From assembly GCA_028876655.1 (NCBI GenBank), contig JAGWRA010000189.1, forward strand, positions 1-60,507: a DNA stretch of 60,507 nt, read 5' to 3'. The stretch is from Acidobacteriota bacterium. GTDB taxonomy: Bacteria > Acidobacteriota > Vicinamibacteria > Vicinamibacterales > CAVVIG01. The position numbers were made by a program, and so were the translations under genes. Within the stretch, counting starts at the first letter, position 1. Every line of letters begins with the position of its first letter. Below are positions 1 through 60,507 of this stretch, one piece after another. The notes below the pieces were generated by a model that made no database searches, was not told where the DNA came from, and was given only the letters and a program-made list of their open reading frames with translations.

Positions 1-49
1 CGCCCCCCCCCCGCGCCTCCTCATCGCCGATCCGCCACGGCTTCTCCCG

Positions 50-55
50 TATAAT
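50..55 (+). promoter_or_regulatory. candidate -10 box (TATAAT) that would give a leaderless transcript for the 62..418 gene
   Basis: Perfect TATAAT at 50-55. The GTG start at 62 is only 6 nt downstream, leaving no room for a Shine-Dalgarno site. Confidence 0.4.
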
Positions 56-61
56 GCCGCC

Positions 62-418
62 GTGCCCGACCAGCCCGACCTCAGCCGGAAGATCTTCACG
101 CTGCACGAAGCGCGCGAACTGCTGCCGACGGTCCGGCAGCTGACCGAGCAGGCCGTTCATGCGGCCGCCGCGCTCGCCTCGCGGCTGCAGCACCTGCCCG
201 AGGACGACCCGGCGCGCGACTCGCTGGGTGCCAGCCTCAACGACGTCGTCTCCGGCTGGGCGACGCACCTGCAGGACCTCGGCGTCGAGGTGAAGGGGCT
301 CTGGCTGGTCGACTTCGACAACGGCGACGGCTATTACTGCTGGGCCTATCCCGAGCCCTCGCTCTCGCATTACCACGGCTACGAGGACGGGTTCGCGGGG
401 CGGATGACCATTCAATGA
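62..418 (+). CDS. DUF2203-like protein
   Basis: 118-aa ORF. The N-terminus KIFTLHEARELLPTVRQL resembles DUF2203 proteins. Its stop overlaps the next start (ATGA at 415-418). Confidence 0.6.
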   Translation: MPDQPDLSRKIFTLHEARELLPTVRQLTEQAVHAAAALASRLQHLPEDDPARDSLGASLNDVVSGWATHLQDLGVEVKGLWLVDFDNGDGYYCWAYPEPSLSHYHGYEDGFAGRMTIQ

Positions 419-1173
419 TCGGGCTGCTGCTCGTCGCCGGTCTCACCGCGGCGGCGCCATCGCCGCGGCCCGTTGCCGCGGCGCAGGCCTCCTCTCCGGA
501 TCGCCTGCAACGCACGATCGCCATCGACCCGTCCACCCCCATCACCATCGACATCACCGAAGGCGCCGTCGACATCACCGGCACGACCGGCCACGATCTC
601 GTCGTCGACATGGTCCGCCGCGTGGGGCGCGGCAAGGACCGCTCCCGGCTGCCGATGCAGATCGAGGGGACGGCGGCCGGCGTCCACATCTCGGCGGTAC
701 AGACCGACGAGGGGAAGGACCCCGACCTGCAGACCGTCGTGAAGATCCAGGCGCCGCCGCAGGCCCGCTTCACGTCGATCCAGGTCTTCGAGGGGCAGAT
801 CCACCTGCAGAACCTGCATGGGGTGGTGACGGCCGACATCATGCGCGGGCCGATCGTGGGGACCGGCGTCAGCGGCACGCTGCGCCTGGTCGGTCATGTG
901 GGCGACGTGACGCTGACCGACGCGCGTCTCACCGACGGCGGCCTGCTGCGCCTGCGGACGTTCAACGGCAACGTGACTCTCGGGCTGGCCGAGAGCCCGC
1001 CCAACGCCCGCGTCCTGGCGGTCACCTTCCGCGGCGCACTGACGTCCACGCTGCCGCTGCACTTCAAGGACAAGTTCGGCCCGCGGTTCGGCGAAGCCTC
1101 GATCGGCCGAGGTCAGCCGCTCATCTCGATCGACGTCGTCTACGGCGATATCCGCATCACGGTCCCGCACTGA
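415..1173 (+). CDS. secreted beta-strand repeat protein (DUF4097-like putative adhesin)
   Basis: Signal-peptide-like N-terminus MIGLLLVAGLTAAAPS. Repetitive V-D/T-I/L-T-G strand pattern. Translationally coupled to the upstream gene. Confidence 0.5.
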   Translation: MIGLLLVAGLTAAAPSPRPVAAAQASSPDRLQRTIAIDPSTPITIDITEGAVDITGTTGHDLVVDMVRRVGRGKDRSRLPMQIEGTAAGVHISAVQTDEGKDPDLQTVVKIQAPPQARFTSIQVFEGQIHLQNLHGVVTADIMRGPIVGTGVSGTLRLVGHVGDVTLTDARLTDGGLLRLRTFNGNVTLGLAESPPNARVLAVTFRGALTSTLPLHFKDKFGPRFGEASIGRGQPLISIDVVYGDIRITVPH

Positions 1174-1285
1174 CGAGCCGCCGCGGCGGCGCCGGCAGAG
1201 GCGGCCGGCCCGACTGTGGGACGCCGTGCCCGCCAGGGAGGCGGCACCTTGACCGCGCAGGGGAGTCAGGCGCAAAATGATAAGT

Positions 1286-1298
1286 GGAACGCTGTTCC
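1286..1298. promoter_or_regulatory. perfect inverted repeat GGAAC-GCT-GTTCC, a candidate IclR operator
   Basis: Palindrome seen directly, 11 nt upstream of the IclR ATG (1309). It lies inside a locally AT-rich stretch containing TATATT (1300-1305). Confidence 0.4.
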
Positions 1299-1308
1299 GT
1301 ATATTGGA

Positions 1309-2070
1309 ATGACTGAGCCGTCCCGCCCCATCCGCCGGCCGGGGGTCGCGACCTCCATCGACAAGGCGCTGGAGCTCTGCGAGGCCCTCAGCGCGAGCGA
1401 GCGCGGGTCGAGCCTGGGCGAGCTGGCGCAGTCGACCGGGCTGCCGCCGCCGACCGTGCACCGGCTGCTCGGCGTGCTGAAGCGGCGGGGCTACGTGCGC
1501 CAGGACGAGGAGACCCAGCGTTACAGCCTGACGCTGAAGATGCTCGACCTGAGCTTCCGCCTGCTGGGCCGTTCCGAGCTGCGGCTGCACGCCTATCCCG
1601 TCCTGCGGGAGTACGCCCTGCGGACTGGCGAGCGGAGCTTCATTGCGGTTCCGGCGAACGAAGAGGTGACGTACATCTGGAGCACCGGGCCCGATGAGGT
1701 CGCCATGCGGACGGTGTACGGCCGCCAGATGCCGGGGCACTGTTCGATGTACTTCGCGGCCCCGCAGGCGACCAGGCGGCTGACCTGCCTGAAGCTGGTC
1801 AAGCCGAAGGACGTGGCGAGCAGTGACGAGATCGTCCTCCGGCTCGGACCGCCGGCGGCGGCCGAGGCGTTGCCGCAGCGGCTCTGCTGCACCTGCGCGC
1901 CGGTGCGTGACTACACGGGGCGTGAAGTGGCGCGGGTCGGGCTCTTCGGACACGATCCGGACGAAGGGCCGACGCTCACCCGGCATAACCGGGACGCGTG
2001 GGAACTGGCGCGTCAGATTTCCTTGAGACTGGGACATCTGCCGGCCGGCGCCATGGAGGTGCCGGCCTAG
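1309..2070 (+). CDS. IclR family transcriptional regulator
   Basis: Winged-helix segment IDKALELCEALSASERGSSLGELAQSTGLPPPTVHRLLGVLKRRGYV is typical of IclR N-termini. I chose the internal ATG at 1309 rather than the ORF-track start at 1216. Confidence 0.8.
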   Translation: MTEPSRPIRRPGVATSIDKALELCEALSASERGSSLGELAQSTGLPPPTVHRLLGVLKRRGYVRQDEETQRYSLTLKMLDLSFRLLGRSELRLHAYPVLREYALRTGERSFIAVPANEEVTYIWSTGPDEVAMRTVYGRQMPGHCSMYFAAPQATRRLTCLKLVKPKDVASSDEIVLRLGPPAAAEALPQRLCCTCAPVRDYTGREVARVGLFGHDPDEGPTLTRHNRDAWELARQISLRLGHLPAGAMEVPA

Positions 2071-2098
2071 ACGTGGAAGGAGAGGCGGGAGGAGACCG

Positions 2099-2359
2099 AT
2101 GGCTTACATCATCTGTGAACCGTGCATTGGAACCAAGGACACCGCGTGCGTCGATGTGTGCCCGGTCGATTGCATCCATCCACGGAAAGACGAAGCGGAT
2201 TTCGCGTCAGCGGAGATGCTCTATATCCACCCGGACGAGTGCATCGATTGCGGCGCCTGCGTTCCGGCCTGTCCGGTCGAGGCGATCTTCGCCCTGGACG
2301 AGGTCCCCGAGAAGTGGAAGAGCTACATCGAGGTCAACGCGAAGTACTACCGGAAGTAG
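2099..2359 (+). CDS. fdxA: 7Fe-type ferredoxin ([3Fe-4S][4Fe-4S])
   Basis: AYIICEPCIGTKDTACVDVCPVDCIH plus a second CIDCGACVPACP motif. GGAGGAG lies upstream of the ATG. Confidence 0.85.
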   Translation: MAYIICEPCIGTKDTACVDVCPVDCIHPRKDEADFASAEMLYIHPDECIDCGACVPACPVEAIFALDEVPEKWKSYIEVNAKYYRK

Positions 2360-2373
2360 CGGCCTGCCTGCGC

Positions 2374-2403
2374 GACGCCCGGCCGGCTTCTCCGGCCGGC
2401 GTC
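2374..2403 (+). terminator. GC-rich hairpin downstream of the ferredoxin gene
   Basis: GACGCCCGGCCGG cttct CCGGCCGGCGTC, 12-13 bp stem. There is no clear T-tract. Confidence 0.45.
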
Positions 2404-2536
2404 GACGCCGATCCCTCTGCCCGATCGCCCCGCCTTTTGCCTCCTGTTCAGGGCCTGCCCGTCCCGCTGCGGTGATATCCTGTGTCGAATCGGGCGGCGG
2501 CCCGGCGCAGGTGGCCGCGACGCGCAGGAGGAAGCC

Positions 2537-4048
2537 ATGCGTCTGGTGTTCCGTGGTCTCATGGCGGCGGCGATCGTCTCGGCGTTGACCCTCGTCGTCC
2601 AGACGCGGGGCGTGGTCCCTTCACAGGCGGCGGACGTCGAAATCCAGATCGGGCAGAAGCTGTTCAGCGAGGGGAAGTACCCGGCGGCGCTCGCGATCTT
2701 CCGCGAGGCCCGGGCGCACGCGCCGGAGCCCGGCCAGCAGCAGCGCGCGCTCGAGGGGATGGTCCGCTCGGCGCTGCGGGTGGCGGAGTTCGACCTGGCC
2801 ATGCGGTCGGCGACTGAACTGGTGGCGGCGCAACCGCAGAGCGCCGATGCCGCCGCGCTGTACGGGGATGCGCTCTGGTCCGACGGGCTGTTCCCCGAGG
2901 CGGAGCAGCAGTACCGCCGGGCGGTGCAGCTGAACCCGAAGACGCCGCGCGCGCTGAACGGACTGGCGGTGGTGCTCTCCTCGGAGAGCCGGCTGCAGGA
3001 TGCCCTGCAGGCGGCGCAGGACTCGCTGACGCTCGATCCCGCCCAGGAGGCGGCGCATCACACCGTCGGGATGATCTACGAGCGGATGCACCGCTACGAG
3101 GACGCCGCCGATGCGTACGCGCAGTACGTCGAGCGGCTGCCGAACAAGGACCAGAGCCTGAAGGCGGCGTGGGTGCGGGCCGAGATCAAGTTCCTCCGGT
3201 CGTTCGAGGGGCGGACGCCGTTTGCGATCGAGGGGGGCGACGCGCGCACCGTCTACGCGGTGCCGTTCCAGCTGGTGGGCAACAAGATCGTCGTGCAGGC
3301 GCGGCTGAACGGCGGTCCGGAGCACGATCTGGTCGTCGACACGGGCGCCGAGCAGACGGTGGTCTCGGAGTACACGGCGCGGGCGTTGAAGATGAAGGCG
3401 GTGACCTACACGCTGAGCGCCGGCGTGGGGGACATCGGCCTGCGCGGCCTCGAGCTGGCGCGGCTGGACTCGCTGCAGGTCGGTTCGCTGGTGATGCGCA
3501 ACGTGGCGTGCGTGGTGAAGAACCCGGCGCTGAAGGACATGCCGACCGGCGAGAGCGACAGCTTCTCGCCGCTGGCGCTGGGGCTGTCGATGCGGCTCGA
3601 CTACGACCGCGACATCCTGTACATGGCGCGGCAGCTCCCCGAGGAACGGGCCGACGTGCAGCTGCCGCTCTACCTGAACCGGCTGGCGACGGTGCGGGGG
3701 ACGGTGGACGGCCGGCATCCGGCCAGCTTCGTGGTCGACACGGGCGGCGAGGTGATCTCGATCAGCCAGTCGATGGCCGGCTCGCTCGACCATCAGCCGT
3801 TCCAGCGGATTCCGTTGAAGGTCTACGGGACGTCGGGGTGGGACCGGGACGCCTTCCTGATGCCGGGCGTCGATCTCGCGTTCGCCGGGATCCGCTTCAC
3901 GAACTTCCCGGTGGTCGTCCTGAACCTGCGGGCGCCGAGCGTCCTGCTCGGGTACCAGCTGGGCGGCATCGTCGGGCAGAAGTTCCTGAGCCGCTATCGG
4001 GTGACGATCGACCTGCAGAAGAGCGTGCTCGGCCTGAGTAAGCTGTAG
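2537..4048 (+). CDS. secreted TPR-repeat protein with two retropepsin-like aspartyl protease domains
   Basis: Signal peptide, then a TPR-like region (YGDALWSDGLFPEAEQQYRRAVQLNP). Two D-T-G motifs: VVDTGAEQTVVS (3338-3346) and VVDTGGEVISIS (3737-3745). Confidence 0.7.
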   Translation: MRLVFRGLMAAAIVSALTLVVQTRGVVPSQAADVEIQIGQKLFSEGKYPAALAIFREARAHAPEPGQQQRALEGMVRSALRVAEFDLAMRSATELVAAQPQSADAAALYGDALWSDGLFPEAEQQYRRAVQLNPKTPRALNGLAVVLSSESRLQDALQAAQDSLTLDPAQEAAHHTVGMIYERMHRYEDAADAYAQYVERLPNKDQSLKAAWVRAEIKFLRSFEGRTPFAIEGGDARTVYAVPFQLVGNKIVVQARLNGGPEHDLVVDTGAEQTVVSEYTARALKMKAVTYTLSAGVGDIGLRGLELARLDSLQVGSLVMRNVACVVKNPALKDMPTGESDSFSPLALGLSMRLDYDRDILYMARQLPEERADVQLPLYLNRLATVRGTVDGRHPASFVVDTGGEVISISQSMAGSLDHQPFQRIPLKVYGTSGWDRDAFLMPGVDLAFAGIRFTNFPVVVLNLRAPSVLLGYQLGGIVGQKFLSRYRVTIDLQKSVLGLSKL

Positions 4049-4071
4049 CCGTTACGCGGGGGGCTCTGCTC

Positions 4072-4548
4072 CTACCGCGGGGTCCGGTTGCGCAGGCGCT
4101 CGGCGCGGCGGGCCTGCGCCTCCTGCTGGATCCGGCGCTCGTCGGCCGTTTCGACGAGCAGCGGCGTCACCTCGAGCGGGTTGCCGGCGGCGTCGATCGC
4201 CACGAACGTCAGGTACGCGTGGCTCGTGTGGCGCCGCCGGCCGGTCAGCGTTTCCTCCGAGTAGACCTCGACCTCGACCTCCAGCGACGTCCGGAAGGTG
4301 GCGGTGACGCGCGACTTCAGGATGATGAGGTCGCCTACCTTGATCGAGTGCAGGAACTGCAGGCCGTCGACGGCGGCCGTGACGAGCAGGCTGCGCGTGT
4401 GCCGGTGACAGGCGATGGCGCCGGCGATGTCGATGAGGTGCATCACCGTGCCGCCCAGGATGAACCCGAGCGGATTGGCGTCGTTGGGCAGGACGACCTG
4501 CACCATCTCCGTGGCCGATTCGGACGCGCGCTTGGGCGTGAGGTCCAT
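4072..4548 (-). CDS. acyl-CoA thioesterase (hotdog fold, YciA-like)
   Basis: VVLPNDANPLGFILGGTVMHLIDIAGAIACHRH is typical of acyl-CoA thioester hydrolases. I chose the ATG at 4548, which is preceded by GAGGAG, over the longer ORF reaching 4680. Confidence 0.8.
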   Translation of the reverse strand: MDLTPKRASESATEMVQVVLPNDANPLGFILGGTVMHLIDIAGAIACHRHTRSLLVTAAVDGLQFLHSIKVGDLIILKSRVTATFRTSLEVEVEVYSEETLTGRRRHTSHAYLTFVAIDAAGNPLEVTPLLVETADERRIQQEAQARRAERLRNRTPR

Positions 4549-4568
4549 GGGGACGAGGGATCTCCTCT

Positions 4569-7500
4569 TCAGAAGTCGTAGCCGATCCAGACGGTGAACC
4601 GGGCCTTCCGGAACGCTGAGCTGCCGCCGCTCGACGCGAACACGACGTTCTCCCAGGCCCGGTTGAACGTCGTCCGCCACGACCAGTCGAAGTGGATCGG
4701 GAACCCGAGCGCGAAGGTCTCGAGCCCGAGCCCGTAGGAGGCGCGGGCGTCCTGCAGGCGGAAGCCCGACACCGTCGTGGGGGTGCCCGGAATGGCGACC
4801 GGGTTCCCGTTGGCGTCGTAGCCGTAGCCGATGGTCGGCGTCACGGTCTGGGTGCTGTTGGAGAAGAACTGGAAGCCGGTGTTGTCGAACCAGCCACCGC
4901 CCATGTTGAAGAAGAAGACGCCCCGCACGCCGCCGAGGACGCCGATCGGCGTGAGCGCGGCCTCGATGATCGGGAAGCGGAGCTCGGCGTCGCCGAACAC
5001 GGCGTTCTGCCCGATGAACTGCAGGTAGTCGTAGCCACGCATCTCCGAGTTCCCGCCGAAGTACAGGAAGTCGGGGGCGCTACCGAAGCTCTTGAACGCC
5101 CGGGCGCGCAGGGCCAGCAGGCCCGAGGCGCCGATCCGCATGTAGTAGCGGGCGTCGACGTCGAAGGTCTGGCGCGACAGCGATCCGCCGATCGGCGGCG
5201 CGACCTCGTAGCGCAGCTGCATCGTGTTGCCCGACAGCGGGCCGAAGTCGCGGAACACGGTCGTCTCCTGGATGTAGGAGACGTCCAGCGGGACGAGCGT
5301 GCCGCTGTTGAACAGCGTGCGGCCGAACTGCTGCTGCTGGTACTGGTCGGCGTACGCCTGCAGCACCGGGTCGTTGTAGGTCTCGTTCTGGTGGACGATC
5401 CCGGCCGAGACCTCGACGCGGCGGTACTGGTCGAACGGATAGATGCCGAAGATCGACCCGCCGTTGACCGTCTGCGTCGCCTGGGCCTGCGAGCGGCTCA
5501 GCAGGAACGCCGGGTCGTAGAAGACGCCGCCGAGCTGGCCGTAGTAGAAGAGGGTCTGCGAGAACGCCTGGGCCGCGTACTGGAAGCGGCGGGACAGGTT
5601 GATGTAGGAGAAGGCCAGCTGGCGGTACTGCGCCACCGACGCGGCGTAGAAGTTGAACTGGTGGTCGCCGAGCACGTCGCCGAAGGTGACGGCCGTGCCG
5701 CCGAACACGTCACCGCCGCTCGTCACGCCCACGTTGATCGGGGGCCGTCCCTCCAGGAACAGCTTGCCGAAGGTCCCCTTCTTCTTGATGTTGCTCTGCA
5801 CCAGGGTGTGGGTCAGCGGCGACTGGAAGTCGATGATCGGGCCCGGTGCCCCGAAGTCGGCGCTCGCCACGGTCAGCACCGGGCTCTTCAGGTCGATCGC
5901 GTGGAGCCCGTAGTTGCCCTTGTAGTAGGTCGTGAAGGCCACGCGCGGCACGCCGGGGTCCGTCTTCAGGACGACGGGGGAGACGTTCCCCTCGGACGTG
6001 TTCGTGTACTGCTGGAGCTGGCCGCTGTTCAGATCGAGCGTCCAGATGTTGTAGATGTTGCCGTTGCGGGCCACCTCGGGCGAGACGGGCTTGCGCGGAT
6101 CGGTGGCCGTCGAACTGAAGACGATCGTGTGATCGTCCAGGAACGTGGCCGTCGACTCGTCCTGCGTGCCGAAGGTGATCTGGGTTTTCTTGCCGGTGGT
6201 CGTGTCGAGCTTGAACAGCTTGTAGGCACCGCTCACCCGCGTCAGGTAGACGATCAGCCGGCCGTCGGGTGAGTAGACCGGGGCGAACTCCGCGAAGCGG
6301 TCGTTCGTGAGGTCCCTGATGGCCTTCGTCTGCAGGTCGATCTCGTAGATGTCCCCCAGCTGGTCGTTCAGCGCCGAGAAGATGATGTGCCGCCCGTCGG
6401 CCGAGAAGCACGGCGACTCGGGCTGGTCGAGCCCCTTGATGGGGATCCGCTCCTCGATCTTCCGCGTGACGATGTCCTGGATGATCAGTTCGCGCCGCGG
6501 CCCCTTGCGGACGAAGTAGGCCAGGCGGTCGCCCCCCGGCGCCCACGACAGGTAGGGGACCGTGATGAAGCGCTCGCCGTCGAGCGAGATGTGATCCCAC
6601 CCCATGTCCTTGTCGAAGCCGGGCGTGAGGTTCCGGATCACCTTGCCGTCCCGCGCCGAGATCAGGATGACGTCGTACTCCTGATCGTGCGCGTTCGGCG
6701 CGATGGCCGCCAGCAGGTCGCCCGACGGCGACGGCGCCACGCTGATGACGCCGATGAAGTCCGTCTTGTCCGGCTGCGGCGCCAGGTTCGCGCCGTAGTC
6801 CGACGGCTGCTCGAGATCGCGGAACGGCTTGAACCGGTCCTTCAGGTACCGCTCGAACGCCCGGTCGAACTCCTCGGGCTTCATCTGGAACGCGTCCTGG
6901 TAGGCGTCCTCGCCGCCGCCGATGACGTTCTTGCGCAGCGCGAAGAGGAACTGCCGGATCCCTTCCTTGCCCCACCGCGACTCGATGAACTCGAAGACGG
7001 CGTGGCCCAGGTCGTACGGCACGACCCGCGCGTTGTTGAAGTTGCCGTAGTTCTCGACCTTGCTCATCCGCGGCACGCTGTCGGTGAGCGCCAGGTCGCG
7101 GACCATCATCAGGTCCAGCGGGCTCCAGGCGCCGCGCTCGTACTCGGCCAGCCCCTCGTCGACCCACAGCGGCATCGGCCGGCGGACCAGCGACTCGGGG
7201 ATGATGTCGAATTCGAAGACGTGCGTCAGCTCGTGCGTGATGAGGCCGTAGATGATGTCCGGCGGATCGTCGATCGGCACCACCATCCGGTTGTGGCCGG
7301 GCTCGGTGAACGCCTGCACGCCGGGCTGCGCGCCGCCCGGGACGATGTTCTGCTCCTCGAACTCGGTGTGCGTCTTGAAGATCACCAGCGGGATCTTGAA
7401 GGCGATGTCGTGCTTGAGGTCGGAGCTGATCTGCTGATACGCGCTCTCCGCGTACCCCGCGATCCGCGCCAGGTCCGGCTTCTCCGAGGGGTAGTAGTAA

Positions 7501-7685
7501 ATCTGGAAGTGATCGGTGTTGTAGATGTACCAGTCGAAGGTGTTGTAGTGCGGATACACCTTGCCGAAGTACGGCACGAACGGCGTCTGCGCCGACGCCG
7601 TCGCCGGCCCTCCCACCACGGCCGCAGCCGCCAGTGCGCCGGCGATCACCGAAGCCAGAATCCCGCGGCGGACGCAGATACGCAT
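4569..7685 (-). CDS. outer-membrane fusion protein: MA-clan zinc peptidase, TolB-like beta-propeller and Omp85-type barrel
   Basis: Signal peptide ending ATASAQ. HELTH (HExxH) plus downstream DEGLAEY. Repeated SPSGD/APGGD/SADGR/SPDGR propeller-blade motifs. C-terminal surface-antigen-like region ending VWIGYDF with a terminal Phe. Start set at the ATG at 7685 (MRICVRR). Confidence 0.75.
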   Translation of the reverse strand: MRICVRRGILASVIAGALAAAAVVGGPATASAQTPFVPYFGKVYPHYNTFDWYIYNTDHFQIYYYPSEKPDLARIAGYAESAYQQISSDLKHDIAFKIPLVIFKTHTEFEEQNIVPGGAQPGVQAFTEPGHNRMVVPIDDPPDIIYGLITHELTHVFEFDIIPESLVRRPMPLWVDEGLAEYERGAWSPLDLMMVRDLALTDSVPRMSKVENYGNFNNARVVPYDLGHAVFEFIESRWGKEGIRQFLFALRKNVIGGGEDAYQDAFQMKPEEFDRAFERYLKDRFKPFRDLEQPSDYGANLAPQPDKTDFIGVISVAPSPSGDLLAAIAPNAHDQEYDVILISARDGKVIRNLTPGFDKDMGWDHISLDGERFITVPYLSWAPGGDRLAYFVRKGPRRELIIQDIVTRKIEERIPIKGLDQPESPCFSADGRHIIFSALNDQLGDIYEIDLQTKAIRDLTNDRFAEFAPVYSPDGRLIVYLTRVSGAYKLFKLDTTTGKKTQITFGTQDESTATFLDDHTIVFSSTATDPRKPVSPEVARNGNIYNIWTLDLNSGQLQQYTNTSEGNVSPVVLKTDPGVPRVAFTTYYKGNYGLHAIDLKSPVLTVASADFGAPGPIIDFQSPLTHTLVQSNIKKKGTFGKLFLEGRPPINVGVTSGGDVFGGTAVTFGDVLGDHQFNFYAASVAQYRQLAFSYINLSRRFQYAAQAFSQTLFYYGQLGGVFYDPAFLLSRSQAQATQTVNGGSIFGIYPFDQYRRVEVSAGIVHQNETYNDPVLQAYADQYQQQQFGRTLFNSGTLVPLDVSYIQETTVFRDFGPLSGNTMQLRYEVAPPIGGSLSRQTFDVDARYYMRIGASGLLALRARAFKSFGSAPDFLYFGGNSEMRGYDYLQFIGQNAVFGDAELRFPIIEAALTPIGVLGGVRGVFFFNMGGGWFDNTGFQFFSNSTQTVTPTIGYGYDANGNPVAIPGTPTTVSGFRLQDARASYGLGLETFALGFPIHFDWSWRTTFNRAWENVVFASSGGSSAFRKARFTVWIGYDF

Positions 7686-8121
7686 ACCCAGTACCTCACG
7701 GACCTGTGAATCGTCCCGACGAGTGTCCGCCGGACCGGGAACCGTCGGGTCCCCTCGCGGGCCCTCATCGGTTCCTGCCGGCGTCGGTGCAGGCATCTTA
7801 CTGTGACCGTGACGGTTGCCGCAATGAGACCGACCGCCGCCCGCCGGATCGCAAGACACGTGCCCGCGCGCCGGCGAGGCGAGTCTCCTGCCGCGCGACG
7901 CTCCCGGCCGACCGCTCCCGCGCGCTGTCCTCTGCGCCGGCCAGACGAGGCCGCCGGGGGAGGACACTGCGGGACACCGTCCGTGCCGATTCACCGGGGC
8001 TGCGAGGTGGGAAATCGGCGACAATAGGACGGCTGACGGGCCCTGGCGTCGATCCGGGGCGGTCCGGCGGCGGGAATACGCGCGCGGGCCGTGGTGTTGT
8101 TTTACTGATGCCTGCGAATCG

Positions 8122-8721
8122 ATGTTTGGACGGCGACGTGAATCCTCGGGCGGGCCGGACGATGACGACGGCCGGAGCGGGCAGTTCGCCCGCGAGGCGC
8201 TCTCGTACCTCGACCGTTTGTACGGGGCAGCACTCCGGCTGACCGGGAACCCGGCCGACGCCGAGGACCTCGTGCAGGAGACCTACCTCAAGGCGTTCCG
8301 GTTCGCCGATCGGTTCGAGCCCGGGACGAACCTGCGGGCCTGGCTGTTCACCATCCTGCACAACACCGAGCGCAACCGCCGCCGGGACGCGGCGCACGAC
8401 ATGTCGACACCCGACAGCGACGCCGTCGATCGAGCCGCCGCCCGGCCTGGGCAGGCGCCGACGCCCGAGCAGCTGCTGCTGCGCGAGACGCTGGACGCCG
8501 ATCTGCAGTCGGCGCTCGACGGCCTGCCGCCGGCCTTTCGCGAGGCGGTCTGGCTGCGCGACGTGGAGGAGCTGGCGTATGCCGACATCGCGCGGGCGCT
8601 CGGCGTGCCGATGGGCACCGTGATGTCGCGGATTTCCCGGGGACGACGGCTGCTGTACGAGCGTCTCACTGCCCGGAGGGAGGCGTCCGGCCCGGGCGCC
8701 GAGGTGGTCCGGCAGGGCTAG
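8122..8721 (+). CDS. ECF-type RNA polymerase sigma-70 family factor
   Basis: Region 2 ([36 protein letters not shown]) and region 4 ([23 protein letters not shown]) are recognisable. Confidence 0.85.
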
Positions 8722-8761
8722 GGGACGGCCAGATGGGGACGGGGCCCCAAGTGGGAGAGAG

Positions 8762-8783
8762 CGCGTGGGGGTGGGGCCCCGCG
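8762..8783 (+). repeat. partial copy of the GC hairpin (CGCGTGGGG-gtgggg-CCCCGCG)
   Basis: Same hairpin sequence as at 8845-8870. It is preceded by the G-tract motifs GGGGACG (8721, 8735) and GGGCCCC. Confidence 0.6.
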
Positions 8784-8786
8784 AGC

Positions 8787-8870
8787 GTTGCCGGTCCAAG
8801 CGGCAACGGGGTGGCTATCGAGATCCGGAGCGTGAGCGACGGCAGCGCGTGGGGGTGGGGCCCCGCGCGC
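8787..8870 (+). repeat. 84-nt two-hairpin interspersed element, copy A (between the sigma and anti-sigma genes)
   Basis: Hairpin 1 is GTTGCCG-N7-CGGCAAC (8787-8807). The core GATCCGGAGCGTGAGCGACGGCAGCGC is identical to 11443-11469. Hairpin 2 is GCGCGTGGGG-gtgggg-CCCCGCGCGC (8845-8870). The element aligns without gaps to 11408-11491. Confidence 0.8.
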
Positions 8871-8895
8871 AGTGATATAAGGTGACCGAGTGGCG

Positions 8896-9651
8896 ATGAT
8901 CTCCTGCGGCGATCTCGACGAGCTGGCCACGCCGTATCTCGACGGCGAGGCGATGCCCGTCGCCCGCCAGGCCGTCGACGAGCATCTCGCGGTCTGCCCG
9001 CCGTGCCGCGATCGGCTCGCAGCGGAAGGGACGGCGAGGACGATCGTGCACGAACGCCGGCCGGCCCTCTGCGCCGTGACGGCGCCGCCCGGGCTGCGAG
9101 CCCGCTGTGCCGGTGCGGCGGCCCGCTCCGCGCCGCGGCCGGGGCTGCGGCGCCTGTTCGTCCCGATGTCGGCGGCGGCCACGCTGCTGCTGGTCGTGGG
9201 CGGGCTCATCGTCTACGCCGCCAACAGCCGGTCGGCGACCGTGCTGGCGGCGCAGCTCACGCTGGACCACATGAAGTGCTTCGCGCTGCAGCCCTCCGAC
9301 GCGCCGCCGGTCGACACCGCCTCGATCGATCGGGCGTTCGATGCGCGGTTCGGCTGGAACGTCGACGTGCCGCAGGGCGGGGGGGCGGCCCCCATCCAGC
9401 TGGTGGGGGCGCGGCGCTGCTTCTACGCCGACGGGGCGGTGGCCCACCTGCTGTACCGGCACGACGGGCACGACGTGTCGCTGTTCCTGCTGCCGCACAC
9501 GGCCAGGCCGGAGGGGCTGGTCCACGTAATGGGCCACGAGACGATGATCTGGCCGGAGCGGGACTGGACGTGCGTGCTCGTCGGCCAGGAACCGCCGGCG
9601 GAAATGCAGCGGATCGCGGCGTACGTCCGCGACAGCCTGCACGGACACTGA
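8896..9651 (+). CDS. zinc-binding anti-sigma factor (ZAS type), membrane-spanning
   Basis: HLAVCPPCRDRL gives the H-x3-C-x2-C motif. One hydrophobic segment, AAATLLLVVGGLIVYAA. Located downstream of the ECF sigma gene. A GTG at 8890 is an alternative start. Confidence 0.7.
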   Translation: MISCGDLDELATPYLDGEAMPVARQAVDEHLAVCPPCRDRLAAEGTARTIVHERRPALCAVTAPPGLRARCAGAAARSAPRPGLRRLFVPMSAAATLLLVVGGLIVYAANSRSATVLAAQLTLDHMKCFALQPSDAPPVDTASIDRAFDARFGWNVDVPQGGGAAPIQLVGARRCFYADGAVAHLLYRHDGHDVSLFLLPHTARPEGLVHVMGHETMIWPERDWTCVLVGQEPPAEMQRIAAYVRDSLHGH

Positions 9652-9712
9652 CCGGTCCGGCCGCCGATCGCGGCGGCGCGGCCGAGACCGCATCAGGGAA
9701 GAGGATGGACCG

Positions 9713-10246
9713 ATGACGAGACGGAGCATCTGGATCGGCGTTGCCGCGGTGGCCCTGCTGCTGGCGGGGAGCGGCTTGTCGGCCCGCACGGCGGCGGCCG
9801 CGAAGCGGCCGGCGGTGTGCGAGGCCGGCGGCAAACCGGCCGACCTGAACTTCACGCTGAAGGACATGCACGGCAAGCCGGTGCACCTGAGCGCCTACAA
9901 GGGGCAGGTGATCGTCCTGGACTTCTGGGCGACGTGGTGCGGTCCGTGCAAGCTCGAGATCCCCGGCTTCGTCGAGCTGCAGGCGAAGTACGCGAAGCGG
10001 GGCTTCACGGTGCTCGGCGTGTCGATCGACGACAAGGCGCCGCTGCTGCCCCCCTTCGCGAAGGAATTCAAGATGAACTATCCGGTGCTGGTGGGCCTCG
10101 GCGAGCAGAAGTTCCAGGACGCGTACGGCCCGATGTGGGCCGTGCCGACGACCTTCGTGATCGGGCGCGACGGCACGATCTGCCGCAAACACATCGGCAT
10201 CTCCTCCATCCAGGAGTTCGAGCGGGAGATCCAGGCGCTGCTCTAG
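9713..10246 (+). CDS. TlpA/ResA-family thiol-disulfide oxidoreductase
   Basis: Signal/anchor segment followed by VIVLDFWATWCGPCKLEIP (thioredoxin WCxxC motif). Confidence 0.85.
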   Translation: MTRRSIWIGVAAVALLLAGSGLSARTAAAAKRPAVCEAGGKPADLNFTLKDMHGKPVHLSAYKGQVIVLDFWATWCGPCKLEIPGFVELQAKYAKRGFTVLGVSIDDKAPLLPPFAKEFKMNYPVLVGLGEQKFQDAYGPMWAVPTTFVIGRDGTICRKHIGISSIQEFEREIQALL

Positions 10247-10323
10247 TGCGTCCTGTAGTAAGATCGCAGGTGACCGGTGGCCCCGGCAGATCGGCCGCCA
10301 CCGGCGGCAGGGAGCGACGCATC

Positions 10324-10545
10324 ATGAAGGGATTTACGCACGCACGACTCGCCTGTGGATGCCGGGTGGCGTTCCGCGAGGGTGTGCAGGGCAGTCCGGT
10401 CACCGTGGTGATCGACGAGAAGTCGCCCGCGTGCCGGCTCCCGCTGCACGTCCGCGACCTGCCGGTGTTCGACTACCGCGAGGCGTTGCGGCCGTCGACC
10501 CGCCTGGGGTTCCCGGGCGAAGAGGAATACGAGGAAGAGGGGTAG
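10324..10545 (+). CDS. hypothetical small protein (73 aa, acidic C-terminus)
   Basis: ATG preceded by GGGAG. Third codon positions are strongly G/C as in neighbouring genes. No recognisable domain. Confidence 0.35.
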   Translation: MKGFTHARLACGCRVAFREGVQGSPVTVVIDEKSPACRLPLHVRDLPVFDYREALRPSTRLGFPGEEEYEEEG

Positions 10546-10578
10546 CCCCGGCGGGGTGGCGTCGCGTGCCCGGTTGAC

Positions 10579-10598
10579 GGCCCGGTGGATTCCGGGCC
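10579..10598 (+). terminator. hairpin GGCCCGG-tggatt-CCGGGCC
   Basis: 7-bp perfect stem followed by GTTCGTGTGT. It lies between converging genes. Confidence 0.4.
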
Positions 10599-10630
10599 GT
10601 TCGTGTGTACGGGGTCCGCGGAACGGCCCG

Positions 10631-11362
10631 CTAGAACCTGATCCGCAGATCGGCGACCAGCGGCAGATGGTCGGAGGCGACCAGCGCCATGCGCGAGCGG
10701 GGGAGGTCGAGTTTCTGGACCTCCACGCGTCCCGCATAGTAGATGTGGTCGAGGTGCAGGATCGGGAAGAACCCCGGGTAGGTCCGCCGCCGCTGCAGGT
10801 GTGAACGGAGGTCGATGCTCTTCAGCCGGTCGCTGAGCAGCGTCGTCGTCAGCCCCTTCATCCATTCGTTGAAGTCGCCCAGGACCACTTTCGTCCCCGC
10901 GACCCGCCGATCGCCGACGAGGCCGGCCAGCCGCTCGGCCTGGTACTGCCGTTCGAGATAGGCGGTGCCGAGGTGGACGTTGTACAGGTGCAGCGTGTGC
11001 CCATGGACGTCGAGGTCCGTCCGCTGCAGGCAGCGCGGCTCGCAGGTCTTCCAGGTGAGGTCGTACTGGAGGTGCTGCCGGATCGGAAAGCGGCTGAGGA
11101 CGACGTTGCCGAACAGGCGGCCGCGCAGCCGGCGGGCCGGCGCCATCGCCCAGCCCATGGCGAGCGCCGCACCGATCTCCTCGGCATGGCCGCCGCCGTC
11201 CTGGCCGGCGCCGACGACCTCCTGCAGGGCCACGATGTCAGCGTCCACCTGGGCCAGCACGGCCGCAATCCGGTCGGGACGGGTCCGCCCGTCCAGCCCG
11301 CGGCAGCGGTGCACGTTATAGGTGGCGACGCGGAGGGTGCGTCCCGGCGGCGTCTCGGTCAC
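10631..11362 (-). CDS. endonuclease/exonuclease/phosphatase (EEP) family protein
   Basis: LRVATYNVHRCRGLDGRTRPDRIAAVLAQVDADIVALQEV and C-terminal SDHLPLVADL are typical EEP motifs. Start set at the GTG at 11362; the longer ORF runs through the repeat element. Confidence 0.8.
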   Translation of the reverse strand: MTETPPGRTLRVATYNVHRCRGLDGRTRPDRIAAVLAQVDADIVALQEVVGAGQDGGGHAEEIGAALAMGWAMAPARRLRGRLFGNVVLSRFPIRQHLQYDLTWKTCEPRCLQRTDLDVHGHTLHLYNVHLGTAYLERQYQAERLAGLVGDRRVAGTKVVLGDFNEWMKGLTTTLLSDRLKSIDLRSHLQRRRTYPGFFPILHLDHIYYAGRVEVQKLDLPRSRMALVASDHLPLVADLRIRF

Positions 11363-11369
11363 TGAGGCT

Positions 11370-11375
11370 ATGATA
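11370..11375 (-). promoter_or_regulatory. candidate -10 box (TATCAT) giving a leaderless transcript for the EEP gene
   Basis: On the minus strand the sequence reads CCCGTATCAT-agcctca-GTG. This resembles CCCGTATAAT-gccgcc-GTG at 47-64. Confidence 0.3.
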
Positions 11376-11407
11376 CGGGAAAGCCGTCCGGCTTGCGGTT
11401 CGGCGGG

Positions 11408-11491
11408 CTGGCCAGTCCAGGCGGCCACCCCGTGAATCGCAGGATCCGGAGCGTGAGCGACGGCAGCGCATGGGGGTGGGGCCCCATGCGA
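11408..11491 (+). repeat. 84-nt two-hairpin interspersed element, copy B (upstream of 11513..11818)
   Basis: Gap-free alignment to 8787-8870. Hairpin 2 is CGCATGGGG-gtgggg-CCCCATGCG, a perfect 9-bp stem. Confidence 0.8.
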
Positions 11492-11512
11492 ATTGAAGAA
11501 TGAGGCACGGCT

Positions 11513-11818
11513 ATGGCGAAGCTGCAATCCGAGATCGAGGTGCCGTGCCCGACCTGCGGCACGACGCTGGTCATCGACCTGAACCTGGGGCGGGTGGTCG
11601 GCCATCGCGAGGCCGAGCGGCCCGGCAGCCGGCCGGAGCTGAGCGACGCGCAGCGCATCCTCGCCGAGGAAGCGGCACGCCGCGAGGCGATCTTCCAGCA
11701 GTCGGTGGCCAGCGAGAAGACGCGGGGCGACGCGCTGGCGAAGCGGTTCGAAGAGGCGCTCCGGCAGGCGAAGGAAGAGCCGGTCACGCGCCCGGAGCGC
11801 GATTTCGATCTGGACTGA
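11513..11818 (+). CDS. hypothetical protein with an N-terminal CPxC zinc-ribbon-like motif and a charged helical tail
   Basis: MAKLQSEIEVPCPTCGTTLVIDLN. ATG preceded by GAGG. Coding-like codon bias. Confidence 0.5.
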   Translation: MAKLQSEIEVPCPTCGTTLVIDLNLGRVVGHREAERPGSRPELSDAQRILAEEAARREAIFQQSVASEKTRGDALAKRFEEALRQAKEEPVTRPERDFDLD

Positions 11819-12488
11819 GCCCCCGGAATCCTCCTGGCAGCTCCGACCACGTCTCGCGGCCCGGATAGTCCACGGGCCGCCGGTCCGGGTACTGCGCCTT
11901 GAACGCGCGGTACCAGGCGCGCAGCCGCTCGACGCGCCGGTCGGACGTGCGGATCGGCCGGTGCGGGTAGTCGAGCAGCAGCCGTTCCGCCTTCCAGACG
12001 TTCCGCTTCGAGAACCGCCAGTCGTACCCGCCCGCCAGCCGCATGTCGACGACGGCGTACCCGGTGATGCGGCCGGTGAAATCGATGTACGGGTCGACGT
12101 AGCTGAGCGCCAGCGCGCGCGCCGTGCGGAAGACCGGCCGGCGCCCGTGCAGCCCCGGGTCGCGCGACCGCGCGACCGAACCCCACCGATCCCCCCGCCG
12201 GTAGACGAACAGCGTGTGATCCAGGTCGTCGATCGATTCGAAGCTCAGGATGAGCGGCGGGTAGCCGTGCTGCTCCATGATGACGGCCGCGGTGAGCGCC
12301 GCCTCGAAGCAGTGGGCCGTGCGCGTCCGGACGACCTCGCGGAAGCTGCGGAGCGTGATGCCGTCCGGCTCGGTGTTGTAGCGCAGCCCGTTCAGGAAGT
12401 GCTGGACGCGCGCCGGCGTCGACAGCCGGCGGATGAGCGCCCGCTCGCGGGGCAGGAAGGCCGACAGGGGTGGCGACGAGAAGGTCAC
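11784..12488 (-). CDS. hypothetical protein, possibly a transglutaminase/papain-like Cys-His fold
   Basis: Candidate catalytic residues lie in AHCFEAAL and LDHTLFVY. The GTG start overlaps the SCO stop (GTGA), which suggests translational coupling. Confidence 0.5.
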   Translation of the reverse strand: MTFSSPPLSAFLPRERALIRRLSTPARVQHFLNGLRYNTEPDGITLRSFREVVRTRTAHCFEAALTAAVIMEQHGYPPLILSFESIDDLDHTLFVYRRGDRWGSVARSRDPGLHGRRPVFRTARALALSYVDPYIDFTGRITGYAVVDMRLAGGYDWRFSKRNVWKAERLLLDYPHRPIRTSDRRVERLRAWYRAFKAQYPDRRPVDYPGRETWSELPGGFRGLSPDRNRAPGA

Positions 12489-13348
12489 CGCGCGGGCGTC
12501 GCCCCGGTGAGGTCGGCGAGCACCTGGTCGGGCGTCCAGGTGTTGCCGTCGTAGATCTTCACGAGCCGCCCGTCGGGATCGACGATGGCCGTCCGCAGGC
12601 TGTGCGTGATGAGGCCCGCGCCGGCGTCGCCCGGCGTGCGGATCACGGAGACGCCGAACTCGCCGGCGATCTCGTCGATCGTCGCCGGCGTGCCGGTGGC
12701 GAAGGTCCAGACCGCCGGGTCGGCCCCGAGCGCGCGCGCGTGGGCCTCGAGCACCGGCGGCGTGTCGTGGTCCGGGTCGAAGCTCACCGACAGCAGCCGG
12801 ACGCGGCCGCGCAGCGAGGGGCGCGCCGCGATGGCGCGCTGCAGCGCGGCGAAGTGACGGTCCATCAGCGGGCAGTAGTCCGGCAGCGGGCAGCGGGTGT
12901 AGATGAACGTGAGGACGAGCATCCGGCCGCGGAAGGCGGAGAAGCGCCGGGATCGGCCGTCCTGATCGACGAGCGTCGCCTCGGGCACCGTCTGGCCCGG
13001 TTCGAGCGGCAGGACCGCCGGGGCGGCGATCGCGCCGGGCAGGGGCATCGAGCCGACCGTGGTGAGCGCGGTGAGGTACGAGGCGGTCGGCGTGACGACC
13101 AGCGTGCCGTTCACCAGGTCGCCCGGCTGCTTGCCGGCGAGGAGGGTGGAGGGCCGGGCCTTGAAGGGCATGGTCATCGCGCCCATCAGGCCCGGGATCT
13201 CCTCGTGCCGGATGGTGACGTCCTGCGTCGTCGGGTTGACCGCCAGGATCTGACCCTCGATGCGGTACTGGTGTGCGAGCGGGCGGTGCTGGCAGGCGGC
13301 CGCCGCGGTCGCGAGCAGCAGGACGGCGGACAACCGGCGGCGCATCAT
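12485..13348 (-). CDS. SCO1/SenC family copper chaperone with an N-terminal CusF-like metal-binding domain
   Basis: LVLTFIYTRCPLPDYCPLM gives the SCO CxxxC motif. The N-terminal IEGQILAVNPTTQDVTIRHEEIPGLMGAMTMPF resembles CusF-type domains. Start at 13348 (MMRRRLSAVLLLA, signal-like). Confidence 0.8.
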   Translation of the reverse strand: MMRRRLSAVLLLATAAAACQHRPLAHQYRIEGQILAVNPTTQDVTIRHEEIPGLMGAMTMPFKARPSTLLAGKQPGDLVNGTLVVTPTASYLTALTTVGSMPLPGAIAAPAVLPLEPGQTVPEATLVDQDGRSRRFSAFRGRMLVLTFIYTRCPLPDYCPLMDRHFAALQRAIAARPSLRGRVRLLSVSFDPDHDTPPVLEAHARALGADPAVWTFATGTPATIDEIAGEFGVSVIRTPGDAGAGLITHSLRTAIVDPDGRLVKIYDGNTWTPDQVLADLTGATPAR

Positions 13349-13457
13349 CGGTTCACTGTAGCGCGCCCGCGCGGTCGGGTAAAGCGCCGGACGCGCACCG
13401 CGGGAACGCGGCGGCGCCTGGCCGCGGCCGGAAAGAGGCTGGTCGGCGGGCCGGCTT

Positions 13458-13466
13458 TGGTATACT
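13458..13466 (+). promoter_or_regulatory. extended -10 promoter element TGgTATACT
   Basis: TGG-TATACT seen directly about 150 nt upstream of the RRM gene start. This implies a long 5' UTR. Confidence 0.45.
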
Positions 13467-13619
13467 GGAACATCCACGCATGAGAGCCCCTGCAGATGCT
13501 GTCACGTGTCCGCGCTGCAGCATTCGAGAGAGCTTTCCAGGCGGGCGGGCGTTCCTGGCGCGGGGACCGCTCTGCCGAAAGATAACCGCGCGGAATTCCG
13601 GTCAGGAGTGAGTGACAGC

Positions 13620-13958
13620 ATGGGTCGGAGACTGTATGTGGGCAACCTTCCGTACAAGGCCACGGATGAAGAGCTGAACGAGCTGTTCAGCCGGGCCGGC
13701 ACCGTCGACAACGTGCGCGTGATGCGCGACATGGCCACGGGGCGGGCGCGCGGGTTCGCGTTCGTCGAGATGGCGAGCGACGAGGACGCCCAGAAGGCGA
13801 TCAACGAATTCCACCAGTACGAGATGGACGGGCGCCAGCTCGTCGTGAACGAAGCCCGGCCCAAGCCCGAGGGGGGCCGCGGATTCGGCGGCGGCGGCGG
13901 CGGACGCGACTTCGGCGGCGACTACTCCGGCGGCCGCCGGCGCGAGCCGCGCTGGTAG
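13620..13958 (+). CDS. RNA-binding protein (RRM domain with a Gly/Arg-rich tail)
   Basis: RNP2 LYVGNL and RNP1 RGFAFVEM. AGGAG upstream of the ATG. Confidence 0.9.
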   Translation: MGRRLYVGNLPYKATDEELNELFSRAGTVDNVRVMRDMATGRARGFAFVEMASDEDAQKAINEFHQYEMDGRQLVVNEARPKPEGGRGFGGGGGGRDFGGDYSGGRRREPRW

Positions 13959-13987
13959 CGCGCCCGCCTCGACTGCGATCCCACGAG

Positions 13988-14052
13988 AGCCGGTGATCGA
14001 CGCCTCGTCCGGCGCGGCCTCACGGCGGCGCCGGGCGCGCCGGTCACCGGCT
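13988..14052 (+). terminator. nested hairpin downstream of the RRM gene
   Basis: Outer stem AGCCGGTGA/TCACCGGCT (9 bp) encloses CCGGCGC/GCGCCGG (7 bp). It is followed by TTCGGCTT. Confidence 0.45.
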
Positions 14053-14066
14053 TTCGGCTTCCTGCG

Positions 14067-14768
14067 ATGATCTGGGTCGGCACTTCCGGCTACAACTACC
14101 CCGAGTGGAAGGGGAGTTTCTATCCCGCCAGCCTGTCGGCGGCGAAGATGCTCCCGTACTATGCGGCGCGCTTCCCGACCGTCGAAATCAACTACACGTT
14201 CTATCGCGTGCCGACCGCGAAGACGCTGGCCGGCTGGGCGGCCGCCACGCCGTCGCCGTTCCGGTTCACGCTGAAGGCGCCGCGTCGGATCACGCACGAC
14301 AGCCGCCTGCGGAACGTGGCCGATCTCACGCGCCACTTCTGCGAGCTGGCGGCCGGCCTCGGTCCGAAACTGGGCGCGCTGCTGTTCCAGCTGCCGCCGT
14401 CGTTCCGCAAGGACGCGGCCACGCTGGACGCATTCCTCGACACCCTGCCGCCCGGCGCCCCGGCGGCCTTCGAGTTCCGCCACGCGTCGTGGTTCGACGC
14501 GGAGATCCTCGACCGGCTGCGGGCGCGCGGCGTCGCGTTGTGCGTCGCCGAGAGCGAGACGCTCGCCGCGCCGGTGGCCGTGACCGCCGACTACGCGTAC
14601 TTCCGCCTCCGCGACGAAGGCTACACGCCGAAGGATCTGAAGCGCTGGGCCGACACCATCCGCCGCGAGACCGCCGCCTGCCGCGACGTCTTCGTCTATT
14701 TCAAGCACGAGGAAGCCGGCACGGGACCCGCGTTCGCGAAGAGGCTGATGGAGTACCTCGGGATCTGA
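14067..14768 (+). CDS. DUF72 (UPF0759) family protein
   Basis: MIWVGTSGYNYPEWKGSFYP and FPTVEINYTFYR are signature DUF72 segments. Confidence 0.85.
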   Translation: MIWVGTSGYNYPEWKGSFYPASLSAAKMLPYYAARFPTVEINYTFYRVPTAKTLAGWAAATPSPFRFTLKAPRRITHDSRLRNVADLTRHFCELAAGLGPKLGALLFQLPPSFRKDAATLDAFLDTLPPGAPAAFEFRHASWFDAEILDRLRARGVALCVAESETLAAPVAVTADYAYFRLRDEGYTPKDLKRWADTIRRETAACRDVFVYFKHEEAGTGPAFAKRLMEYLGI

Positions 14769-14833
14769 GACGTCCGACGTCCCGCCCGTCCGGAGTCGTG
14801 CCCGATCCGGAATCATTCTGAATGGAGCCCTTT

Positions 14834-15856
14834 ATGCCGACCATGCGTGCTGCCCTCATCTCCAGAGCCAACGGGCCGTTCGATCTCGTCGAGCGCCCGA
14901 TTCCCGCGCCCGGCCCCGGGGCGGTCCGCATCCGCGTGGAGGCCTGTGGCATCTGCCACAGTGACGCGTTCACGAAGGAGGGGACGTTTCCCGGCGTGAC
15001 GTACCCGCGCGTGCCGGGTCACGAAGTGGCGGGTGTCATCGATGCCGTCGGCGCCGGCGTCACCGGATGGCAGGCAGGCGACCGGGTTGCGGTCGGCTGG
15101 CACGGCGGGCACTGCGGCCACTGCGAGTCGTGCCGGCGCGGCGACTTCGTGACCTGTCAGGTCTCCCCGCAGGTACCCGGTATCACCTACGACGGCGGCT
15201 ATGCCGAGTACATGGTGGCGCCAACCGGCGCCCTTGCGCGCAGCCCCGACGGACTGTCGGCCGTCGAGGCCGGGCCGCTGATGTGCGCCGGGATCACCAC
15301 GTTCAACGCGCTGCGCCACAGCGGCGCCCGCGCGGGAGACACGGTCGCGGTGCTCGGCATCGGCGGCCTGGGGCACCTGGGCGTGCAGTTCGCCGCGCGG
15401 ATGGGGTACCGTACCGTCGCCATCGCGCGCGGCACCGACAAGGAGGCACTGGCCCGCCAGCTCGGCGCCTCGCACTACATCGACAGCCGGACGCAGGACC
15501 CGGCCGCCGAGCTGCTGAAGCTGGGCGGCGCGCGCGTGATCCTGGCGACGGTCACCAGCGGCCCGGCCATGACGGCCGCCCTGGGCGGCCTCGGCCTGAA
15601 CGGCACCCTGCTCATCGTCGGCGCGGCGCTCGAGCCGATCGAGGTGCCGCCGCTGCTGCTCATCGGCGGCCGCCGCTCGGTGGCCGGCTGGCCGTCGGGA
15701 TCGGCGATCGATTCGCAGGACACGCTGCGCTTCAGCGAGCTGACGGGGGTCCGTCCGATGAACGAGGTCTATCCGCTGTCGAAAGCCGCCGAGGCGTACG
15801 AGCGGATGATGAGCGGGCAGGCGCGCTTCCGGGTCGTGCTGACACCGGATCGGTAG
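14834..15856 (+). CDS. zinc-dependent alcohol dehydrogenase family oxidoreductase
   Basis: VEACGICHSD and PGHEVAGVI zinc-ligand motifs, plus the GIGGLGH Rossmann motif. The ATG at 14834 has GGAG 6 nt upstream; 14822 and 14843 are alternative starts. Confidence 0.85.
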   Translation: MPTMRAALISRANGPFDLVERPIPAPGPGAVRIRVEACGICHSDAFTKEGTFPGVTYPRVPGHEVAGVIDAVGAGVTGWQAGDRVAVGWHGGHCGHCESCRRGDFVTCQVSPQVPGITYDGGYAEYMVAPTGALARSPDGLSAVEAGPLMCAGITTFNALRHSGARAGDTVAVLGIGGLGHLGVQFAARMGYRTVAIARGTDKEALARQLGASHYIDSRTQDPAAELLKLGGARVILATVTSGPAMTAALGGLGLNGTLLIVGAALEPIEVPPLLLIGGRRSVAGWPSGSAIDSQDTLRFSELTGVRPMNEVYPLSKAAEAYERMMSGQARFRVVLTPDR

Positions 15857-15892
15857 CGCGAGGGGGCCGGCCGCGGCGCCGGACGTCGGATG

Positions 15893-18847
15893 TCACTTCA
15901 GCGCGGCATACTCCGCGCGGGCCTGCTTCACGACGGGCAGGTCGGGGTCGCCTGCCTTCACGGCGGCCAGGAAGTTCTGATAGGCCGTGCGGGCGCCGGC
16001 GGTGTCGTGTGCGAGGGCCCGGGCGCGGGCGAGGCCGAGCTGGGCGAGGGGCTGTTCAGGGCCGATGAACAGGCTCGGATGATCCAGGACGGCCTGGAAC
16101 TCGGCGGCGGCTGCCTGACCGTCACCGGCGGCGAGGAGCGCCAGCCCGTGGACGTACGGGTAGTCCTGGTTGGCCGCCAGGCGGTACTGCGCGGCGGGCT
16201 GCAGAGCGGTCAGCGCCTGCTGTGGGTCGTGAGCCTTCAGCGCGAGCTGCGCCCGGATCGCCGGCGCGTCGATCCGGTTCAGCCGCGTGTCATCCGGATG
16301 CCGTGCCAGCAGCTCCGCCAGCAACGATCCGGCCCGCGCCGTGTCGCCGGCCACGGCCAGCCCCTCAATCACATTGTCGTTCCGGATCACGGACTGCCCG
16401 GCCATCGCCGTGTCGAGGGTTGCCAGCGCCGCCTGCCGCTCGCCGAACAGCGCCTGGATGCCGCCCGCTTCGGCCAGGATGTCCGACTGCTCGGCCGGCA
16501 GCGGGACGGATGCCGCCAGTTGCCGAAGCCGGGCCACCGCCTGACCGACCCGCCCCCGGGCGGCCTCCTCGATGGCTTCGAGCGGCAGCAGATCGAGCCC
16601 GTCGTGCTGCGCTGAGAACCAGTCGGCCTGTTGCTTCACGAGCGCGCCGTCACCCTGCACGGAGCCAACCAGCCACAACAGCCGATGCAGCACGGTGGCA
16701 TCCGGCGCCCCGACGAGCGCGCGGTCGGCCAGCGCCTTCGCCTCCGCGTACCGACCCAGATCGAAGTAAACACCTGCCAGGTTACCGACCACCACGGCAT
16801 CGTCCGGACTGAGGCGGGCGGCTGCCTGACCCTGCTGCATCGCCTGGTCGTAGCGCCCGTCGTTCGTGTAGACGCTGACCAGGTTGACCCAGGGGACGAC
16901 GTCGCGCGGGTAGGTCTGTTCCCAGAGCCGGTAGGTCTGCTCCTCCTTGTCGAGGTCGCCGGTGACGTACTGGTAGTAGTGCGAATCGATGTAGAACTTC
17001 TCGCGCTCGGTCACGCGGTTGCGCAGGGCGAACGCCCGGCGGGCGGCGTCGGTCGAGAGCTCGTCGTTCTGCAGGTTGCCGTACACGGTGCCGAGCAGGG
17101 CCCACGCCATGCCGAAGTCGGGATCGAGCGCCACGGCGTGCTGCAGCGGCGGCACGCCGTCCTGGAACTTCCCCGCGTGCAGATCGCTCCAGGCGAGCGA
17201 GAACGCCTTCAGGGCTTCGAGTGACTTCGTGGTGGCCTGCTCGATCGGGGTGTTGAACCGCTGGATCGAAGCGAGCGATTCGCCGAGGCGGCCGCGCATG
17301 CGGGCGGCGAGCTGACCGAGCGCCGGCAAGACGTCCGACTTCGCCGCTGCGTCGGCGCCGACGGTGGCGAGCGTCGAGCCCGACTGGCAGGCGACCGCGT
17401 TCAGCGTGAGGGCGTAGCGGCCGCCGATGCCCGAGATCGTCCCCTCGAGCACCGCGCGGCTGCCGTCGCGCTGGCAGACCTGCCGCGCCAGCTCCGGCGT
17501 GAGCCGGGCGCCGGCCGGCTGTTCCATGAAGTGGAGCGTCTGCTGGATGTCGGTGTCCGAGACGATGTTCAGGTACGGCGACTCGGCGAGCTTGGCCGAC
17601 AGCGCTTCCCGCAGCGACCCGTCGAAGACCGGATCGCCGGTGGTGTTCGTGAAGTCGGCGAGGACGACGCGGTCGCGCTCGGTGAGCGAGACTGGCCGGC
17701 GGCTGCGCCAGAGGTAGGCGCCGGTGGCCGCCCCGGCGAGCGCCAGCGCGGTGAGCGCGAGCGGGATCCAGCGGCGCCGGGGCGCTGGCAGGACGGTCGT
17801 CGTTCCCGGTGCCGGGGCCGCGCCAGCCGCCGCGGCCTGGCCGCCGGGCGGCACGCTGCCGGATCCCGGGCCGAGCCCGGCGAGTGCGGGTACGGGCGCC
17901 GAACCGGGATCCACGGCCGCCGCCGGGATGCGGGCCGTCACGCGCGCGGTGGATCGCCCGGAGTCCGTGTCGCGCTTGAGCCGCTGCAGGTCGGCCCGCA
18001 GTTCGGACGCCGACTGGCAGCGGAGGTCGCGATTCTTTTCGAGCGCCTTCGCGATCGCCTCGTCCAACCTGGCCGGGAGGAGGGAATTCAGCGCTGCGGC
18101 CGGCACGGGGTCGTCGTGGAGGATGGCCGCCATGATGACGCCGGCGGTCGGGCCTGCGAACGCCGGCCGGCCGGTGGCCATCTCGTAGAGCACCAGGCCG
18201 AAGCTGAACAGATCGGACCGCGCGTCCAGTTCCTCGCCCCGCACCTGTTCGGGCGACATGTAGGCGACCGTGCCGAGCGTCGTGCCCGGGCTCGTCACCA
18301 GGGCCTCGGGGTCCACGGTCGGCGAGGCGGACAGGCCGGCGCTGGCCGGTCCGTTCGCGGCGGTCCGCTTCGCGAGACCGAAGTCGAGGACCTTGGCATG
18401 GCCGCGGTCGGTGACGAAGATGTTCGCCGGCTTGATGTCGCGGTGGATGATCCCCTTCTGGTGCGAGGCCTCGAGCGCGTCGGCGATCTCGATCCCCAGC
18501 TCGAGCACGAGATCGATCGGCATCGGGCGGCCGCCGATCCGGTGGCGCAGCGTCTGGCCCGCCAGGTATTGCATGGCGATGAACGTGCGGCCGTCGTGGG
18601 TACCGGTGTCGTAGACCGTGCAGATGTTGGGATGATCCAGAGCCGAGGCGGCCCGGGCTTCCCGCTGGAAACGCTCGAGGGCCACGGGATCCGCGGCGAT
18701 CGCGTCGGGCAGGAACTTCAAGGCGACGAACCGGCCGAGGCGGGTGTCTTCAGCCTTGTAGACGATCCCCATCCCTCCACCGCCGAGCTTCTCCAGGATG
18801 CGGTAGTGGGCGATCGTCTGCCCCGTCAGCGGCTGCGGATCGGCCAT
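15893..18847 (-). CDS. Ser/Thr protein kinase with one transmembrane segment and a C-terminal TPR domain
   Basis: [20 protein letters not shown] and DFGLAK kinase motifs. Hydrophobic segment [21 protein letters not shown], followed by long TPR-like repeats. Confidence 0.85.
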
Positions 18848-18927
18848 GAGGCCGTATCTTAGCGGCGCCGAACGACGGGGCGCAATGCGGACCGCCGGAG
18901 CAGCGGGCGCCGGTCTGACCTGGAGAC

Positions 18928-19392
18928 GTGACAACCCGTCCACGCTCGTGCCAAGCTTCGCCCGTGCTCACGTACGTGCTGGCACTGGCTGCGGCCGGTG
19001 CCGTCTATCTCGTGGCGTTCCTGATCTGGTTCGTGCCGGTGGCGCTGGTGCATCCGGGCGAGCCCGGCCTGCAGGAGGCCGCGCTGGGCGGGATCTTCTG
19101 GGATGCCGTCTTCGGCGCGGTGCTGACGGTCGTGACCGGGCCGCTCTTCGTGCTGTGGCGCCGGCGGGCGGGCGAGCGGTTCACGCCGGGGCGCGCCGCG
19201 CTCGCCGGGGCGCTCGCGTGCCCGGTGCACGTGCTGCTCGTCTGGGGCGTGGTGACGCTGTCGGGCGGCGTCCTGGCGGCGCTGTTCGCGGCCTGGCGGG
19301 ATCTGACGGGCGGACTGCTCGTCTTCGTCGCCTGGCCGGCGGCGGTGGGGGGCGCGGTGTTCGCGGCCGGTCTGGCGCGGCGCGTGCGGTGA
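18928..19392 (+). CDS. hypothetical integral membrane protein
   Basis: Four hydrophobic stretches and coding-like bias. The start is uncertain (GTG at 18928 or 18964). Confidence 0.4.
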
Positions 19393-19408
19393 GCCGCGCC
19401 TGCGGTCA

Positions 19409-20413
19409 TCAGGCCATGTCGGCGCCGAGATGACCCAGGCAGTCGCCGGCCTCGACCAGCGCGAAGGTGCGGACGCAGAGGACGAGCCCGTCGGCGCCCC
19501 ACGTGACGGGCACCGGCTCGAGCCATGGCTGGATGATGTCGTGGATGAAGCCCGCCAGCTGGCCGGTTTTCACCTCGTCGCCGAGCGAGAAGCGCGGCTC
19601 GAACAGTCCGGGACGCGGGGCGTACAGGTAGTGCCGTCCGGCGGCCGCGAGCCGGCGGACGGGACCGGCCGGTCCTCGCGGCGTCGTGCGCCGGAGGACG
19701 CCAAGGGCGTCGAGCAACCCGGCCAGCCCACGTTCCAGGACCGCCAGCCCCTCGCGATTGACCGTCGCGCCTCCGCCGAATTCACCAGTCAGGAACGGCA
19801 CGCCGTGGCGCCTGGCGGCCGCGCTCATCAGGCGATCGTTCTCGAGCGCCTCCATGTACAGGACGCGCGGCGGCGCGAAGGCGGCGACGAGCGCCTCGGT
19901 CCGCTGCCGTTCGTCCGGCGTCCGCGGCGGCAGGGCGAACAGCGTCGGCAGGTAGTCGAGCGAGCTGCCGCCGGCGTGGAAGTCGAAGGCGTAGTCGGCG
20001 AGCGGCAGCAGCACGCGCTCCGCGTAGTCGGCAATCATCTCCGTCGGCGTGCCGTTGCGATCGCCCGGGAACGTCCGGTTGAGGTTGATGCGGTCGATCG
20101 GCGACGTGCGCGTGGCCCCGTGGACCGCCGGGACGTTCAGCATGGGGATGATGATGAGCCGCCCGTGGAGATCGTCGAGCCGCAGCTCGCGGATCAGGCG
20201 GATGAGGGCGATCGGCCCCTCGTATTCGTCGCCGTGCACGCCGCCTGTCAGCAGGACGGTCGGACCCTCTCCGTGGCGCGCCACCGTCAGCGGGATCGGC
20301 ACGAAGCCGTAGGCGGAGCGATCGTGGGAATGCGGCAGCCGCAGCACGCCGTGCTGCACCCCGTCAGCATCGAACGCGAGGTCGGTGGTGATGAGTGACG
20401 GGGTCTCGGCCAT
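19409..20413 (-). CDS. succinylglutamate desuccinylase/aspartoacylase family deacylase
   Basis: TVLLTGGVHGDEYEGPIAL and INLNRTFPG motifs. Start at the ATG at 20413 (MAETPS). Confidence 0.8.
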   Translation of the reverse strand: MAETPSLITTDLAFDADGVQHGVLRLPHSHDRSAYGFVPIPLTVARHGEGPTVLLTGGVHGDEYEGPIALIRLIRELRLDDLHGRLIIIPMLNVPAVHGATRTSPIDRINLNRTFPGDRNGTPTEMIADYAERVLLPLADYAFDFHAGGSSLDYLPTLFALPPRTPDERQRTEALVAAFAPPRVLYMEALENDRLMSAAARRHGVPFLTGEFGGGATVNREGLAVLERGLAGLLDALGVLRRTTPRGPAGPVRRLAAAGRHYLYAPRPGLFEPRFSLGDEVKTGQLAGFIHDIIQPWLEPVPVTWGADGLVLCVRTFALVEAGDCLGHLGADMA

Positions 20414-20451
20414 GACTGGGGGCTCCTCCGGCGGCAGAAGACGGCGGCGGC

Positions 20452-21471
20452 TCAGCGGCCGCCAGGGTTCACGTGCGCCTCGGCGAACTGCACGATCGCC
20501 CGCTCGGCCCAGTAGCCATCGTCGCCCGCGGTGCGCGGGCCGACGAAGGCACAGTGGCCGCCGTGCGGCGACAGCTTCAGCAGGATGTGCGGGTTCGCCG
20601 CGAGGGCCGGCTCGCGGAACGACGCGGCCGGGACGAACGGATCGTCGGCGGCCGTGATGACGAGCGCCGGCAGCTCGATGCGGTCGATCACGCGCATGGC
20701 GCTCGCCCGGTAGTAGTAGTCGGAAGCCCCCTGGAAGCCGAAGTGGGGCGCCGTGAAGATCTCGTCGAACTGCCGCACGGTGCGGACCTCCTGCAGGCGA
20801 CCCATGGGGAAGCGGCCGGGATGGCAGGCCGCCTTGCGCCGCATCCGCTGCTTCAGGTGCCGCACGAAGTTCCACTCGTAGATCAGATTCTGGCGCCGCT
20901 CCAGCGCCTCGACGCACCGATCCACTTCGACGATCGGGGACACGGCGGCCACGGCCTTCACGGCCGGCGGTGGATGGCTGCCGTACTCGCCGGCGAGCTT
21001 CAGCGCGAGGTTCCCGCCGAGCGAGTAGCCGGCCACGACGATGGCGCGGAGGCGATCGCGGTCGGCCAGCTCGGTGACCACGGCCGCCGGGTCCTGCGTG
21101 AGGCCGGAGTGGTAGAGCCCCTCTGAGAGCTGCTCGGTCCCGCCGCAGTTCCGCTGGTTCAGCAGGACGACGTTGAAGCCCCGGGCGAAAGCCTTGTCGG
21201 CCAGCCCGAGCATGTAGTGCGCCCGGCTCGAGCCCTCGAGGCCGTGCAGGGCCAGCAGGGTGGGGCGGGTCGCCTGCGCGGGGTGCCAGTAGCAATGGGC
21301 CAGCACGCGGGCGTCGTGCGCCACGTCGAAGAACCGTTCCGCGGGGCGGGGCAGCCGGGGGAACCGCCGGGGCCGGGCCCAGGCGAAGAGCGTCATCTGA
21401 TGGCCGCCACGGAGCCACGGCAGCGGCTCGAACTCTCCGACGTCGACGGTCTCTGGCGCGAGCACGGGCAT
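20452..21471 (-). CDS. alpha/beta hydrolase (YheT-like)
   Basis: HGLEGSS, the nucleophile elbow GYSLGGN, and the overall YheT-like layout. Confidence 0.8.
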   Translation of the reverse strand: MPVLAPETVDVGEFEPLPWLRGGHQMTLFAWARPRRFPRLPRPAERFFDVAHDARVLAHCYWHPAQATRPTLLALHGLEGSSRAHYMLGLADKAFARGFNVVLLNQRNCGGTEQLSEGLYHSGLTQDPAAVVTELADRDRLRAIVVAGYSLGGNLALKLAGEYGSHPPPAVKAVAAVSPIVEVDRCVEALERRQNLIYEWNFVRHLKQRMRRKAACHPGRFPMGRLQEVRTVRQFDEIFTAPHFGFQGASDYYYRASAMRVIDRIELPALVITAADDPFVPAASFREPALAANPHILLKLSPHGGHCAFVGPRTAGDDGYWAERAIVQFAEAHVNPGGR

Positions 21472-21605
21472 GTGGGGAAAAGTGTACTACGGAGGTGTCA
21501 CCCTCTCCCTCTCCAAACCAGCTCAGCAGTTGGGGTAGACTAGCTCGACCGTTTCGGGTCGTGTCCGTCTTCTCTATCTTCTGCAGGACTTCGAGGGAGG
21601 CTCCC

Positions 21606-23267
21606 ATGCGCCGTTCTCGGCTCACGTGGACGACGATGGCTCTGGTCGCGGGGCTGGCGGTCGGTGCCAGCGCGGCTCCGGCCCAGCGCACGAAAGCGAA
21701 ATCGACGAAGGCGCCGGCCGTCTCGCCGGTGGACAGGAAACTGGACGCACTGAAGGCGCAGGCCGTCACCGAGGTCGACGGCATGCAGCAGTTCACGCAG
21801 CAGATGGTCGATCAGATCTTCAGCTACGGCGAGCTGGGCTTCCAGGAGTTCGAGACCTCGACGTACCTGGTCGGCGTGCTGCGCCAGAACGGCTTCACCG
21901 TGCAGGAGGGGATTGCCGGCATCCCGACGGCCTGGGTGGCCACGTGGGGCTCGGGCAAGCCGGTCATCGCGCTCGGCTCGGACATCGACTGCATTCCGCA
22001 GGCGTCGCAGAAGCCGGGCGTGCCGCGCCACGATCCGATCATCGACGGAGCACCGGGGCACGGCGAGGGACACAACTCGGGCCAGGCGGTGAACATCACG
22101 GCGGCGCTGGCCGTGAAGAAGATCATGGAGGAGCAGAAGCTCCCGGGCACGATCATGATCTGGCCGGGCGTTGCCGAGGAGCTGGTCGGGACGAAGGCCT
22201 ACTACGTCCGCGCCGGCGTCTTCCAGAACGTCGACATCGTCCTGTTCTCGCACGTGGCGAACAACCTCACCGTGTCGTGGGGGCAGGGAGGCGGCAACGG
22301 GCTCGTCTCGGTGCGGTACGATTTCAAGGGGCTGAGCTCGCACGCGGCCGGCGCCCCATGGCGGGGCCACAGCGCGCTCGACGCGGCCGAGCTGATGGAC
22401 GTCGGCTGGCAGTTCCGCCGCGAGCACCTGCGGCTGCAGCAGCGCTCGCACAACGTGATTCCCGACGGCGGCGACCAGCCGAACGTCGTCCCGCCGACGG
22501 CGAGCACGTGGTACTACTTCCGCGAGACCGACTACCCGCACATCATGGACCTCTGGGCGATCGGCAACAAGATCGCCGAGGCGGCGGCGATGATGACCGA
22601 CACGACGGTGTCGTCGCAGGTGCTCGGCTCGGCGTGGCCCGGCCACTTCAACAAGACGATTGCCGAGGACATGTACGGGAACATCCAGAAGGTCGGCCTG
22701 CCGAAGTGGGACGACGCCGACCAGGCGCTGGCGAAGTCGGTGCAGCGGATGCTGAAGCAGCCCGAGAAGGGGCTCGACACCGAGCTGGCGAAGATGGGCG
22801 AGCCGGTGCCGCCGGAGCGCAACATGGGCGGCGGCTCGGACGACATCGGCGACGTCTCCTGGAACGTGCCGACGGTGACGCTCCGCTTCCCGTCGAACAT
22901 TCCCGAGTTGCCGGGCCACAACTGGGCGAACGCCATCTCGATGGCGACGCCGATCGCCCACAAGGGGGCCACCGCCGGCGCCAAGGTGCAGGCGATGACG
23001 ATGCTCGACTTCCTGATGAAGCCCGAGCTCGTGCAGCAGGCGTGGGACTACTTCCGGAACGTCCAGAACAAGGACGAGCACTACCAGCCGATCATCCGGC
23101 CCGGGGACCAGCCGGCGATCTGGCTGAACGCCACCATCATGGAGAAGTACCGGCCGGAGATGAAGAAGTACTACTACGATCCGGCGAAGTACAAGACCTA
23201 CCTCGAGCAGCTCGGCATCCCGTATCCGCCGCCACCGGCGGCAACCGCAGCCGGGCAGCAGCGGTAG
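21606..23267 (+). CDS. secreted M20-family amidohydrolase (AbgB-like)
   Basis: Signal peptide. SYGELGFQEFETS and GHGEGHNSG segments. GAGGGAGG upstream of the ATG at 21606. Confidence 0.8.
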   Translation: MRRSRLTWTTMALVAGLAVGASAAPAQRTKAKSTKAPAVSPVDRKLDALKAQAVTEVDGMQQFTQQMVDQIFSYGELGFQEFETSTYLVGVLRQNGFTVQEGIAGIPTAWVATWGSGKPVIALGSDIDCIPQASQKPGVPRHDPIIDGAPGHGEGHNSGQAVNITAALAVKKIMEEQKLPGTIMIWPGVAEELVGTKAYYVRAGVFQNVDIVLFSHVANNLTVSWGQGGGNGLVSVRYDFKGLSSHAAGAPWRGHSALDAAELMDVGWQFRREHLRLQQRSHNVIPDGGDQPNVVPPTASTWYYFRETDYPHIMDLWAIGNKIAEAAAMMTDTTVSSQVLGSAWPGHFNKTIAEDMYGNIQKVGLPKWDDADQALAKSVQRMLKQPEKGLDTELAKMGEPVPPERNMGGGSDDIGDVSWNVPTVTLRFPSNIPELPGHNWANAISMATPIAHKGATAGAKVQAMTMLDFLMKPELVQQAWDYFRNVQNKDEHYQPIIRPGDQPAIWLNATIMEKYRPEMKKYYYDPAKYKTYLEQLGIPYPPPPAATAAGQQR

Positions 23268-23279
23268 GCGGATACCTCC

Positions 23280-23314
23280 AGGCGATGGGCTATAGGCGGT
23301 AGGCGATAGGGCTG
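23280..23314 (+). repeat. tandem heptamers AGGCGAT GGGCTAT AGGCGGT AGGCGAT AGGGCTG
   Basis: Five in-phase 7-nt units starting 13 nt after the stop codon. Closely related to 27459-27486. Confidence 0.75.
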
Positions 23315-23322
23315 AACGAGAA

Positions 23323-23351
23323 CCGGCCGGCGCGCGCGGCGCGCCGGCCGG
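23323..23351 (+). terminator. perfect 13-bp GC hairpin
   Basis: CCGGCCGGCGCGC-gcg-GCGCGCCGGCCGG seen directly. No T-tract. Confidence 0.55.
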
Positions 23352-23430
23352 AGGCCCCGCAGCCTGGAGCCCGTGGCCCGTCAGGGAACCCTCCTCCCTG
23401 CGTCTTCTATAATTCCCCCGCGAGGTCCCG

Positions 23431-23871
23431 ATGTCCGATCCGAACCCTGAGCACTGGCTCAGGCTGACGCGCATGTACGAACGGGCGCCGTGCAACGCGC
23501 ACGTGCGGCCGCAGATGACGATTGGTCACGGCACGGCGGAGCTGCGGATTCCGGTCCGGCCGGAGTTCTTCCACGCAGCCGGGGCGGTCCACGGCTCCTA
23601 CTACTTCAAGGCGCTGGACGATGCGGCGTTCTTCGCGGCGAATTCGCTGGTCGAGGACGTCTTCCTGCTGACCGCGTCGTTCACGACGCAGCTGCTGCGG
23701 CCGGTGGCTGGCGGCACGCTCGTCGCGCGAGGCAGCGTCGTGCGGGCGGGACGGGCGCTGATCTTCGCCGACGCCGTGCTGGCCGACGAAGCCGGCGTGG
23801 AGCTGGCGCACGGCACGGGCGTGTTCGCGCGCAGTGCGGTGAAGCTGGAGGAGAGGATTGGGTATCGGTGA
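23431..23871 (+). CDS. PaaI-family hotdog thioesterase
   Basis: Pattern HAAGAVHGSYYFKALDDAAFFAA ... GRALIFADAVLADE is typical of PaaI/YdiI thioesterases. Confidence 0.8.
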   Translation: MSDPNPEHWLRLTRMYERAPCNAHVRPQMTIGHGTAELRIPVRPEFFHAAGAVHGSYYFKALDDAAFFAANSLVEDVFLLTASFTTQLLRPVAGGTLVARGSVVRAGRALIFADAVLADEAGVELAHGTGVFARSAVKLEERIGYR

Positions 23872-23880
23872 GGGGAGCGA

Positions 23881-23978
23881 GTTGTCAGTTATCAGTCGTC
23901 AGTTGTGAGTTCTCAGTTCTGAGTTGTTGACTCTCCGTCAAGACTCACGACTCAAAACTGAAAACTGAGAACTATCCC
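23881..23978. repeat. heptamer array GTTNTSA x7 followed by its inverted complement; long imperfect hairpin between convergent genes
   Basis: GTTGTCA GTTATCA GTCGTCA GTTGTGA GTTCTCA GTTCTGA GTTGTTG | ACTCTCC GTCAAGA CTCACGA CTCAAAA CTGAAAA CTGAGAA CTATCCC. AGTTCTCAGTT (23908-18) pairs with AACTGAGAACT (23962-72). Confidence 0.85.
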
Positions 23979-24925
23979 CGACGACGCTCGCCCTTCAGTC
24001 TCGCGAGCAGCTCCCGCAGGTCCCCCGGCACCGGCGCCGTCACGCGGACCTGCTTCCCGGACACCGGATGCGTGAAGGCGAGGCGGGCGGCGTGCAGCGC
24101 CTGCCGGTCGAGGGTCGGACCGGTGCCGCGAGCGACACCGAACCGGTACAGCCGCTCGCCGACGATCGGGTATCCGCGCAGGCCCGCCTGCACGCGGATC
24201 TGGTTCCGCTTTCCCGTCACGAGCGACACTTCCAGTACGGTCGCGTCCGCGAACTGCTCGACGACCCGGTATCGCGCGATCGCCTCTTTCGCGTGGGCGT
24301 CCTGCGGATGCGCCCGGCGCTGCCGCAGCTGCACCTTGTCCCAGACCAGCCGATCGCGCCAGGTGCCGGCCTGCGGCGTCACGAGGCCCTGGACCACGGC
24401 CACGTACACGCGGCTCGGCGTCCGCCGCTCGAACTGATCCTTCAAGGCCTCCTGGGCCGCACGCGTCTTGGCGAAGAGCACGAGGCCCGACGTGTCGCGG
24501 TCGATCCGATGGACCACGAGAGGACGCACCTGCACGGCGTTCCGCAGGTGATCGGCGACCAGGTCGAGCAGGGTCGGCTCCGCGCCGGCTTCCCCGGGCA
24601 GCGGTTCGACCAGCAGGCCGGCTGGCTTGTCGGCGACCAGGAGGGCCGCGTCCTCGCGGACGATGCGGAGCTGATCGCGAAGATCGCGGACCTCCCGGCG
24701 GGCGGCACTCGCGGTGCCCGGGCGATCGACCCAGAGGCCGACTTCGTCACCGGCCTGGAGCCGGCGGCCGGCATCGGGGAAGCCGACGGCGGCTCCGTTG
24801 AGGAAGACCTTGCCGCGTTCCAGCCAGGTCCGGGCCCGGCCGCGCGATCCGACCTCGGGCCGCCTGGCCAGCCAGGCGTCCAGGCGGTGTCCCTCGTCGT
24901 CCGCGTTCACGCGCCATCGGGTCAT
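23972..24925 (-). CDS. rluD: RluA-family 23S rRNA pseudouridine synthase (S4 domain plus catalytic domain)
   Basis: HRIDRDTSGLVLFAK catalytic motif and an N-terminal S4-like segment (RLDAWLARRPEVGSRGRARTWLERGKVFLNG). Confidence 0.85.
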   Translation of the reverse strand: MTRWRVNADDEGHRLDAWLARRPEVGSRGRARTWLERGKVFLNGAAVGFPDAGRRLQAGDEVGLWVDRPGTASAARREVRDLRDQLRIVREDAALLVADKPAGLLVEPLPGEAGAEPTLLDLVADHLRNAVQVRPLVVHRIDRDTSGLVLFAKTRAAQEALKDQFERRTPSRVYVAVVQGLVTPQAGTWRDRLVWDKVQLRQRRAHPQDAHAKEAIARYRVVEQFADATVLEVSLVTGKRNQIRVQAGLRGYPIVGERLYRFGVARGTGPTLDRQALHAARLAFTHPVSGKQVRVTAPVPGDLRELLARLKGERRRG

Positions 24926-25011
24926 GGTCAGAAGCTGCTTGGATTATATTCGCGAGCGGAGTAAGGTTCGTCGCGAACCGTCAGACCTCTGGCCCGGAAA
25001 GGATCCCGCTC

Positions 25012-27450
25012 ATGCCTCGTCCCCTCCGTCGGCTCGTCGGACTGGTGGCGCTGCTGCTGGTGCCGGCTGCGGCGCCCGTGGCGCCGGCAGCGGCCGCTCC
25101 GGCCACGACCACGCTCAAGGTGGCCGGCCTCGAACAGCCCGTCCGGATCATCAAGGACCGCTGGGGCATCGCCCACATCTACGCGACGAACGAGCACGAC
25201 CTGTTCTTCGCGCAGGGCTACAGCGCCGCCCGCGACCGGCTGTTCCAGTTCGAGCTGTGGCGCCGGCGTGCCACCGGCACCGTCGCCGAGATGCTCGGGC
25301 CGCGCGAACTGCAGCGCGACATCGGCGCGCGCCTGTTCATGTTCCGCGGGAACCTGGACGAGGAGCTGAACTACTACCACCCGCACGGCAAGGCGATCGT
25401 GCAGGCGTACGTCGACGGGGTGAACGCCTGGATCGCGCGGACCGAGCAGGATCCGTCCCTGCTGCCGGAGGAGTTCAGGATGCTGGGGATCAAGCCGGGG
25501 CGGTGGACGCCGGCGGTGGTGGTCTCACGCTTCAACGGGCTGCTGGCGAACATCAATCAGGAGCTGAACTTCGCCCAGGCGATCCGGGTGCTCGGCGTCG
25601 ACAAGGTGAAGGACCTCTCGTACTTCCAGCCGGCGAATCCCGACCTGCACGTCGACCCGGCGATCGACCTCTCGCTGCTCTCGAGCCGGATCCTCGACGT
25701 CTACAACGCCTTCCGCGAGCCGGTGCACTTCACGCCCGACGAGATTGCGCCGCCGTGGCGGGGCTCCGAGCATGCGATGGCCGACCTGCAGCGCTGGACG
25801 GCGTCGCCCTCGGCCATCGATCTGAGCCTGCGGCAGGAGGACATCGGGTCGAACAACTGGGTCGTGAGCGGGGCCCTCACGCAGAGCCACTTCCCGATCA
25901 TGGCGAACGACCCGCACCGCGTGCAGGAGGCGCCGTCGCTGCGCTACTGGGTGCACCTGGTGGCGCCCGGCTGGGACGTGATCGGCTCGGGCGAGCCGGT
26001 GCTGCCCGGCGTGTCGATCGGCCACAACCAGTACGGCGCCTGGGGCCTCACCGTCTTCGGCAACGACAGCGAGGACCTGTACGTCTACGACACCAACCCG
26101 GCCAACCCGCTCCAGTACAAGTACGAAGGCGGCTGGGAGACGATGCACGTCATCAAGACGACGATCCCCGTGAAGGGGCAGGCGCCGGTGACGGTCGATC
26201 TGAAGTACACGCGGCACGGGCCCGTCGTCTACGAGGATCACGTGCACCACAAGGCGTACGCCGTGCGGGCGGCGTGGCTCGACATCGGCTCGGCGCCGTA
26301 CCTGGCGAGCCTGCGGATGGACCAGGCGCGCAACTGGGAGGAGTTCCGCGAGGCCTGCAGCTACAGCCGGATTCCGGCGGAGAACATGGTCTGGGCCGGC
26401 GTCGACGGGACGATCGGCTACCAGGCGGTCGGCGTCGAGCCGCTGCGGCCGAACTGGAGCGGCCTGGTGCCGGTGCCGGGCGACGGGCGGTACGAGTGGG
26501 ACGGCTACCTGCCGATCAAGGCGCTGCCGCACGTCGTCAATCCGGCGAAGGGGTTCTGGAACACGTCGAACAACTACCTGATTCCGCGCGACTATCCCTA
26601 CCCGGAGGCGCTGCACTACACCTGGGCGGATCCCTACCGGGCGTCGCGCGTCGCCGAGTTCCTCGGGTCGGGACGCATCTTCAGCGTCGCCGACATGATC
26701 GAGCTGCAGAACAGCGTCCTGTCGCTGCCGGCGCGCAGCCTCGTGCCGCTGCTGAAGAACCTCCCGATCGCGGACGGCGTGGTGGCGAAGGCGCGCGACA
26801 CGCTGCTGGGGTGGAACGACAGCCTGGATCGCGACTCGGTGGCCGCAGGCATCTACGAGATGTGGCAGCGCCACCTCCAGCAGGACGTCCGGACGATGTT
26901 CGTGCCGGCGGCGGCGCGGCCGTTCATCGGGTTCATCAGCCTGAAGAAGACGATCGACTGGCTGGAGGCGCCCGACGGCCGGTTCGGCCCCGACCCGCTG
27001 GCCGGGCGCGACGCCCTGCTGGTGAAGAGCCTGACCGAGGCGGTGCAGGACCTGACGAAGCGGCTCGGACCGGATCCGGCGAACTGGCAGCTCGGTCACT
27101 ACCACCACGCGCTGATCCACCATCCGCTCGACACGGCGGTGAACGCGGAGACGCGGGCGAAGCTCGACGTGGGACCGCTGCCGCGCGGCGGCGACAGCTA
27201 CACGGTGGACGCCACCGGCGGCGGGGACAACCAGACGTCAGGCGGGTCGTTCAAGATCATCGCCGACACGGAGAACTGGGACAACTCGGTCGGCATCAAC
27301 AACCCCGGACAGTCGGGGAACCTCGACAGCCCGCACTACCGCGACCTCTTCCCGCTGTGGGCCAACGGGCGGTACTTCCCGGTGCTGTACTCGAAGGGGA
27401 AGGTGGAGTCGGCGGCCGAGGAGACGATCACGCTCGAGCCGGGGCGGTGA
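25012..27450 (+). CDS. penicillin/AHL acylase family (Ntn hydrolase, S45) protein, secreted
   Basis: Signal peptide. IKDRWGIAHIYA, FFAQGYSAARDRLFQFELWRR and the processing-site-like GSNNWVVSG. Confidence 0.85.
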   Translation: MPRPLRRLVGLVALLLVPAAAPVAPAAAAPATTTLKVAGLEQPVRIIKDRWGIAHIYATNEHDLFFAQGYSAARDRLFQFELWRRRATGTVAEMLGPRELQRDIGARLFMFRGNLDEELNYYHPHGKAIVQAYVDGVNAWIARTEQDPSLLPEEFRMLGIKPGRWTPAVVVSRFNGLLANINQELNFAQAIRVLGVDKVKDLSYFQPANPDLHVDPAIDLSLLSSRILDVYNAFREPVHFTPDEIAPPWRGSEHAMADLQRWTASPSAIDLSLRQEDIGSNNWVVSGALTQSHFPIMANDPHRVQEAPSLRYWVHLVAPGWDVIGSGEPVLPGVSIGHNQYGAWGLTVFGNDSEDLYVYDTNPANPLQYKYEGGWETMHVIKTTIPVKGQAPVTVDLKYTRHGPVVYEDHVHHKAYAVRAAWLDIGSAPYLASLRMDQARNWEEFREACSYSRIPAENMVWAGVDGTIGYQAVGVEPLRPNWSGLVPVPGDGRYEWDGYLPIKALPHVVNPAKGFWNTSNNYLIPRDYPYPEALHYTWADPYRASRVAEFLGSGRIFSVADMIELQNSVLSLPARSLVPLLKNLPIADGVVAKARDTLLGWNDSLDRDSVAAGIYEMWQRHLQQDVRTMFVPAAARPFIGFISLKKTIDWLEAPDGRFGPDPLAGRDALLVKSLTEAVQDLTKRLGPDPANWQLGHYHHALIHHPLDTAVNAETRAKLDVGPLPRGGDSYTVDATGGGDNQTSGGSFKIIADTENWDNSVGINNPGQSGNLDSPHYRDLFPLWANGRYFPVLYSKGKVESAAEETITLEPGR

Positions 27451-27458
27451 TCATGTCC

Positions 27459-27486
27459 AGGCGATAGGCTATGGGCGGTAGGCGAT
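27459..27486 (+). repeat. tandem heptamers AGGCGAT AGGCTAT GGGCGGT AGGCGAT
   Basis: In-phase units beginning 9 nt after the acylase stop. About 33/37 identity to 23278-23314. Confidence 0.75.
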
Positions 27487-27493
27487 CGGGTTG

Positions 27494-27523
27494 GGCTCGG
27501 CGCTCCGGTGGTCGCGCCGAGCC
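27494..27523. terminator. hairpin GGCTCGGCGC-N10-GCGCCGAGCC between convergent genes
   Basis: Perfect 10-bp stem seen directly. Confidence 0.55.
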
Positions 27524-27586
27524 TTCATCAGCGCATCTGCCGCGGCGCCTGCCGCGCGCTCTGGCGCCAGTGGTCTCTGCAGCCCT

Positions 27587-27614
27587 ACCGCCTGTCGCCC
27601 GCCGCCTACCGCCT
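27587..27614. repeat. inverted heptamer array ACCGCCT GTCGCCC GCCGCCT ACCGCCT (complement of AGGCGGT units)
   Basis: Reverse complement of the 27459-27486 unit family. The two arrays could pair around the central hairpin. Confidence 0.7.
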
Positions 27615-27628
27615 TCAGCGTCAGTTGC

Positions 27629-28135
27629 CTACATCTGTCCTTCGTCGGCCGAGGGACCGTAGATGGACGGGACGGCGATGTCGTTCAGCCGCAGGTAGAC
27701 GCTGAGCTGGCCGCGGTGGTGGATGTTGTGGTTCATCACGAAGCTGCGGAGGGTGGCGGCGCGCGGCATCGAGAAGACCGTCTGGCCCTTGCTCTTCAGC
27801 GTCCAGTTCGCCAGGTACTCGGCATCGGTCTTCGCCGCCAGGATGGCGCGGGCCGCCCGGGTCGCGGCGTCGAAGCGATCGAGCATGGCGGCGCGCGTCT
27901 TCGGCCGCGCGGCCGCGTCGGACGGCGGGGCGGTGGCGACGTCGAACTCGGTCTGGTTCATGATCGCGTCGGTCCAGTGCGCCATGTCCGCCAGGTGGAT
28001 CGCCAGATCTCCCATGCTCATCGACTTCGGGTGCGGCTTCCAGCCGAACTTCTCGTCGGGCACGCGCTCGAGCACGCGCCGCGTGGTCCCCATCTCGTGA
28101 TCGAACTCGGGCAGCAGGGCATCTTTGATCGCCAT
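27629..28135 (-). CDS. DinB-family protein
   Basis: Helical-bundle pattern with HLADMAHW and HNIHHRGQL, the His residues typical of DinB. Start at the ATG at 28135. Confidence 0.75.
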   Translation of the reverse strand: MAIKDALLPEFDHEMGTTRRVLERVPDEKFGWKPHPKSMSMGDLAIHLADMAHWTDAIMNQTEFDVATAPPSDAAARPKTRAAMLDRFDAATRAARAILAAKTDAEYLANWTLKSKGQTVFSMPRAATLRSFVMNHNIHHRGQLSVYLRLNDIAVPSIYGPSADEGQM

Positions 28136-28186
28136 GCGTGATCTCCTCCATCGGCCGGGATTCACCGGCCTGTCCTGCGCGGCTGG

Positions 28187-28783
28187 TTACTTCTTGCCGA
28201 AATCGACCGTGGGCACCTTCTGGGCCGCCTCGGGTGCCTTGAAGAACGGGTATTCCTGGAAGCCGAACATCTTCGCCGTGAGGTTGGACGGGAACTGGCG
28301 GCGCAGCGTGTTGTACTCCTGCACCCGCTCGTTGTACCGCATCCGCTCGACGGCAATCCGGTTCTCGGTCCCCGACAGCTCGTCCATCAGCCGGTTGAAC
28401 TGTTCGTCGGCCTTCAGCTGCGGGTAGGCCTCGGCGATGGCGAGCAGCCGCCCCAGCGCCGCCGACTGCTGGTTCGCGGCGGCAATCGTGTCGGCGGGCG
28501 TCTGCGCGCCAGCCAGCTTCGCGCGCGAGTCGGCGATGGCTTCGAAGACGCCACTCTCGTGCGCGGCGTAGCCCTTGACGGTGGCCACGAGGTTCGGAAT
28601 CAGGTCGTTCCGGCGCTGGAGCTGGTTCTGCACCTGCGCCCACTGTGCCTTGATGGCTTCCTGCTGGCTCACGAAGCGGTTGTACGAACAGCCCGACAGG
28701 CTGGCCGCCAGGCCGGCCAGGGCGACGATCTGCAGCGCGGTCACGAGCCGCCGCCGGCCACGGGGCCGAATGTCTCGATTCAC
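28187..28783 (-). CDS. lemA: LemA family protein
   Basis: Lipoprotein-like LSGC, then QWAQVQNQLQRRNDLIPNLV and RMRYNERVQEYN, which are typical LemA segments. GTG start with GGGAGG upstream. Confidence 0.9.
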   Translation of the reverse strand: MNRDIRPRGRRRLVTALQIVALAGLAASLSGCSYNRFVSQQEAIKAQWAQVQNQLQRRNDLIPNLVATVKGYAAHESGVFEAIADSRAKLAGAQTPADTIAAANQQSAALGRLLAIAEAYPQLKADEQFNRLMDELSGTENRIAVERMRYNERVQEYNTLRRQFPSNLTAKMFGFQEYPFFKAPEAAQKVPTVDFGKK

Positions 28784-28816
28784 GGTGATGCCTCCCGCTG
28801 ACTCCAGTTGCCGATG

Positions 28817-29671
28817 CTACCACCCGGCGCCGCCGCCGCCCCCGCCGCTGGCTCCGCCCCCGAACCCGCCAAAGCCGCCGCCGAACCCGCCGCCCGATCC
28901 GCCGAATCCCCCGAACCCGCCGAAGCCGCCCCCGAACCCGCCCCCGAACATGCCGATGCCGCTCGACCACATGCCACCGCGCCAGCCGCCGCGCGGGCCG
29001 CCGCCGTGGCGTCCGCCGATGGCCCGGCCGATGAGGGCGATGCCGACGATGATGAGGACGAGCGCCCAGAGCGGCAGGCCCTGCGGCTGGGGCGGCGCGG
29101 GCTCGGGCGGCTGCACGCCGTCGAGCGCCACGTGCCTGGCCTGCGCGATCCGCCCGATGATCCGGGTCGTCCCCGCCAGCAGCCCCTGGCCGTACTCCCC
29201 CTGCCGGAAGTCCGGCACCATGAACAGGCGGCTCGTCTCGCCCGAGAAGCCGTCGGTGACGTACGGCTCGAGGCCGTAGCCCACCTCGATCCAGACGCGG
29301 TGTTCTCTGAGCGAGAGGAGGATCAGCAGGCCGTTGTCCTTGCCCTTCTCGCCGATGCCGCGGCCGTGGTTCTCGAAGAGCTTGACGGCGTACTCCTGGA
29401 TGTCGCCGTACGGGGCGAAGGTCGGGATGGTGGCGACCACGACGGCGTCGCCCGTGGCCGCCTGGAGCTTCCGGATCTGGCTGGTCATGGCCGCGGCGCT
29501 GGCGGCATCGATGACATGGGCGAAGTCGTTGACCGGCTGCGTGAGCGCGGGCAGCGCATCGTCGGCGCTCCGGGCCAGGGCGGGCCGGGCCGCGAGGCAG
29601 AGCGCCAGCAGCAGCAGGGCGAGCGCCCGCCGTCCGGGGATCGAGGTGAAGCGGGCTACGACGCGTGCCAT
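28817..29671 (-). CDS. TPM-domain protein (YgcG-like) with a TM segment and a Gly-rich tail
   Basis: VNDFAHVIDAASAAAMTSQIRKLQAATGDAVVVATIP, a hydrophobic segment, and GGFGGGFGGFGG repeats. This is the classic LemA neighbour. Confidence 0.8.
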   Translation of the reverse strand: MARVVARFTSIPGRRALALLLLALCLAARPALARSADDALPALTQPVNDFAHVIDAASAAAMTSQIRKLQAATGDAVVVATIPTFAPYGDIQEYAVKLFENHGRGIGEKGKDNGLLILLSLREHRVWIEVGYGLEPYVTDGFSGETSRLFMVPDFRQGEYGQGLLAGTTRIIGRIAQARHVALDGVQPPEPAPPQPQGLPLWALVLIIVGIALIGRAIGGRHGGGPRGGWRGGMWSSGIGMFGGGFGGGFGGFGGFGGSGGGFGGGFGGFGGGASGGGGGGAGW

Positions 29672-30360
29672 GTGTCGGCGTATCGGGCCAGCCGGTCGAC
29701 CGCGTCCAGATACGCGGGGAAGAGCCGGAGCGCCGCGTCGGCATCGGGATGGCCGTTGCCGGCGAGCGCGAGCACGTCGCGCAGGACGTGCGTTTCGAGA
29801 CGCAGCCGGCCGCGGATGTGGGCGGCCAGGCTCTCGTGATCACCGGATGAGACGCCCTCGAGCCGGGCGATGTTCCGGAGCAGGGCGGCGAGGGCCGGTG
29901 CCGAGGCCACGATGAGGTCGCTGACGGCGCGCGGCCGGCCGGCCGCCTCGAGGTATCCCTCGCGGTGGTGGAGCAGGTGGCTGCGGGCCTGCACCTCGCA
30001 CGCCCGCCGCAGGTCGGCCTCGCGGACCTGCAGGTCCGCGAAGGGATCGGTCCCGGCCAGCACGCGATGGTCCGCGATGATCTCGCCGTACTCCAGGGGG
30101 AAGACGTCGAGCGAGCGGGCGAACTCGTCGGCCGGCAGCAGCAGCGGCGTGGCGATGCCGTGCGCGTGCCACTCGGCCACCGACGGGGCGCAGGCCGCCA
30201 GGTCGTCGAACGTCAGGCCGTCGACGAGCGCCAGCGTGTGGAGGGGACCGGACGCCCGGTGCGTCCGCTCGCCGTAGACGAGGAAGGACCGGAGCCGCCC
30301 GCCGAACTTCTCGCGGAACGTGAGCAGCACCGGCGCCAGCGCGCGTGCCGGATCGGACAT
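29656..30360 (-). CDS. hypothetical protein, possibly nucleotidyltransferase-like
   Basis: Coding bias. Overlaps the TPM gene start by 16 nt, suggesting an operon. VFPLEYGEI recalls minimal nucleotidyltransferase relatives, but the assignment is weak. Confidence 0.45.
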   Translation of the reverse strand: MSDPARALAPVLLTFREKFGGRLRSFLVYGERTHRASGPLHTLALVDGLTFDDLAACAPSVAEWHAHGIATPLLLPADEFARSLDVFPLEYGEIIADHRVLAGTDPFADLQVREADLRRACEVQARSHLLHHREGYLEAAGRPRAVSDLIVASAPALAALLRNIARLEGVSSGDHESLAAHIRGRLRLETHVLRDVLALAGNGHPDADAALRLFPAYLDAVDRLARYADTWHAS

Positions 30361-30444
30361 GCCGTCTATTGTAGTGCAGGGCCGCCGGCGGTCTGCGGGC
30401 GGCCCTGTTTCGACAACGTGACGGCCGAGCGATAGAATCCCGGC

Positions 30445-31410
30445 ATGCACCTGCGGCAACTGAAGATCGGCTGCTTCGGCGGAGGCACGGGGCTGCCGAG
30501 CCTGCTCGGCGGACTGAAGACGAACCCCTGGCTCGACGTCAACGCCGTGGTCACGATGTTCGACAGCGGCGGGAGTTCGGGACAGCTGAAGGACGAGCTG
30601 GGGGTGCTGCCGCCGGGCGACGTGCTGAAGTGCACGCTGGCGCTGTCGCGCAACGAGCGCGAGGCGCGGCGGGTGCTGCTGGCCCGGCTGCCGACCCTCG
30701 AGCACCCGCGGCTGAGCGGGCACACCGGCGGCAACCTGCTGCTCTCGATGATGCAGCGCTACAGCGGCGACTTCCTGGCGGCCGTCGACGGGCTGCGCGC
30801 GCTGCTCGGCTGTTCGGGGCGCGTCTGGCCGATCAGCGTCGATCACGCCAGCGTCTGCGCCGAGTACGGCGACGGATCGCAGACGCGCGGCGAGGTGGAG
30901 GTGGACGCCGGGCAGACGCTCGGCCGCTTCGTCAAGCGCATCTGGCTCGAGCCGGAGCCGACGATCCTGCCCCAGGTCGCCGACGCCATCCGCGGATTCG
31001 ACGCCGTCGTCATCGGGCCGGGCAGCTTCTACACCAGCCTGATGCCGATCCTGCTCGTCAAGGGGGTGCCGGAGGCGCTCGGGGCGGTGCGCGGGCCGGT
31101 GATTCTCGTCGCGAATCTGCTGACCGAAGGGCGCGGGATGCGTGGCTTCACCGCGGCGCACGCCGTGGCGCGCGTGGAGGAAGCGATCGCCCGCCGGGTC
31201 GACGTCGTGATCGCCAACACGCAGGTCCCGTCACCGGAGACCCTCGCCCGCTATGCCGCCGAACACAAGCAGCCGCTGGACGTCGGCGACCTGCCGAAGT
31301 ACTGCGAGGTGGTGGAAGGGGAGTTCTGGCGCCACGAAATCGCCCGTCACGACCGCCGCCGCCTGGCCTACGCGGCGTGGAGCGTGCTGTCGCGGCGGCT
31401 GCTGGACTGA
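30445..31410 (+). CDS. YvcK/CofD-family (gluconeogenesis factor-like) protein
   Basis: IGCFGGGTGLPSLLGGLK and VTMFDSGGSSGQL are signature CofD/YvcK motifs. Confidence 0.85.
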   Translation: MHLRQLKIGCFGGGTGLPSLLGGLKTNPWLDVNAVVTMFDSGGSSGQLKDELGVLPPGDVLKCTLALSRNEREARRVLLARLPTLEHPRLSGHTGGNLLLSMMQRYSGDFLAAVDGLRALLGCSGRVWPISVDHASVCAEYGDGSQTRGEVEVDAGQTLGRFVKRIWLEPEPTILPQVADAIRGFDAVVIGPGSFYTSLMPILLVKGVPEALGAVRGPVILVANLLTEGRGMRGFTAAHAVARVEEAIARRVDVVIANTQVPSPETLARYAAEHKQPLDVGDLPKYCEVVEGEFWRHEIARHDRRRLAYAAWSVLSRRLLD

Positions 31411-31416
31411 CACCTG

Positions 31417-31507
31417 TCACGTGCAATGTGCCGCGTGCAGGGTGCAAGGTGCGGCTTGTCCGTGCCGCGTGCGCAACACCCGTTGCGCATTGCCCGTTGC
31501 CCGTTGC
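31417..31507. repeat. 13 in-phase heptamers (NNNNGTG x5, then NNGTTGC-type units) between convergent genes
   Basis: TCACGTG CAATGTG CCGCGTG CAGGGTG CAAGGTG CGGCTTG TCCGTGC CGCGTGC GCAACAC CCGTTGC GCATTGC CCGTTGC CCGTTGC. Contains the hairpin TGCGCAAC-accc-GTTGCGCA (31470-31489). Confidence 0.85.
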
Positions 31508-31525
31508 GACGCCCGGGAGGGCGCC

Positions 31526-32269
31526 TCATCTCTTCTTCTTTGCCACCCGCTTCCGCGTCGTCGTCTTCTTCGCGGCCGTCTTCCGGGCGGCGTTCGCCGC
31601 GCGGCCGGCTTTCTTCCGCGCCGCGCGCTCCAGCACCTCGGCGAGCAGCTTGCCGGCCACGCCGCCCCGGGCCGGGCGCTTCGATTCCCAGATGGCCGGG
31701 GCCTCGGCGCCGACGATGTCCTCGAAGTCGCCGCCGCTCTTGACGCTGAGCGGGGCGAAGGTGGCGATGTCGATCGGTCCGGCCCACGCGTCACGGTGCT
31801 TGATCAGCAGCCAGCCGTTGCTCCCCCCGAAGCGCGTCCGTACCAGCACCCACGAGCCCTTCAGCTTGTAGCCGTTCAGCCGGAACTTCAGGTCCCCCTT
31901 CCGCAGCGCCGCATCCACATCGTCGACTTCCGGCTCCCACGTGCCGCGGTCCCACAGCATGACGATGCCGGCGCCGTACCCTTCGGGAATCACCTCTTCG
32001 AAGTCGCCGTACTCGATCGGGTGATCCTCCACCTGGGCGGCGAACCGCTTCACGGCCGGATCGATGGACGGCCCCTTCGGGACGGCCCAGGACAGCAGCA
32101 CGCCGTCGTGCTCGAGCCGGAAGTCGTAGTGCAGATGGCTGGCCAGATGCTTCTGGACGCAGAAGAAGAGGCCCTTCGACGGGCGGCGGCGCCGCGGACT
32201 GCCAGCCGGCTCCGGCGATTTCGTGAAGTCGCGCTTCGCGCGGTAGTGCTCGAGGGGCATGGCGGGCAC
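31526..32269 (-). CDS. stand-alone LigD-type 3'-phosphoesterase domain protein with a Lys/Ala-rich basic tail
   Basis: YRAKRDFTKSPEP, FCVQKHLASHLHYDFRLE, WAVPKGPS and EDHPIEYGDFEGVIP-like motifs. C-terminus KKAGRAANAARKTAAKKTTTRKRVAKKKR. Confidence 0.8.
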   Translation of the reverse strand: MPAMPLEHYRAKRDFTKSPEPAGSPRRRRPSKGLFFCVQKHLASHLHYDFRLEHDGVLLSWAVPKGPSIDPAVKRFAAQVEDHPIEYGDFEEVIPEGYGAGIVMLWDRGTWEPEVDDVDAALRKGDLKFRLNGYKLKGSWVLVRTRFGGSNGWLLIKHRDAWAGPIDIATFAPLSVKSGGDFEDIVGAEAPAIWESKRPARGGVAGKLLAEVLERAARKKAGRAANAARKTAAKKTTTRKRVAKKKR

Positions 32270-32284
32270 GGCTCCGGCGGCGGA

Positions 32285-33592
32285 TCAGGACTCGGCCAGC
32301 GCCGCGCGCTCCTCGGCGTCCACGCGCGCGATGGTCCGCTTGATGGACGGCGTCATCAGCACGAGCAGCACGCCGGTGACCGCCAGGATGCCGACGACGA
32401 GCAGGAAGAACCGGCTGTGCGGCATCCGGGTCCAGTAGGCCCCGATCGAGCCCGACAGGTACCCGCCGATCGACAGGCTGACGAACCAGCCGCCCATCAG
32501 CAGGCCGCGGCTGCGGGGCGGCGCGACGCGGTTGACCAGCGAGAGTCCCATCGGACTGAGCGCGATCTCGCCCATGGCGATGACGATGTAGGCCCAGACG
32601 AGCCACTGAACCGACACGCGGCCGGTGTCGCCGCCGATGAGGCCGGCCCAGGCCATCATGCCGAAGGCGCCGGCCACGAACAGGACGCCGATGAGCATCT
32701 TGACGGGCGTCGAGGGTTCGGCGTTCCGCCGCTGCAGCCACATCCAGGCCCAGACGAACAGCGGCGACAGGAGGATGACGCCCAGCGGCTCGATCGCCTG
32801 GAACTTCTCGGGCGCGATGCTGGTCAGCGTGTTGTCGCGGGCCCAGAAGGTCAGCGTGAAGCCGTTCTGGTAGAAGGCCAGCCAGAAGACGGCCGAGATG
32901 ACGAAGACCATCAGCAGCGTGATCACGCGGGCGCGGGCCTCGGCGGGCGAGACCGCCCGCGCCTCGCGCGAGGTCTCCGCGACCTTCCCGGCCGCGTCGC
33001 CGAGGTAGCGGCGGAAGCCGATGAAGACGGCCAGCGAGATCAGCATCGCCCCGGCCGCCGACGCGAACGCCACGCTCCAGCCGTAGTGGATCCGGAACCA
33101 GGACACGGTCAGGGGCGAGATGAACGCGCCGATGTTGATCCCCATGTAGAAGATGTTGAAGCCGGCGTCGCGCAGCCCCGGGTTGTCGCGATACAGGTTG
33201 CCGACGATCGTCGAGACGTTGGGCTTGAGCAGCCCGCTGCCGCAGGCCAGGAGGGTCAGGCCGGCGTAGAAGAACGGGAGCGACTCGACACCCAGCACGA
33301 GGTGGCCGAGCATCATGAGCGCGCCGCCGATGACGACCGCGCGGTAGAAGCCGAGCACGCGATCGGCGAGGAAGCCGCCGACCAGCGGCAGGAAGTAGAC
33401 GCCCGCGATGTAGCTGCCGTACACCTGGCCGACGTGGGCCACCGAGAAGTGGAGCTTCTCGTTCATGTACAGCGCGAGGATCGCCATCATCGAGTAGAAG
33501 CTGTACCGCTCCCACAGTTCGGTGAAGAACAGGACGTAGAGGCCCGGCGGATGGCGGCGGGAGGCCGCCGGCGCGCGCGAAGCTGTCGGCAT
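32285..33592 (-). CDS. POT/PTR2-family proton-dependent peptide transporter (MFS)
   Basis: FTELWERYSFYSMMAILALYM and GGFLADRVLG are signature POT motifs. Start at the ATG at 33592. Confidence 0.85.
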   Translation of the reverse strand: MPTASRAPAASRRHPPGLYVLFFTELWERYSFYSMMAILALYMNEKLHFSVAHVGQVYGSYIAGVYFLPLVGGFLADRVLGFYRAVVIGGALMMLGHLVLGVESLPFFYAGLTLLACGSGLLKPNVSTIVGNLYRDNPGLRDAGFNIFYMGINIGAFISPLTVSWFRIHYGWSVAFASAAGAMLISLAVFIGFRRYLGDAAGKVAETSREARAVSPAEARARVITLLMVFVISAVFWLAFYQNGFTLTFWARDNTLTSIAPEKFQAIEPLGVILLSPLFVWAWMWLQRRNAEPSTPVKMLIGVLFVAGAFGMMAWAGLIGGDTGRVSVQWLVWAYIVIAMGEIALSPMGLSLVNRVAPPRSRGLLMGGWFVSLSIGGYLSGSIGAYWTRMPHSRFFLLVVGILAVTGVLLVLMTPSIKRTIARVDAEERAALAES

Positions 33593-33620
33593 GCGGGGGA
33601 GTCTAGCACGGGGAGGCCTG

Positions 33621-33711
33621 TCACGTGCGACGTGCCGGGGGCCGGGTGCGACGTCGCACGGACAGGTTCGCACGTGGCACGTGGCACGTTGCGCGTGGCA
33701 CATTGCACGTG
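33621..33711. repeat. 13 in-phase heptamers dominated by GCACGTG in a divergent promoter region
   Basis: TCACGTG CGACGTG CCGGGGG CCGGGTG CGACGTC GCACGGA CAGGTTC GCACGTG GCACGTG GCACGTT GCGCGTG GCACATT GCACGTG. The first half folds as CCTGTC-a-CGTGCGACG / CGTCGCACG-GACAGG. Confidence 0.85.
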
Positions 33712-33724
33712 ACAGACTTTCCCC

Positions 33725-35140
33725 GTGCACACCCTCCTCCTCTCCACCTACGAGATGGGCCGGCAGCCGTTCGGGCTGGCATCGCCGGCGGCGTGGCTGG
33801 AGCGGGCGGGGCTCGCGGTCCGGTGCGTGGACCTGTCGCGCGACCGGCTGCTCGACGAGGCGATCCGCGAGGCGGACCTCGTCGCCTGGTACCTGCCGAT
33901 GCACACGGCGACCCGGCTGGCGGCGCCGGTGATCGAACGCGTCGGCCGCGTGCAGCCCCGGGCGCACCGCTGTGCCTACGGCCTCTACGCGCCCCTGAAC
34001 GCCTCGTTCCTCCGCGCCCGCGGCATCGACACGATTCTCGGCCCCGAGTTCGAAGCCGACCTGCTCGCGCTCGCCCGGCGCCTGGCGGACATCACGCCCA
34101 CGTCGCCGGAGGCCACACCGAGCGACGGACAGGTGAATCCGGAGCGAGGCGTCGGCGTGCCCCGCCTGCACTTCGTGCAGCCCGATCGCCGCGGCCTGCC
34201 GCCGCTCGATCGGTACGCCACCGTGCAGATGGACGATGGGACGAAGCGGGTCGCGGGCTATACGGAGGCCAGCCGCGGCTGCCGTCATACCTGCCGGCAC
34301 TGCCCGATCGTGCCGATCTACGGCGGCACCTTCCGTATCGTCCAGCCCGAGGTGGTGCTGGCCGACGTCCGGGCGCAGGTGGCGGCCGGCGCGCGCCACA
34401 TCACCTTCGGCGATCCCGACTTTCTGAACGGTCCGCGCCACGCCGTGCGGATCGTGGAGGCGCTGGCGCGTGAGCATCCCGGCGTCACCTACGACATCAC
34501 CACGAAGGTCGAGCACCTGCGGCGCCATGCGGCGGTGCTGCCGCGTCTGCACGAGACGGGCTGCCTGTTCGTCACGACGGCGGTCGAGGCAGTCGACGAT
34601 CGCATCCTGTCCCGGCTCGAGAAGGGACACACACGCGACGACTTCGTCCGCGCCGTCGAACACTGCCGGGCGATCGGGCTCGCGCTCGGCCCGACCTTCG
34701 TCGCCTTCAACCCGTGGATCACGCGCGACGGGTATTGCGATCTGCTGGAGACGATCGCGGCGCTCGATCTCGTCGAGCACGTCGCGCCGATTCAGCTCGC
34801 CATCCGGCTGATCGTCACGCAGGGGTCGCGGCTGCTCGAGTTGCCCGAGATCCGCGAGCAGGTCGGGCCGTTCGATGCCGCGGCGCTGTCGTACCCGTGG
34901 CGGCACGTGGACCCGGCGGTCGACGCGCTGCAGCAGACGGTGATGACGCTGGTCGGCACCCGGCCGGGCGCGCCGCGCCGCGAGGTGTTCGAGGCGGTCC
35001 GGCAGCTCGCCCATGCCTGCGCTGGCAGCCGGCCGCCCGCGCCGCGCCGGGAAGCCCGCGCCCGCGCCACGGTCCCGTACCTCAACGAGCCCTGGTACTG
35101 TTGAGCGGAGCCGAATGAAGAGCAGGTGGCTCTGATCTGA
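33725..35140 (+). CDS. B12-binding-domain radical SAM protein, probable selenoprotein with a C-U-A-E-P tail (TGA 35102-35104 recoded)
   Basis: CRHTCRHC gives the CX3CX2C motif. The ORF-track stop TGA directly follows ...LNEPWYC. The next in-frame codons are GCG GAG CCG (A-E-P), then NEEQVALI and TGA at 35138-35140. If the TGA is not recoded, the CDS ends at 35104. Confidence 0.7.
35106..35134 (+). promoter_or_regulatory. candidate bacterial SECIS hairpin
   Basis: CGGAGCC (35106-12) pairs with GGCTCTG (35128-34): 7 bp including one G-U, with a 15-nt loop containing GGT. It starts 2 nt after the TGA. Confidence 0.4.
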
Positions 35141-35150
35141 TGATTGATAC

Positions 35151-35315
35151 GTACGACGTGCCACGTGCGAGGTACGACGTGCGAAACGTACGGCGTACCA
35201 CCGGACGACGTGCGAATCGTATGACGAACTCCGATGGCGGTGCGAGCCGTACGTCGTACTTCTGTACGTAGTTACATCCCGCTCGTCGTACCTCGCACGT
35301 CGTACGTGGCACGTC
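35151..35315. repeat. long inverted repeat assembled from shuffled heptamer modules GTACGAC / GTGCCAC / GTGCGAG
   Basis: Left arm 35151-35185 reads GTACGAC GTGCCAC GTGCGAG GTACGAC GTGCGAA. The reverse complement of the right arm 35285-35312 reads GTGCCAC GTACGAC GTGCGAG GTACGAC. Confidence 0.8.
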
Positions 35316-35331
35316 TCTTCACCACACCAAC

Positions 35332-36612
35332 ATGCCCCATCGGGCCCCCCGCCTCCTCCTCCTCGCCACCACGACCGGCTACCAGACCCGCGCGTTCGGG
35401 GAGGCGGCGGGGCGGCAGGGAGTGGCGCTGGCGTTCGGGACCGACCGGTGCGATCGGCTGGACGACCCCTGGCGCGATGCCGCGGTGCCGATCCGCTTCC
35501 ACCGGGAAGACGAGGCGGTGGCGGCGCTGGTCGACGCGGCCGCCCGGGAGCCGATCGACGGGATCCTGGTCGTCGGCGATCGGCCGGTCGTGATTGCCGC
35601 CCGCCTGGCCGCGGCGCTCGGATGGCCCGGCCATCCGCCCGCGGCCGCCGCGGTCAGCCGTGACAAGCGGCTGACGCGCGAGGCGCTGGCCGGCGCGGGC
35701 CTGCCGGTGCCGTGGTTCCGCACGGTGCCCCTCGATACCGATCCCGTGTCGCTCGCCGGCACGGTGCCGTACCCGTGCGTCGTCAAGCCGCTGGCCCTGT
35801 CGGGCAGCCGGGGCGTGATCCGTGCCGACGATCCCGCCACGTTCGAGCAGGCGTTCGAGCGTCTCGGGCGGTTGCTCCGGTCGACGGACGTCCGGGCCCT
35901 GCACGACCCGGCCCTCGACTTCGTGCAGATCGAGGGGTTCATTCCGGGGCAGGAGTACGCGGTCGAGGCGCTCCTCGACCGTGGGCGGCTTCGCGTGCTG
36001 GCGATCTTCGAGAAGCCCGATCCGCTCGACGGCCCGTTCTTCGAGGAGACGATCTACGTGACGCCGCCGCGCGTGATGGCCGCGGTGACCGACGCCATCG
36101 AGTCCGCCGTCGCGGCGGCCGCCCGCGCCATCGGCCTGTACCACGGGCCGATCCACGCCGAGTGTCGCGTCGGTGCCGGCGGCATCTTCGTCCTCGAGGT
36201 GGCGGCGCGGCCGATCGGCGGGCTGTGCGCGCGGGCCCTCCGCTTCGAGGCGCCCGGCCTGTCCGGGCCGTGCTCGCTGGAGGATCTGCTGGTGCGCCAC
36301 GCCATCGGCCAGCCGACCGACGGCTGGCGCCGCGAAGCGGCCGCGGCCGGCGTGATGATGATCCCGATTCCGCGTGCCGGGCTGTATCGCGGCGTGGACG
36401 GGGCAGACGAGGCGGCGGCCGTCGACGGGATCGAGGCCGTCGTGCTGTCGGCACGTCCCGACCAGTCCCTGGTGCCGCTGCCCGAGGGCGCCAGTTACCT
36501 GGGCTTCATCTTCGCGCGCGGCGGGACGACCGCCGCCGTGGAGGCACGGCTGCGCGAGGCGCACGGGCGCTTGCGAGTCCGGATCGACCCGGTCCTGCCG
36601 GTCGTCCGCTGA
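35332..36612 (+). CDS. ATP-grasp domain ligase (amino-acid/carboxylate-amine ligase-like)
   Basis: VSRDKRLTREALAGAGLPVP, PCVVKPLALSGSRGVIRA, IEGFIPGQEYAVEAL and GPIHAECRV give a typical ATP-grasp layout. There is no obvious RBS before the ATG at 35332. Confidence 0.75.
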   Translation: MPHRAPRLLLLATTTGYQTRAFGEAAGRQGVALAFGTDRCDRLDDPWRDAAVPIRFHREDEAVAALVDAAAREPIDGILVVGDRPVVIAARLAAALGWPGHPPAAAAVSRDKRLTREALAGAGLPVPWFRTVPLDTDPVSLAGTVPYPCVVKPLALSGSRGVIRADDPATFEQAFERLGRLLRSTDVRALHDPALDFVQIEGFIPGQEYAVEALLDRGRLRVLAIFEKPDPLDGPFFEETIYVTPPRVMAAVTDAIESAVAAAARAIGLYHGPIHAECRVGAGGIFVLEVAARPIGGLCARALRFEAPGLSGPCSLEDLLVRHAIGQPTDGWRREAAAAGVMMIPIPRAGLYRGVDGADEAAAVDGIEAVVLSARPDQSLVPLPEGASYLGFIFARGGTTAAVEARLREAHGRLRVRIDPVLPVVR

Positions 36613-36692
36613 TGCCGCTGGCTCCGTCGCGCCAGATCCGGTAACATTTTCGCCGGGCCCCGGCCTGCACCGGGGCGCTCCGGAGGCCTTGC

Positions 36693-37007
36693 ATGAGTTC
36701 CTGTGACGAACCGACCGTGCCGACGCCGCCGACCGGCCGCGAGGTGTTCTGCGTCAAGTTCCGCAAGAAGATGCCCGGTCTCACACGGCCGCCGTGGCCA
36801 GGCGAACTGGGGCAGCGGGTCTACGAGAATGTCTCGGTCGAGGCCTGGAAGCTGTGGGAAGGCCGGATGAAGATGATCCTGAACGAGTACCGCCTCATGC
36901 CCTGGCAGAAGGAAGCGCAGGAACTGGTGGCGAAGTACATGGAGGAGTTCTTCTTCGGCGAAGGCGCCGCGCTGCCCCCCGGCTACGTGCCGCAGCAGAC
37001 GAAGTGA
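36693..37007 (+). CDS. yggX: Fe(2+)-trafficking / oxidative-damage protection protein YggX
   Basis: VFCVKFRKKMPGLTRPPWPGELGQRVYENVSVEAWKLW is a close match to the YggX pattern, with an extra N-terminal extension. Confidence 0.85.
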   Translation: MSSCDEPTVPTPPTGREVFCVKFRKKMPGLTRPPWPGELGQRVYENVSVEAWKLWEGRMKMILNEYRLMPWQKEAQELVAKYMEEFFFGEGAALPPGYVPQQTK

Positions 37008-37052
37008 TGGCGGCGGCCCGCCGCCGTCTTGCCGGTCGATCCGGGGTCGCGT

Positions 37053-37310
37053 ATGATGGCCGGCGTGACGGTACCGCCGGATCTCGAGCCTGAAGCACGC
37101 CATCGCTGCTGCTGGTACAGTCGCCGCACGACGCACATCCCCCCCGACCTCGGCTCGCACACGATCGCAGACGGCGAGCTCCTCTACTGCGTCCATCCCA
37201 TGTTGTTTCCCGTCGTCGGCTATCACTTCGACGTGCGCAACTGCGAACGGTGCGAGTACTTCAAACCGACGCGCACGGCCGGCATCCCCTCCGCACCGCC
37301 TCGCGGCTGA
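37053..37310 (+). CDS. hypothetical Cys-rich small protein
   Basis: 85 aa with a CC...C...C-x2-C pattern (RHRCCWY, LYCVH, NCERCEY). G/C-rich third positions. No recognised domain. Confidence 0.35.
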   Translation: MMAGVTVPPDLEPEARHRCCWYSRRTTHIPPDLGSHTIADGELLYCVHPMLFPVVGYHFDVRNCERCEYFKPTRTAGIPSAPPRG

Positions 37311-37638
37311 TCCGGCGCGCCTCGCGGTCCGTCCGCAGCGCAGTTAAACGATTCACTCCAGCGAGCACTTCTGTAGCGATCTGCTGCAGAGATAGAACCC
37401 GTCCGGGACTCATTCCTGTAACTCATTGATATAAAAAGACTTCAACTTTGCCGTCGCGGCTGGGAGCTGGCATGCCGTTTGAAGCCTCCGACTGCCATGC
37501 ACGGGGGATTGGTTCTGGTTCGACGAGGTCGGAGCACCGGCAGCCGCGAGTGCGGCACCGGCCGGGTTCCGCGTCCCCTGGGAGCCGGTGTCGCCTGGCG
37601 CGGCGCCTGCCAGTTCTACGGAGGGCCCGACAGTGAAC

Positions 37639-37881
37639 ATGGAAAAGCGGAAGGAACGGCGCGGATTCGCCTCGATGTCGCCCGAGAAGCAGCGCGAGAT
37701 CGCGAGTAAGGGCGGCCGGGCGGCCCACGAGAAGGGGACGGCGCACGAGTGGACGTCCGACGAGGCGCGGCAGGCGGGACGGAAGGGCGGGCAGGTGAGC
37801 CGCGGCGGGCGCGGACGGCTGCCGATGGCGCCGGCGGGCGTGGCCGGTGCGGCACAGCCGATGACCGGACGCCACGAGTAG
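37639..37881 (+). CDS. KGG-repeat general stress protein
   Basis: SKGGRAAHEKG and RKGGQVSRGG are KGG motifs. Small basic protein. Confidence 0.75.
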   Translation: MEKRKERRGFASMSPEKQREIASKGGRAAHEKGTAHEWTSDEARQAGRKGGQVSRGGRGRLPMAPAGVAGAAQPMTGRHE

Positions 37882-37918
37882 GCGGCGGGTTCCTATCGTT
37901 CGACGTGGAGGCGTGTTC

Positions 37919-39640
37919 ATGGCAAGAAGCGTAACGGCGGCCCTGGTTTCGCTGGGGCTGGCCTTGGGAGCGGTGGCGCCGGCCGCCGCCCGGACAGCAC
38001 CCCCGGCCAAGACGGCCGTGGCCACCCAGGCGTCGGGCGCCTCTTCGTCATCGGCGAGTTCTGCCACCCGTCCGGCGACGACGACGTTCTACGGCGACAC
38101 GGGCCTGTGGTTCGTGCCGACGGCGGAGGTCCTGTCGAAGGGGGCGTGGTCGGTCAGTGGTTACCGGGCCGGTTTCAACGCCGTGCCCGGCTTCACCAAC
38201 GTGTCGGACATCGCCGGCACGTTCGGCGTCGGCCTGGGCGGCCGGGTCGAGCTGTTCGGCTCGGTCGTGGCCGACTCGCGGATCGATCGCGACATCCGGC
38301 CGCTGTTCGGGCCGGGGACGGTCGGCGGCATCGTCGCGCGGTATCCCTTCGTCACCACCGGGTTCACGGGGAACCATCTGGGCGACGTGTACGTCGGGGC
38401 GAAGGTCAACCTGCTGTCTCAGGAGCGGCAGAACCCGGTCGCCTTCGCGCTGCGCGGCATCGTCAAGCTGCCGACGGGCGACAAGACGGTGGGCCTCAGC
38501 ACGGGCAAGACGGACGTGCTGCTCGACGCGATCCTCAGCAAGGAGGTCGCCGAGAAGGTCGAGCTGTCGGCCTTTGGTGGCGTGGATCTCACGGGGACGC
38601 CGGCCGGCTTCTCCTCGTACACGAAGTTCGCGCAGTGGGGTGTGGGCCTCGGCTATCCGAGCCGGACGCCCTTCCGGGTGATTGCCGAGGCGCACGGCGA
38701 CCTGCCGTTCAACAGCACGGTCACGCTGTCGGCGCCGCTCGTCGCCTCCGATGGCAGCCTGTCGCCGCTGTCGGCCACGGTCGACAAGATGACCACGACC
38801 ACCGTGGGGCTGGTCTGGCAGGCGAAGAACGGGTTCTTCGTCGGCGGCGGCATCAACTGGAACTTCCCGACGGCCGATCGGGCGAGCTACACGACTGACG
38901 AGACCCTCGGCGTGGCCAGGGACTTCGTCGACTACCAGTTCCGGATCGGCTTCCACCCCGGCGTCGGCGTCTACGTGCCGCCGGTCCCCCCGCCGCCCCC
39001 GCCACCTCCGCCGCCGGCCAACCAGCCGCCGACCGTGCAGGCGACGTGCGATCCCTGCACCGTGAACGTGGGGCAGACGGCGACGGTGACGGCCGTGGGG
39101 CACGATCCCGATGGCGACACGCTGACCTACCAGTGGACCGCGCCGGCCGGCACGCTCGCCGACGCGACCGCCTCGACGACGAAGTGGACGGCGCCGATGG
39201 ACGCGGGTCCCGTGCCGATCACCGTGACGGTGAACGACGGCAAGGGCGGGACGGCCTCCGACACGGTGACGATCCAGGTCACGAAGCCGCCGGTGAAGGT
39301 CTACACGTTCGAGGACGTGGACTTCGGCTTCGACCAGTACAGCCTGCGGCAGGCCGGCCTGCGCATCCTCGACGAAGTCGTCAAGGCGATGCAGGAGGAT
39401 CCGACGCTGCACCTGCAGATTCAGGGGTACACCGACAACATCGGGACGCCGGAGTACAACCTGGCCCTCGGCGACCGCCGCGCGAAGGCGGTGCAGAACT
39501 ACCTCGTCTCGCGTGGCATCGACGCCAGCCGGCTGGGGACGATCAGCTTCGGCGAGGAGAACCCGAAGTACTCGAACGCCCGTGAGGAGACGCGCCGCCT
39601 GAACCGGCGGGCCGCGCTCGTCGTCCGGCTGGTGCACTAG
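37919..39640 (+). CDS. OmpA-family outer membrane protein (N-terminal barrel, poly-Pro linker, PKD/Ig-like domain, C-terminal OmpA domain)
   Basis: Signal peptide, PPVPPPPPPPPPPANQPP linker, HDPDGDTLTYQWTAP (PKD-like), and GYTDNIGTPEYNLALGDRRA (OmpA_C). GGAGG lies 9 nt before the ATG at 37919. Confidence 0.85.
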   Translation: MARSVTAALVSLGLALGAVAPAAARTAPPAKTAVATQASGASSSSASSATRPATTTFYGDTGLWFVPTAEVLSKGAWSVSGYRAGFNAVPGFTNVSDIAGTFGVGLGGRVELFGSVVADSRIDRDIRPLFGPGTVGGIVARYPFVTTGFTGNHLGDVYVGAKVNLLSQERQNPVAFALRGIVKLPTGDKTVGLSTGKTDVLLDAILSKEVAEKVELSAFGGVDLTGTPAGFSSYTKFAQWGVGLGYPSRTPFRVIAEAHGDLPFNSTVTLSAPLVASDGSLSPLSATVDKMTTTTVGLVWQAKNGFFVGGGINWNFPTADRASYTTDETLGVARDFVDYQFRIGFHPGVGVYVPPVPPPPPPPPPPANQPPTVQATCDPCTVNVGQTATVTAVGHDPDGDTLTYQWTAPAGTLADATASTTKWTAPMDAGPVPITVTVNDGKGGTASDTVTIQVTKPPVKVYTFEDVDFGFDQYSLRQAGLRILDEVVKAMQEDPTLHLQIQGYTDNIGTPEYNLALGDRRAKAVQNYLVSRGIDASRLGTISFGEENPKYSNAREETRRLNRRAALVVRLVH

Positions 39641-39675
39641 CCGCGCGCGCTCCGGAACGGCACCGGCTCACGGGA

Positions 39676-39709
39676 GGCCGGCGGACTGAGGTCCGCCGGC
39701 CTTTTTTTT
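39676..39709 (+). terminator. canonical rho-independent terminator
   Basis: GGCCGGCGGAC-tgag-GTCCGCCGGCC followed by TTTTTTTT. Confidence 0.9.
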
Positions 39710-39761
39710 CGTCCGGGCGCCGCGTGGATTCCGGCACGCGATGTGATTGACAATGGGGGAG

Positions 39762-41630
39762 ATGAACGTCCGCCTGCACCGGACGGTCCTCGCCGGCCTC
39801 CTCCTGTTGCTGGCCACCACGGCCACGGCGGCCGCGCCCGCGATCACCGTCCGTTCGCTCCGCTTCGCCGGCGTCACCGGCGCCGAAGAGAGCCGCCTGC
39901 GCGATCTCATGGAGACCCGGCAGGATTCCCTGCTGCCCTGGGGCAAGAAGTACCCCTTCGATCGGGCGGCGTTCGAGTCGGACGTCCAGCGCGTCCGGGC
40001 CTACTTCATCGACCACGGGTACCCGAACGTCACGGTCACCTCGAAGATCGCGTACACGGACGAACGCGAGGCGGTGAACCTGACCGTCGTCGTCGACAAG
40101 GGCGCGGCGGTGCGGATCAGCACCGTCACCTTCACGGGGTTCGACGCGGTCCCCGCGGCACGCCGGCTGGCGCTCGAGGGGGACGTGCCGCTGACCGCCG
40201 GTGCGCCGCTCGCGCGCGACGATCTGGTGGCGGCGCACGCGATGGCCGTGCACGCGCTCGAGGATGCCGGCTACCCGTACGCCCAGGTGCAGACGCAGGT
40301 GGCCCGGGTCGGGCCGATGGACGTCGCGATCGGATTCCAGGCGGAACCCGGCCTGCTCGGCCACTTCGGGGCCGTCACGATCGTGGGGAACAGGAGCGTC
40401 ACCGACGAGATCGTCCGGCGCGAGCTGCTGTTCCGGCCCGGCGAGCGCTACAGCCGCGCCCGGCTGCAGGCCACGCAGCGCAAGCTCTACGGCCTCGGCC
40501 TGTTCCAGTTCGTCGACGTGCATGCGTCGCTGACGACGCCTCCGTCCGCCGAGGTGCCGATCCGGATCACGGTCACCGAAGGGAAGCACCATCACGTCGA
40601 GTTCGGCATCGGGTACGGGACCGAGGAGAAGCTGCGCGGCGACGTGCAGTGGCGGCAGGTGAACTTCCTCGGCGGCGCCCGGTCGGCGAGCGTGCACGGC
40701 CGGTGGTCGTCGATCGACCGCGGCGTGCGCGCCGACTTCACGCAGCCGTCCCTCGCCACGCCCCACTACCAGCTGAAGCTCGAGGGGCAGCGCTGGTACA
40801 CGAACGCGCCGGCCTACCTGCTGGTGGCGAGCGGCGGCAGCGCGACCGTCGTCCACGACGCCGGCTCGCCGACGGTCTGGCAGGTCTCGCTCGAGGCCGA
40901 GCGCGACACGAGCCGCATCGCCAGCGACGCGCTGAACGATCCCCTGCTGCGCAACGACCTGATCGCCCTCGGCCTGAACCCGGTGACCGGCGAGCAGGCC
41001 GGGACGCGGGTGGCGCTCGCCGCCGACTTCACCCGCAACACCGCCGGCAACCTGCTGAACGCCACACACGGCTACGTCATCAACCTCCACGTGGAGCAGG
41101 CGGGCCGCTGGCTGCCCGGCGCCTTCAACTACACGCTCGTGTCGGCCGACCTGCGCCACTACCTCGGGCTGGGGCACGGCGTCGTCCTCGCCACCCGGGC
41201 GCAGGCGGGGGACGTCGAGCCGCAGGGCGGCCGCAACACGAACATTCCCTTCTCCAAGCGCTATTTCCTGGGCGGCGCCACGAGCATCCGCGGCTGGGGC
41301 CGCTACGAGGTGAGCCCGCTCAGCGAGTCCGGCCTGCCGATTGGCGGCGACAGCATGCTCATGGGGAGTACCGAGCTGCGGACGCCGATCGTCGGCAGGC
41401 TCGGCGGCGTGATGTTCCTCGATCTCGGCAACGTGTGGAGGCAGCCCGACACGTTCCAGCTGGCCGACCTGCGCTACGCCGTCGGGGCCGGCCTGCGGTA
41501 CGAGACGCCCGTCGGGCCGATCCGCTTCGACTTCGGGTACCAGCTGAACCCGATCCCGGGGCTCATCGTGAGCGGCCAGCCGCAGACCAGGCGCTGGCGC
41601 ATCCACTTCAGCATCGGACAGGCGTTCTGA
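39762..41630 (+). CDS. tamA: TamA/BamA-family outer membrane protein assembly factor (POTRA domains plus Omp85 barrel)
   Basis: Signal peptide, POTRA-like repeats, and a barrel with the KRYFLGGATSIRGW motif, ending in F. Directly upstream of tamB. The start could also be 39747 or 39753. Confidence 0.8.
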   Translation: MNVRLHRTVLAGLLLLLATTATAAAPAITVRSLRFAGVTGAEESRLRDLMETRQDSLLPWGKKYPFDRAAFESDVQRVRAYFIDHGYPNVTVTSKIAYTDEREAVNLTVVVDKGAAVRISTVTFTGFDAVPAARRLALEGDVPLTAGAPLARDDLVAAHAMAVHALEDAGYPYAQVQTQVARVGPMDVAIGFQAEPGLLGHFGAVTIVGNRSVTDEIVRRELLFRPGERYSRARLQATQRKLYGLGLFQFVDVHASLTTPPSAEVPIRITVTEGKHHHVEFGIGYGTEEKLRGDVQWRQVNFLGGARSASVHGRWSSIDRGVRADFTQPSLATPHYQLKLEGQRWYTNAPAYLLVASGGSATVVHDAGSPTVWQVSLEAERDTSRIASDALNDPLLRNDLIALGLNPVTGEQAGTRVALAADFTRNTAGNLLNATHGYVINLHVEQAGRWLPGAFNYTLVSADLRHYLGLGHGVVLATRAQAGDVEPQGGRNTNIPFSKRYFLGGATSIRGWGRYEVSPLSESGLPIGGDSMLMGSTELRTPIVGRLGGVMFLDLGNVWRQPDTFQLADLRYAVGAGLRYETPVGPIRFDFGYQLNPIPGLIVSGQPQTRRWRIHFSIGQAF

Positions 41631-41666
41631 CCGGGGCCGATCGACTGGCGTGCGGACGCCCGCAGC

Positions 41667-44600
41667 ATGATGGACGACGAACCGACTCCACGCCCGACGT
41701 CGGCGCTGCGGCGCACGGGGCGGATCCTGCACCGGACGGTCAAGGTCGCGCTGACCATCGTCGGGCTGGTGTGCCTCGTCGCCCTGATCGGGCTGCAGAC
41801 GTCGTGGTTCCGCGGGCAGCTCCGGAGCACGATCGTCGGCTTCGGGGACCGGTTCCTGAACGGCCGGCTCGCCATCGGCCGCGTCTCCGGCAACCTGATC
41901 ACCGGGATCGTCCTGCACGACGTGTCGATCGTGCTGGACGGGCAGCCCGCCATCATCATCCCGACGCTCACGGTGCACTACCGGATCGCCTCGCTGATCT
42001 CCGCCGGCCGCATCGTGGACGAGGTGGACGTGGACCGGCCGGAGGTCTACCTGCGGCACACGGCCGCCGGATGGAACCTCGGCCACCTCGTGAAGCCGCG
42101 CCCGCCGGGGCCGCCGGGCAGCGGGCCGACCTTCGGCATCGCACGGATCGTCGTGACCGGGGGACGGCTCGACATCGAGGGGGCCAGCGATCCACCCGGC
42201 GCCATCCACTGGCCTCACCGGATCGATCGGATGGACACCGACGTCGGGCTGCTCGTCCGGCCCGGTGACGTCGCGTTCGACATCCACCGGTTCAGCGGGC
42301 GGGCCGTCCGGCCCGGCTTCGCCATTCCGGCCGCGAGCGGGCGGTTCTCCATTCAACCGGCACGTTTCGTGTTCGGCGCGCTGGACGTCAGGCTGGCGAC
42401 GAGTCACTTCCGCGTCGACGGCGATCTTCCGCGCGGCGATCGGCCGGCCGACTGGAACCTGCGGGTCTCCGCCGCGCCGGTGGACCTTCCGGAGATCGCC
42501 GGCCTCGTCCCCGCCGTGCGGGACATCCGCCTGCGTCCCAGCGTGGACCTGTCGGCCCGGGGCCCGGCGTCGGCCATCGGCCTGCGCGTCGGCTTCCAGT
42601 CGGGCGCCGGCGACGTGTCGGCACGGCTCACGGCCGATCTCAGCCGCCCGGCGCGCCACCTGACGGGGGACGTGCAACTGACCCGCCTGAATCTCGCGCC
42701 GCTCATCAAGAAACCGGCCGTGCAGAGCAACATCACGGGCGACGTCATCGTCGACGCGCATCTCGGCGGTGGCGCCCTGACGGCCGCGTATCGCTTCGAG
42801 GGGCTCGATGCCACGGTCGCGGGCTATCAGGGGGCCGCCATCGCGGCGAGCGGTACCGTCGATCGGACCGGTGTGACGCTGAAGGCGGGCGGCGAGGCCT
42901 ACGGCGGGCGCGTGGCGGCCGCGGGACGGCTGGCCTGGCCCTCGCGGGGGCAGGGAGTCGGCTTCAACCTGCAGGGGACGGCGGCCGACGTCGATCTGTC
43001 GACGCTGCCCGCGCATCTCGGCCTCACGAAGCTCGACAGCCGGTTGAACTTCGACTACACCCTTACGGGGAACTGGCCGCGGCTCGAGGGGCGGTTCGCG
43101 CTGCGCGACTCGACGGCCATCGGGGCCGCGATTGCCGGCGGGGATACCGGCAGCTTTTCGCTGGCCGGCGAGCACCTGCAGTACGCCGCGCGCGGTACGG
43201 TCGCGCACCTGGATCTCCAGCGCGTCGGCCGGACGTTCGGCATCGAGACGCTGACGTCCGACCGCTACCGTAGCGACCTCGGGGGGACCTTCGACCTGCA
43301 GGTGACCGGCACGACGCTCGACACGCTGGTGCTGGACGCCTCCGGTCACCTCCGGTCGTCCCACGTGTTCGAGGGGACCGTGCCCGCGGCCGAGGTCGAA
43401 GCGCACCTGGCCGGACGGCGGCTCACCGTTCGCACGCGGGGCGGGTTCGACGGCCTCGATCTCACCCCTGCCTTCGACACGGCGGCCCTGCGCGGCCGGA
43501 TTTCCGGGCAGGTCGACGCGACCGCTGCCTTCACCGAGCTCGGCGCGCCGCTGACGGTGGACACATTCACCTGGAACGGTGCCCTGACGCTCGACCGCAG
43601 TACGATCGATCGCGTCGAGATCGCGCACGGCACGGCCGACCTCACGTACGCGGCGCGGCAGGCCGAGATCCGGCAGTTGTCGATCGACGGACCGCTGGGC
43701 CACGCCCGGGCGAGCGGCCGGCTGAATCTGGCGGAGACGGGCCCGCCCTCTTCGCTCGCGGTCCACGTCCACGCGACCGACCTCGCCGGCCTCGCCCGGC
43801 TGACCGGCTGGCCCGTCGACGGCCAGGCGTCGATCGACGGCTCGGTGACCGGTCTGGCCGGCCGGCTGGTGGCCAGCGGACAGGTGACCGCCGGGCCGGC
43901 GGCGTGGGCCGGGCTGCAGGCGTTGAGTGCCACGTCCAGTCTGCAGGCGACGCTCGCGAATCTCGACCTGGCGACGCTGGAGGTGACGGCACACGCCACG
44001 CTGCAGGCGATCGCCGAGGGCGGCCACGACGTGGCCCAGGTCGCCGCCGTCGATGCGCACTACCGCGACGACGCCGTCCAGCTGAAGACGTCGCTCGAGA
44101 CGATGGGCTCCCGCGTGGAGGCTTCGGGCGACTGGACCATCGCCCACGGTGCCGGCACGGCGCAGCGCGTCCGCCTGACGAGCCTCGGCCTGTACAGCGG
44201 CGCGCTCGCGTGGACGATGCCCGCCGGCGCGGCCGCCACGGTCACCTACGACGGGGAGGCGCTCGCGGTGACCGGCCTCGCCCTGGCGCGCGACTCCCAT
44301 CGCCTGACCGTCGACGGCACGATCGGGGCCCCGGGGCAGGCGCTGCACCTGCGGCTCACGGACTTCGACCTGGCGTCGCTCGACACGCTGCTGCCCCGCG
44401 CGCCCGGCCTGACCGGATCGCTCGATGCGGCCGCCGACCTCACCGGGACGCTGCGCGCGCCGGTGGCGGACGTCCGCTACTCGGTGACCGGCGGCGGCTT
44501 CCGCACCCTGCAGCAGATGCGGCTGACCGGGACCGCGCGCTACGCGGCGGGCCGGGTGCGTCTCGACGCGAGGCTGGAGCAGCCCGACAGGGCATGGCTC

Positions 44601-46049
44601 TCGCTGGCCGGCAGCGTGCCGGCCGCCGTGGTCGCCGGCGATCTCACGTCGCGGGCACCCATCGACGTTACCGTGCAGAGCAGTCCGATTCCGCTGGCGC
44701 TGCCGGCGGGTTTCACGCGCGTCGTGCAGCAGGTGAGCGGCACGGTGCAGGCGGACGTGCGCCTGCACGGCTCGATGGCGGAACCGCTCGCCGACGGGCA
44801 CGTCGACATCCGCAACGGCCGGCTCACCGTCGCGGCCTCCGGCGTCACCTATACCCATCTCGACACGACCATCGCGCTGGCCGGCGACCGGGTGCACGTC
44901 GAACAGCTCACGGTCCTCGATCCCCGGCAGCATCCGCTGCGCATTGCGGGCGACCTCGCCATCACCGGCGGGCGGGTGAGCGGGATCCGCGTCGAGTTGC
45001 GCGCCGATCGGTTCGAGCTGGTCGACAGCCCGCTGGCGACCGTCGCTGCCACCAGCGACCTGCAGCTGACGGGCGACCTGCTGCATCCCCGGCTCGAGGG
45101 AACGGTCACGCTGAACGCCGCGGCGGTCGACGCCGATCGGCTGCTCGATCTGGTCGCACGCGGGTCGACCACGGCCGCGCCGCTGCTGCCGGCCGGGGAG
45201 GCGGGGGAGGCGCCCCGCGAGGGCCCGCCCGCGCCGCAGCCGACGCTGTTCGGTCCGCTGGCGGTCGACGTGACGCTGCGGATTCCCGACGACCTGCAGG
45301 TGACCGGGGCCGACCTGACGCGGACGCGGTCGCCGATCGGCGTCGTGTCGCTCAGCGTGCTGTTCGGCGGCACCGTCCGGGTGCGCAAGGCGCCGGCCGG
45401 TCCGCTCCTCTTCGCGGGGACGATGACGACGGTGCGGGGGTCGTACCAGTTCCAGGGGCGGCGGTTCGACATCCAGCGGGGCGGGCAGATTCAGTTCCAG
45501 GGGCAGCAGCCGGTCGACCCCGCGCTGAACATTCAGGCCAGCCGGACGATTGCCGGCGTCCAGACGCAGGTGAGCGTGCAGGGGACGCTGCGTGCGCCGC
45601 GCCTCGCTCTCAGCAGCTCGCCGCCGCTCGACGAGGCCGACATCCTCGCCCTGATCGTCTTCAATCAGCCCCTGAACCAGCTGGGCGAGCAGCAGCAGGC
45701 GTCGCTGGTCTCGCGCGCCAGCGCCATCGCCGCCGGCGCGCTCACCTCGTCGATCGCCGAGTCGATCGGCCGGGCGCTCAACCTCGATCTGTTCGAGATC
45801 CAGCCCTCGCCGTCGACCGGCGCCACGGCCGCCCTGACCGTCGGGCAGCAGATCGGCACCCGCCTGTTCCTGAAGGTCAGTCAGTCGATCGGCCGCGAGA
45901 GCGCGACGCAGTTCACGATCGACTACCTGCTGACCGACTTCATGCGGCTGCAGAGCACGATCTCGCAGGGGACGCTCGTCACCAGTCCCGCCACGCTCGC
46001 CCTCACCCAGCGCAACGGGATCGATCTGGTGTTCTTCTTCAGTTACTGA
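41667..46049 (+). CDS. tamB: translocation and assembly module protein TamB (DUF490 C-terminus)
   Basis: 1460 aa. N-terminal membrane anchor, a long beta-rich repetitive body, and a C-terminal LSSSPPLDEADILALIVFN ... LQSTISQ region typical of TamB. Confidence 0.8.
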   Translation: MMDDEPTPRPTSALRRTGRILHRTVKVALTIVGLVCLVALIGLQTSWFRGQLRSTIVGFGDRFLNGRLAIGRVSGNLITGIVLHDVSIVLDGQPAIIIPTLTVHYRIASLISAGRIVDEVDVDRPEVYLRHTAAGWNLGHLVKPRPPGPPGSGPTFGIARIVVTGGRLDIEGASDPPGAIHWPHRIDRMDTDVGLLVRPGDVAFDIHRFSGRAVRPGFAIPAASGRFSIQPARFVFGALDVRLATSHFRVDGDLPRGDRPADWNLRVSAAPVDLPEIAGLVPAVRDIRLRPSVDLSARGPASAIGLRVGFQSGAGDVSARLTADLSRPARHLTGDVQLTRLNLAPLIKKPAVQSNITGDVIVDAHLGGGALTAAYRFEGLDATVAGYQGAAIAASGTVDRTGVTLKAGGEAYGGRVAAAGRLAWPSRGQGVGFNLQGTAADVDLSTLPAHLGLTKLDSRLNFDYTLTGNWPRLEGRFALRDSTAIGAAIAGGDTGSFSLAGEHLQYAARGTVAHLDLQRVGRTFGIETLTSDRYRSDLGGTFDLQVTGTTLDTLVLDASGHLRSSHVFEGTVPAAEVEAHLAGRRLTVRTRGGFDGLDLTPAFDTAALRGRISGQVDATAAFTELGAPLTVDTFTWNGALTLDRSTIDRVEIAHGTADLTYAARQAEIRQLSIDGPLGHARASGRLNLAETGPPSSLAVHVHATDLAGLARLTGWPVDGQASIDGSVTGLAGRLVASGQVTAGPAAWAGLQALSATSSLQATLANLDLATLEVTAHATLQAIAEGGHDVAQVAAVDAHYRDDAVQLKTSLETMGSRVEASGDWTIAHGAGTAQRVRLTSLGLYSGALAWTMPAGAAATVTYDGEALAVTGLALARDSHRLTVDGTIGAPGQALHLRLTDFDLASLDTLLPRAPGLTGSLDAAADLTGTLRAPVADVRYSVTGGGFRTLQQMRLTGTARYAAGRVRLDARLEQPDRAWLSLAGSVPAAVVAGDLTSRAPIDVTVQSSPIPLALPAGFTRVVQQVSGTVQADVRLHGSMAEPLADGHVDIRNGRLTVAASGVTYTHLDTTIALAGDRVHVEQLTVLDPRQHPLRIAGDLAITGGRVSGIRVELRADRFELVDSPLATVAATSDLQLTGDLLHPRLEGTVTLNAAAVDADRLLDLVARGSTTAAPLLPAGEAGEAPREGPPAPQPTLFGPLAVDVTLRIPDDLQVTGADLTRTRSPIGVVSLSVLFGGTVRVRKAPAGPLLFAGTMTTVRGSYQFQGRRFDIQRGGQIQFQGQQPVDPALNIQASRTIAGVQTQVSVQGTLRAPRLALSSSPPLDEADILALIVFNQPLNQLGEQQQASLVSRASAIAAGALTSSIAESIGRALNLDLFEIQPSPSTGATAALTVGQQIGTRLFLKVSQSIGRESATQFTIDYLLTDFMRLQSTISQGTLVTSPATLALTQRNGIDLVFFFSY

Positions 46050-46050
46050 T

Positions 46051-48087
46051 CTACCCCTGCGCCACCGATCCCACTTCCACGCGGGCGTCGTTGAAGCAGG
46101 CCCCGCCGCCGAGGTCGGTCAGGGTATCGGGCGCGAGCGCCGTGGCCGTCCGGCCGTTGGCGGTGTTCCGGCACCAGATCCCCTTGGGCAGGCTGACGAC
46201 GCCGGGCCGCAGCGCCGGTGCGAGCCCGAGCCGGCAGCGGACTTCGCCGAGATCGTTGAAGACCCGCACCAGGTCCCCCTCCTCCAGCCCGCGCGCCCGG
46301 GCATCGTCGGGGTGCATCAGCAGGCGGACGTCGGGCCGGGGCAGTTCACCGAGCGTGGAGCTGATCGTCCGATCGCTCGCCGGCGAGATCAGCGCGAGCG
46401 GGTAGCGGGTCTGGCTCGCCTCGGGCTGGTAGCGGTACAGCCCGGCCGGGGCACTCGCCTCGAGGGCCTCGGGAAACAGGTCGACGCGGCCGTCGGCCGT
46501 CCGGGGAAAGACGTCGACGAACTGCACGGGAGTGGATCCGAAGGGCGGGACCGGCCGTTCGTCGCGCCGGAGGGCGGCCCCGGCGTCGCCCGGCAGCGCG
46601 TCGAGCACCTTGAACAGCACGTCGGTGTCCTCGGCGGGCGCGTCCGCGTCGACGAGCTCCAGCCGCTGGGCCAACTCGCCGAAGACCTCGGCATTGGGCC
46701 GGGCCTCGCCGCTCGCCTCGACCACGGGGTGGACGATCTGGAGGCTGATCGGGCCGTACGCGCGCGCCAGGTCGTAGTGTTCGAGAAAGGTCGTGGCCGG
46801 CAGGACCACGTCCGCGTACAGCGCCGTGTCGGTCATCACCTGCTCGAAGACGACGGTGAACAGGTCGTCGCGCTCCAGTCCCTTCAGCACCAGGTTCTGG
46901 TTCGGCATCGTGACGGCCGGGTTGCAGTTGTAGACGAACAGCATCTGCACCGGCGGATCGTCGAACGCCGTGAGGGCGCGGCCGAGCTGGTTCATGTTCA
47001 CGAGCCGCGTCGGCGGCTCCTCGGCCTCGATCCAGGTCTGCCGGATGCCCCAGGCGGGGGAGTTGCTCATCGCGTACCCGCCGCCCCGCACGCCGAACTT
47101 GCCGCCCACGGCCGGCAGCGCCAGGACGGCGAGCGCCGCGTTGCCCCCGTTGCGGTTCCGCTCCAGCCCCCAGCCGCAGCGGATGAGCGCCGGCGAGCTC
47201 TCGGCGTACCAGCGGGCGAGCGTCTCGATCCGTTCCGCCTCGACGCCCGCGGTGTCGGCGGCCCGCGCCGGCGTCCACGGTTCGGCGCGCTCCTGGAGCC
47301 GCTCGCTCCCGCGCGTGTGAGCGTCGAGGAACGCGCGATCGGCGTGGCCGTGGGCGAACAGGTGCCGGTGGACGGCCAGCGCCACCGCCACGTCCGTGCC
47401 CGGCCGGACCGGCAGGTGCAGGTCGGCGAGCCGCGCGAGCGGCGTGACGCGCGGATCGATGACGACGAGGCGGGCGCCGCGGCGCTGCGCCTCGCGGACG
47501 TACGGGACGAGATGGATGCCCGAGACCGACGGGTTCACGCCCCAGAGCACGATCAGCCGGGCGTGGACGAAGTCCTCGTAGGCGACCGACGGCATCTTGC
47601 CGTACAGCGCCTGGTTGGCGGCGCCGGTGGGGGCCGCGCAGACCGTGCGGGCCAGCCGCGAGGTGCCGAAGCGCCGCCACAGCTCGGCATCGGCGGTGTC
47701 CTGCGAGACGAGGCCGTTCGAGCCGCCGTACGAGAAGGGCAGGATGGCCGCGCCGCCCCAGCGATCGCGGATCTCCTGCATGCGGCGGGCGACCAGGTCG
47801 AGCGCTTCGTCCCAGGTCACCCGGCTGAACAGCCCCTGGCCCTTGGCGCCCTTGCGCACCGCGGGATAGAGCAGCCGGTCGGGGCTGTAGACCCGCTCGG
47901 CGAAGCGGCGGACCTTGGCGCAGATGAAGCCGCCGGTGACGGGGTTGCGCCGCGAGCCGTCGACGGCGATCACGCGGCCGCGCTGCACGGTGGCGCTGAG
48001 GCTGCAGCCGTCGGGGCAGTCGAGGGGACAGGCGGTGTCCACGGTCGAGGCCGGGCCGCCGTGCTGGCGAAGGGGCGCGTCACGCAT
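46051..48087 (-). CDS. molybdopterin (bis-MGD) oxidoreductase family protein
   Basis: N-terminal 4Fe-4S motif CPLDCPDGCSL...C, followed by MopB-like segments. Cys (TVCAAP) sits where some relatives have Sec. Start at the ATG at 48087. Confidence 0.85.
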   Translation of the reverse strand: MRDAPLRQHGGPASTVDTACPLDCPDGCSLSATVQRGRVIAVDGSRRNPVTGGFICAKVRRFAERVYSPDRLLYPAVRKGAKGQGLFSRVTWDEALDLVARRMQEIRDRWGGAAILPFSYGGSNGLVSQDTADAELWRRFGTSRLARTVCAAPTGAANQALYGKMPSVAYEDFVHARLIVLWGVNPSVSGIHLVPYVREAQRRGARLVVIDPRVTPLARLADLHLPVRPGTDVAVALAVHRHLFAHGHADRAFLDAHTRGSERLQERAEPWTPARAADTAGVEAERIETLARWYAESSPALIRCGWGLERNRNGGNAALAVLALPAVGGKFGVRGGGYAMSNSPAWGIRQTWIEAEEPPTRLVNMNQLGRALTAFDDPPVQMLFVYNCNPAVTMPNQNLVLKGLERDDLFTVVFEQVMTDTALYADVVLPATTFLEHYDLARAYGPISLQIVHPVVEASGEARPNAEVFGELAQRLELVDADAPAEDTDVLFKVLDALPGDAGAALRRDERPVPPFGSTPVQFVDVFPRTADGRVDLFPEALEASAPAGLYRYQPEASQTRYPLALISPASDRTISSTLGELPRPDVRLLMHPDDARARGLEEGDLVRVFNDLGEVRCRLGLAPALRPGVVSLPKGIWCRNTANGRTATALAPDTLTDLGGGACFNDARVEVGSVAQG

Positions 48088-48227
48088 GACGGGTACGATA
48101 GCACGCCGGTCGCTTTTTTCTTGCGCTGACTCTCCCCGGCCCCCTATCCTTCGCACGCGCGGGTCTGCCGCCCGCGCGCGACCTGCGGACGCCCCATCGA
48201 CGGGTGTCCGGTCCCCCGGGAGACTTC

Positions 48228-49451
48228 ATGACGACGACCGCGACCGCGCTGGCCAGGGAACGCGCGAACCAGCGCAACGCCGTGCTGGCCGGCTTCCTCG
48301 GCTGGACCCTCGACGCCTTCGACTTCTTCATCCTGGTGATGGTGCTCGGTTCGGTGGCCCAGGACCTGCACGTCTCGGTGCCGGCCATGGCGTTCGCCCT
48401 CACGGCGAGCCTCGCCACGCGTCCCCTCGGGGCCTTCATCTTCGGCATCATCTCCGACCGGTACGGCCGCCGCCTGCCGATGGTCGGCGTCATCATCTTC
48501 TACTCGGTCGTCGAGGTGGCGTCGGGACTCGCGCCGAACTACGCGACCTTCCTGGCGCTGCGGTTCCTGTTCGGCATCGGGATGGGCGGCGAGTGGGGCG
48601 TCGGCGCGTCGCTCGTCATGGAGACCGTGCCCGTGAAGTGGCGCGGCGTCCTCTCCGGCCTGCTGCAGGAGGGCTACGCCCTCGGCTACCTGCTCGCCGC
48701 CGTCGCCTACTTCACCGTGGCGCCGTACTACAGCTGGCGCGTGCTGTTCTTCATCGGCGGCCTGCCCGCCCTGCTGTCGCTCTGGGTGGTCTTCAAGGTC
48801 GAGGAGCCCGAGGCCTGGCACGAGCACAAGAGCGGCGACTGGAAGACGTACGGCCGCGAGATCAGGAAGCACTGGAAGCTGTTCCTCTACCTGGTGGCGC
48901 TGATGGCGATGATGAACATGATCTCGCACGGCACCCAGGACATGTATCCCACCTTCCTCCAGCAGCAGCGCCACTTCAGCAAGGAGGCGACGGCGACCAT
49001 CACGATCATCTCGATGGTCGGCGCCATCCTCGGGGGCCTGACGTTCGGGCTGTTCTCCGATCGCGGCGGCCGCCGCAAGGCGATGGTGACGGCCGTCATC
49101 GGCGCGATCGTGCTGGCGCCGCTCTGGGTCTTCGCCCCCTCGACGCCGCTCATCGTCGTCGGCGCGTTCCTGATGCAGTTCATGGTGCAGGGGGCGTGGG
49201 GCGTCATCCCGGCCCACATCAACGAGCTGTCGCCCGGGTCGCTGCGCGGCTTCTTCCCGGGCTTCGCCTACCAGCTCGGCGTCCTGATTGCGTCGAGCAT
49301 CACCTTCATCGAGGCGGTGCTCGGCCAGCACCTGACGTACTCGGTGGCCATGTGGATGCTCGCCACGCTGGTGCTGGTGGTCGGCGCGTTCGTCATCGGG
49401 TTCGGGCCCGAGGCCCGGGGCGTGTCGTTCCGGAAGGCGCAGACGCACTGA
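48228..49451 (+). CDS. MFS transporter (metabolite:H+ symporter-like)
   Basis: 12 hydrophobic segments and the motif GIISDRYGRRLPM (MFS loop 2-3). Confidence 0.85.
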   Translation: MTTTATALARERANQRNAVLAGFLGWTLDAFDFFILVMVLGSVAQDLHVSVPAMAFALTASLATRPLGAFIFGIISDRYGRRLPMVGVIIFYSVVEVASGLAPNYATFLALRFLFGIGMGGEWGVGASLVMETVPVKWRGVLSGLLQEGYALGYLLAAVAYFTVAPYYSWRVLFFIGGLPALLSLWVVFKVEEPEAWHEHKSGDWKTYGREIRKHWKLFLYLVALMAMMNMISHGTQDMYPTFLQQQRHFSKEATATITIISMVGAILGGLTFGLFSDRGGRRKAMVTAVIGAIVLAPLWVFAPSTPLIVVGAFLMQFMVQGAWGVIPAHINELSPGSLRGFFPGFAYQLGVLIASSITFIEAVLGQHLTYSVAMWMLATLVLVVGAFVIGFGPEARGVSFRKAQTH

Positions 49452-49470
49452 CGACGGGGACGGCCGGAGC

Positions 49471-50436
49471 ATGGACCTGCGACAGCTCGAAATCCTGCGC
49501 GCGATCGCCGAGACCGGGTCGTTCACCGGCTCGGGCCGCAAGCTGCACGTGTCCCAGTCGGCCATCAGCCGGCAGATTCTGCTGCTCGAGGAGGAGCTGA
49601 ACGAACCGCTGTTCCTGCGCGTGGGCCGTCAGGTCCGGATGACCCCGGCCGGCGAGGCACTGCTGCAGCTCAGCCACCGGATCTTCGAGGACATCGGCGA
49701 CACGGTCGGCGCGATCACCGATCGGACGAGGGAACTGCGCGGCACGCTGCGGCTGGCCGGCGGCATGACCGTCTGCATCTACGTCTTTCCGCCGGTGCTC
49801 AAGCACTTCCGCCGCATGCACCCCCGGGCCGAGGTCCGGGTCTCGGCGGGGCTCACCGAGAAGTCGATCCGCGAACTGCGGGCCGGCACCGCCGACTGCG
49901 GCCTGCTGACGCTGCCGATCGAGGAGCCCGACCTGGTGACGATCCCCGCCCTCAAGGAAGAGCTCCTGCTCGTGACGGCGCCGAACCACCCCTTCGCGCG
50001 CCAGCGCCGGCTCGGGCCCGAGGACCTCTCCGGGCAGCCGTTCGTCCTCTTCGAAGCGGGGTCGAACACCCGCCGGGTGATCGACGCCTTCTTCCTGCGG
50101 GCGAAGATCGAGCCGAAGATCGTGATGGACACCGAGAACGTCGAGATCATCAAGGCGATGGTCCGCGCGGGGCTCGGCATCAGCATCCTGCCGTACCTGG
50201 CGATCGCCCGCGAGGTGCAGAGCCACCAGTTCTACTGCACCCGCATCCAGGACGAGCAGCTCATCCGGCAGACCGGCTGGGTCTATCCCCGGAGCAACCG
50301 GGTTCCGCGGATGGTGCAGGAGGCGCTGCGGAGCTTCGAGGCGATTCGCGGGCAGCTGCGGCTGTCGCCGGCCCCCGGCCGGCCCCGGCCGGCCCGCCAG
50401 GCCCGCCCCGAGAACGGCCGGCCGATACATAAGTAA
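49471..50436 (+). CDS. LysR family transcriptional regulator
   Basis: MDLRQLEILRAIAETGSFTGSGRKLHVSQSAISRQI is a canonical LysR helix-turn-helix. Confidence 0.9.
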   Translation: MDLRQLEILRAIAETGSFTGSGRKLHVSQSAISRQILLLEEELNEPLFLRVGRQVRMTPAGEALLQLSHRIFEDIGDTVGAITDRTRELRGTLRLAGGMTVCIYVFPPVLKHFRRMHPRAEVRVSAGLTEKSIRELRAGTADCGLLTLPIEEPDLVTIPALKEELLLVTAPNHPFARQRRLGPEDLSGQPFVLFEAGSNTRRVIDAFFLRAKIEPKIVMDTENVEIIKAMVRAGLGISILPYLAIAREVQSHQFYCTRIQDEQLIRQTGWVYPRSNRVPRMVQEALRSFEAIRGQLRLSPAPGRPRPARQARPENGRPIHK

Positions 50437-50516
50437 CCGTAATGGGTTCCATCAGAACATTCTATTTTGAGCACGGAAGCCCGCCGGGTACTCTTGTCGC
50501 ACGGAGGTTCTCGCAT

Positions 50517-50693
50517 ATGAGCATGGAACGAGTCATTTGTGTGCCGTTGAGCGACGCGGAGTGGCGGGCGTTTCTGGCGATCCAGCCGCAGCCGGTCGCG
50601 TGGCTCCAGCAGCAGATCCGGCAGCAGGTCCAGGTCGCGGCCACCCGCGAACCCCAGCCGTCCCAGACGGTCCGGTCCGCCGCCGTCAACTGA
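50517..50693 (+). CDS. hypothetical small protein (58 aa)
   Basis: GGAGG 9 nt upstream of the ATG, in a locally AT-richer leader. No recognisable domain. Confidence 0.3.
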   Translation: MSMERVICVPLSDAEWRAFLAIQPQPVAWLQQQIRQQVQVAATREPQPSQTVRSAAVN

Positions 50694-50806
50694 TCCGGCC
50701 GTCCCGTGCGGCCGCCGCCCGGCGGGCGCTCCGCCGGCGGTGGGGCCGTGCCCCTGGCCGTAGTACCCTTGCGCCTTCACGGCGCCTCACCCGATCCCGG
50801 TCCCCG

Positions 50807-52606
50807 ATGTCGCGTGTACTCGTGCTGGCGCTCGTGCTGCTGAGCGCGGCCCCGGCGGCCGCGCAGTCGTCCCGCCAGACCGGCGCGCCTCCCGTGCAGG
50901 AGACGGTGGTCGTGACGGCCACGGCCTCGCCCGTTCCCTTCCAGAATCTCGCCCGGTCGGTCGTCGTGCTGACGCACGACGAGATCGCCCGCCTGCCGGT
51001 GCAGTCGGTCAACGAGGTGCTCCGCTACGCGGCCGGCGTCGACGTGCGGGCGCGCGGGCCGCTCGGCGTGCAGGACGACTTCTCGCTGCGCGGCGCGGCG
51101 TTCGGCCAGACGCTGGTGCTGGTCGACGGCCTGCCGATCAACGACGCCCAGTCGGGCCACCACAACGGCGACATCCCCGTGCCGCTCGACGACATCGATC
51201 GCGTCGAGATCCTCTTCGGGCCCGGATCGTCCCTGTACGGGGCCGATGCCTTCGGTGGTACCGTGAACATCATCACCCGGCACCAGGGGGCGCCCGACCA
51301 GGTGCAGTTCACGGCGGGGGCCTACGGCCTGGCGGCCGGTAACGCCGTGGTGCACGCCGATCGTGGCGACGTCCACGAGACGGTCTCCTTCTCCGGCACG
51401 CGCGCGTCCGGCTTCGAGCCCGATCGCGACTTCCAGACGCTGTCGGCCAGCGCCGGCACGGCCGTCGGCCGGCACACCTACCTCTTCGTGTCCCACCTGC
51501 GGAAGGCGTTCGGCGCCTACGGCTTCTACGGCCCGGCGCCCTCGCGCGAGTGGACGAACCAGACGCTCGTCTCACTGGACCAGCAGCTCTACGCCGGCCG
51601 CACCTGGCGCGTGACCGCGCAGACCTCCTACCGGACGCACGGGGACCGGTTCCTGTACGACGACTCGATTCCCGGTTTTCCGCTGAACGTCCACCGGACG
51701 CACGAGGTGCAGGCGCAGGTGAAGGCCGCGCGGACGTGGGGGCCGGCGACGCGGCTCACCGTCGGCGCGGCGGGCGGCGGCGACTGGATCCACTCGAACA
51801 ACCTGGGGGACCACCGCTACGGCCAGGCGAGCCTGTTCGCCGAGCTGCAGCAGCGGCTCGGCACGCGCACGGTCGTCTATCCGGGGCTCCGGGTGGACCA
51901 CTACTCGAACTTCGGGACGTCGTGGAGCCCGTCGCTGTCGGTGAGCACGTGGGTGAGCCGCACGGTGAAGCTGCGCGCCTCGGCGGGGCACGCCTTCCGG
52001 ATCCCGACCTTCACCGAGCTGTACTACTCCGATCCGAGCAGTCAGGGGACGCCGACGCTGCAGCCGGAGCGGGCCTGGGGCGGGGAAGCCGGGTTCGACT
52101 GGATGCCGGACGCGCGGTGGCTCGCGTCGGCCACCCTCTTCGGCCGGCAGGACCGCAACATCATCGATTTCATCCGGCGCTCGGCGGTGGAGAAGTGGAC
52201 GGCGGCGAATCTCCGTGACGTCTCGACGGAAGGGCTGCAGCTGAGCGTCCGCCGCTTCCTGGCGGCCGGCGCCCTCGTGCAGCTGCAGTACGACTACCTC
52301 ACCGAGAACGCGGGGGCCGTCGACTACCAGTCGGAGTACGTCCTGGACTACGCGCGGCACGCCTTCAGCGGCGTCGCCAGCGTGCCGCTGCCGGTCGGCT
52401 TCGGGCTGGGCCAGCGCGTCGCCTGGACGCGTCGTGCCGACGGCCGCCACTACTGGGTGGTCGACACGCGTCTCTCGAAGCGCGTCGGCCAGGCGATGGT
52501 CTTCGTGGACGGGACGAACCTGCTGGACAGCCGCTACCAGGAGATCCACGGCGTGGACATGCCGGGCCGCTGGGTGTCGGCGGGGATCCAGGTGGGGGGG
52601 AAGTAG
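50807..52606 (+). CDS. TonB-dependent receptor (BtuB-sized)
   Basis: Signal peptide. Plug motifs DEIARLP, FSLRGA and VLVDGLPIND. C-terminal barrel. Confidence 0.85.
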   Translation: MSRVLVLALVLLSAAPAAAQSSRQTGAPPVQETVVVTATASPVPFQNLARSVVVLTHDEIARLPVQSVNEVLRYAAGVDVRARGPLGVQDDFSLRGAAFGQTLVLVDGLPINDAQSGHHNGDIPVPLDDIDRVEILFGPGSSLYGADAFGGTVNIITRHQGAPDQVQFTAGAYGLAAGNAVVHADRGDVHETVSFSGTRASGFEPDRDFQTLSASAGTAVGRHTYLFVSHLRKAFGAYGFYGPAPSREWTNQTLVSLDQQLYAGRTWRVTAQTSYRTHGDRFLYDDSIPGFPLNVHRTHEVQAQVKAARTWGPATRLTVGAAGGGDWIHSNNLGDHRYGQASLFAELQQRLGTRTVVYPGLRVDHYSNFGTSWSPSLSVSTWVSRTVKLRASAGHAFRIPTFTELYYSDPSSQGTPTLQPERAWGGEAGFDWMPDARWLASATLFGRQDRNIIDFIRRSAVEKWTAANLRDVSTEGLQLSVRRFLAAGALVQLQYDYLTENAGAVDYQSEYVLDYARHAFSGVASVPLPVGFGLGQRVAWTRRADGRHYWVVDTRLSKRVGQAMVFVDGTNLLDSRYQEIHGVDMPGRWVSAGIQVGGK

Positions 52607-52627
52607 GGACGTCCCACGTCCGACGTC

Positions 52628-52633
<6 letters not shown>
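52606..52633. repeat. four in-phase heptamers NNNACGT (GGGACGT CCCACGT CCGACGT CCTACGT)
   Basis: Seen directly between the receptor stop and the clpA stop. The last unit overlaps the clpA stop codon. The array can fold as GTAGGGACGTC / GACGTCCTAC. Confidence 0.65.
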
Positions 52634-54943
<2,310 letters not shown>

Positions 54944-54954
54944 GATGACCCGCG

Positions 54955-55269
54955 CTATTCCGGCTCGGTGCTGGCGCGCAGGGGGAACCCGTGCGCCCGG
55001 GCGAGCTCGTGCACCGTCTCGACCTTGGTCTCCGCGATCTCGTACGGGTAGACGCCGCAGAGCCCCCGCCCCTCGACGTGCACCTGCATCATGATCCGAT
55101 AGGCCTCGGCCGGCTGCTTCAGGAACACGTCTTCCAGGATCCGGATGACGAACTCCATCGTCGTGTAGTCGTCATTGTGGAGCACGACCTTGTACAGCGC
55201 CGGTTCCTTCGCCTCGGGCTTGCTGCGCTCGAGCACCTGCTCGCCGGGACGCTGCGTCGGGTCGGACAT
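54955..55269 (-). CDS. clpS: ATP-dependent Clp protease adaptor ClpS
   Basis: YKVVLHNDDYTTMEFVIRILEDVF is the canonical ClpS core. Confidence 0.95.
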   Translation of the reverse strand: MSDPTQRPGEQVLERSKPEAKEPALYKVVLHNDDYTTMEFVIRILEDVFLKQPAEAYRIMMQVHVEGRGLCGVYPYEIAETKVETVHELARAHGFPLRASTEPE

Positions 55270-55379
55270 GGGGATGGATCGCGGTCACGGGCAATATGCG
55301 ACGTGCCTGCCTGAGCGCCTGACAATCTGCTGTCCTCAGTATACCGCCCACGCGGCCAGCCGGGCCTCGTCGTGCGGAC

Positions 55380-56159
55380 TCACGAGGCCGCGCGGCACTG
55401 CACGGTCCGCTCGCCAAGGAGGCGCGAACTCCGGATGACGCGCCGGCGGCGGAGGCCGAACCGCTCCACCGCCTCCTTCTCGATGTAGGCCATCGCCTCT
55501 TCCGGCGAGTCGGTCACGAGGAACAGCCGCAGGTCGTCGGCTGCGATGGTGCCGGCGTCGGCCATGTCCCTGAGCTGCCCGAGCAGCGGCTCCCAGTACG
55601 CGCGGCCCATCAGGACCACGGGGAAGTGACGGATCTTGCCGGTCTGGATGAGCGTCAGCGACTCGAACAGTTCGTCCATCGTCCCGATGCCGCCGGGCAT
55701 CACGACGAAGGCGTAGGAGTACTTCACCAGCATGACCTTCCGGACGAAGAAGTATCGGAACGACACGCAGTGGTCGAGGTACGGGTTCGGGGCCTGTTCG
55801 TGCGGCAGGACGATGTTGCAGCCGATCGAGGGGCCGCTGGCGTCGCGCGCGCCGCGGTTGGCCGCCTCCATGACGCCCGGGCCGCCGCCCGTCATCACCG
55901 TGAAGCCGGCGCGGCTCAGCAGCCGGCCCATCTCGCGGGCCAGCGCGTAGTAAGGGTGATCCTCGTGAAAGCGGGCCGATCCGAACACCGTCGCGCACGG
56001 GCCGACGAAGTGCAGCGTCCGGAAGCCGGCAATGAACTCCCGCAGGACCCGGAGCACCGTCCACAGCTCGCGCTTGCGCGTCTGCGGTCCTTCCAGGAAG
56101 ACGTGCTCGTCGGTGCGGGCGCCGTCGGTGCGATCGAGGAGCGAGTCGGACACAGGCAT
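55380..56159 (-). CDS. LOG-family (TIGR00730-type) Rossmann-fold nucleotide-binding protein
   Basis: GGGPGVMEAANRGA and PGGIGTMDELFE are LOG signature motifs. Start at the ATG at 56159. Confidence 0.85.
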   Translation of the reverse strand: MPVSDSLLDRTDGARTDEHVFLEGPQTRKRELWTVLRVLREFIAGFRTLHFVGPCATVFGSARFHEDHPYYALAREMGRLLSRAGFTVMTGGGPGVMEAANRGARDASGPSIGCNIVLPHEQAPNPYLDHCVSFRYFFVRKVMLVKYSYAFVVMPGGIGTMDELFESLTLIQTGKIRHFPVVLMGRAYWEPLLGQLRDMADAGTIAADDLRLFLVTDSPEEAMAYIEKEAVERFGLRRRRVIRSSRLLGERTVQCRAAS

Positions 56160-56173
56160 GGGGAGGGCACCGG

Positions 56174-56199
56174 GCGCCCGGCCGCGCGCGGCCGGGCGC
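56174..56199 (-). terminator. 26-nt perfect GC palindrome downstream of the molybdoenzyme operon
   Basis: GCGCCCGGCCGCG|CGCGGCCGGGCGC seen directly. No T-tract. Confidence 0.5.
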
Positions 56200-56218
56200 T
56201 GAAGGGCGGCCGCCGCGC

Positions 56219-57253
56219 TCAGGCGACCTGATCGAGCCCCTGCCGGGCGATCCGCACCCGGCAGTCGCGCATGTCGTCGCCGCGCAGTTCCCGCAGCGCG
56301 TAGGTGACGAAGGCGCGGGAGACGCGCTTGCGCCACACCAGCGTGAAGTCGGTGTTGTCCATCGGCTTGGCGACACCGAACGCCAGGTCCGCCGCCTCGG
56401 CAATCGCCTCGTCGTCGAGCCGGCGGCCGACGAGCACCGCCGCCGCCGCGGGCGCCGGCATCGGGCGCGAGGCGACGGCGCCGAGCACGAGGCGGGCCTC
56501 GGCGACCAGGTCGCCGTCGAAGCGGGCGGCAGCGGCCACCGACAGCACCGGGAAGTCGAACGAGCCGCGCCGGCGCAGCTTCCAGTACGTGCTCCGCCAG
56601 CCGTCGGCCGGGGGGAGCGTGACGTCCGCCAGCACCTCGTCGGGCCGGCGCGTCAGGTAGTCGATGCCGTCGTTCCGGTAGAGCGCGTCGAGCTCGACGG
56701 TGCGCGCCCCGGCGGCCGACACCAGGCGGACGCGGGCACCCAGGGCCATCAGGGCCGGTGCCGTGTCGGTCGACGAGACGGCGAGGCACCGCGGACTGGA
56801 GGGGGCCACCCAGCAGACCTGGCCATCCTTCTTCATGCAGAAGTCGATCGCCTTGCGCCACTCGTAGCTCTGGTCGTAATAGGTGCAGCGCGTGTCGAGG
56901 CACAGGTTGCCGCCGAGCGTTCCCATGTTGCGCAGGTGCGGCGTGGCGATCTGGGCCGCGGCCTGCCAGAGGCCCGCATAACGCGCGCGGAGGTCGGCGT
57001 GGTGCACGAGCGCCGTCAGCGTGAGGCCGCCGCCGAGCACGAGGCCGCCGTCGGCCGGGGTCACGCGCTGGATCTCGGTGACGCCGCGCAGGCCGACCAG
57101 CGTCTTCGGCACCTGCTGCCGCCGCTTCATGTTCGGCAGCACGTCGGTGCCGCCGGCGACGAGCATCGTCTCGCCGGGCGCGGCGGCCAGCAGGGCGGCC
57201 GCCTCCTCGAGCGTGCGCGCGGCACGATACTGGAACTCGGGCAGACGCATCAT
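56219..57253 (-). CDS. xanthine dehydrogenase-family FAD-binding (medium) subunit with a Cys-rich insertion
   Basis: LVAGGTDVLP FAD motif. Insertion CLDTRCTYYDQSYEWRKAIDFCMKKDGQVCWVAPSSPRC (56786-56902). The start overlaps the large-subunit stop (ATGA). Confidence 0.85.
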   Translation of the reverse strand: MMRLPEFQYRAARTLEEAAALLAAAPGETMLVAGGTDVLPNMKRRQQVPKTLVGLRGVTEIQRVTPADGGLVLGGGLTLTALVHHADLRARYAGLWQAAAQIATPHLRNMGTLGGNLCLDTRCTYYDQSYEWRKAIDFCMKKDGQVCWVAPSSPRCLAVSSTDTAPALMALGARVRLVSAAGARTVELDALYRNDGIDYLTRRPDEVLADVTLPPADGWRSTYWKLRRRGSFDFPVLSVAAAARFDGDLVAEARLVLGAVASRPMPAPAAAAVLVGRRLDDEAIAEAADLAFGVAKPMDNTDFTLVWRKRVSRAFVTYALRELRGDDMRDCRVRIARQGLDQVA

Positions 57254-59719
57254 GATCGGACCACCGTCTCCTTGTCCGCTCCGGCCGCCGCCGGCTTCTT
57301 CCGCCGCGACGTGTCGTTCACGGCGCGCCCGTCGCCGCCCTCCCAGGGCGGCGGCACGCGCAGCGGCTCGGGCCACGCGATGTCCGGAAACGACGCCGGA
57401 CCGTACCGCCCCGGCTTTCCCTCGCGCACGGCTTCGAGCGCCTTCAGGATCTTGTCCGGCGTCACCGGCACCTCGTCGATCCGGACGCCGACCGCGTCGT
57501 AGACGGCGTTGGCGAGCGCCGGCATGATCGGCAGCAGCGGCCCCTGGCCGACTTCCTTCGCGCCGAACGGCCCGGCCGGGTCCGGGTGCTCGATGAGCTC
57601 GGTGAACACCTCGGGCATGTCGAGGCTCGTGAGGCTCTTGTACTCGAGGATCGAGGGGAACTTGTGCACCAGCGCCCCCGACAGACGCGCCGGCAGCCGG
57701 CGAAACGCCTGTTCCTCCATGAGGGCTTCGCCCAGCCCCATGTAGACGCTCCCCTCGACCTGGCCGCGCACGAGCGTCGGGTTCAGGGCCCGTCCGATGT
57801 CGTGCCCGATCCAGACGCGCGGCACGGTCACCCACCCGGTCGTCTCGTCGACCTCGACCTCCACGACCGCGGCCGTGTACGAGTAGGTGGGGGACGGCCC
57901 GACGCCGCCACCCTTGAACTTCGCCGCCGACGTCGGCGGGGTGTAGGACCCGACGGTGCCGATGGTGCCGAACGCGGCCTCGGCGGCGCAGACCGCCTCC
58001 TGGAACGTCATCCCCTTGTCGGGGGCCTCGGCGTCGAACACCCGCCGGCCAGCGAAGACGAGGCGGGTCACCGGCACGTCGAGCTTGCGGCTGACCGCCT
58101 GGGCGAGCAGGTCGCGCGCCCGCTCGGCCGCCTGGATCGCGGCGTTGCCCATCATCAGCGTGACGCGGCTCGAGTACGAGCCGAGGTCGACGGGCGTCAG
58201 GTCGGTGTCGCCCGTGACCGCCCGGATGTCGAATGGCTCGACGCCGAGCACCTCCGCCACGCACGCCACCAGCACATCGTCCGATCCCTGGCCGATCTCC
58301 GTCGCCCCGCAGAAGGCGGTGACGCCGCCGCTGCGGTCGAGCTTCAGCTGCACGCCCGAATGGGGCATGTCGTTCCAGTAGATCGGCAGGCCGGCACCCG
58401 ACAGGTACGACGAGCAGGCGAGGCCGACGCCGCGGCCGCGGCCGAGCTTGCGATGCTTGTTCGTCCAGTCCGACGCCGCGACGACGCGGCGGATGCACTC
58501 GGCGAGGCCGATGGTGCCGACGCGCAGGTAGTTGGCCGTCAGCGTGTCGGGCTGCTCGACGATGCGCAGGCGCAGGTCGGCGGGATCGAGGTGCAGCGCC
58601 TCGGCGATCTTGTCGAGCTGCACTTCCTGCCCGAACCGGCTCTGTGGGGTGCCGTGCCCCCGCTTGGGGCCGCACGGCGGCTTGTTGGTGAACGTCCGGC
58701 AGCCCTGGAAGTGGTAGGCCGGGATGTGGTACGTGACCGTCTGCAGTGCGCCCGTGTAGAACGTGCTGGCGACGCCGTACGAGCCGTAGGCCCCGCCGTC
58801 GAGCAGCGTCTGCAGGTGGACGCCCGTGAGCGTGCCGTCGTGCTTCACGCCGGTGCGGAACTTCATGAGCACGGGATGGCGGCCGCGATGGCAGTAGAAG
58901 ACCTCCTCGCGCGTGAGGCAGATCTTCACGGGCCGGTCGAGCATCAGCGCGGCCTTGGCGACGACGACTTCGTGGTTGAACGGATCGCTCTTGCCGCCGA
59001 AGCCCCCGCCGTTGGGGGCGGCCACCACGCGGATGTGCGCCGGCGGCAGGTCGAGCGCCTTCGCCAGCGCGCGATGGAGATAGTGGGGCGTCTGCGTGCT
59101 CGACCAGATCACCAGCTTGCCGTCGGGATCCTTCGTCGCCAGCGACGCGTGCTGCTCGATCGGCAGATGGGTGTTCCCCTGGAAGAAGAAGACGTCCTCG
59201 AAGACCCGGTCCGCGCCCGCGAGCGCCGCCTCGACGTCGCCGAACGCCAGCGACACCTTCTTGTGGACGTTCCCCTCGTCGCCGTAGTCGTGGATGCGCG
59301 GCTCGGGATAAGCGAGGCTCTCCAGCGGGTCGGCGATCGTCCGGAGCGGCTCGTACTCGACGTCGATGAGATCGAGCGCCTCGGTCGCCGCCAGGTCGTC
59401 GCGCGCGACGACCGCGGCGACGGGATCGCCGACGAAGCGGACCCGGTCGATGCAGAGCGGGTGCTCGTCCTGGCTGACCGGCAGGATGCCGTAGGGGATC
59501 GGCAGGTCGGCGCCGGTGAGCACCAGGTGGACGCCGGGGCAGGCCCTGGCGCGCGAGACGTCGAGCCGCGCGATGCGCGCGTGCGGGACGCTCGACCGCA
59601 GCAGCTTGCAGTAGAGCATGCGCGGCAGGACCAGATCGTCGGCGAAGCGCGTCTGCCCGGTGACCTTCGCGCGCCCGTCGACGCGCCGGCGCGGGACGCC
59701 GATGACGGCGTTGTGCTGC

Positions 59720-59727
<8 letters not shown>
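57250..59727 (-). CDS. xanthine dehydrogenase-family molybdopterin-binding (large) subunit
   Basis: GVPRRRVDGRAKVTGQTRFADD N-terminus, GGGFGGK, and the overall aldehyde oxidase/XDH layout. Confidence 0.9.
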
Positions 59728-60388
<661 letters not shown>

Positions 60389-60507
60389 TTCGGCACCTCA
60401 CGGGAAAGCGGATGCGGACGGGCGGACGGGCGCGGCCGGCGGGCGGCGCGTCGGGCCGCCTTCACGTCGCGCGGGCGGGCCGCCGGCGGGGCCGCCAGGC
60501 CGCGGAC

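What the first reader, a model, noticed from the sequence alone, without database searches (positions are those of the whole stretch)
8787..8870. 84-nt two-hairpin element with compensatory substitutions, ending 22-25 nt upstream of a start codon (copy A)
8787-8870 aligns without gaps to 11408-11491. A 27-nt core, GATCCGGAGCGTGAGCGACGGCAGCGC, is identical in both copies. Both predicted stems differ by paired changes. In hairpin 2, G8849/C8866 becomes A11470/T11487, and the T-G wobble pair (8850/8865) becomes T-A. In hairpin 1, T8789/A8805 becomes G11410/C11426. Such covariation argues for selection on structure. Both copies are on the + strand and end 25 nt (ATG 8896, anti-sigma factor) and 22 nt (ATG 11513, CPxC protein) before a start codon, just upstream of the RBS-like sequences AAGGTGA and AATGAGG. 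This is the layout expected for a cis-regulatory leader, such as a riboswitch, thermosensor or protein-binding site, and not only for a REP-like terminator.
Basis: seen in the sequence. Interest (0 to 1): 0.65.

Follow-up and report, generated by a model that had tools for sequence, protein, structure and literature searches.

The report
Dispersed repeat that docks at start codons
The two "leader hairpins" are copies of a roughly 100-base repeat found about 90 times in this soil Acidobacteria genome; it has repeatedly landed exactly at the start codons of unrelated, often essential genes, and its A/U-rich end supplies or abuts their start codon, so it is a mobile "translation-start cassette" and not a riboswitch.

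Summary
There are not two copies, though. The genome holds about 85-95 units in about 70-100 loci, 16 of them tandem arrays. The family occurs only in Vicinamibacterales.

Each unit has four parts:
- a weak hairpin 1 and a variable spacer;
- an invariant central hairpin, CCG-GA-GC-[GUNA]-GC-GA-CGG;
- a G+C-rich hairpin 2 with real covariation;
- an A/U-rich tail, U(G/A)A-ANA-AUG.

Copies run in the sense of the flanking genes (43 against 7). The tail AUG lies in the downstream reading frame far more often than chance, both here and in other genomes. Congeners have empty sites at nuoH, surE, mnmE, trmD and other genes. These show recent insertions exactly at the native start codon. In some cases the element's AUG stands where the ortholog's native start lies, or takes over from it.

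Downstream genes are unrelated housekeeping genes, and Rfam gives no match. I found no inverted ends, no target duplication and no linked Y1 transposase.

Most likely this is a non-autonomous mobile repeat that acts as a portable 5'UTR and translation-initiation region. Its closest analogues are MIRU and Neisseria REP2. How it moves is unknown.

The parts
8122..8721 (+). Its stop codon is followed by the repeat-derived spacer.
   Evidence: ORF and coding-potential call. The same gene pair with the same spacer type is present in congener G002. The sigma identity was not tested against Pfam here.
8722..8786 (+). Degenerate and truncated upstream units. 8734-8748 (TGGGGACGGGGCCCC) is a decayed hairpin 2. 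8761-8785 is a hairpin-2-only partial unit. The whole 174-nt sigma/anti-sigma spacer is therefore repeat-derived.
   Evidence: Motif hits. Alignment with the three-unit array at the orthologous G002 locus.
8787..8807 (+). Copy A hairpin 1 (7 bp here; weak across the family).
   Evidence: Fold. Only 64% of cells are paired over 43 copies.
8825..8842 (+). Copy A central hairpin CCG-GA-GC-[GUGA]-GC-GA-CGG, with tandem G.A pairs and a GNNA loop.
   Evidence: Predicted in all folds. All stem positions are invariant in 43 copies and only loop position 3 varies. The sequence is identical in other families of the order.
8846..8869 (+). Copy A hairpin 2: CGCGUGGGG-GUGGGG-CCCCGCGCG.
   Evidence: 98% of cells paired. 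Covariation at two pairs: GC 24 / AU 17, and UA 32 / CG 7. The variant switches, keeping the pairs, between the G000 and G002 orthologous copies.
8870..8895 (+). Copy A degenerate tail (CAGUGAUAUAAGG; the family's AUG has decayed to AAG), followed by the SD-like AAGGUGA and a spacer up to ATG 8896.
   Evidence: Alignment to the family consensus. The G002 ortholog still has ..AUAGAUG|GUGACGAGUGGCG AUG.
8896..9651 (+). Anti-sigma factor gene (zf-HC2) downstream of copy A.
   Evidence: Pfam PF13490, residues 4-38.
11369..11374 (+). -10-like TATGAT box upstream of copy B. It is conserved in all four congeners and is the likely promoter of the CPxC gene.
   Evidence: Alignment of four genomes. The consensus scan found no full -35/-10 promoter, so this is an inference.
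11408..11428 (+). Copy B hairpin 1.
   Evidence: Fold.
11446..11463 (+). Copy B central invariant hairpin, inside the 27-nt core 11443-11469.
11467..11490 (+). Copy B hairpin 2: CGCAUGGGG-GUGGGG-CCCCAUGCG.
11491..11502 (+). Copy B tail AAUUGAAGAAUG. It carries an in-frame stop (UGA, 11494-11496) two codons before the family AUG (11500-11502). Here that AUG is out of frame with the gene. The following AGG gives the SD-like AAUGAGG, 8 nt before ATG 11513.
   Evidence: Family alignment. An in-frame stop at -6 is present in 33 of 38 copies. Frame analysis.
11513..11818 (+). CPxC small protein gene downstream of copy B.
   Evidence: Coding-potential call. Orthologs in G001-G003 start at the same ATG but lack the element.
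59835..59898 (-). Third family member in the window. It is the 5' half (hairpin 1 and core) joined to a different repeat (..CCGCCTTCGCGCC..GGCGCTTCGGCGAGC..GCCGAAGCCC..) in place of hairpin 2 and the tail. It is in sense, about 108 nt upstream of the gene 59727-57250.
   Evidence: nhmmer hit covering model positions 5-69. Sequence. About ten such composite copies occur in the genome.

Best explanation
The flagged sequences are two members of a polar, non-autonomous dispersed repeat that I call 'type A'. A unit is about 100 nt, and tandem arrays have a period of 75-83 nt. The family is confined to Vicinamibacterales (Acidobacteriota).

A unit reads 5' to 3': a weak hairpin 1, a fast-drifting spacer, a sequence-invariant central hairpin, a strong G+C-rich hairpin 2 kept by base-pairing, and a single-stranded A/U-rich tail U(G/A)A-ANA-AUG.

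Shown:
- The element has inserted repeatedly, after the species of this genus split, in the sense orientation. Its 3' end lies exactly at (within 2 nt), or one SD-length upstream of, the start codon of unrelated genes. These include genes inside essential operons (nuoH, trmD, rplL).
- The tail AUG is then the only available start codon of many conserved proteins. It can stand where the ortholog has a GUG start, or take over from a native start.

Inferred:
- The element is transcribed as the 5'UTR or intercistronic spacer.
- Its self-contained hairpins keep G+C-rich upstream RNA from pairing with the start region.
- The tail offers an open A/U-rich initiation site with its own AUG.
- A stop two codons upstream blocks in-frame read-through.
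- When the AUG is out of frame it opens a very short uORF that often ends in an AUGA/GUGA overlap with the true start (termination-reinitiation).
These features would let the repeat sit in front of essential genes without silencing them.

Copy B is a G000-specific insertion into the 5'UTR of the CPxC gene. Copy A is the last unit of an older, decaying array between what appears to be an ECF sigma gene and its anti-sigma gene.

The way it moves is unknown. There are no inverted ends and no target duplication. The 3' junction is precise and the 5' junction is variable, sometimes with loss of native spacer. This pattern suggests a 3'-anchored, microhomology-type or start-site-directed joining.
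For: Copy number and arrays:
- 86 core matches, 122 nhmmer hits in 102 loci of which 16 are arrays, and 95 covariance-model hits.

Orientation:
- 43 sense against 7 antisense in codirectional gaps, p = 2e-7.

Tail AUG in the coding frame, tested without a gene caller:
- 25 of 39 in G000 (p = 8e-5), 27 of 35 in about 30 other MAGs (p = 1e-7), and 10 of 13 in two other families of the order (p = 0.002).

The tail AUG gives canonical N-termini:
- SurE, FolD, MnmE and TsaD. Pfam domains start at residues 4 (SurE), 6 (FolD) and 7 (MnmE).

Empty orthologous sites in congeners:
- nuoH: TAGAGACCC|ATG becomes a 186-nt gap ending ..CUAAACG|ATG.
- surE: a three-unit array lies between TATAATTGAC and ATG.
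- mnmE, trmD, a leuB-like gene, prmA and a BNR gene also have empty sites.
- FolD and PrmA orthologs start with GTG where G000 has the element's ATG.
- In the BNR gene the native ATG is ATT in G000, and the element's ATG lies 5 codons upstream in frame.
- Copy B's site is empty in three congeners.

Other support:
- The sister 'type B' element sits at the same start codon in G002 for the SDR, MoxR and FolD genes.
- The in-frame stop at -6 is kept in 33 of 38 copies, as TGA or TAA.
- Out-of-frame copies give uORFs that end in an ATGA/GTGA overlap in 6 of 16 cases.
- Predicted unpaired probability over -12..+2 is 0.56 against 0.41 for control genes, p = 8e-7.
- Hairpin 2 shows covariation. Core and hairpin 2 are conserved between orthologous copies while the spacer drifts.
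- Downstream genes are functionally unrelated.
- Distribution: 19 of 41 genomes of the order, patchy. In a 301-genome sample of the phylum, no hit outside the window's own genus. All hits in 185,579 species genomes are Vicinamibacterales-type MAGs.
Against: - There are no expression data. Only DNA metagenome runs hold this genome, and their contigs break at the repeat. Transcription through the element and initiation at the tail AUG are therefore inferred.
- The two flagged copies are not the clearest examples. Copy A has lost the AUG, and copy B's AUG is out of frame with no nearby stop.
- The tail has at best a 3-nt SD (GGA), although the organism does use SD sequences (36% of genes against 10% background).
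- The gain in predicted accessibility is modest.
- About a quarter of copies are antisense, convergent or far from a start.
- The sister type B, which has the same hairpin 2 and tail, shows little orientation bias (19 against 12). The tail alone therefore does not dictate placement.
- Wobble statistics do not tell whether hairpin 2 is selected as RNA or as DNA.
- No mobilising enzyme was identified.
- My gene calls are home-made.
Confidence: 0.72

Rival explanations
1. A regulated cis-acting leader: a riboswitch, an RNA thermometer, or a binding site for one regulator. It would switch the downstream gene in response to a signal. In its broad form, the invariant central hairpin ties about 100 genes to one RNA-binding protein or sRNA, forming a post-transcriptional regulon.
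For: - The position is right for a leader.
- Hairpin 2 covaries.
- The central hairpin is invariant in sequence across families of the order. This looks like a specific recognition site and not only a structure.
- The sense strand folds better than the antisense strand.
Against: - Downstream genes have no common function: ETF, MltG, ArgG, Mdh, RplL, NuoH, TsaD, TrmD, FolD, MnmE, SurE and others.
- Copies are near-identical, occur in tandem arrays, and are present or absent at orthologous sites within one genus.
- Nothing in the fold sequesters the SD or AUG. The start region is more open than in ordinary genes.
- Rfam gives no match at E <= 1.
- The invariance of the central hairpin is equally well explained by recognition by the machinery that copies the element.
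Confidence: 0.1
2. A REP/BIME-like extragenic palindrome family. Its role would lie at the 3' end of the upstream transcript: a terminator, a 3'-exonuclease block (mRNA stabiliser) or an RNase processing site. Its nearness to the next start codon would be incidental.
For: - Hairpin 2 is stable and G+C-rich.
- Copies are intergenic and number about 100.
- Some copies lie at 3' ends of convergent genes (9 loci).
- In several codirectional gaps the element fills the gap from the upstream stop onward (distances of 1-10 nt).
Against: - No U-tract follows the hairpins on either strand, and the scan found no terminator-like site.
- Copies sit inside essential operons ahead of nuoH, trmD and rplL.
- The distance to the upstream stop is variable (about 0-150 nt), whereas the distance to the downstream start is fixed.
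- Units form direct arrays, not inverted REP pairs.
- G000 has no Y1/RAYT transposase. The single Y1 genes in G001-G003 have no element nearby, and across 19 genomes Y1 presence does not track element presence.
Confidence: 0.08
3. A purely selfish repeat with random insertion. The start-codon pattern would be only a survivorship effect, and the tail would have no role in translation.
For: - Distribution among genomes is patchy.
- Decayed copies exist, such as copy A, and remnants such as C120 against L021.
- Type B shows little orientation bias.
- Some sites have been hit repeatedly by different repeats, which could mean that they are simply permissive.
Against: - Junctions exact to the nucleotide at the start codon occur in about a third of copies. 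Random landing in gaps of roughly 100 nt would give about 1%.
- For SurE, MnmE, NuoH and FolD no other in-frame start exists between the tail AUG and the conserved domain, so the tail must function.
- The stop at -6 is conserved as TGA or TAA.
- The same pattern appears independently in distant lineages.
Confidence: 0.08

Closest known systems
MIRU (mycobacterial interspersed repetitive units; Supply et al. 1997, as summarised in PMC12548453 and PMC3184786)
   Same: - Units of 40-100 bp, dispersed and in direct tandem arrays whose unit number varies between relatives.
- They lie between genes of operons, in the same direction as the genes.
- They are described as inserting at start codons so that the downstream gene stays translated.
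- About 40-50 loci per genome.
   Different: - MIRUs couple through an ORF that runs through the unit and overlaps the flanking stop and start codons by 4 nt. Here no conserved internal ORF exists: periods of 75-83 nt are not multiples of 3 and there is no conserved internal start. The element instead brings an AUG of its own, preceded by a stop.
- MIRU filled sites were reported with tetranucleotide direct repeats. None are found here.
- The phylum is different. Sequence relatedness was not tested.
Neisseria REP2 repeats and Borrelia plasmid IR sequences (Parkhill 2000; Morelle 2003; Dunn 1994; reviewed in PMC3184786)
   Same: - The repeat has no terminal inverted repeats.
- Two internal stem-loops lie towards the 5' end, followed by a ribosome-binding region and an ATG.
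- It is found immediately upstream of ORFs.
   Different: - REP2 also carries a promoter and marks a co-regulated gene set (cell-contact regulon). Here no promoter-like site is found, the genes are unrelated, and many copies are operon-internal.
- REP2 has 14-26 copies, against about 90 here.
- There is no evidence of sequence homology (not tested).
BOX elements of Streptococcus pneumoniae (boxA-boxB(n)-boxC; PMC3049150)
   Same: - Modular build, with internal modules amplified in tandem.
- Folded RNA that is transcribed as an adduct to operons.
- boxC can supply a start codon.
   Different: - BOX has terminal inverted repeats and is thought to be moved by an IS transposase.
- BOX is enriched near, but not fused to, start codons.
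- BOX-encoded ORFs lacked SD sequences and conserved products.
REP/REPIN-RAYT systems
   Same: A short G+C-rich palindrome repeated about 100 times in intergenic DNA, with compensatory maintenance of the stem.
   Different: - No GTAG/CGTC head and no inverted doublets.
- No RAYT in this genome, and no link to the Y1 genes of its relatives.
- The element is polar and three times longer.

Membership tests
   Rfam gives no match at E <= 1. Downstream genes are unrelated. The start region is predicted unpaired.
   Copy B and at least 9 other loci are empty in congeners.
REP / REPIN-RAYT | A 20-40 nt palindrome with a GTAG or CGTC head, arranged as inverted pairs | tested here: not met
   The unit is about 100 nt and polar, and forms direct tandem arrays. 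No such head is seen in the alignment.
REP / REPIN-RAYT | A cognate Y1 (RAYT) transposase in the genome, flanked by the repeats | tested here: not met
   PF01797 is absent from G000, which is 97% complete. The single Y1 genes in G001-G003 have no element within 2.5 kb. Y1 genes are present in 8 of 12 element-bearing genomes and in 4 of 7 element-free genomes.
MITE | Terminal inverted repeats | tested here: not met
   The 5' end (N)TGCC.. and the 3' end ..GAAUAAUG are not complementary.
MITE | Target-site duplication | tested here: not met
   The longest shared word between the 5' and 3' flanks averages 4.63 nt, against 4.55 in permuted pairs (p = 0.32). Alignments of empty and filled sites show none.
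MIRU-type intercistronic repeats | Dispersed direct tandem units in intergenic regions, co-oriented with the flanking genes | tested here: met
   16 arrays. 43 sense against 7 antisense. Unit number differs between G000 and G002 at shared loci.
MIRU-type intercistronic repeats | Located at the start codon of the downstream gene | tested here: met
MIRU-type intercistronic repeats | An ORF running through the unit whose ends overlap the flanking stop and start codons | tested here: not met
   Periods of 75-83 nt are not multiples of 3, and there is no conserved internal start. Only one frame is stop-free, and it has no conserved initiator.
MIRU-type intercistronic repeats | Sequence homology to mycobacterial MIRUs | not tested
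   No MIRU sequence was compared. The family here is confined to Vicinamibacterales.
Neisseria REP2 / Borrelia IR type | Two stem-loops followed by an RBS region and ATG, directly upstream of ORFs, with no inverted ends | tested here: met
   Anatomy. Placement.
Neisseria REP2 / Borrelia IR type | An internal promoter | tested here: not met
   No sigma-70-like site was found in or around the two copies. The conserved parts are G+C-rich hairpins, and many copies are operon-internal.

The most novel reading that the evidence does not exclude
The element, with its sister families that share hairpin 2 and the tail, is moved by an as yet unknown mechanism. That mechanism joins the 3' end of the element to translation start sites: the start codon itself, within 2 nt, or the base just 5' of the SD. 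It uses no inverted ends and makes no target duplication. This would be a start-site-directed insertion system in which the element carries a replacement initiation region. A consequence would be that about 100-190 genes per genome, many of them essential, share one 5' leader with an invariant hairpin. The cell, or the element's own machinery, could read that hairpin as a common handle.
Probability: 0.3. Interest if true: 0.8.

Novelty: new variant of a known kind. Interest (0 to 1): 0.6.

Why it matters
Repeats that settle at start codons and bring their own initiation signals have been noted only anecdotally (MIRU, REP2), and none has a known mechanism. This family offers an unusually clean data set.
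- There are dozens of insertions exact to the nucleotide in front of essential housekeeping genes.
- Empty sites are available in sister species.
- Two element types have hit the same start codon independently.
- In several cases the element's AUG stands at, or has taken over from, the ortholog's native start.

This makes three questions testable:
- How can a mobile sequence find translation start sites?
- What makes a minimal, context-proof initiation region in a 70% G+C organism?
- Do such repeats rewire expression of core genes in uncultured soil Acidobacteria?

There is also a practical consequence. Gene callers will misplace starts at these loci, and short-read assemblies break there.

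Tried and rejected
- Rfam scan of 8000-12500 at E <= 1: nothing.
- Promoter and terminator consensus scan: nothing.
- RAYT/Y1 transposase as mobiliser: absent from G000, not adjacent to elements in G001-G003, and no correlation across 19 genomes.
- Target-site duplication: none. An apparent ATGTC..CACC repeat at the leuB-like locus was not supported genome-wide.
- Filled-versus-empty comparison starting from G002 copies: most loci are shared. The few empty sites had messy boundaries because intergenic DNA at about 85% genome identity is too diverged. The reverse design, starting from G000 start-codon copies, worked.
- Public reads: only DNA metagenomes hold this genome, and Logan contigs end inside the repeat. 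This gave no RNA evidence and no strain-level junctions.
- A conserved ORF inside the unit, as in MIRU: rejected.
- An extended tail motif (..AUG-RAGGAC/GGAGAC..): I could not decide whether it belongs to the element or is the native SD, because GGAGAC and AGGA contexts are also common in ordinary genes.
- G.U against C.A counts to decide the functional strand of hairpin 2: uninformative, 4 against 3.
- A loose pattern search for the composite 3' module was too permissive and gave nothing usable. A fuzzy-regex script timed out.
- The per-region identity table is distorted by 1-2 nt offsets. Only the visibly in-register pairs were used.

Full report
**Check of the observation.** The two stretches are as described. 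8787-8870 and 11408-11491 align without gaps at 66 of 84 positions. The 27-nt core is exact in both copies and is not expected by chance. The paired differences in both stems are at the stated coordinates. The downstream genes are a zf-HC2 anti-sigma factor starting at ATG 8896 and a small CPxC protein starting at ATG 11513.

**It is a genome-wide family.** The window is contig C148 of a 4.19-Mb, 70% G+C draft genome.
- The core occurs 86 times with up to 5 mismatches.
- An iterated nhmmer profile finds 122 hits in 102 loci. Sixteen of these are tandem arrays of 2-3 units with a 75-83 nt period.
- A covariance model built from 43 full copies (A1, R1) finds 95 hits.
- A third, composite member lies in the window at 59835-59898 on the minus strand.
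- The 65 nt before copy A (8722-8786) are decayed or truncated units. The whole 174-nt spacer between the upstream sigma-type gene and the anti-sigma gene is therefore repeat-derived.

**Anatomy**.
- Hairpin 1 is weak, with 64% of cells paired.
- A spacer of about 15 nt follows and is not conserved.
It has tandem G.A pairs and a GNNA loop. It is invariant except for loop position 3.
- Hairpin 2, CGC(R)(Y)GGGG-GUGGGG-CCCC(R)(Y)GCG, is 98% paired. Two positions covary (GC 24 / AU 17, and UA 32 / CG 7), and all 500 shuffles score lower.
An in-frame stop (UGA or UAA) lies two codons before the AUG in 33 of 38 copies.
- No promoter-like or terminator-like site is present, and Rfam has no match.

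**Placement.** I made my own gene calls: 3620 genes covering 91% of the genome.
- Type-A copies in gaps between codirectional genes are in the sense orientation 43 times and antisense 7 times (p = 2e-7). The looser hit set gives 60 against 14.
- The distance from the element to the upstream stop varies from about 0 to 150 nt. The distance from hairpin 2 to the downstream start peaks at 10-19 nt, which is the tail AUG.
- A test that needs no gene caller scores the coding frame over the 240 nt after the tail AUG. The AUG is in the coding frame in 25 of 39 cases in G000 (p = 8e-5), 27 of 35 in about 30 other MAGs (p = 1e-7), and 10 of 13 in two other families of the order (p = 0.002). Antisense coding downstream is rare.
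- Of the 16 out-of-frame copies, 6 give uORFs of 4 to 8 codons that end in an AUGA or GUGA overlap with the real start.

**The downstream genes are unrelated.** They include ETF-beta, MltG/YceG, ArgG, Mdh, RplL, NuoH, TsaD, TrmD, FolD, MnmE, SurE, a BMC shell protein, RpiB, IlvD, MoxR and an ABC ATPase. In SurE, FolD and MnmE the Pfam domain begins at residue 4, 6 and 7 counted from the tail AUG. For SurE, MnmE, NuoH and FolD I saw no other in-frame start between the tail AUG and the conserved part.

**Insertions at start codons.** I compared 14 loci where the tail AUG is the start with their orthologs in three congeners (G001-G003, about 75-90% DNA identity).
- nuoH: the congeners have the upstream gene's stop 6-9 nt before the ATG (TAGAGACCC|ATG). 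G000 has 186 nt there, ending in the element's tail, directly before the same ATG.
- surE: the congeners read TATAATTGA(C/G)GA(G/A)C|ATG. G000 has a three-unit array between TATAATTGAC and ATG.
- mnmE, trmD, a leuB-like gene, prmA, a BNR-repeat gene, an SDR gene and a membrane-protein gene also have empty orthologous sites.
- FolD and PrmA orthologs start with GTG where G000 has the element's ATG.
- In the BNR gene the native ATG of the congeners is ATT in G000. The element's ATG lies five codons upstream, in frame.
- The leuB-like gene shows ATGATG, which is the element's ATG followed by the native one. trmD keeps its GTG as ..AATAATGTG.
- For the SDR, MoxR and FolD genes, G002 carries the sister 'type B' element at the very start codon where G000 carries type A.
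- Copy B of the finding is itself absent from all three congeners. They keep the -10-like TATGAT box (11369-11374) and the same ATG.
- Copy A is older. G002 has a three-unit array at the same place.
- There is no target duplication and there are no inverted ends. The 5' junction varies, and at prmA the whole native spacer is lost.

**Constraint and distribution.**
- Between orthologous G000 and G002 copies, hairpin 1 and the spacer drift. The central hairpin and hairpin 2 are retained. At the copy A locus hairpin 2 switches variant without losing pairs.
- The family is present in 19 of 41 genomes of the order, in a patchy pattern. Counts include 94, 58 and 38 copies in the congeners and 82 in another family of the order.
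- In a 301-genome sample of the phylum there was no hit outside the window's own genus.
- A scan of 185,579 species genomes for core plus hairpin 2 returned only MAGs labelled Vicinamibacterales, Vicinamibacteria or Acidobacteria, plus one labelled Betaproteobacteria. The latter is syntenic with this genome and 75-85% identical to it, so it is probably mislabelled.

**Mobiliser.**
- PF01797 (Y1/RAYT) is absent from G000.
- Each congener has one weak Y1 gene, with no element nearby. In G003 it lies in a segment that G000 lacks.
- Y1 presence does not track element presence (8 of 12 against 4 of 7 genomes).
- The enzyme therefore remains unknown.

**How it probably works.**
- Shown: the placement, orientation and frame statistics; the insertion polymorphisms; the cases where the element's AUG stands at, or replaces, the native start; and the pairing constraint on hairpin 2.
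- Inferred: the element is transcribed as a leader or intercistronic spacer. Copies inside the nuo operon and upstream of trmD and rplL argue that it neither terminates transcription nor blocks expression.
- Inferred: its hairpins fold on themselves and the tail stays single-stranded. Predicted unpaired probability over -12..+2 is 0.56, against 0.41 in 300 control genes (p = 8e-7).
- Inferred: initiation occurs on an A/U-rich, SD-poor site. The organism otherwise uses SD moderately: 36% of genes against 10% background.
- The conserved stop at -6, and the UAAUG overlap found in many copies, would end any ribosome arriving in two of the three frames right at the AUG.

**Comparison with known systems.** The nearest analogues are functional, not homologous.
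- MIRUs are described as mobile units that insert at start codons with a coupled internal ORF (PMC12548453, citing Supply 1997; PMC3184786).
- Neisseria REP2 and Borrelia IR repeats have two stem-loops followed by an RBS and ATG, upstream of ORFs, and also carry a promoter (PMC3184786).
- BOX elements are modular, and boxC can supply a start codon (PMC3049150).
- I found no paper on such repeats in Vicinamibacterales.
- An earlier agent of this scan reached a similar reading for the same family in another genome (e1-2211221). I treated that as a lead and tested it independently here.

**Verdict.** The 'cis-regulatory leader' reading is right about position and strand, but wrong about kind. This is a new, order-specific variant of the rare class of dispersed repeats that dock at start codons and carry their own initiation region. 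The mechanism of spread is unresolved and is the most interesting open point.

Noticed in passing
G000 contigs, e.g. C147 (oriented positions about 11142 and 11244, minus strand), C104, C106, C130; also loci L008-L012 and L059: A sister repeat, 'type B', has about 56-71 copies in G000. It has a different 5' part (GCGCCTGCGGCCATGCCGAGC..ATCCGAGGCGAGGCATCAGCGTCAGTTCGC) but the same hairpin 2 and the same tail. A small 'type C' has 5 copies. The hairpin-2 motif occurs 186 times in the genome, only 67 of them with the type-A core. Type B shows much weaker orientation bias (19 against 12).
   Followed up: partly
window 59835-59898 (minus strand) and about 9 other G000 loci (C22, C34, C43, C101, C165, C167, C202, C268): These are composite copies. 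Hairpin 1 and the core of type A run into a different repeat of about 100 nt (..CCGCCTTCGCGCC..GGCGCTTCGGCGAGC..GCCGAAGCCC..) exactly at the loop of hairpin 2. This is either a nested insertion into the hairpin or an alternative 3' module.
   Followed up: no
L189 (G002, upstream of the CPxC ortholog); L065, L063, L067, L080, L071 (G002/G003 upstream of mnmE, surE, the leuB-like gene, mltG): Tandem 7-8-nt arrays (GGGGATT, GGGATTC/GAATCCC, GAGGAAT, TGAAGAAT/ATTCTCA) occupy the same position, directly upstream of start codons, in genomes that lack the element there. Some resemble reiterated tail sequence. They may be related to, or compete with, the elements for the same sites.
   Followed up: no
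L094, L097, L106 (JBLMXQ01 contigs, 'Betaproteobacteria bacterium MAG252'): This MAG carries the element. It is 75-85% identical and syntenic to contigs C4, C28 and C70 of the window's genome, with 68-72% G+C. Its public taxonomic label is almost certainly wrong, and it is a Vicinamibacterales genome.
   Followed up: partly
G000 C205 about 3000-3260, against L063, L076 and L086: In three congeners surE has a TATAAT box ending 8 nt before its ATG, which suggests a leaderless or near-leaderless mRNA. In G000 a three-unit array of about 240 nt has been inserted between that box and the ATG. This would turn it into a long-leader gene.
   Followed up: no
window 11363-11407: Only 45 nt separate the divergent minus-strand gene (GTG start at 11362) from copy B. 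They hold a -10-like TATGAT that is conserved in four genomes, and a small hairpin (GCCGTCCGGC). The stretch between this box and the CPxC ATG is hypervariable between species.
   Followed up: partly
G003 contig C61 about 8165-8509 (L054), against G000 C248 3017-3021: The single weak Y1-transposase-like gene of G003 lies in a segment of about 650 nt that is absent from the otherwise collinear G000 region. The gene is therefore itself an indel between congeners.
   Followed up: no

What the first reader, a model, noticed from the sequence alone, without database searches (positions are those of the whole stretch)
31415..33716. Two 13-unit heptamer arrays with a 19-nt perfect inverted match flank a two-gene segment (LigD-PE and POT transporter)
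Arrays at 31417-31507 and 33621-33711 are each exactly 13 in-phase heptamers (91 nt). Both begin CCTG-TCACGTG-C.A.GTG-CCG. In addition, CTGTCACGTGCAATGTGCC (31414-31432) is perfectly reverse-complementary to 33697-33715. The 2.3-kb segment carrying the 3'-phosphoesterase and peptide transporter genes is therefore bracketed by related repeats in both direct and inverted orientation. The right-hand array contains six tandem GCACGTG units (the CACGTG palindrome). It lies in the divergent promoter region between the transporter gene and the radical SAM gene, where it could act as a multi-site protein-binding platform rather than a terminator.
Basis: seen in the sequence. Interest (0 to 1): 0.65.

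Follow-up and report, generated by a model that had tools for sequence, protein, structure and literature searches.

The report
Heptamer-repeat hairpins, not a gene cassette
The two repeat arrays and their 19-base inverted match are real, but they are two of about 280 fast-changing 7-base-repeat elements that fill the gaps between genes in this soil acidobacterium, and they do not mark the two genes between them as a movable or invertible unit.

Summary
Observation confirmed. Both arrays are 13 in-phase heptamers. The 19-mer occurs exactly twice in the 4.19-Mb genome, in inverted orientation.

Interpretation mostly not supported. The genome (Vicinamibacterales, 70% GC) holds about 283 lag-7 arrays, 87% of them intergenic. 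About 40% have an inverted partner array in the same spacer.

R (33610-33723) is a complete 51+51-nt hairpin that fills the divergent spacer. L (31414-31510) is a chimera. Its left half is an inverted copy of R's right arm and centre. Its right half is a canonical arm of the genome's commonest family, CAATA-(CNCRTTG)n-CGAC, which has 71 arms. The "direct" resemblance exists only because R is self-complementary.

A third related hairpin (35146-35317) brackets the radical SAM gene in the same way. Gene order and orientation (CofD, LigD-PE, POT, radical SAM) are the same in six relatives. Their spacers are empty or hold different heptamers. Contigs from three other environments reproduce both junctions exactly and show no inversion joint.

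This is a new member of the known, still unexplained class of bacterial heptamer repeats (STRR, Xanthomonas GGGAATC).

One by-product is worth attention. All four PF05635 (23S-rRNA-IVS protein) genes of this genome are bracketed by inverted heptamer arms. In five genomes, the arm unit is the heptamer amplified in that genome and absent from the others searched.

The parts
30445..31410 (+). CofD-family gene. Its TGA stop lies 3 nt before the L element.
   Evidence: Pfam PF01933, E 7.7e-65; own codon-model gene calls
31414..31458 (+). L element, left arm: terminus CTGTCAC, then GTG, then degenerate CAAKGTG heptamers. It contains the 19-mer (31414-31432). It is an inverted copy of R's right arm.
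   Evidence: 39 nt 85% complementary to 33677-33715 (pair I2); exact 19-mer; alignment A1
31457..31470 (+). L centre (TGTCCGTGCCGCGT), the reverse complement of R's centre at 33651-33664. It is offset by 8 nt from the arm match, which is an indel of about one unit.
   Evidence: pair I24 (14 nt, 86%); offsets computed
31474..31510 (+). L right arm: CAACA + CCCGTTG CGCATTG CCCGTTG CCCGTTG + CGAC. It is a canonical arm of the genome's most abundant heptamer family (71 arms).
   Evidence: row C148 +31478; BLAST hits to more than 25 other spacers; pattern count of 67 in G000
31510..31525 (-). Short GC hairpin (GGCGCCCTCCCGGGCG) directly after the LigD-PE stop, with no U-tract.
   Evidence: fold; no terminator-like site found
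31526..32269 (-). Stand-alone LigD 3'-phosphoesterase domain gene with a Lys/Ala-rich tail. It is an ancestral resident, not cargo.
   Evidence: PF13298, E 8.5e-42; synteny
32285..33592 (-). POT/PTR2 peptide transporter gene. It is an ancestral resident.
   Evidence: PF00854, E 1.8e-55; synteny
33600..33605 (-). TAGACT, a -10-like box 7 nt before the POT ATG (leaderless-type geometry). The block GAGTCTA(G/C)CA is conserved in relatives.
   Evidence: sequence; relatives; genome-wide TANNNT peak 6-9 nt before start codons
33610..33660 (+). R element, left arm (CCTGTCACGTG CGACGTG CCGGGGG CCGGGTG CGACGTC ...). It includes the 2-mismatch direct copy of the 19-mer at 33618-33636.
   Evidence: pair I1 (51-nt arms, 73% complementary)
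33673..33723 (+). R element, right arm: GCACGTG-type heptamers ending in CACGTGACAG. It contains the reverse complement of the 19-mer (33697-33715).
   Evidence: whole spacer folds at -84 kcal/mol as RNA (z -6.5) and -43 kcal/mol as DNA (z -4.8)
33713..33718 (+). CAGACT, a -10-like box 6 nt before the radical SAM GTG. ACGTGACAGACT is conserved in the same-genus relative.
33725..35140 (+). Radical SAM gene. This gene is itself bracketed by R and the next hairpin.
35146..35317 (+). Third related ACGTG-type heptamer hairpin (arms 35146-35190 and 35273-35317, 80% complementary). One stretch is 22 nt 91% complementary to R (33668-33689).
   Evidence: pairs I2, I8, D3

Best explanation
L and R are two members of a genome-wide population of intergenic heptamer-repeat elements, similar to cyanobacterial STRR and the Xanthomonas GGGAATC repeats. 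Each element is a run of degenerate 7-nt units, and often it is followed by its reverse complement, so the spacer can fold into a long imperfect hairpin.

R is a complete hairpin. It fills the 132-nt gap between the -10-like boxes of two divergent genes that look leaderless. L is a mosaic. Its left arm and centre are an inverted copy of R's right arm and centre, including the 19-mer. Its right arm belongs to the genome's commonest family, CAATA-(CNCRTTG)n-CGAC.

Shown:
- Arrays change by whole 7-nt units.
- Families are specific to each genome searched.
- Orthologous spacers in relatives hold other units or none.
- Neighbouring spacers share sequence about three times more often than distant ones.

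Inferred:
- The L-R identity comes from local copying between neighbouring arrays (template switching or gene conversion), which happened after the split from the sister species.
- The elements are selfish or neutral structural repeats with no function specific to LigD-PE or POT.
- When L is transcribed, in the 3' ends of two convergent genes, it acts at most as a 3' stem-loop.
- R is probably not transcribed.
For: - **Lag-7 excess.** 283 lag-7 arrays were found, against 3-11 for lags that are not multiples of 3. 245 of the 283 are intergenic, and they fall into 70 unit types.
- **Inverted partners.** 39% of arrays have an inverted partner (at least 16/21) in their own spacer, against 5% in a random spacer.
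- **R hairpin.** z -6.5 and -5.5 as RNA on the two strands, z -4.8 as DNA.
- **L's right arm.** It is one of 71 arms with conserved CAATA and CGAC boundaries and unrelated flanks. The outer ends of these arms face a stop codon in 47 of 70 cases, at a median of 19 nt, against a 42% baseline.
- **L is an inverted copy of R over about 57 nt**.
- **Neighbour bias.** 22 spacer pairs less than 3 kb apart share similarity, against 7.5 expected.
- **A third related hairpin** lies in the next spacer.
- **Synteny** is conserved in six relatives. The same-genus relative has a GGAATGA hairpin (dG -90.7, z -10.7) at the L position and no significant hairpin at the R position.
- **Specific to this genome.** CNCRTTG x4 gives 67 hits here, 0 in the same-genus genome, and 0-4 in 119 other genomes of the order.
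- **Unit-wise change.** Run X3 carries a 7-nt insertion (AAAACTG) in the array at 23953. This and a 12-nt in-frame coding deletion were the only indels seen across 15 kb.
- **L and R are stable.** They are identical, and their junctions unchanged, in contigs from three other environments.
- **Literature.** Heptamer SSRs are over-represented in many bacteria and form inverted pairs in Xanthomonas (PMC4692102, PMC4679880).
Against: - L itself does not fold better than shuffled sequence (z -0.9 and -1.6), so "hairpin element" holds for R and for the families but only weakly for L.
- Neutral slippage alone does not explain why the same 5-6 unit variants recur in mixed order in all 71 arms, why arms typically have 4 units, or why the boundaries (CAATA, CGAC) are conserved. 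These features suggest a constraint or an active copying process.
- The preference for sites just after stop codons could reflect a function at RNA 3' ends.
- ACGTGACAGACT at R's right end is conserved in the sister species, so part of R overlaps a functional promoter.
- No transcript data could be obtained.
Confidence: 0.78

Rival explanations
1. The heptamer arrays, including L's right arm, are gene-less partners of resident PF05635 cassettes. A cassette is a 23S-rRNA-intervening-sequence protein (four-helix-bundle) gene bracketed by inverted heptamer arms. Under this reading each cassette defines one heptamer family, which is then spread or homogenised across the genome, rather as RAYT relates to REPIN but without a known transposase. 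This adds a mechanism to the best explanation and does not contradict it.
For: - All four PF05635 genes of G000 are bracketed by inverted heptamer arms (20/21, 20/21, 19/21, 18/21). The baseline for at least 19/21 is 12 of 3129 genes.
- Their arm units are the two top-ranked array families, the AACTCAx group, and the rare AGGCGAT type. One of these is L's CNCRTTG family. The AACTCAx and AGGCGAT types match the window arrays at 23880, 23281 and 27460.
- The arms hit 66, 61, 50 and 5 other loci. The gene interiors hit none.
- The cassette downstream of the ComEC-like gene is at the same place in the sister species, but there its arms are GGAATGA. GGAAYGA x3 gives 47 hits there and 0 here. CNCRTTG x4 gives 67 hits here and 0 there.
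- Three further genera give the same result, with 304, 291 and 233 hits only in the genome that carries the cassette.
- In print, the Coxiella IVS carries the same gene family inside a stem with strain-variable tandem heptamers (PMC4990558).
Against: - The direction of cause is open. A cassette may simply sit in, or acquire, whatever hairpin family is abundant.
- Several G000 families have no cassette in the 97%-complete assembly: GGTCTYC, AATCCCC and the ACGT types to which R and L's left arm belong.
- No enzyme, no target-site duplication and no movement was seen.
- Checks recorded in earlier notes of this scan priced the mobile-insert claim at only 40-50%.
Confidence: 0.33
2. R is a multi-site binding platform for a transcription factor, with the CACGTG palindromes as sites, that co-regulates the divergent POT and radical SAM genes.
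For: R covers the region upstream of both -10-like boxes. It holds four exact CACGTG palindromes. The promoter-proximal ACGTGACAGACT is conserved in the sister species.
Against: - The units are not conserved. The sister species has GGGGCGC and GGACGTN units, and two other relatives have short spacers without an obvious array.
- A 7-bp spacing puts successive sites on different faces of the helix (established B-DNA geometry).
- The same kind of array occurs in hundreds of unrelated spacers, mostly after stop codons.
Confidence: 0.1
3. The 19-39-nt inverted repeats make the LigD-PE and POT segment an invertible or mobile cassette.
For: There is a perfect 19-nt inverted match, which extends to 39 nt at 85%, and it flanks exactly two genes.
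Against: - No recombinase or transposase gene lies in or beside the segment.
- Orientation and neighbours are identical in six relatives.
- No strand-change joint appears in five runs from four environmental samples (soil, sediment and two wastewater), and contigs from three of those samples cross the junctions in the reference orientation.
- 19 bp is below the roughly 25-bp minimum usually quoted for RecA recombination in E. coli (own knowledge).
- The neighbouring gene is bracketed in the same way.
- There is no target-site duplication (sequence).
Confidence: 0.03
4. R is a contingency (phase-variation) repeat. Gain or loss of 7-bp units would tune the two divergent promoters, as the 7-bp repeats upstream of hmw1A do in Haemophilus influenzae.
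For: Arrays in this window do vary by one unit between strains (23953). R lies within promoter distance of both genes. A precedent is in print (PMC8262952).
Against: R's units are degenerate (77% matches), which lowers slippage. R is identical in contigs from runs X1, X3 and X4, that is two environments. Contigs would hide rare variants.
Confidence: 0.05

Closest known systems
Intergenic heptameric simple-sequence repeats: cyanobacterial STRR, Xanthomonas GGGAATC and Nostoc GGGGAYT repeats (Rehm et al. 2015, PMC4692102; Mrazek 2007 as cited there), and TAACTGA repeats of Beggiatoaceae (PMC4679880)
   Same: Both are tandem 7-nt units, almost all intergenic, at hundreds of loci per genome. Length and sequence vary widely between close relatives at the same spacer. 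Some occur as inverted pairs able to form stem-loops. Function is unknown.
   Different: Here about 70 unit types coexist in one genome. Families have conserved arm boundaries and a typical size of 4 units. Inverted pairing is common (about 40%). The lineage is Acidobacteriota (Vicinamibacterales), for which I found no published description.
ORF-bearing 23S rRNA intervening sequences (Coxiella burnetii IVS with the S23p/PF05635 ORF; Warrier et al. 2016, PMC4990558)
   Same: Both have a long stem made of inverted repeats that include tandem heptamers, and the copy number varies between strains. The same gene family (PF05635) sits in the loop of four such hairpins elsewhere in this genome.
   Different: L and R carry no ORF. 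They lie between protein-coding genes, not in rRNA. RNase III processing was not tested.
REP / REPIN elements with RAYT transposases; BIME mosaics of E. coli
   Same: Both are dispersed, hairpin-forming intergenic repeats that lie mostly after genes. Both have a mosaic build from a few modules and families specific to a species. The family also flanks a resident gene.
   Different: This genome has no Y1/RAYT transposase. The arms are tandem 7-nt arrays rather than a single 20-40-nt palindrome. The flanked gene is a small four-helix-bundle protein with no known catalytic activity.
Invertible DNA switches (fim, hin/gin-type)
   Same: Both have short inverted repeats flanking a segment next to promoters.
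   Different: There is no recombinase, no second orientation in relatives or metagenomes, and the "segment" is two conserved housekeeping-type genes.

Membership tests
Intergenic heptamer SSR / STRR-like repeats | Head-to-tail repeats with a 7-nt period | tested here: met
   Lag-7 identity is 0.57 in L and R against 0.27-0.29 in shuffles. Tandem Repeats Finder reports period 7 at 31479-31507 and 33670-33711.
Intergenic heptamer SSR / STRR-like repeats | Many dispersed, mainly intergenic loci in the same genome | tested here: met
   283 arrays, of which 245 are intergenic.
Intergenic heptamer SSR / STRR-like repeats | Unit number and sequence vary between strains and close species | tested here: met
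   A one-unit insertion lies at 23953 in run X3. Orthologous spacers have different units or none. L and R themselves were invariant in the runs examined.
REP/REPIN-RAYT | A RAYT (Y1 transposase, PF01797) gene in the genome, flanked by the repeat | tested here: not met
   There is no PF01797 match in the 97%-complete genome. The same search rings in 6 of 14 control genomes.
MITE / transposon-borne cassette | Terminal inverted repeats plus target-site duplication, with filled and empty sites | tested here: not met
   No direct duplication flanks L, R or the 31414-33715 segment (sequence). The genes are present in the same order in relatives without arrays.
Invertible DNA switch | Site-specific recombinase nearby and both orientations present in populations | tested here: not met
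   The neighbouring genes are CofD, LigD_N, PTR2 and Radical_SAM. No strand-change joints were seen. Rare variants cannot be excluded from contig data.
PF05635 / IVS-type hairpin cassette | A PF05635 ORF in the loop of the inverted heptamer arms | tested here: not met
   The loops of L and R are 12-25 nt with no ORF. The four PF05635 genes lie on other contigs.
PF05635 / IVS-type hairpin cassette | Excision of the stem by RNase III | not testable with these tools
   No RNA runs hold this stretch.
Intrinsic (Rho-independent) terminator | GC-rich stem-loop followed by a U-tract | tested here: not met
   No terminator-like site lies in either spacer. L folds no better than shuffled sequence.
Described RNA families (Rfam 15) | A match at or near a family's gathering score | tested here: not met
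   Only three chance-level matches to eukaryotic RNA families (two microRNA precursors and one lncRNA region), far below their gathering scores.

The most novel reading that the evidence does not exclude
Each resident PF05635 four-helix-bundle gene (the "23S rRNA intervening-sequence protein") may define one heptamer family. Under this reading, the gene's inverted arms and the dozens to hundreds of gene-less arrays of the same unit, including L's right arm, form one system. The protein, or the cassette transcript, would read, copy or homogenise its own 7-nt word. That would explain why arm units and genome-wide families switch together between sister species while the cassette stays in the same place. 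It would give a source for STRR-type heptamer repeats across bacteria.
Probability: 0.3. Interest if true: 0.8.

Novelty: new member of a known kind. Interest (0 to 1): 0.33.

Why it matters
For the finding itself, the result clears up a false lead. Related repeats on both sides of genes are a routine by-product of repeat-rich spacers in this lineage. They should not be read as cassette or switch boundaries.

More broadly, Vicinamibacterales offer a dense, fast-evolving natural data set for the old unsolved question of why bacteria accumulate 7-nt repeats. The match between PF05635 cassette arms and the heptamer family amplified in the same genome was seen in five genomes of four genera. It turns that question into a concrete, testable protein-repeat hypothesis.

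Tried and rejected
- **Rfam scan of 31000-35500:** only chance matches.
- **Sigma-70 promoter and terminator scan:** nothing in either spacer.
- **RAYT / Y1 transposase search:** none found, so REPIN membership is rejected.
- **RNA sequencing runs for the locus:** none available.
- **Exact 19-mer in JGI metagenome contigs:** three hits, all chance matches inside unrelated lower-GC (46-59%) contigs.
- **A universal boundary motif (CTGTCA/TGACAG) for all arrays:** not supported. It is enriched at most 4.5-fold, in 8 of 490 boundaries, so it is specific to a subfamily.
- **L as a self-complementary hairpin:** fold energy is no better than for shuffles.
- **Conserved structure at the orthologous spacers:** rejected. 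Hairpin strength swaps between the L and R positions in the sister species.
- **First gene caller:** my first crude GC3-based caller produced chimeric ORFs. I replaced it with a codon log-odds caller. Its start codons are approximate, and it misses low-GC genes such as the PF05635 genes.
Full report
**Observation**

The sequence is as described. CTGTCACGTGCAATGTGCC lies at 31414-31432, and its exact reverse complement lies at 33697-33715. A 2-mismatch direct copy lies at 33618-33636. Shuffles of the window predict 0.01 such matches. The whole 4.19-Mb assembly (281 contigs, 70.3% GC) holds only these two exact copies, and seven sites with up to three mismatches.

Both 91-nt stretches split into 13 in-phase heptamers. 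Lag-7 identity is 0.57 in each, against 0.27-0.29 in dinucleotide shuffles, and no other lag stands out.

The flanking genes are:
- CofD, 30445-31410 (+)
- a stand-alone LigD 3'-phosphoesterase, 31526-32269 (-)
- a POT/PTR2 transporter, 32285-33592 (-)
- a radical SAM gene, from 33725 (+)

**Context: a genome-wide repeat population**

Relatives of the transporter identify the organism as a Vicinamibacterales (Acidobacteriota subdivision 6) genome assembled from a metagenome.

- Windows with strong lag-7 periodicity number 283. Lags that are not multiples of three give 3-11, and coding-type lags 6, 9 and 12 give 79-92.
- 245 of the 283 are intergenic, although only about 10% of the genome is.
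- They fall into about 70 unit types.
- They occupy 18% of convergent spacers, 9% of tandem spacers and 5% of divergent spacers.
- 39% of arrays have a reverse-complement partner in their own spacer, against 5% in a random spacer.
- One BLAST network links 514 of 2023 spacers.

**Anatomy of R**

The 132-nt divergent spacer is one long imperfect palindrome with arms at 33610-33660 and 33673-33723. It folds at -84 kcal/mol as RNA (z -6.5). The other strand gives z -5.5, and DNA parameters give z -4.8.

The outermost pairs of the stem include TAGACT, 7 nt before the POT ATG, and CAGACT, 6 nt before the radical SAM GTG. Genome-wide, TANNNT peaks sharply 6-9 nt before start codons (166 genes). That is the geometry of leaderless transcripts. 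R therefore probably lies between two promoters and is not transcribed. This last step is inference.

**Anatomy of L**

L is a mosaic of two parts.

Its right part (31474-31510) reads CAACA-CCCGTTG-CGCATTG-CCCGTTG-CCCGTTG-CGAC. This is a textbook arm of the genome's commonest family. That family has 71 arms of three to seven CNCRTTG units, typically four. Most are preceded by CAATA and often followed by CGAC, and the flanks beyond are unrelated. The outer ends of these arms face a stop codon in 47 of 70 cases, at a median of 19 nt, against a baseline of 42%.

Its left part (31414-31472) is an inverted copy of R's right arm and centre. The arm match is 39 nt at 85% complementarity and includes the 19-mer. 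A 14-nt centre match follows, offset by 8 nt, which is about one unit.

The direct resemblance to R's left arm (38 nt, 82%) follows from R being self-complementary.

L as a whole folds no better than shuffled sequence.

**Is the two-gene segment special?**

It is not.

- The next spacer holds a third ACGTG-type hairpin (35146-35317) that matches R (22 nt, 91% complementary). The radical SAM gene is therefore bracketed in the same way.
- Genome-wide, 12 of 3129 ordinary genes have flanks matching at 19/21 or better in inverted orientation. Sequence reading suggests these include EF-Ts-, Hsp20- and HypC-like genes, though they were not scanned against Pfam.
- Spacers less than 3 kb apart share similarity about three times more often than average (22 observed against 7.5 expected). 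This points to local copying between neighbouring arrays.

**Comparative genomics**

The order and orientation ATP-grasp, radical SAM <> POT, LigD-PE >< CofD is kept in the same-genus genome and in five other Vicinamibacterales. Two of these carry an extra 3 kb between LigD-PE and CofD.

The spacers themselves are not conserved.

- *L position.* The sister species has a GGAATGA/TCATTCC hairpin (dG -90.7, z -10.7). Another relative has GGAACGA x10. Another has no spacer at all.
- *R position.* The sister species has GGGGCGC and GGACGTN units and no significant fold (z -0.5). Two other relatives have short spacers without an obvious array.

Only the promoter-proximal blocks survive: GAGTCTAGCA, and ACGTGACAGACT...CCCC-start.

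CNCRTTG x4 occurs 67 times here, 0 times in the same-genus genome, and 0-4 times in 119 other genomes of the order.

**Populations**

Assembled contigs from soil, sediment and wastewater runs cover L with both flanks (31245-31536, 31392-31762). Contigs from the soil and sediment runs cover R with both flanks (33570-33813, 33124-33975). All show 0 differences and no strand-change joints.

Across 15 kb the only indels are two. One is a 7-nt insertion, AAAACTG, which is exactly one unit, in the heptamer array at 23953. The other is a 12-nt in-frame deletion in a coding repeat.

So arrays do change by whole units, but L and R were stable in the samples available. Contigs hide rare variants.

**What it is**

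These are STRR-like intergenic heptamer repeats. The class is known from cyanobacteria, Xanthomonas (including inverted pairs) and Beggiatoaceae, and was noted as over-represented in many bacteria (PMC4692102, PMC4679880). Its function is unknown. I found no paper describing them in Acidobacteria.

They are not REP/RAYT elements, because the genome has no Y1 transposase. They are not a described RNA family. They are not canonical terminators.

**By-product: a link to PF05635 genes**

I followed a lead in earlier notes of this scan. The genome has four PF05635 genes, which encode the 23S-rRNA intervening-sequence protein, a four-helix bundle. The four are only 28-49% identical to each other, and their GC content is 0.59-0.62.

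All four are bracketed by inverted heptamer arms (20/21, 20/21, 19/21 and 18/21 complementary). Their units are:
- CAAYGNG/CNCRTTG, which is L's family
- GGGCTNC, the rank-1 family
- GAGTTNT, the type of the window array at 23880
- AGGCGAT-type, the type of the window arrays at 23281 and 27460

The arms hit 66, 61, 50 and 5 other loci. The gene interiors hit none.

In the sister species, the single PF05635 gene sits at the same place, after the ComEC-like gene. The two proteins are 56% identical, and the neighbouring gene products are 68% identical. Its arms, however, are GGAATGA. That unit gives 47 hits there and 0 here.

In three further genera, the arm unit of the best PF05635 cassette gives 304, 291 and 233 hits in its own genome and 0-1 hits in seven other genomes.

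This reciprocal specificity is what ties REPINs to RAYTs. The direction of cause is still open, and several families here, including the ACGT type of R, have no cassette. I rate it 0.3 as a mechanism and report it as the novel case.

**Verdict**

The cassette or switch reading is rejected. The binding-platform reading is unsupported. The feature is an ordinary pair, in fact a trio, of heptamer-repeat elements in a lineage where they abound.

Noticed in passing
G000 contigs C18:6393-6761, C182:27636-28001, C270:12137-12451, C245:5512-5883 (outside the window): All four PF05635 (23S rRNA IVS protein) genes are bracketed by inverted heptamer arms. The arm units are the two top-ranked array families, the AACTCAx group, and the rarer AGGCGAT type. 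The genes have low GC (0.59-0.62), and my codon-model gene caller missed them.
   Followed up: yes
G004 (= genome of L019) C13:41617-42100, locus L102; also G122, G129, G139: The arm unit of the PF05635 cassette is the heptamer amplified in that genome and essentially absent from the other genomes searched. GGAAYGA x3 gives 47 hits in G004 and 0 in G000. GGCTCGT gives 304 hits, TAGCYGT 291 and GGCTCTC 233, each only in its own genome.
   Followed up: partly
window 23953 (array 23938-23973): Contigs of run X3 carry a 7-nt insertion, AAAACTG, which is exactly one repeat unit. Base changes also lie inside arrays at 23914 and 35283.
   Followed up: partly
genome-wide; window 33600-33605 (-) and 33713-33718 (+): TANNNT boxes peak 6-9 nt before start codons in about 166 genes. 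This suggests many leaderless mRNAs in this organism, and the POT and radical SAM genes fit the pattern.
   Followed up: partly
window 35146-35317: A third ACGTG-type heptamer hairpin follows the radical SAM gene. It is related to R, so three consecutive spacers carry one local family.
   Followed up: yes
window 28926: A 12-nt in-frame deletion appears in contigs of run X3. It lies inside a coding region with 9-, 12- and 24-nt tandem repeats (28830-28949).
   Followed up: no
L001:8013-11274 and L003:8114-11197: Two relatives carry about 3 kb of extra DNA between LigD-PE and CofD, where this genome has only the L element.
   Followed up: no
L027 (Planctomycetota), L033/L037/L045 (Flavobacteriales), L021, L055, L057 (other Acidobacteriota): Heptamer arrays lie next to the POT gene in distant phyla too. 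Some are inverted pairs, for example GGTGAGT / ACTCACC in L027.
   Followed up: no
My gene caller stops at 35104. I did not re-test this.
   Followed up: no

What the first reader, a model, noticed from the sequence alone, without database searches (positions are those of the whole stretch)
35090..35140. In-frame TGA inside a C-U-A-E-P tail: the radical SAM gene is probably a selenoprotein truncated by ORF callers
The 459-aa ORF (33725..35104) has a CRHTCRHC radical SAM motif and a B12-binding-like N-terminus, and it ends ...LNEPWYC-TGA. The codons right after the TGA are GCG GAG CCG (A-E-P), so readthrough gives C-U-A-E-P-NEEQVALI with the next stop at 35138-35140. As far as I recall, 'CUAEP/CCAEP-tail radical SAM (seleno)protein' is a named family of unknown function in which Sec or Cys occupies exactly this position; I cannot verify that here. 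Two nt after the TGA a hairpin can form (CGGAGCC 35106-12 with GGCTCTG 35128-34, 15-nt loop containing GGU), at a position compatible with a bacterial SECIS. The Cys-Sec pair next to a radical SAM core suggests a redox-active selenenylsulfide tail.
Basis: partly seen in the sequence, partly recalled or inferred. Interest (0 to 1): 0.8.

Follow-up and report, generated by a model that had tools for sequence, protein, structure and literature searches.

The report
Selenocysteine-tailed radical SAM enzyme gene
This gene belongs to an already named family of radical SAM enzymes whose flexible tail carries selenocysteine encoded by an in-frame TGA, so ordinary gene callers cut off its last 12 residues; what the enzyme makes is still unknown.

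Summary
The ORF 33725..35104 ends ...EPWYC-TGA, and the frame continues AEPNEEQVALI to a tandem stop at 35138-35143. It scores 600.8 bits (cut-off 500) against NCBIfam NF040546, 'CUAEP/CCAEP-tail radical SAM (seleno)protein'. Reading through the TGA adds 20.9 bits and carries the profile match to its end.

In 60 of 80 related genome loci the same TGA is followed in frame by AEP (VEP in one) and a conserved tail; 16 loci have TGC or TGT there. A small hairpin 14-31 nt after the TGA is present in Sec forms, shows compensatory changes, and is absent in every Cys form across at least 10 Sec/Cys switches. It fits the bacterial SECIS consensus.

Sec machinery could not be checked because the window is a lone 60-kb contig.

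Function is inferred. The closest characterised relative is ArsL, whose Cys-rich tail holds As(III) for a SAM-derived aminocarboxypropyl radical. An L-amino-acid ligase gene lies directly downstream in about 70% of loci.

This is a new member of a known selenoprotein family. The SECIS definition, the ArsL analogy and the ligase link are the additions.

The parts
33725..35140 (+). Full coding sequence of the CUAEP-tail radical SAM selenoprotein: 471 codons including Sec460, plus the stop codon.
   Evidence: NF040546 scores 600.8 bits truncated and 621.7 bits read through, against a cut-off of 500. The start at 33725 matches the homologue consensus M-x-x-L-L-x-S-T-Y-E-M-G-R-Q.
34280..34303 (+). 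CX3CX2C radical SAM motif (C186, C190, C193), the ligands of the [4Fe-4S] cluster.
   Evidence: Read directly from the sequence. PF04055 hit. These cysteines are invariant in 109 homologues.
35099..35104 (+). Cys459 (TGT) and Sec460 (TGA) dipeptide.
   Evidence: The TGA aligns with TGC/TGT (Cys) in 16 of 80 loci and with Cys in 93 of 120 database homologues. 60 of 80 loci carry TGA here.
35105..35137 (+). Tail translated after the TGA: A-E-P-N-E-E-Q-V-A-L-I.
   Evidence: The A, E and P codons are essentially invariant at positions 1-2 and variable at position 3 across 61 Sec forms. Including the tail adds 20.9 bits to the profile score.
35138..35143 (+). True terminator, a tandem TGA TGA.
   Evidence: Read from the sequence. 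TGA therefore acts as a stop 12 codons after the Sec-TGA, so the recoding is position-specific.
35119..35133 (+). Conserved SECIS-type hairpin: stem AGAGC 35119-35123 with GCUCU 35129-35133, loop AGGUG 35124-35128. The loop starts 19 nt after the UGA.
   Evidence: Covariation in 40 type-A sequences: 89.6% of cells paired, 31 double-change cells, 0 of 500 shuffles as high. A type-B register in 21 sequences gives 90.5% paired and 0 of 500. The hairpin is absent from all 16 Cys forms. It fits the consensus rules in PMC13188914.
35106..35134 (+).
   Evidence: Thermodynamically dominant in this window (-14.8 kcal/mol, pair probability 0.999). It has no compensatory change, and its 78.6% pairing equals the shuffled mean.
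35332..36612 (+). L-amino-acid-ligase-type ATP-grasp gene, a conserved downstream partner.
   Evidence: Pfam PF13535, PF18603 (LAL_C2) and PF18130. Best solved-structure match is 3VOT, L-amino acid ligase BL00235, E = 2.6e-38. It lies directly downstream on the same strand in 56-59 of 80 loci, median gap 74 nt.
36693..37007 (+). YggX-type Fe(2+)-trafficking / oxidative-damage protection protein, a conserved third neighbour.
   Evidence: NF003817 at 110 bits (cut-off 74) and PF04362. Next to the ligase in 45-52 of 80 loci, usually on the opposite strand.
32285..33592 (-). POT-family di/tripeptide:H+ symporter, transcribed divergently from the radical SAM gene.
   Evidence: TIGR00924 at 282.7 bits and PF00854. 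Upstream and divergent in about 20 of 80 loci.

Best explanation
Shown: the gene at 33725..35140 encodes a 471-residue member of the CUAEP/CCAEP-tail radical SAM family (NCBIfam NF040546). Codon 460 (UGA 35102-35104) aligns with Cys in homologues and is followed by a conserved in-frame tail.

Strongly inferred: this UGA is decoded as selenocysteine. The recoding signal is a small mRNA hairpin inside the tail-coding sequence (stem 35119-23 with 35129-33, loop AGGUG). Its loop begins 19 nt after the UGA. With UGA in the ribosomal A site, the 5' arm of the competing, more stable hairpin (35106-12) would lie inside the ribosome. That would leave the shared 3' arm free to form the SECIS stem for SelB. 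This step is inference.

Inferred by homology, roughly 0.35-0.4 likely: the protein has an N-terminal Rossmann (B12-binding-like) domain, a CX3CX2C [4Fe-4S]/SAM core, a poorly conserved linker, and a conserved flexible arm, VPYLxEPWYC-U-AEP. Its closest characterised relative is ArsL. ArsL cleaves SAM at the C-gamma-S bond to give a 3-amino-3-carboxypropyl (ACP) radical, and holds its substrate atom, As(III), on a C-terminal CCxxC tail. By analogy, the Cys-Sec pair here holds a soft metalloid or chalcogen atom, or is itself attacked, at the SAM-derived radical. That would yield a 2-amino-4-(X)-butanoate-type amino acid.

Inferred from gene order, roughly 0.5 likely to be functionally linked: the co-oriented L-amino-acid ligase directly downstream condenses that product with another amino acid. 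The identity of X is unknown.
For: Family membership: NF040546 scores 600.8 and 621.7 bits against a cut-off of 500.

Sec decoding:
- 60 of 80 related genome loci read ...EPW[Y/F]C-TGA-AEP (one VEP) plus a conserved tail; 16 have TGC or TGT.
- 93 of 120 database homologues end ...EPWYCCAEPNPEQLTLV, and 27 are truncated at ...WYC.
- Tail codons show the pattern of protein-level selection: positions 1-2 invariant, position 3 variable.
- The gene's real stop is also TGA.

SECIS:
- Hairpin energy averages -10.6 kcal/mol in Sec forms and -4.3 in Cys forms (Mann-Whitney p = 3e-8). Against a synonymous-codon null, z is -2.5 for Sec forms and -0.6 for Cys forms.
- Covariation beats all 500 shuffles in both registers.
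- There are at least 10 independent Sec/Cys switches, and every Cys form has lost the stem.
- C22, G24, U26 and G28 are invariant, and even the third position of the CAG codon never varies.
- Loop length, stem length, G at loop position 2 and the 19-nt spacing all fit the published bSECIS model.

ArsL analogy:
- NF040542 scores 262.7 bits, E = 7e-78, aligned over residues 3-408 to profile positions 1-409 of 423.
- ArsL chemistry and the role of its tail are established experimentally.
- The tail of a Cys-form homologue is modelled as flexible: pLDDT falls from 75 to 31 over residues 441-473, while the core is about 95.
- Arsenite methyltransferase is already a listed selenoprotein family.
- Haft's preprint links CU motifs to proteins that contact heavy metals.

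Ligase link.
Against: - No selA, selB, selD or tRNA-Sec lies in the 60-kb window or in the 80 flanks. The rest of the genome is not available.
- In this window the SECIS stem is only 5 bp: -6.3 kcal/mol alone and -7.9 with a lower extension, against the model's -7.5 threshold. The competing hairpin is far more stable in isolation.
- The protein fails the ArsL cut-off (262 against 450). It has two chalcogen ligands in the tail rather than three.
- No arsM, ars operon or metal-resistance genes lie nearby. The flanks are housekeeping genes: aconitase, G6PD, a Mo-oxidoreductase and LemA.
- The ligase partner is missing in the Chloroflexota and Nonomuraea loci examined. The link may be specific to Acidobacteriota or simply syntenic.
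- Nothing shows that this family cleaves SAM to MTA rather than to 5'-deoxyadenosine.
Confidence: 0.85

Rival explanations
1. Redox tail. The Cys-Sec pair cycles between a selenenylsulfide and a selenolate/thiolate, like the GCUG tail of mammalian thioredoxin reductase. It would shuttle electrons to or from the active site, or resolve a product adduct, rather than hold the substrate.
For: Sec usually replaces redox-active Cys (general knowledge; theme of PMC1794560). Vicinal Cys-Sec on a flexible C-terminal arm is the geometry of the thioredoxin reductase tail (my own knowledge). Sec and Cys interchange freely, with at least 10 switches.
Against: There is no flavin or NAD(P)H domain, and no thioredoxin-like partner in the conserved neighbourhood. 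The only characterised homologue uses its tail cysteines as substrate ligands. Removing that tail abolishes product formation but not SAM cleavage. The two readings are not mutually exclusive.
Confidence: 0.2
2. The TGA is an ordinary stop. The protein ends at ...EPWYC, and the downstream similarity reflects a recently decayed CCAEP tail or chance.
For: No Sec machinery could be shown for this genome. Database records, including an NCBI one named for this family (P0002), end at WYC. The SECIS stem in this window is short.
Against: The tail is kept in frame in 60 species, with a synonymous-type substitution pattern. The hairpin covaries and is present only with TGA across at least 10 switches. 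The tail adds 20.9 profile bits. A decaying tail would accumulate frameshifts and stops.
Confidence: 0.03
3. Canonical chemistry. The enzyme is an ordinary 5'-deoxyadenosyl-radical enzyme, cobalamin-dependent or not, of class-B architecture: a methylase, dehydratase or C-C bond former. It would act on a peptide or small molecule, and the CU tail would be an accessory metal or cluster ligand.
For: The motif is a canonical CX3CX2C. The fold matches AprD4, OxsB, TsrM and MgmA. Weak NCBIfam hits go to B12 radical SAM methylases.
Against: Those hits are at most 45 bits, against 262 bits for ArsL. ArsL has the same motif and architecture yet makes the ACP radical. ArsL's tail does not carry an auxiliary cluster.
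Confidence: 0.3

Closest known systems
NCBIfam NF040546, CUAEP/CCAEP-tail radical SAM (seleno)protein (function uncharacterised; mentioned in Haft's preprint 10.1101/2022.07.06.499078)
   Same: Passes the curated equivalog cut-off. Has the CX3CX2C core, the EPWYC-[U/C]-AEP tail and the same overall length.
   Different: Nothing defining differs; this is a member. The window tail reads N-E-E where most members have N-P-E or T-x-E, and its SECIS stem is at the short end of the family's range.
ArsL, arsinothricin biosynthesis radical SAM protein (NF040542, RCCLKC-tail family)
   Same: Homologous over the whole core (262.7 bits, E = 7e-78, residues 3-408). Same N-terminal domain plus CX3CX2C core. 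Vicinal chalcogen residues on a C-terminal tail.
   Different: Below the ArsL cut-off of 450. The tail is C-U-AEP rather than R-CC-LK-C, so two ligands rather than three. The linker before the tail is about 40 residues longer. There are no arsM or arsQ neighbours. The conserved partner is an L-amino-acid ligase instead.
Bacterial SECIS consensus (bSECISearch model; E. coli fdhF type)
   Same: A hairpin inside the coding sequence just 3' of the UGA. Loop of 4-5 nt with G at position 2 followed by G or U. Upper stem of 5-8 bp. 19 nt between the UGA and the loop.
   Different: Very compact, and overlaps the last codons of the gene. Two registers occur in the family, a 5-nt loop (AGGUG or AGUUG) and a 4-nt loop (AGUU), dictated by which tail peptide is encoded. 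In this window a stronger mutually exclusive hairpin competes.
Thioredoxin reductase C-terminal Gly-Cys-Sec-Gly redox tail
   Same: Adjacent Cys-Sec on a flexible C-terminal arm. This comparison rests on my own knowledge; flexibility is.
   Different: No flavoprotein core. Sec is 12 residues from the C-terminus rather than penultimate. No evidence of redox cycling.
L-amino acid ligases (BL00235, PDB 3VOT; BacD alanine-anticapsin ligase), for the neighbouring gene
   Same: Full-length match to 3VOT (E = 2.6e-38). ATP-grasp_4 plus LAL_C2 domains. Pairing a ligase with an unusual amino acid recalls bacilysin-type logic (my own knowledge).
   Different: Substrates are unknown. The genomic context is housekeeping genes, not a recognisable biosynthetic island.

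Membership tests
NF040546 CUAEP/CCAEP-tail radical SAM (seleno)protein | Whole-protein HMM score at or above the curated equivalog cut-off of 500 bits. | tested here: met
   600.8 bits truncated; 621.7 bits with U replaced by C and read through.
NF040546 CUAEP/CCAEP-tail radical SAM (seleno)protein | C-terminal C-[U/C]-A-E-P motif. | tested here: met
   TGT TGA GCG GAG CCG at 35099-35113. It aligns with CCAEP in homologues.
NF040546 CUAEP/CCAEP-tail radical SAM (seleno)protein | Radical SAM CX3CX2C cluster motif. | tested here: met
   C186, C190 and C193. PF04055 at 62.7 bits.
Bacterial selenoprotein | In-frame UGA aligned with Cys in homologues. | tested here: met
   16 of 80 loci have TGC or TGT, and 93 of 120 proteins have Cys, at this column.
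Bacterial selenoprotein | Coding sequence conserved downstream of the UGA. | tested here: met
   60 loci keep the frame and the AEP...Q motif. Variation is concentrated at third codon positions.
Bacterial selenoprotein | bSECIS hairpin: loop 3-9 nt, stem 4-16 bp, G in the first two loop positions, 16-37 nt from the UGA, MFE at or below -7.5 kcal/mol. | tested here: met
   Loop AGGUG, 5-bp stem, 19-nt spacing. Energy is -6.3 kcal/mol for the stem alone and -7.9 with a lower extension, so borderline in this window. The family mean is -10.6. Covariation beats all 500 shuffles.
Bacterial selenoprotein | selA, selB, selC (tRNA-Sec) and selD present in the same genome. | not testable with these tools
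   None in the 60.5-kb window or in the 80 loci.
Bacterial selenoprotein | Selenium demonstrated in the protein. | not testable with these tools
   Needs 75Se labelling or mass spectrometry.
ArsL (NF040542) | HMM score at or above the 450-bit cut-off. | tested here: not met
   262.7 bits.
ArsL (NF040542) | C-terminal RCCLKC (CCxxC) As(III)-binding motif. | tested here: not met
   The tail is C-U-A-E-P with no third Cys.
ArsL (NF040542) | arsM and arsQ genes in the neighbourhood. | tested here: not met
   The neighbours are a POT transporter, an L-amino-acid ligase, YggX and housekeeping genes.
ArsL (NF040542) | Reductive SAM cleavage to MTA plus an ACP radical. | not testable with these tools
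   Needs an enzyme assay.
Cobalamin-dependent (class B) radical SAM enzymes | N-terminal Rossmann B12-binding domain fused to the radical SAM core. | tested here: met
   PF02310 is recorded on homologues. Foldseek top hits are AprD4, OxsB, TsrM and MgmA.
Cobalamin-dependent (class B) radical SAM enzymes | Actual cobalamin binding and use. | not testable with these tools
   To my knowledge the best structural match, AprD4, does not use cobalamin. No cobalamin requirement appears in the ArsL reconstitution.

The most novel reading that the evidence does not exclude
The CUAEP family is a second, far more widespread ArsL-type 'noncanonical' radical SAM enzyme. It would use a swinging Cys-Sec arm to present a bound soft atom (As, Sb, Se, Te or a sulfur/selenium species) to a SAM-derived 3-amino-3-carboxypropyl radical, forming a carbon-heteroatom bond. 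The resulting methionine-like amino acid would be built into a dipeptide by the co-transcribed L-amino-acid ligase. That would be an unrecognised, near-housekeeping small-molecule pathway of soil Acidobacteriota.
Probability: 0.25. Interest if true: 0.8.

Novelty: new member of a known kind. Interest (0 to 1): 0.4.

Why it matters
For annotation: the gene call should run to 35140 with Sec at codon 460. Database entries for this family, including ones named by NCBI, are commonly truncated at ...WYC.

Most of the 80 best are Acidobacteriota, abundant soil bacteria. The family's function is unknown.

This work adds three things that make the function testable.
1. A SECIS element defined by covariation, which can be used to find and correctly annotate members.
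2. The homology to ArsL. It predicts a simple assay outcome: MTA rather than 5'-deoxyadenosine, and tail-dependent product formation.
3. A conserved ligase partner, which predicts a dipeptide end product.

If the ArsL analogy holds, it would widen the known range of ACP-radical chemistry. It would also give a rare case of Sec used as a substrate-binding rather than a redox residue.

Tried and rejected
- ARAGORN and Rfam on the whole window found no tRNA-Sec and no RNA family hit.
- NCBIfam annotation of 29 window proteins found no selA, selB or selD. A LysR regulator at 49471-50433 scores 161 bits to the 'selenium metabolism-associated LysR' family, but that is below its 250-bit cut-off and no better than other LysR families. 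I drew no inference from it.
- Local ARAGORN, plus tblastn with an E. coli SelD sequence recalled from memory, over all 80 loci found nothing. This was a weak test.
- An exact-sequence look-up of the window protein in the contig index returned no record, so the source sample was not identified.
- I looked for arsenic or metal genes among conserved neighbours. The recurrent flanking families turned out to be aconitase, G6PD, a Mo-oxidoreductase and LemA. The Chloroflexota loci have an arginase-family gene, DinB, Fpg or a GFO-family oxidoreductase instead of the ligase.
- I ran a structure prediction hoping the tail would dock confidently near the cluster. The tail is modelled with low confidence, so it shows only that the arm is flexible.
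- The solved-structure sequence search found no ArsL or family structure.
Full report
**1. The observation**

- A GTG-start ORF at 33725..35104 encodes 459 residues, with CRHTCRHC at residues 186-193 (34280-34303).
- It ends ...VPYLNEPWYC (TGT 35099-35101) followed by TGA at 35102-35104.
- The same frame continues GCG GAG CCG AAT GAA GAG CAG GTG GCT CTG ATC (AEPNEEQVALI), then TGA 35138-35140 and a second in-frame TGA.

The hairpin CGGAGCC (35106-12) with GGCTCTG (35128-34) exists and is the minimum-free-energy fold of the stretch: -14.8 kcal/mol, z = -2.3. An 11-codon open tail is not improbable in DNA of 70.6% GC. The case therefore rests on homology, not on the open frame.

**2. The family is real and the protein is a member**

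NCBIfam holds NF040546, 'CUAEP/CCAEP-tail radical SAM (seleno)protein', an equivalog model with a 500-bit cut-off.
- The truncated protein scores 600.8 bits over profile positions 2-457 of 468.
- With the TGA read as Cys and the tail included, it scores 621.7 bits over positions 2-467. The 11 residues after the TGA therefore match the family's own C-terminus.
- Pfam sees only the generic radical SAM domain.
- The second-best NCBIfam hit is ArsL (NF040542) at 262.7 bits, E = 7e-78, aligned almost end to end but below its 450-bit cut-off. All other families score 45 bits or less.

**3. The TGA column is Cys in homologues**

Of the 120 best database homologues, 93 end ...EPWYCCAEPNPEQLTLV or a close variant. 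The other 27 stop at ...EPWYC, including an NCBI record already named for this family.

A scan of species-representative genomes found 585 relatives. In the best 80 loci:
- 60 read ...EPW[Y/F]C-TGA-AEP (one VEP), followed by a conserved tail in frame;
- 16 have TGC or TGT at that codon;
- in 4 the motif was not found, in some because the contig or the match ends before it.

Across the 61 Sec-form sequences, window included, the Ala, Glu and Pro codons after the TGA are essentially invariant at positions 1-2. They vary at position 3, with entropies of 1.31, 0.78 and 1.60 bits. That is the signature of selection on the encoded amino acids. The gene's real terminator is itself TGA, so the read-through must be site-specific.

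**4. The recoding signal**

Numbering from the T of the TGA as column 1, the 61 Sec-form sequences align without gaps.
- Forty of them, including the window, can form a stem between columns 16-22 and 28-34 around a 5-nt loop, AGGUG or AGUUG.
- Twenty-one, mostly Terriglobia-type tails, form a stem between columns 16-22 and 27-33 around the loop AGUU.
- C22, G24, U26 and G28 are invariant in all 61, and A23 nearly so. Even the third base of the Gln codon CAG never varies.

Pair counts support the stem in both registers:
- 5-nt-loop register: 89.6% of cells paired, 31 cells with changes on both sides, no shuffle of 500 reaching the observed values, and slid controls at 39-57%.
- 4-nt-loop register: 90.5% paired, 12 double changes, 0 of 500.

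It has no double change, and its 78.6% pairing equals the shuffled mean of 78.7%.

The hairpin is specific to Sec forms.
- Mean energy of columns 14-36 is -10.6 kcal/mol in Sec forms and -4.3 in Cys forms (Mann-Whitney p = 3e-8).
- Against a null of synonymous recodings, Sec forms give z = -2.5 and Cys forms z = -0.6.
- On a neighbour-joining tree of the proteins, at least 10 Sec/Cys switches are needed. No Cys form keeps more than 4 stacked pairs, and most keep 0-2.

The element fits the published bacterial SECIS model: loop 3-9 nt, stem 4-16 bp, G in the first two loop positions followed by G or U, and 16-37 nt between UGA and loop. Here the spacing is 19 nt.

**5. A caveat for this window**

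Its SECIS stem is at the short end of the family's range: AGAGC 35119-23 with GCUCU 35129-33, 5 bp. That is -6.3 kcal/mol alone and -7.9 with a lower extension. In isolation the competing outer hairpin wins completely, with pair probability 0.999.

I infer, but have not shown, that this does not matter at the moment of decoding. With UGA in the A site the ribosome covers roughly the next dozen nucleotides. That would include the outer helix's 5' arm (35106-12) and would free the shared 3' arm for the inner stem.

**6. Sec machinery**

The window is a complete 60,507-base contig. Nothing in it is selA, selB, selD or tRNA-Sec, and none turned up in the 80 flanking regions.

The indirect evidence is the co-variation of TGA with a SECIS-type hairpin across many lineages. 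Acidobacteria are also on record as having selenoproteins (PMC1794560).

**7. What the protein is likely to do**

A model of a Cys-form homologue (62% identical to the window protein, tail EQVALV) is confident for the core, with mean pLDDT 89. It matches AprD4, OxsB, TsrM and MgmA, that is, an N-terminal Rossmann (B12-binding-like) domain plus a radical SAM barrel. Confidence falls from 75 to 31 over residues 441-473, so the linker and tail are modelled as a flexible arm.

The only characterised relative is ArsL. It has the same CX3CX2C motif but cleaves SAM to methylthioadenosine and a 3-amino-3-carboxypropyl radical. Its C-terminal CCxxC tail binds the substrate As(III). Removing the tail leaves SAM cleavage intact but abolishes product formation, and the tail does not hold an auxiliary cluster.

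By analogy, the Cys-Sec arm here is most simply a holder for a soft substrate atom. Two things fit this. Arsenite methyltransferase is already a listed selenoprotein family. And the one paper that mentions this family notes that CU motifs are otherwise seen largely in proteins that contact heavy metals, such as MerB-like SaoL, HgcA and MerT.

Against a simple 'second ArsL':
- the tail offers two ligands, not three;
- the linker is about 40 residues longer;
- there is no ars context.

**8. Gene neighbourhood**

- An ATP-grasp gene of the L-amino-acid-ligase type lies directly downstream on the same strand in 56-59 of 80 loci, with a median gap of 74 nt. It carries PF13535, LAL_C2 and ATPgrasp_N, and its best solved relative is 3VOT/BL00235 at E = 2.6e-38.
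- A YggX-type Fe(2+)-trafficking protein follows in 45-52 loci.
- A POT peptide transporter is divergent upstream in about 20.
- In six Terriglobia-type loci a DUF169 gene lies just downstream of the radical SAM gene; in five of them it sits between that gene and the ligase.
- Beyond this module the flanks differ between lineages and are housekeeping genes.
- The Chloroflexota and Nonomuraea members examined lack the ligase.

The pairing suggests that the radical SAM product is an amino acid that is then ligated. The housekeeping context argues against a typical antibiotic island.

**9. Comparison with what is known, and novelty**

The selenoprotein status and the family name are already in NCBIfam and in one preprint, so the core of the finding is not new. 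The window gene is a new member of a known kind.

The searched literature returned only that one preprint for the family name, and it calls the family uncharacterised. I did not search separately for the following three points, which appear to be new:
- the covariation-supported SECIS, with its two registers;
- the explicit mechanistic analogy to ArsL;
- the conserved ligase/YggX module.

**10. Verdict**

| Claim | Assessment |
|---|---|
| Observation | confirmed |
| Interpretation | supported, with the hairpin reassigned and the redox idea ranked second |
| Sec decoding | about 0.9-0.95 |
| ArsL-like ACP chemistry with a substrate-holding Cys-Sec arm | about 0.35-0.4 |
| Functional coupling to the ligase | about 0.5 |
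| Interest | moderate (0.4), because the main claim is already catalogued |

Noticed in passing
window 31413-31510, 33610-33723, 35143-35317; also 52609-52666: The intergenic gaps around the radical SAM gene carry related long imperfect palindromes built from roughly 7-nt periodic GCACGTG/GCGACGT-like units. They are very rich in ACGT against a background of 0.44 per 100 nt. The arms 33610-33660/33673-33723 are 73% complementary, and 35146-35190/35273-35317 are 80%. The copy between the radical SAM gene and the ligase fills a 191-nt gap that is only about 74 nt in other genomes, so it looks like an inserted REP-like element. It could affect co-transcription.
   Followed up: partly
L023 4543-5259; L033 11504-12253; also L021, L031, L038, L071: In six Terriglobia-type loci a DUF169 (PF02596) gene with conserved cysteines lies just downstream of the radical SAM gene; in five of them it sits between that gene and the L-amino-acid ligase. 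It may be a third component of the pathway. More distant copies lie a few kb away in L077 and L080.
   Followed up: partly
window 36693-37007: A YggX-type Fe(2+)-trafficking / oxidative-damage protection gene sits next to the ligase in 45-52 of 80 loci, across classes of Acidobacteriota and usually on the opposite strand. It may protect or supply the Fe-S enzyme, or it may be plain synteny.
   Followed up: partly
window 35138-35143: The gene ends in a tandem in-frame TGA TGA, 12 codons after the Sec-TGA.
   Followed up: no
window 46051-48153 (-), 49471-50433 (+), 57250-60385 (-): Also in the window: a molybdopterin oxidoreductase of the Fdh/DMSO-reductase type with no in-frame TGA; a LysR regulator scoring 161 bits to the 'selenium metabolism-associated LysR' family, below its cut-off; and the alpha and gamma subunits of a 4-hydroxybenzoyl-CoA reductase / xanthine dehydrogenase-like enzyme. 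None reaches a selenium-specific family cut-off.
   Followed up: partly
window 50537-52603: A TonB-dependent receptor whose best match is the vitamin B12 receptor family (135.7 bits, well below the cut-off). No cobalamin riboswitch was found by Rfam.
   Followed up: no
L054 12003-13262; L073 11667-12746: In two Chloroflexota loci an arginase-family gene lies 0.5-0.6 kb downstream of the radical SAM gene and there is no ligase. In L054 a 118-aa ORF intervenes.
   Followed up: no
database proteins P0002-P0120: [quoted passage not shown] Truncated calls of this family are therefore common in public records.
   Followed up: yes
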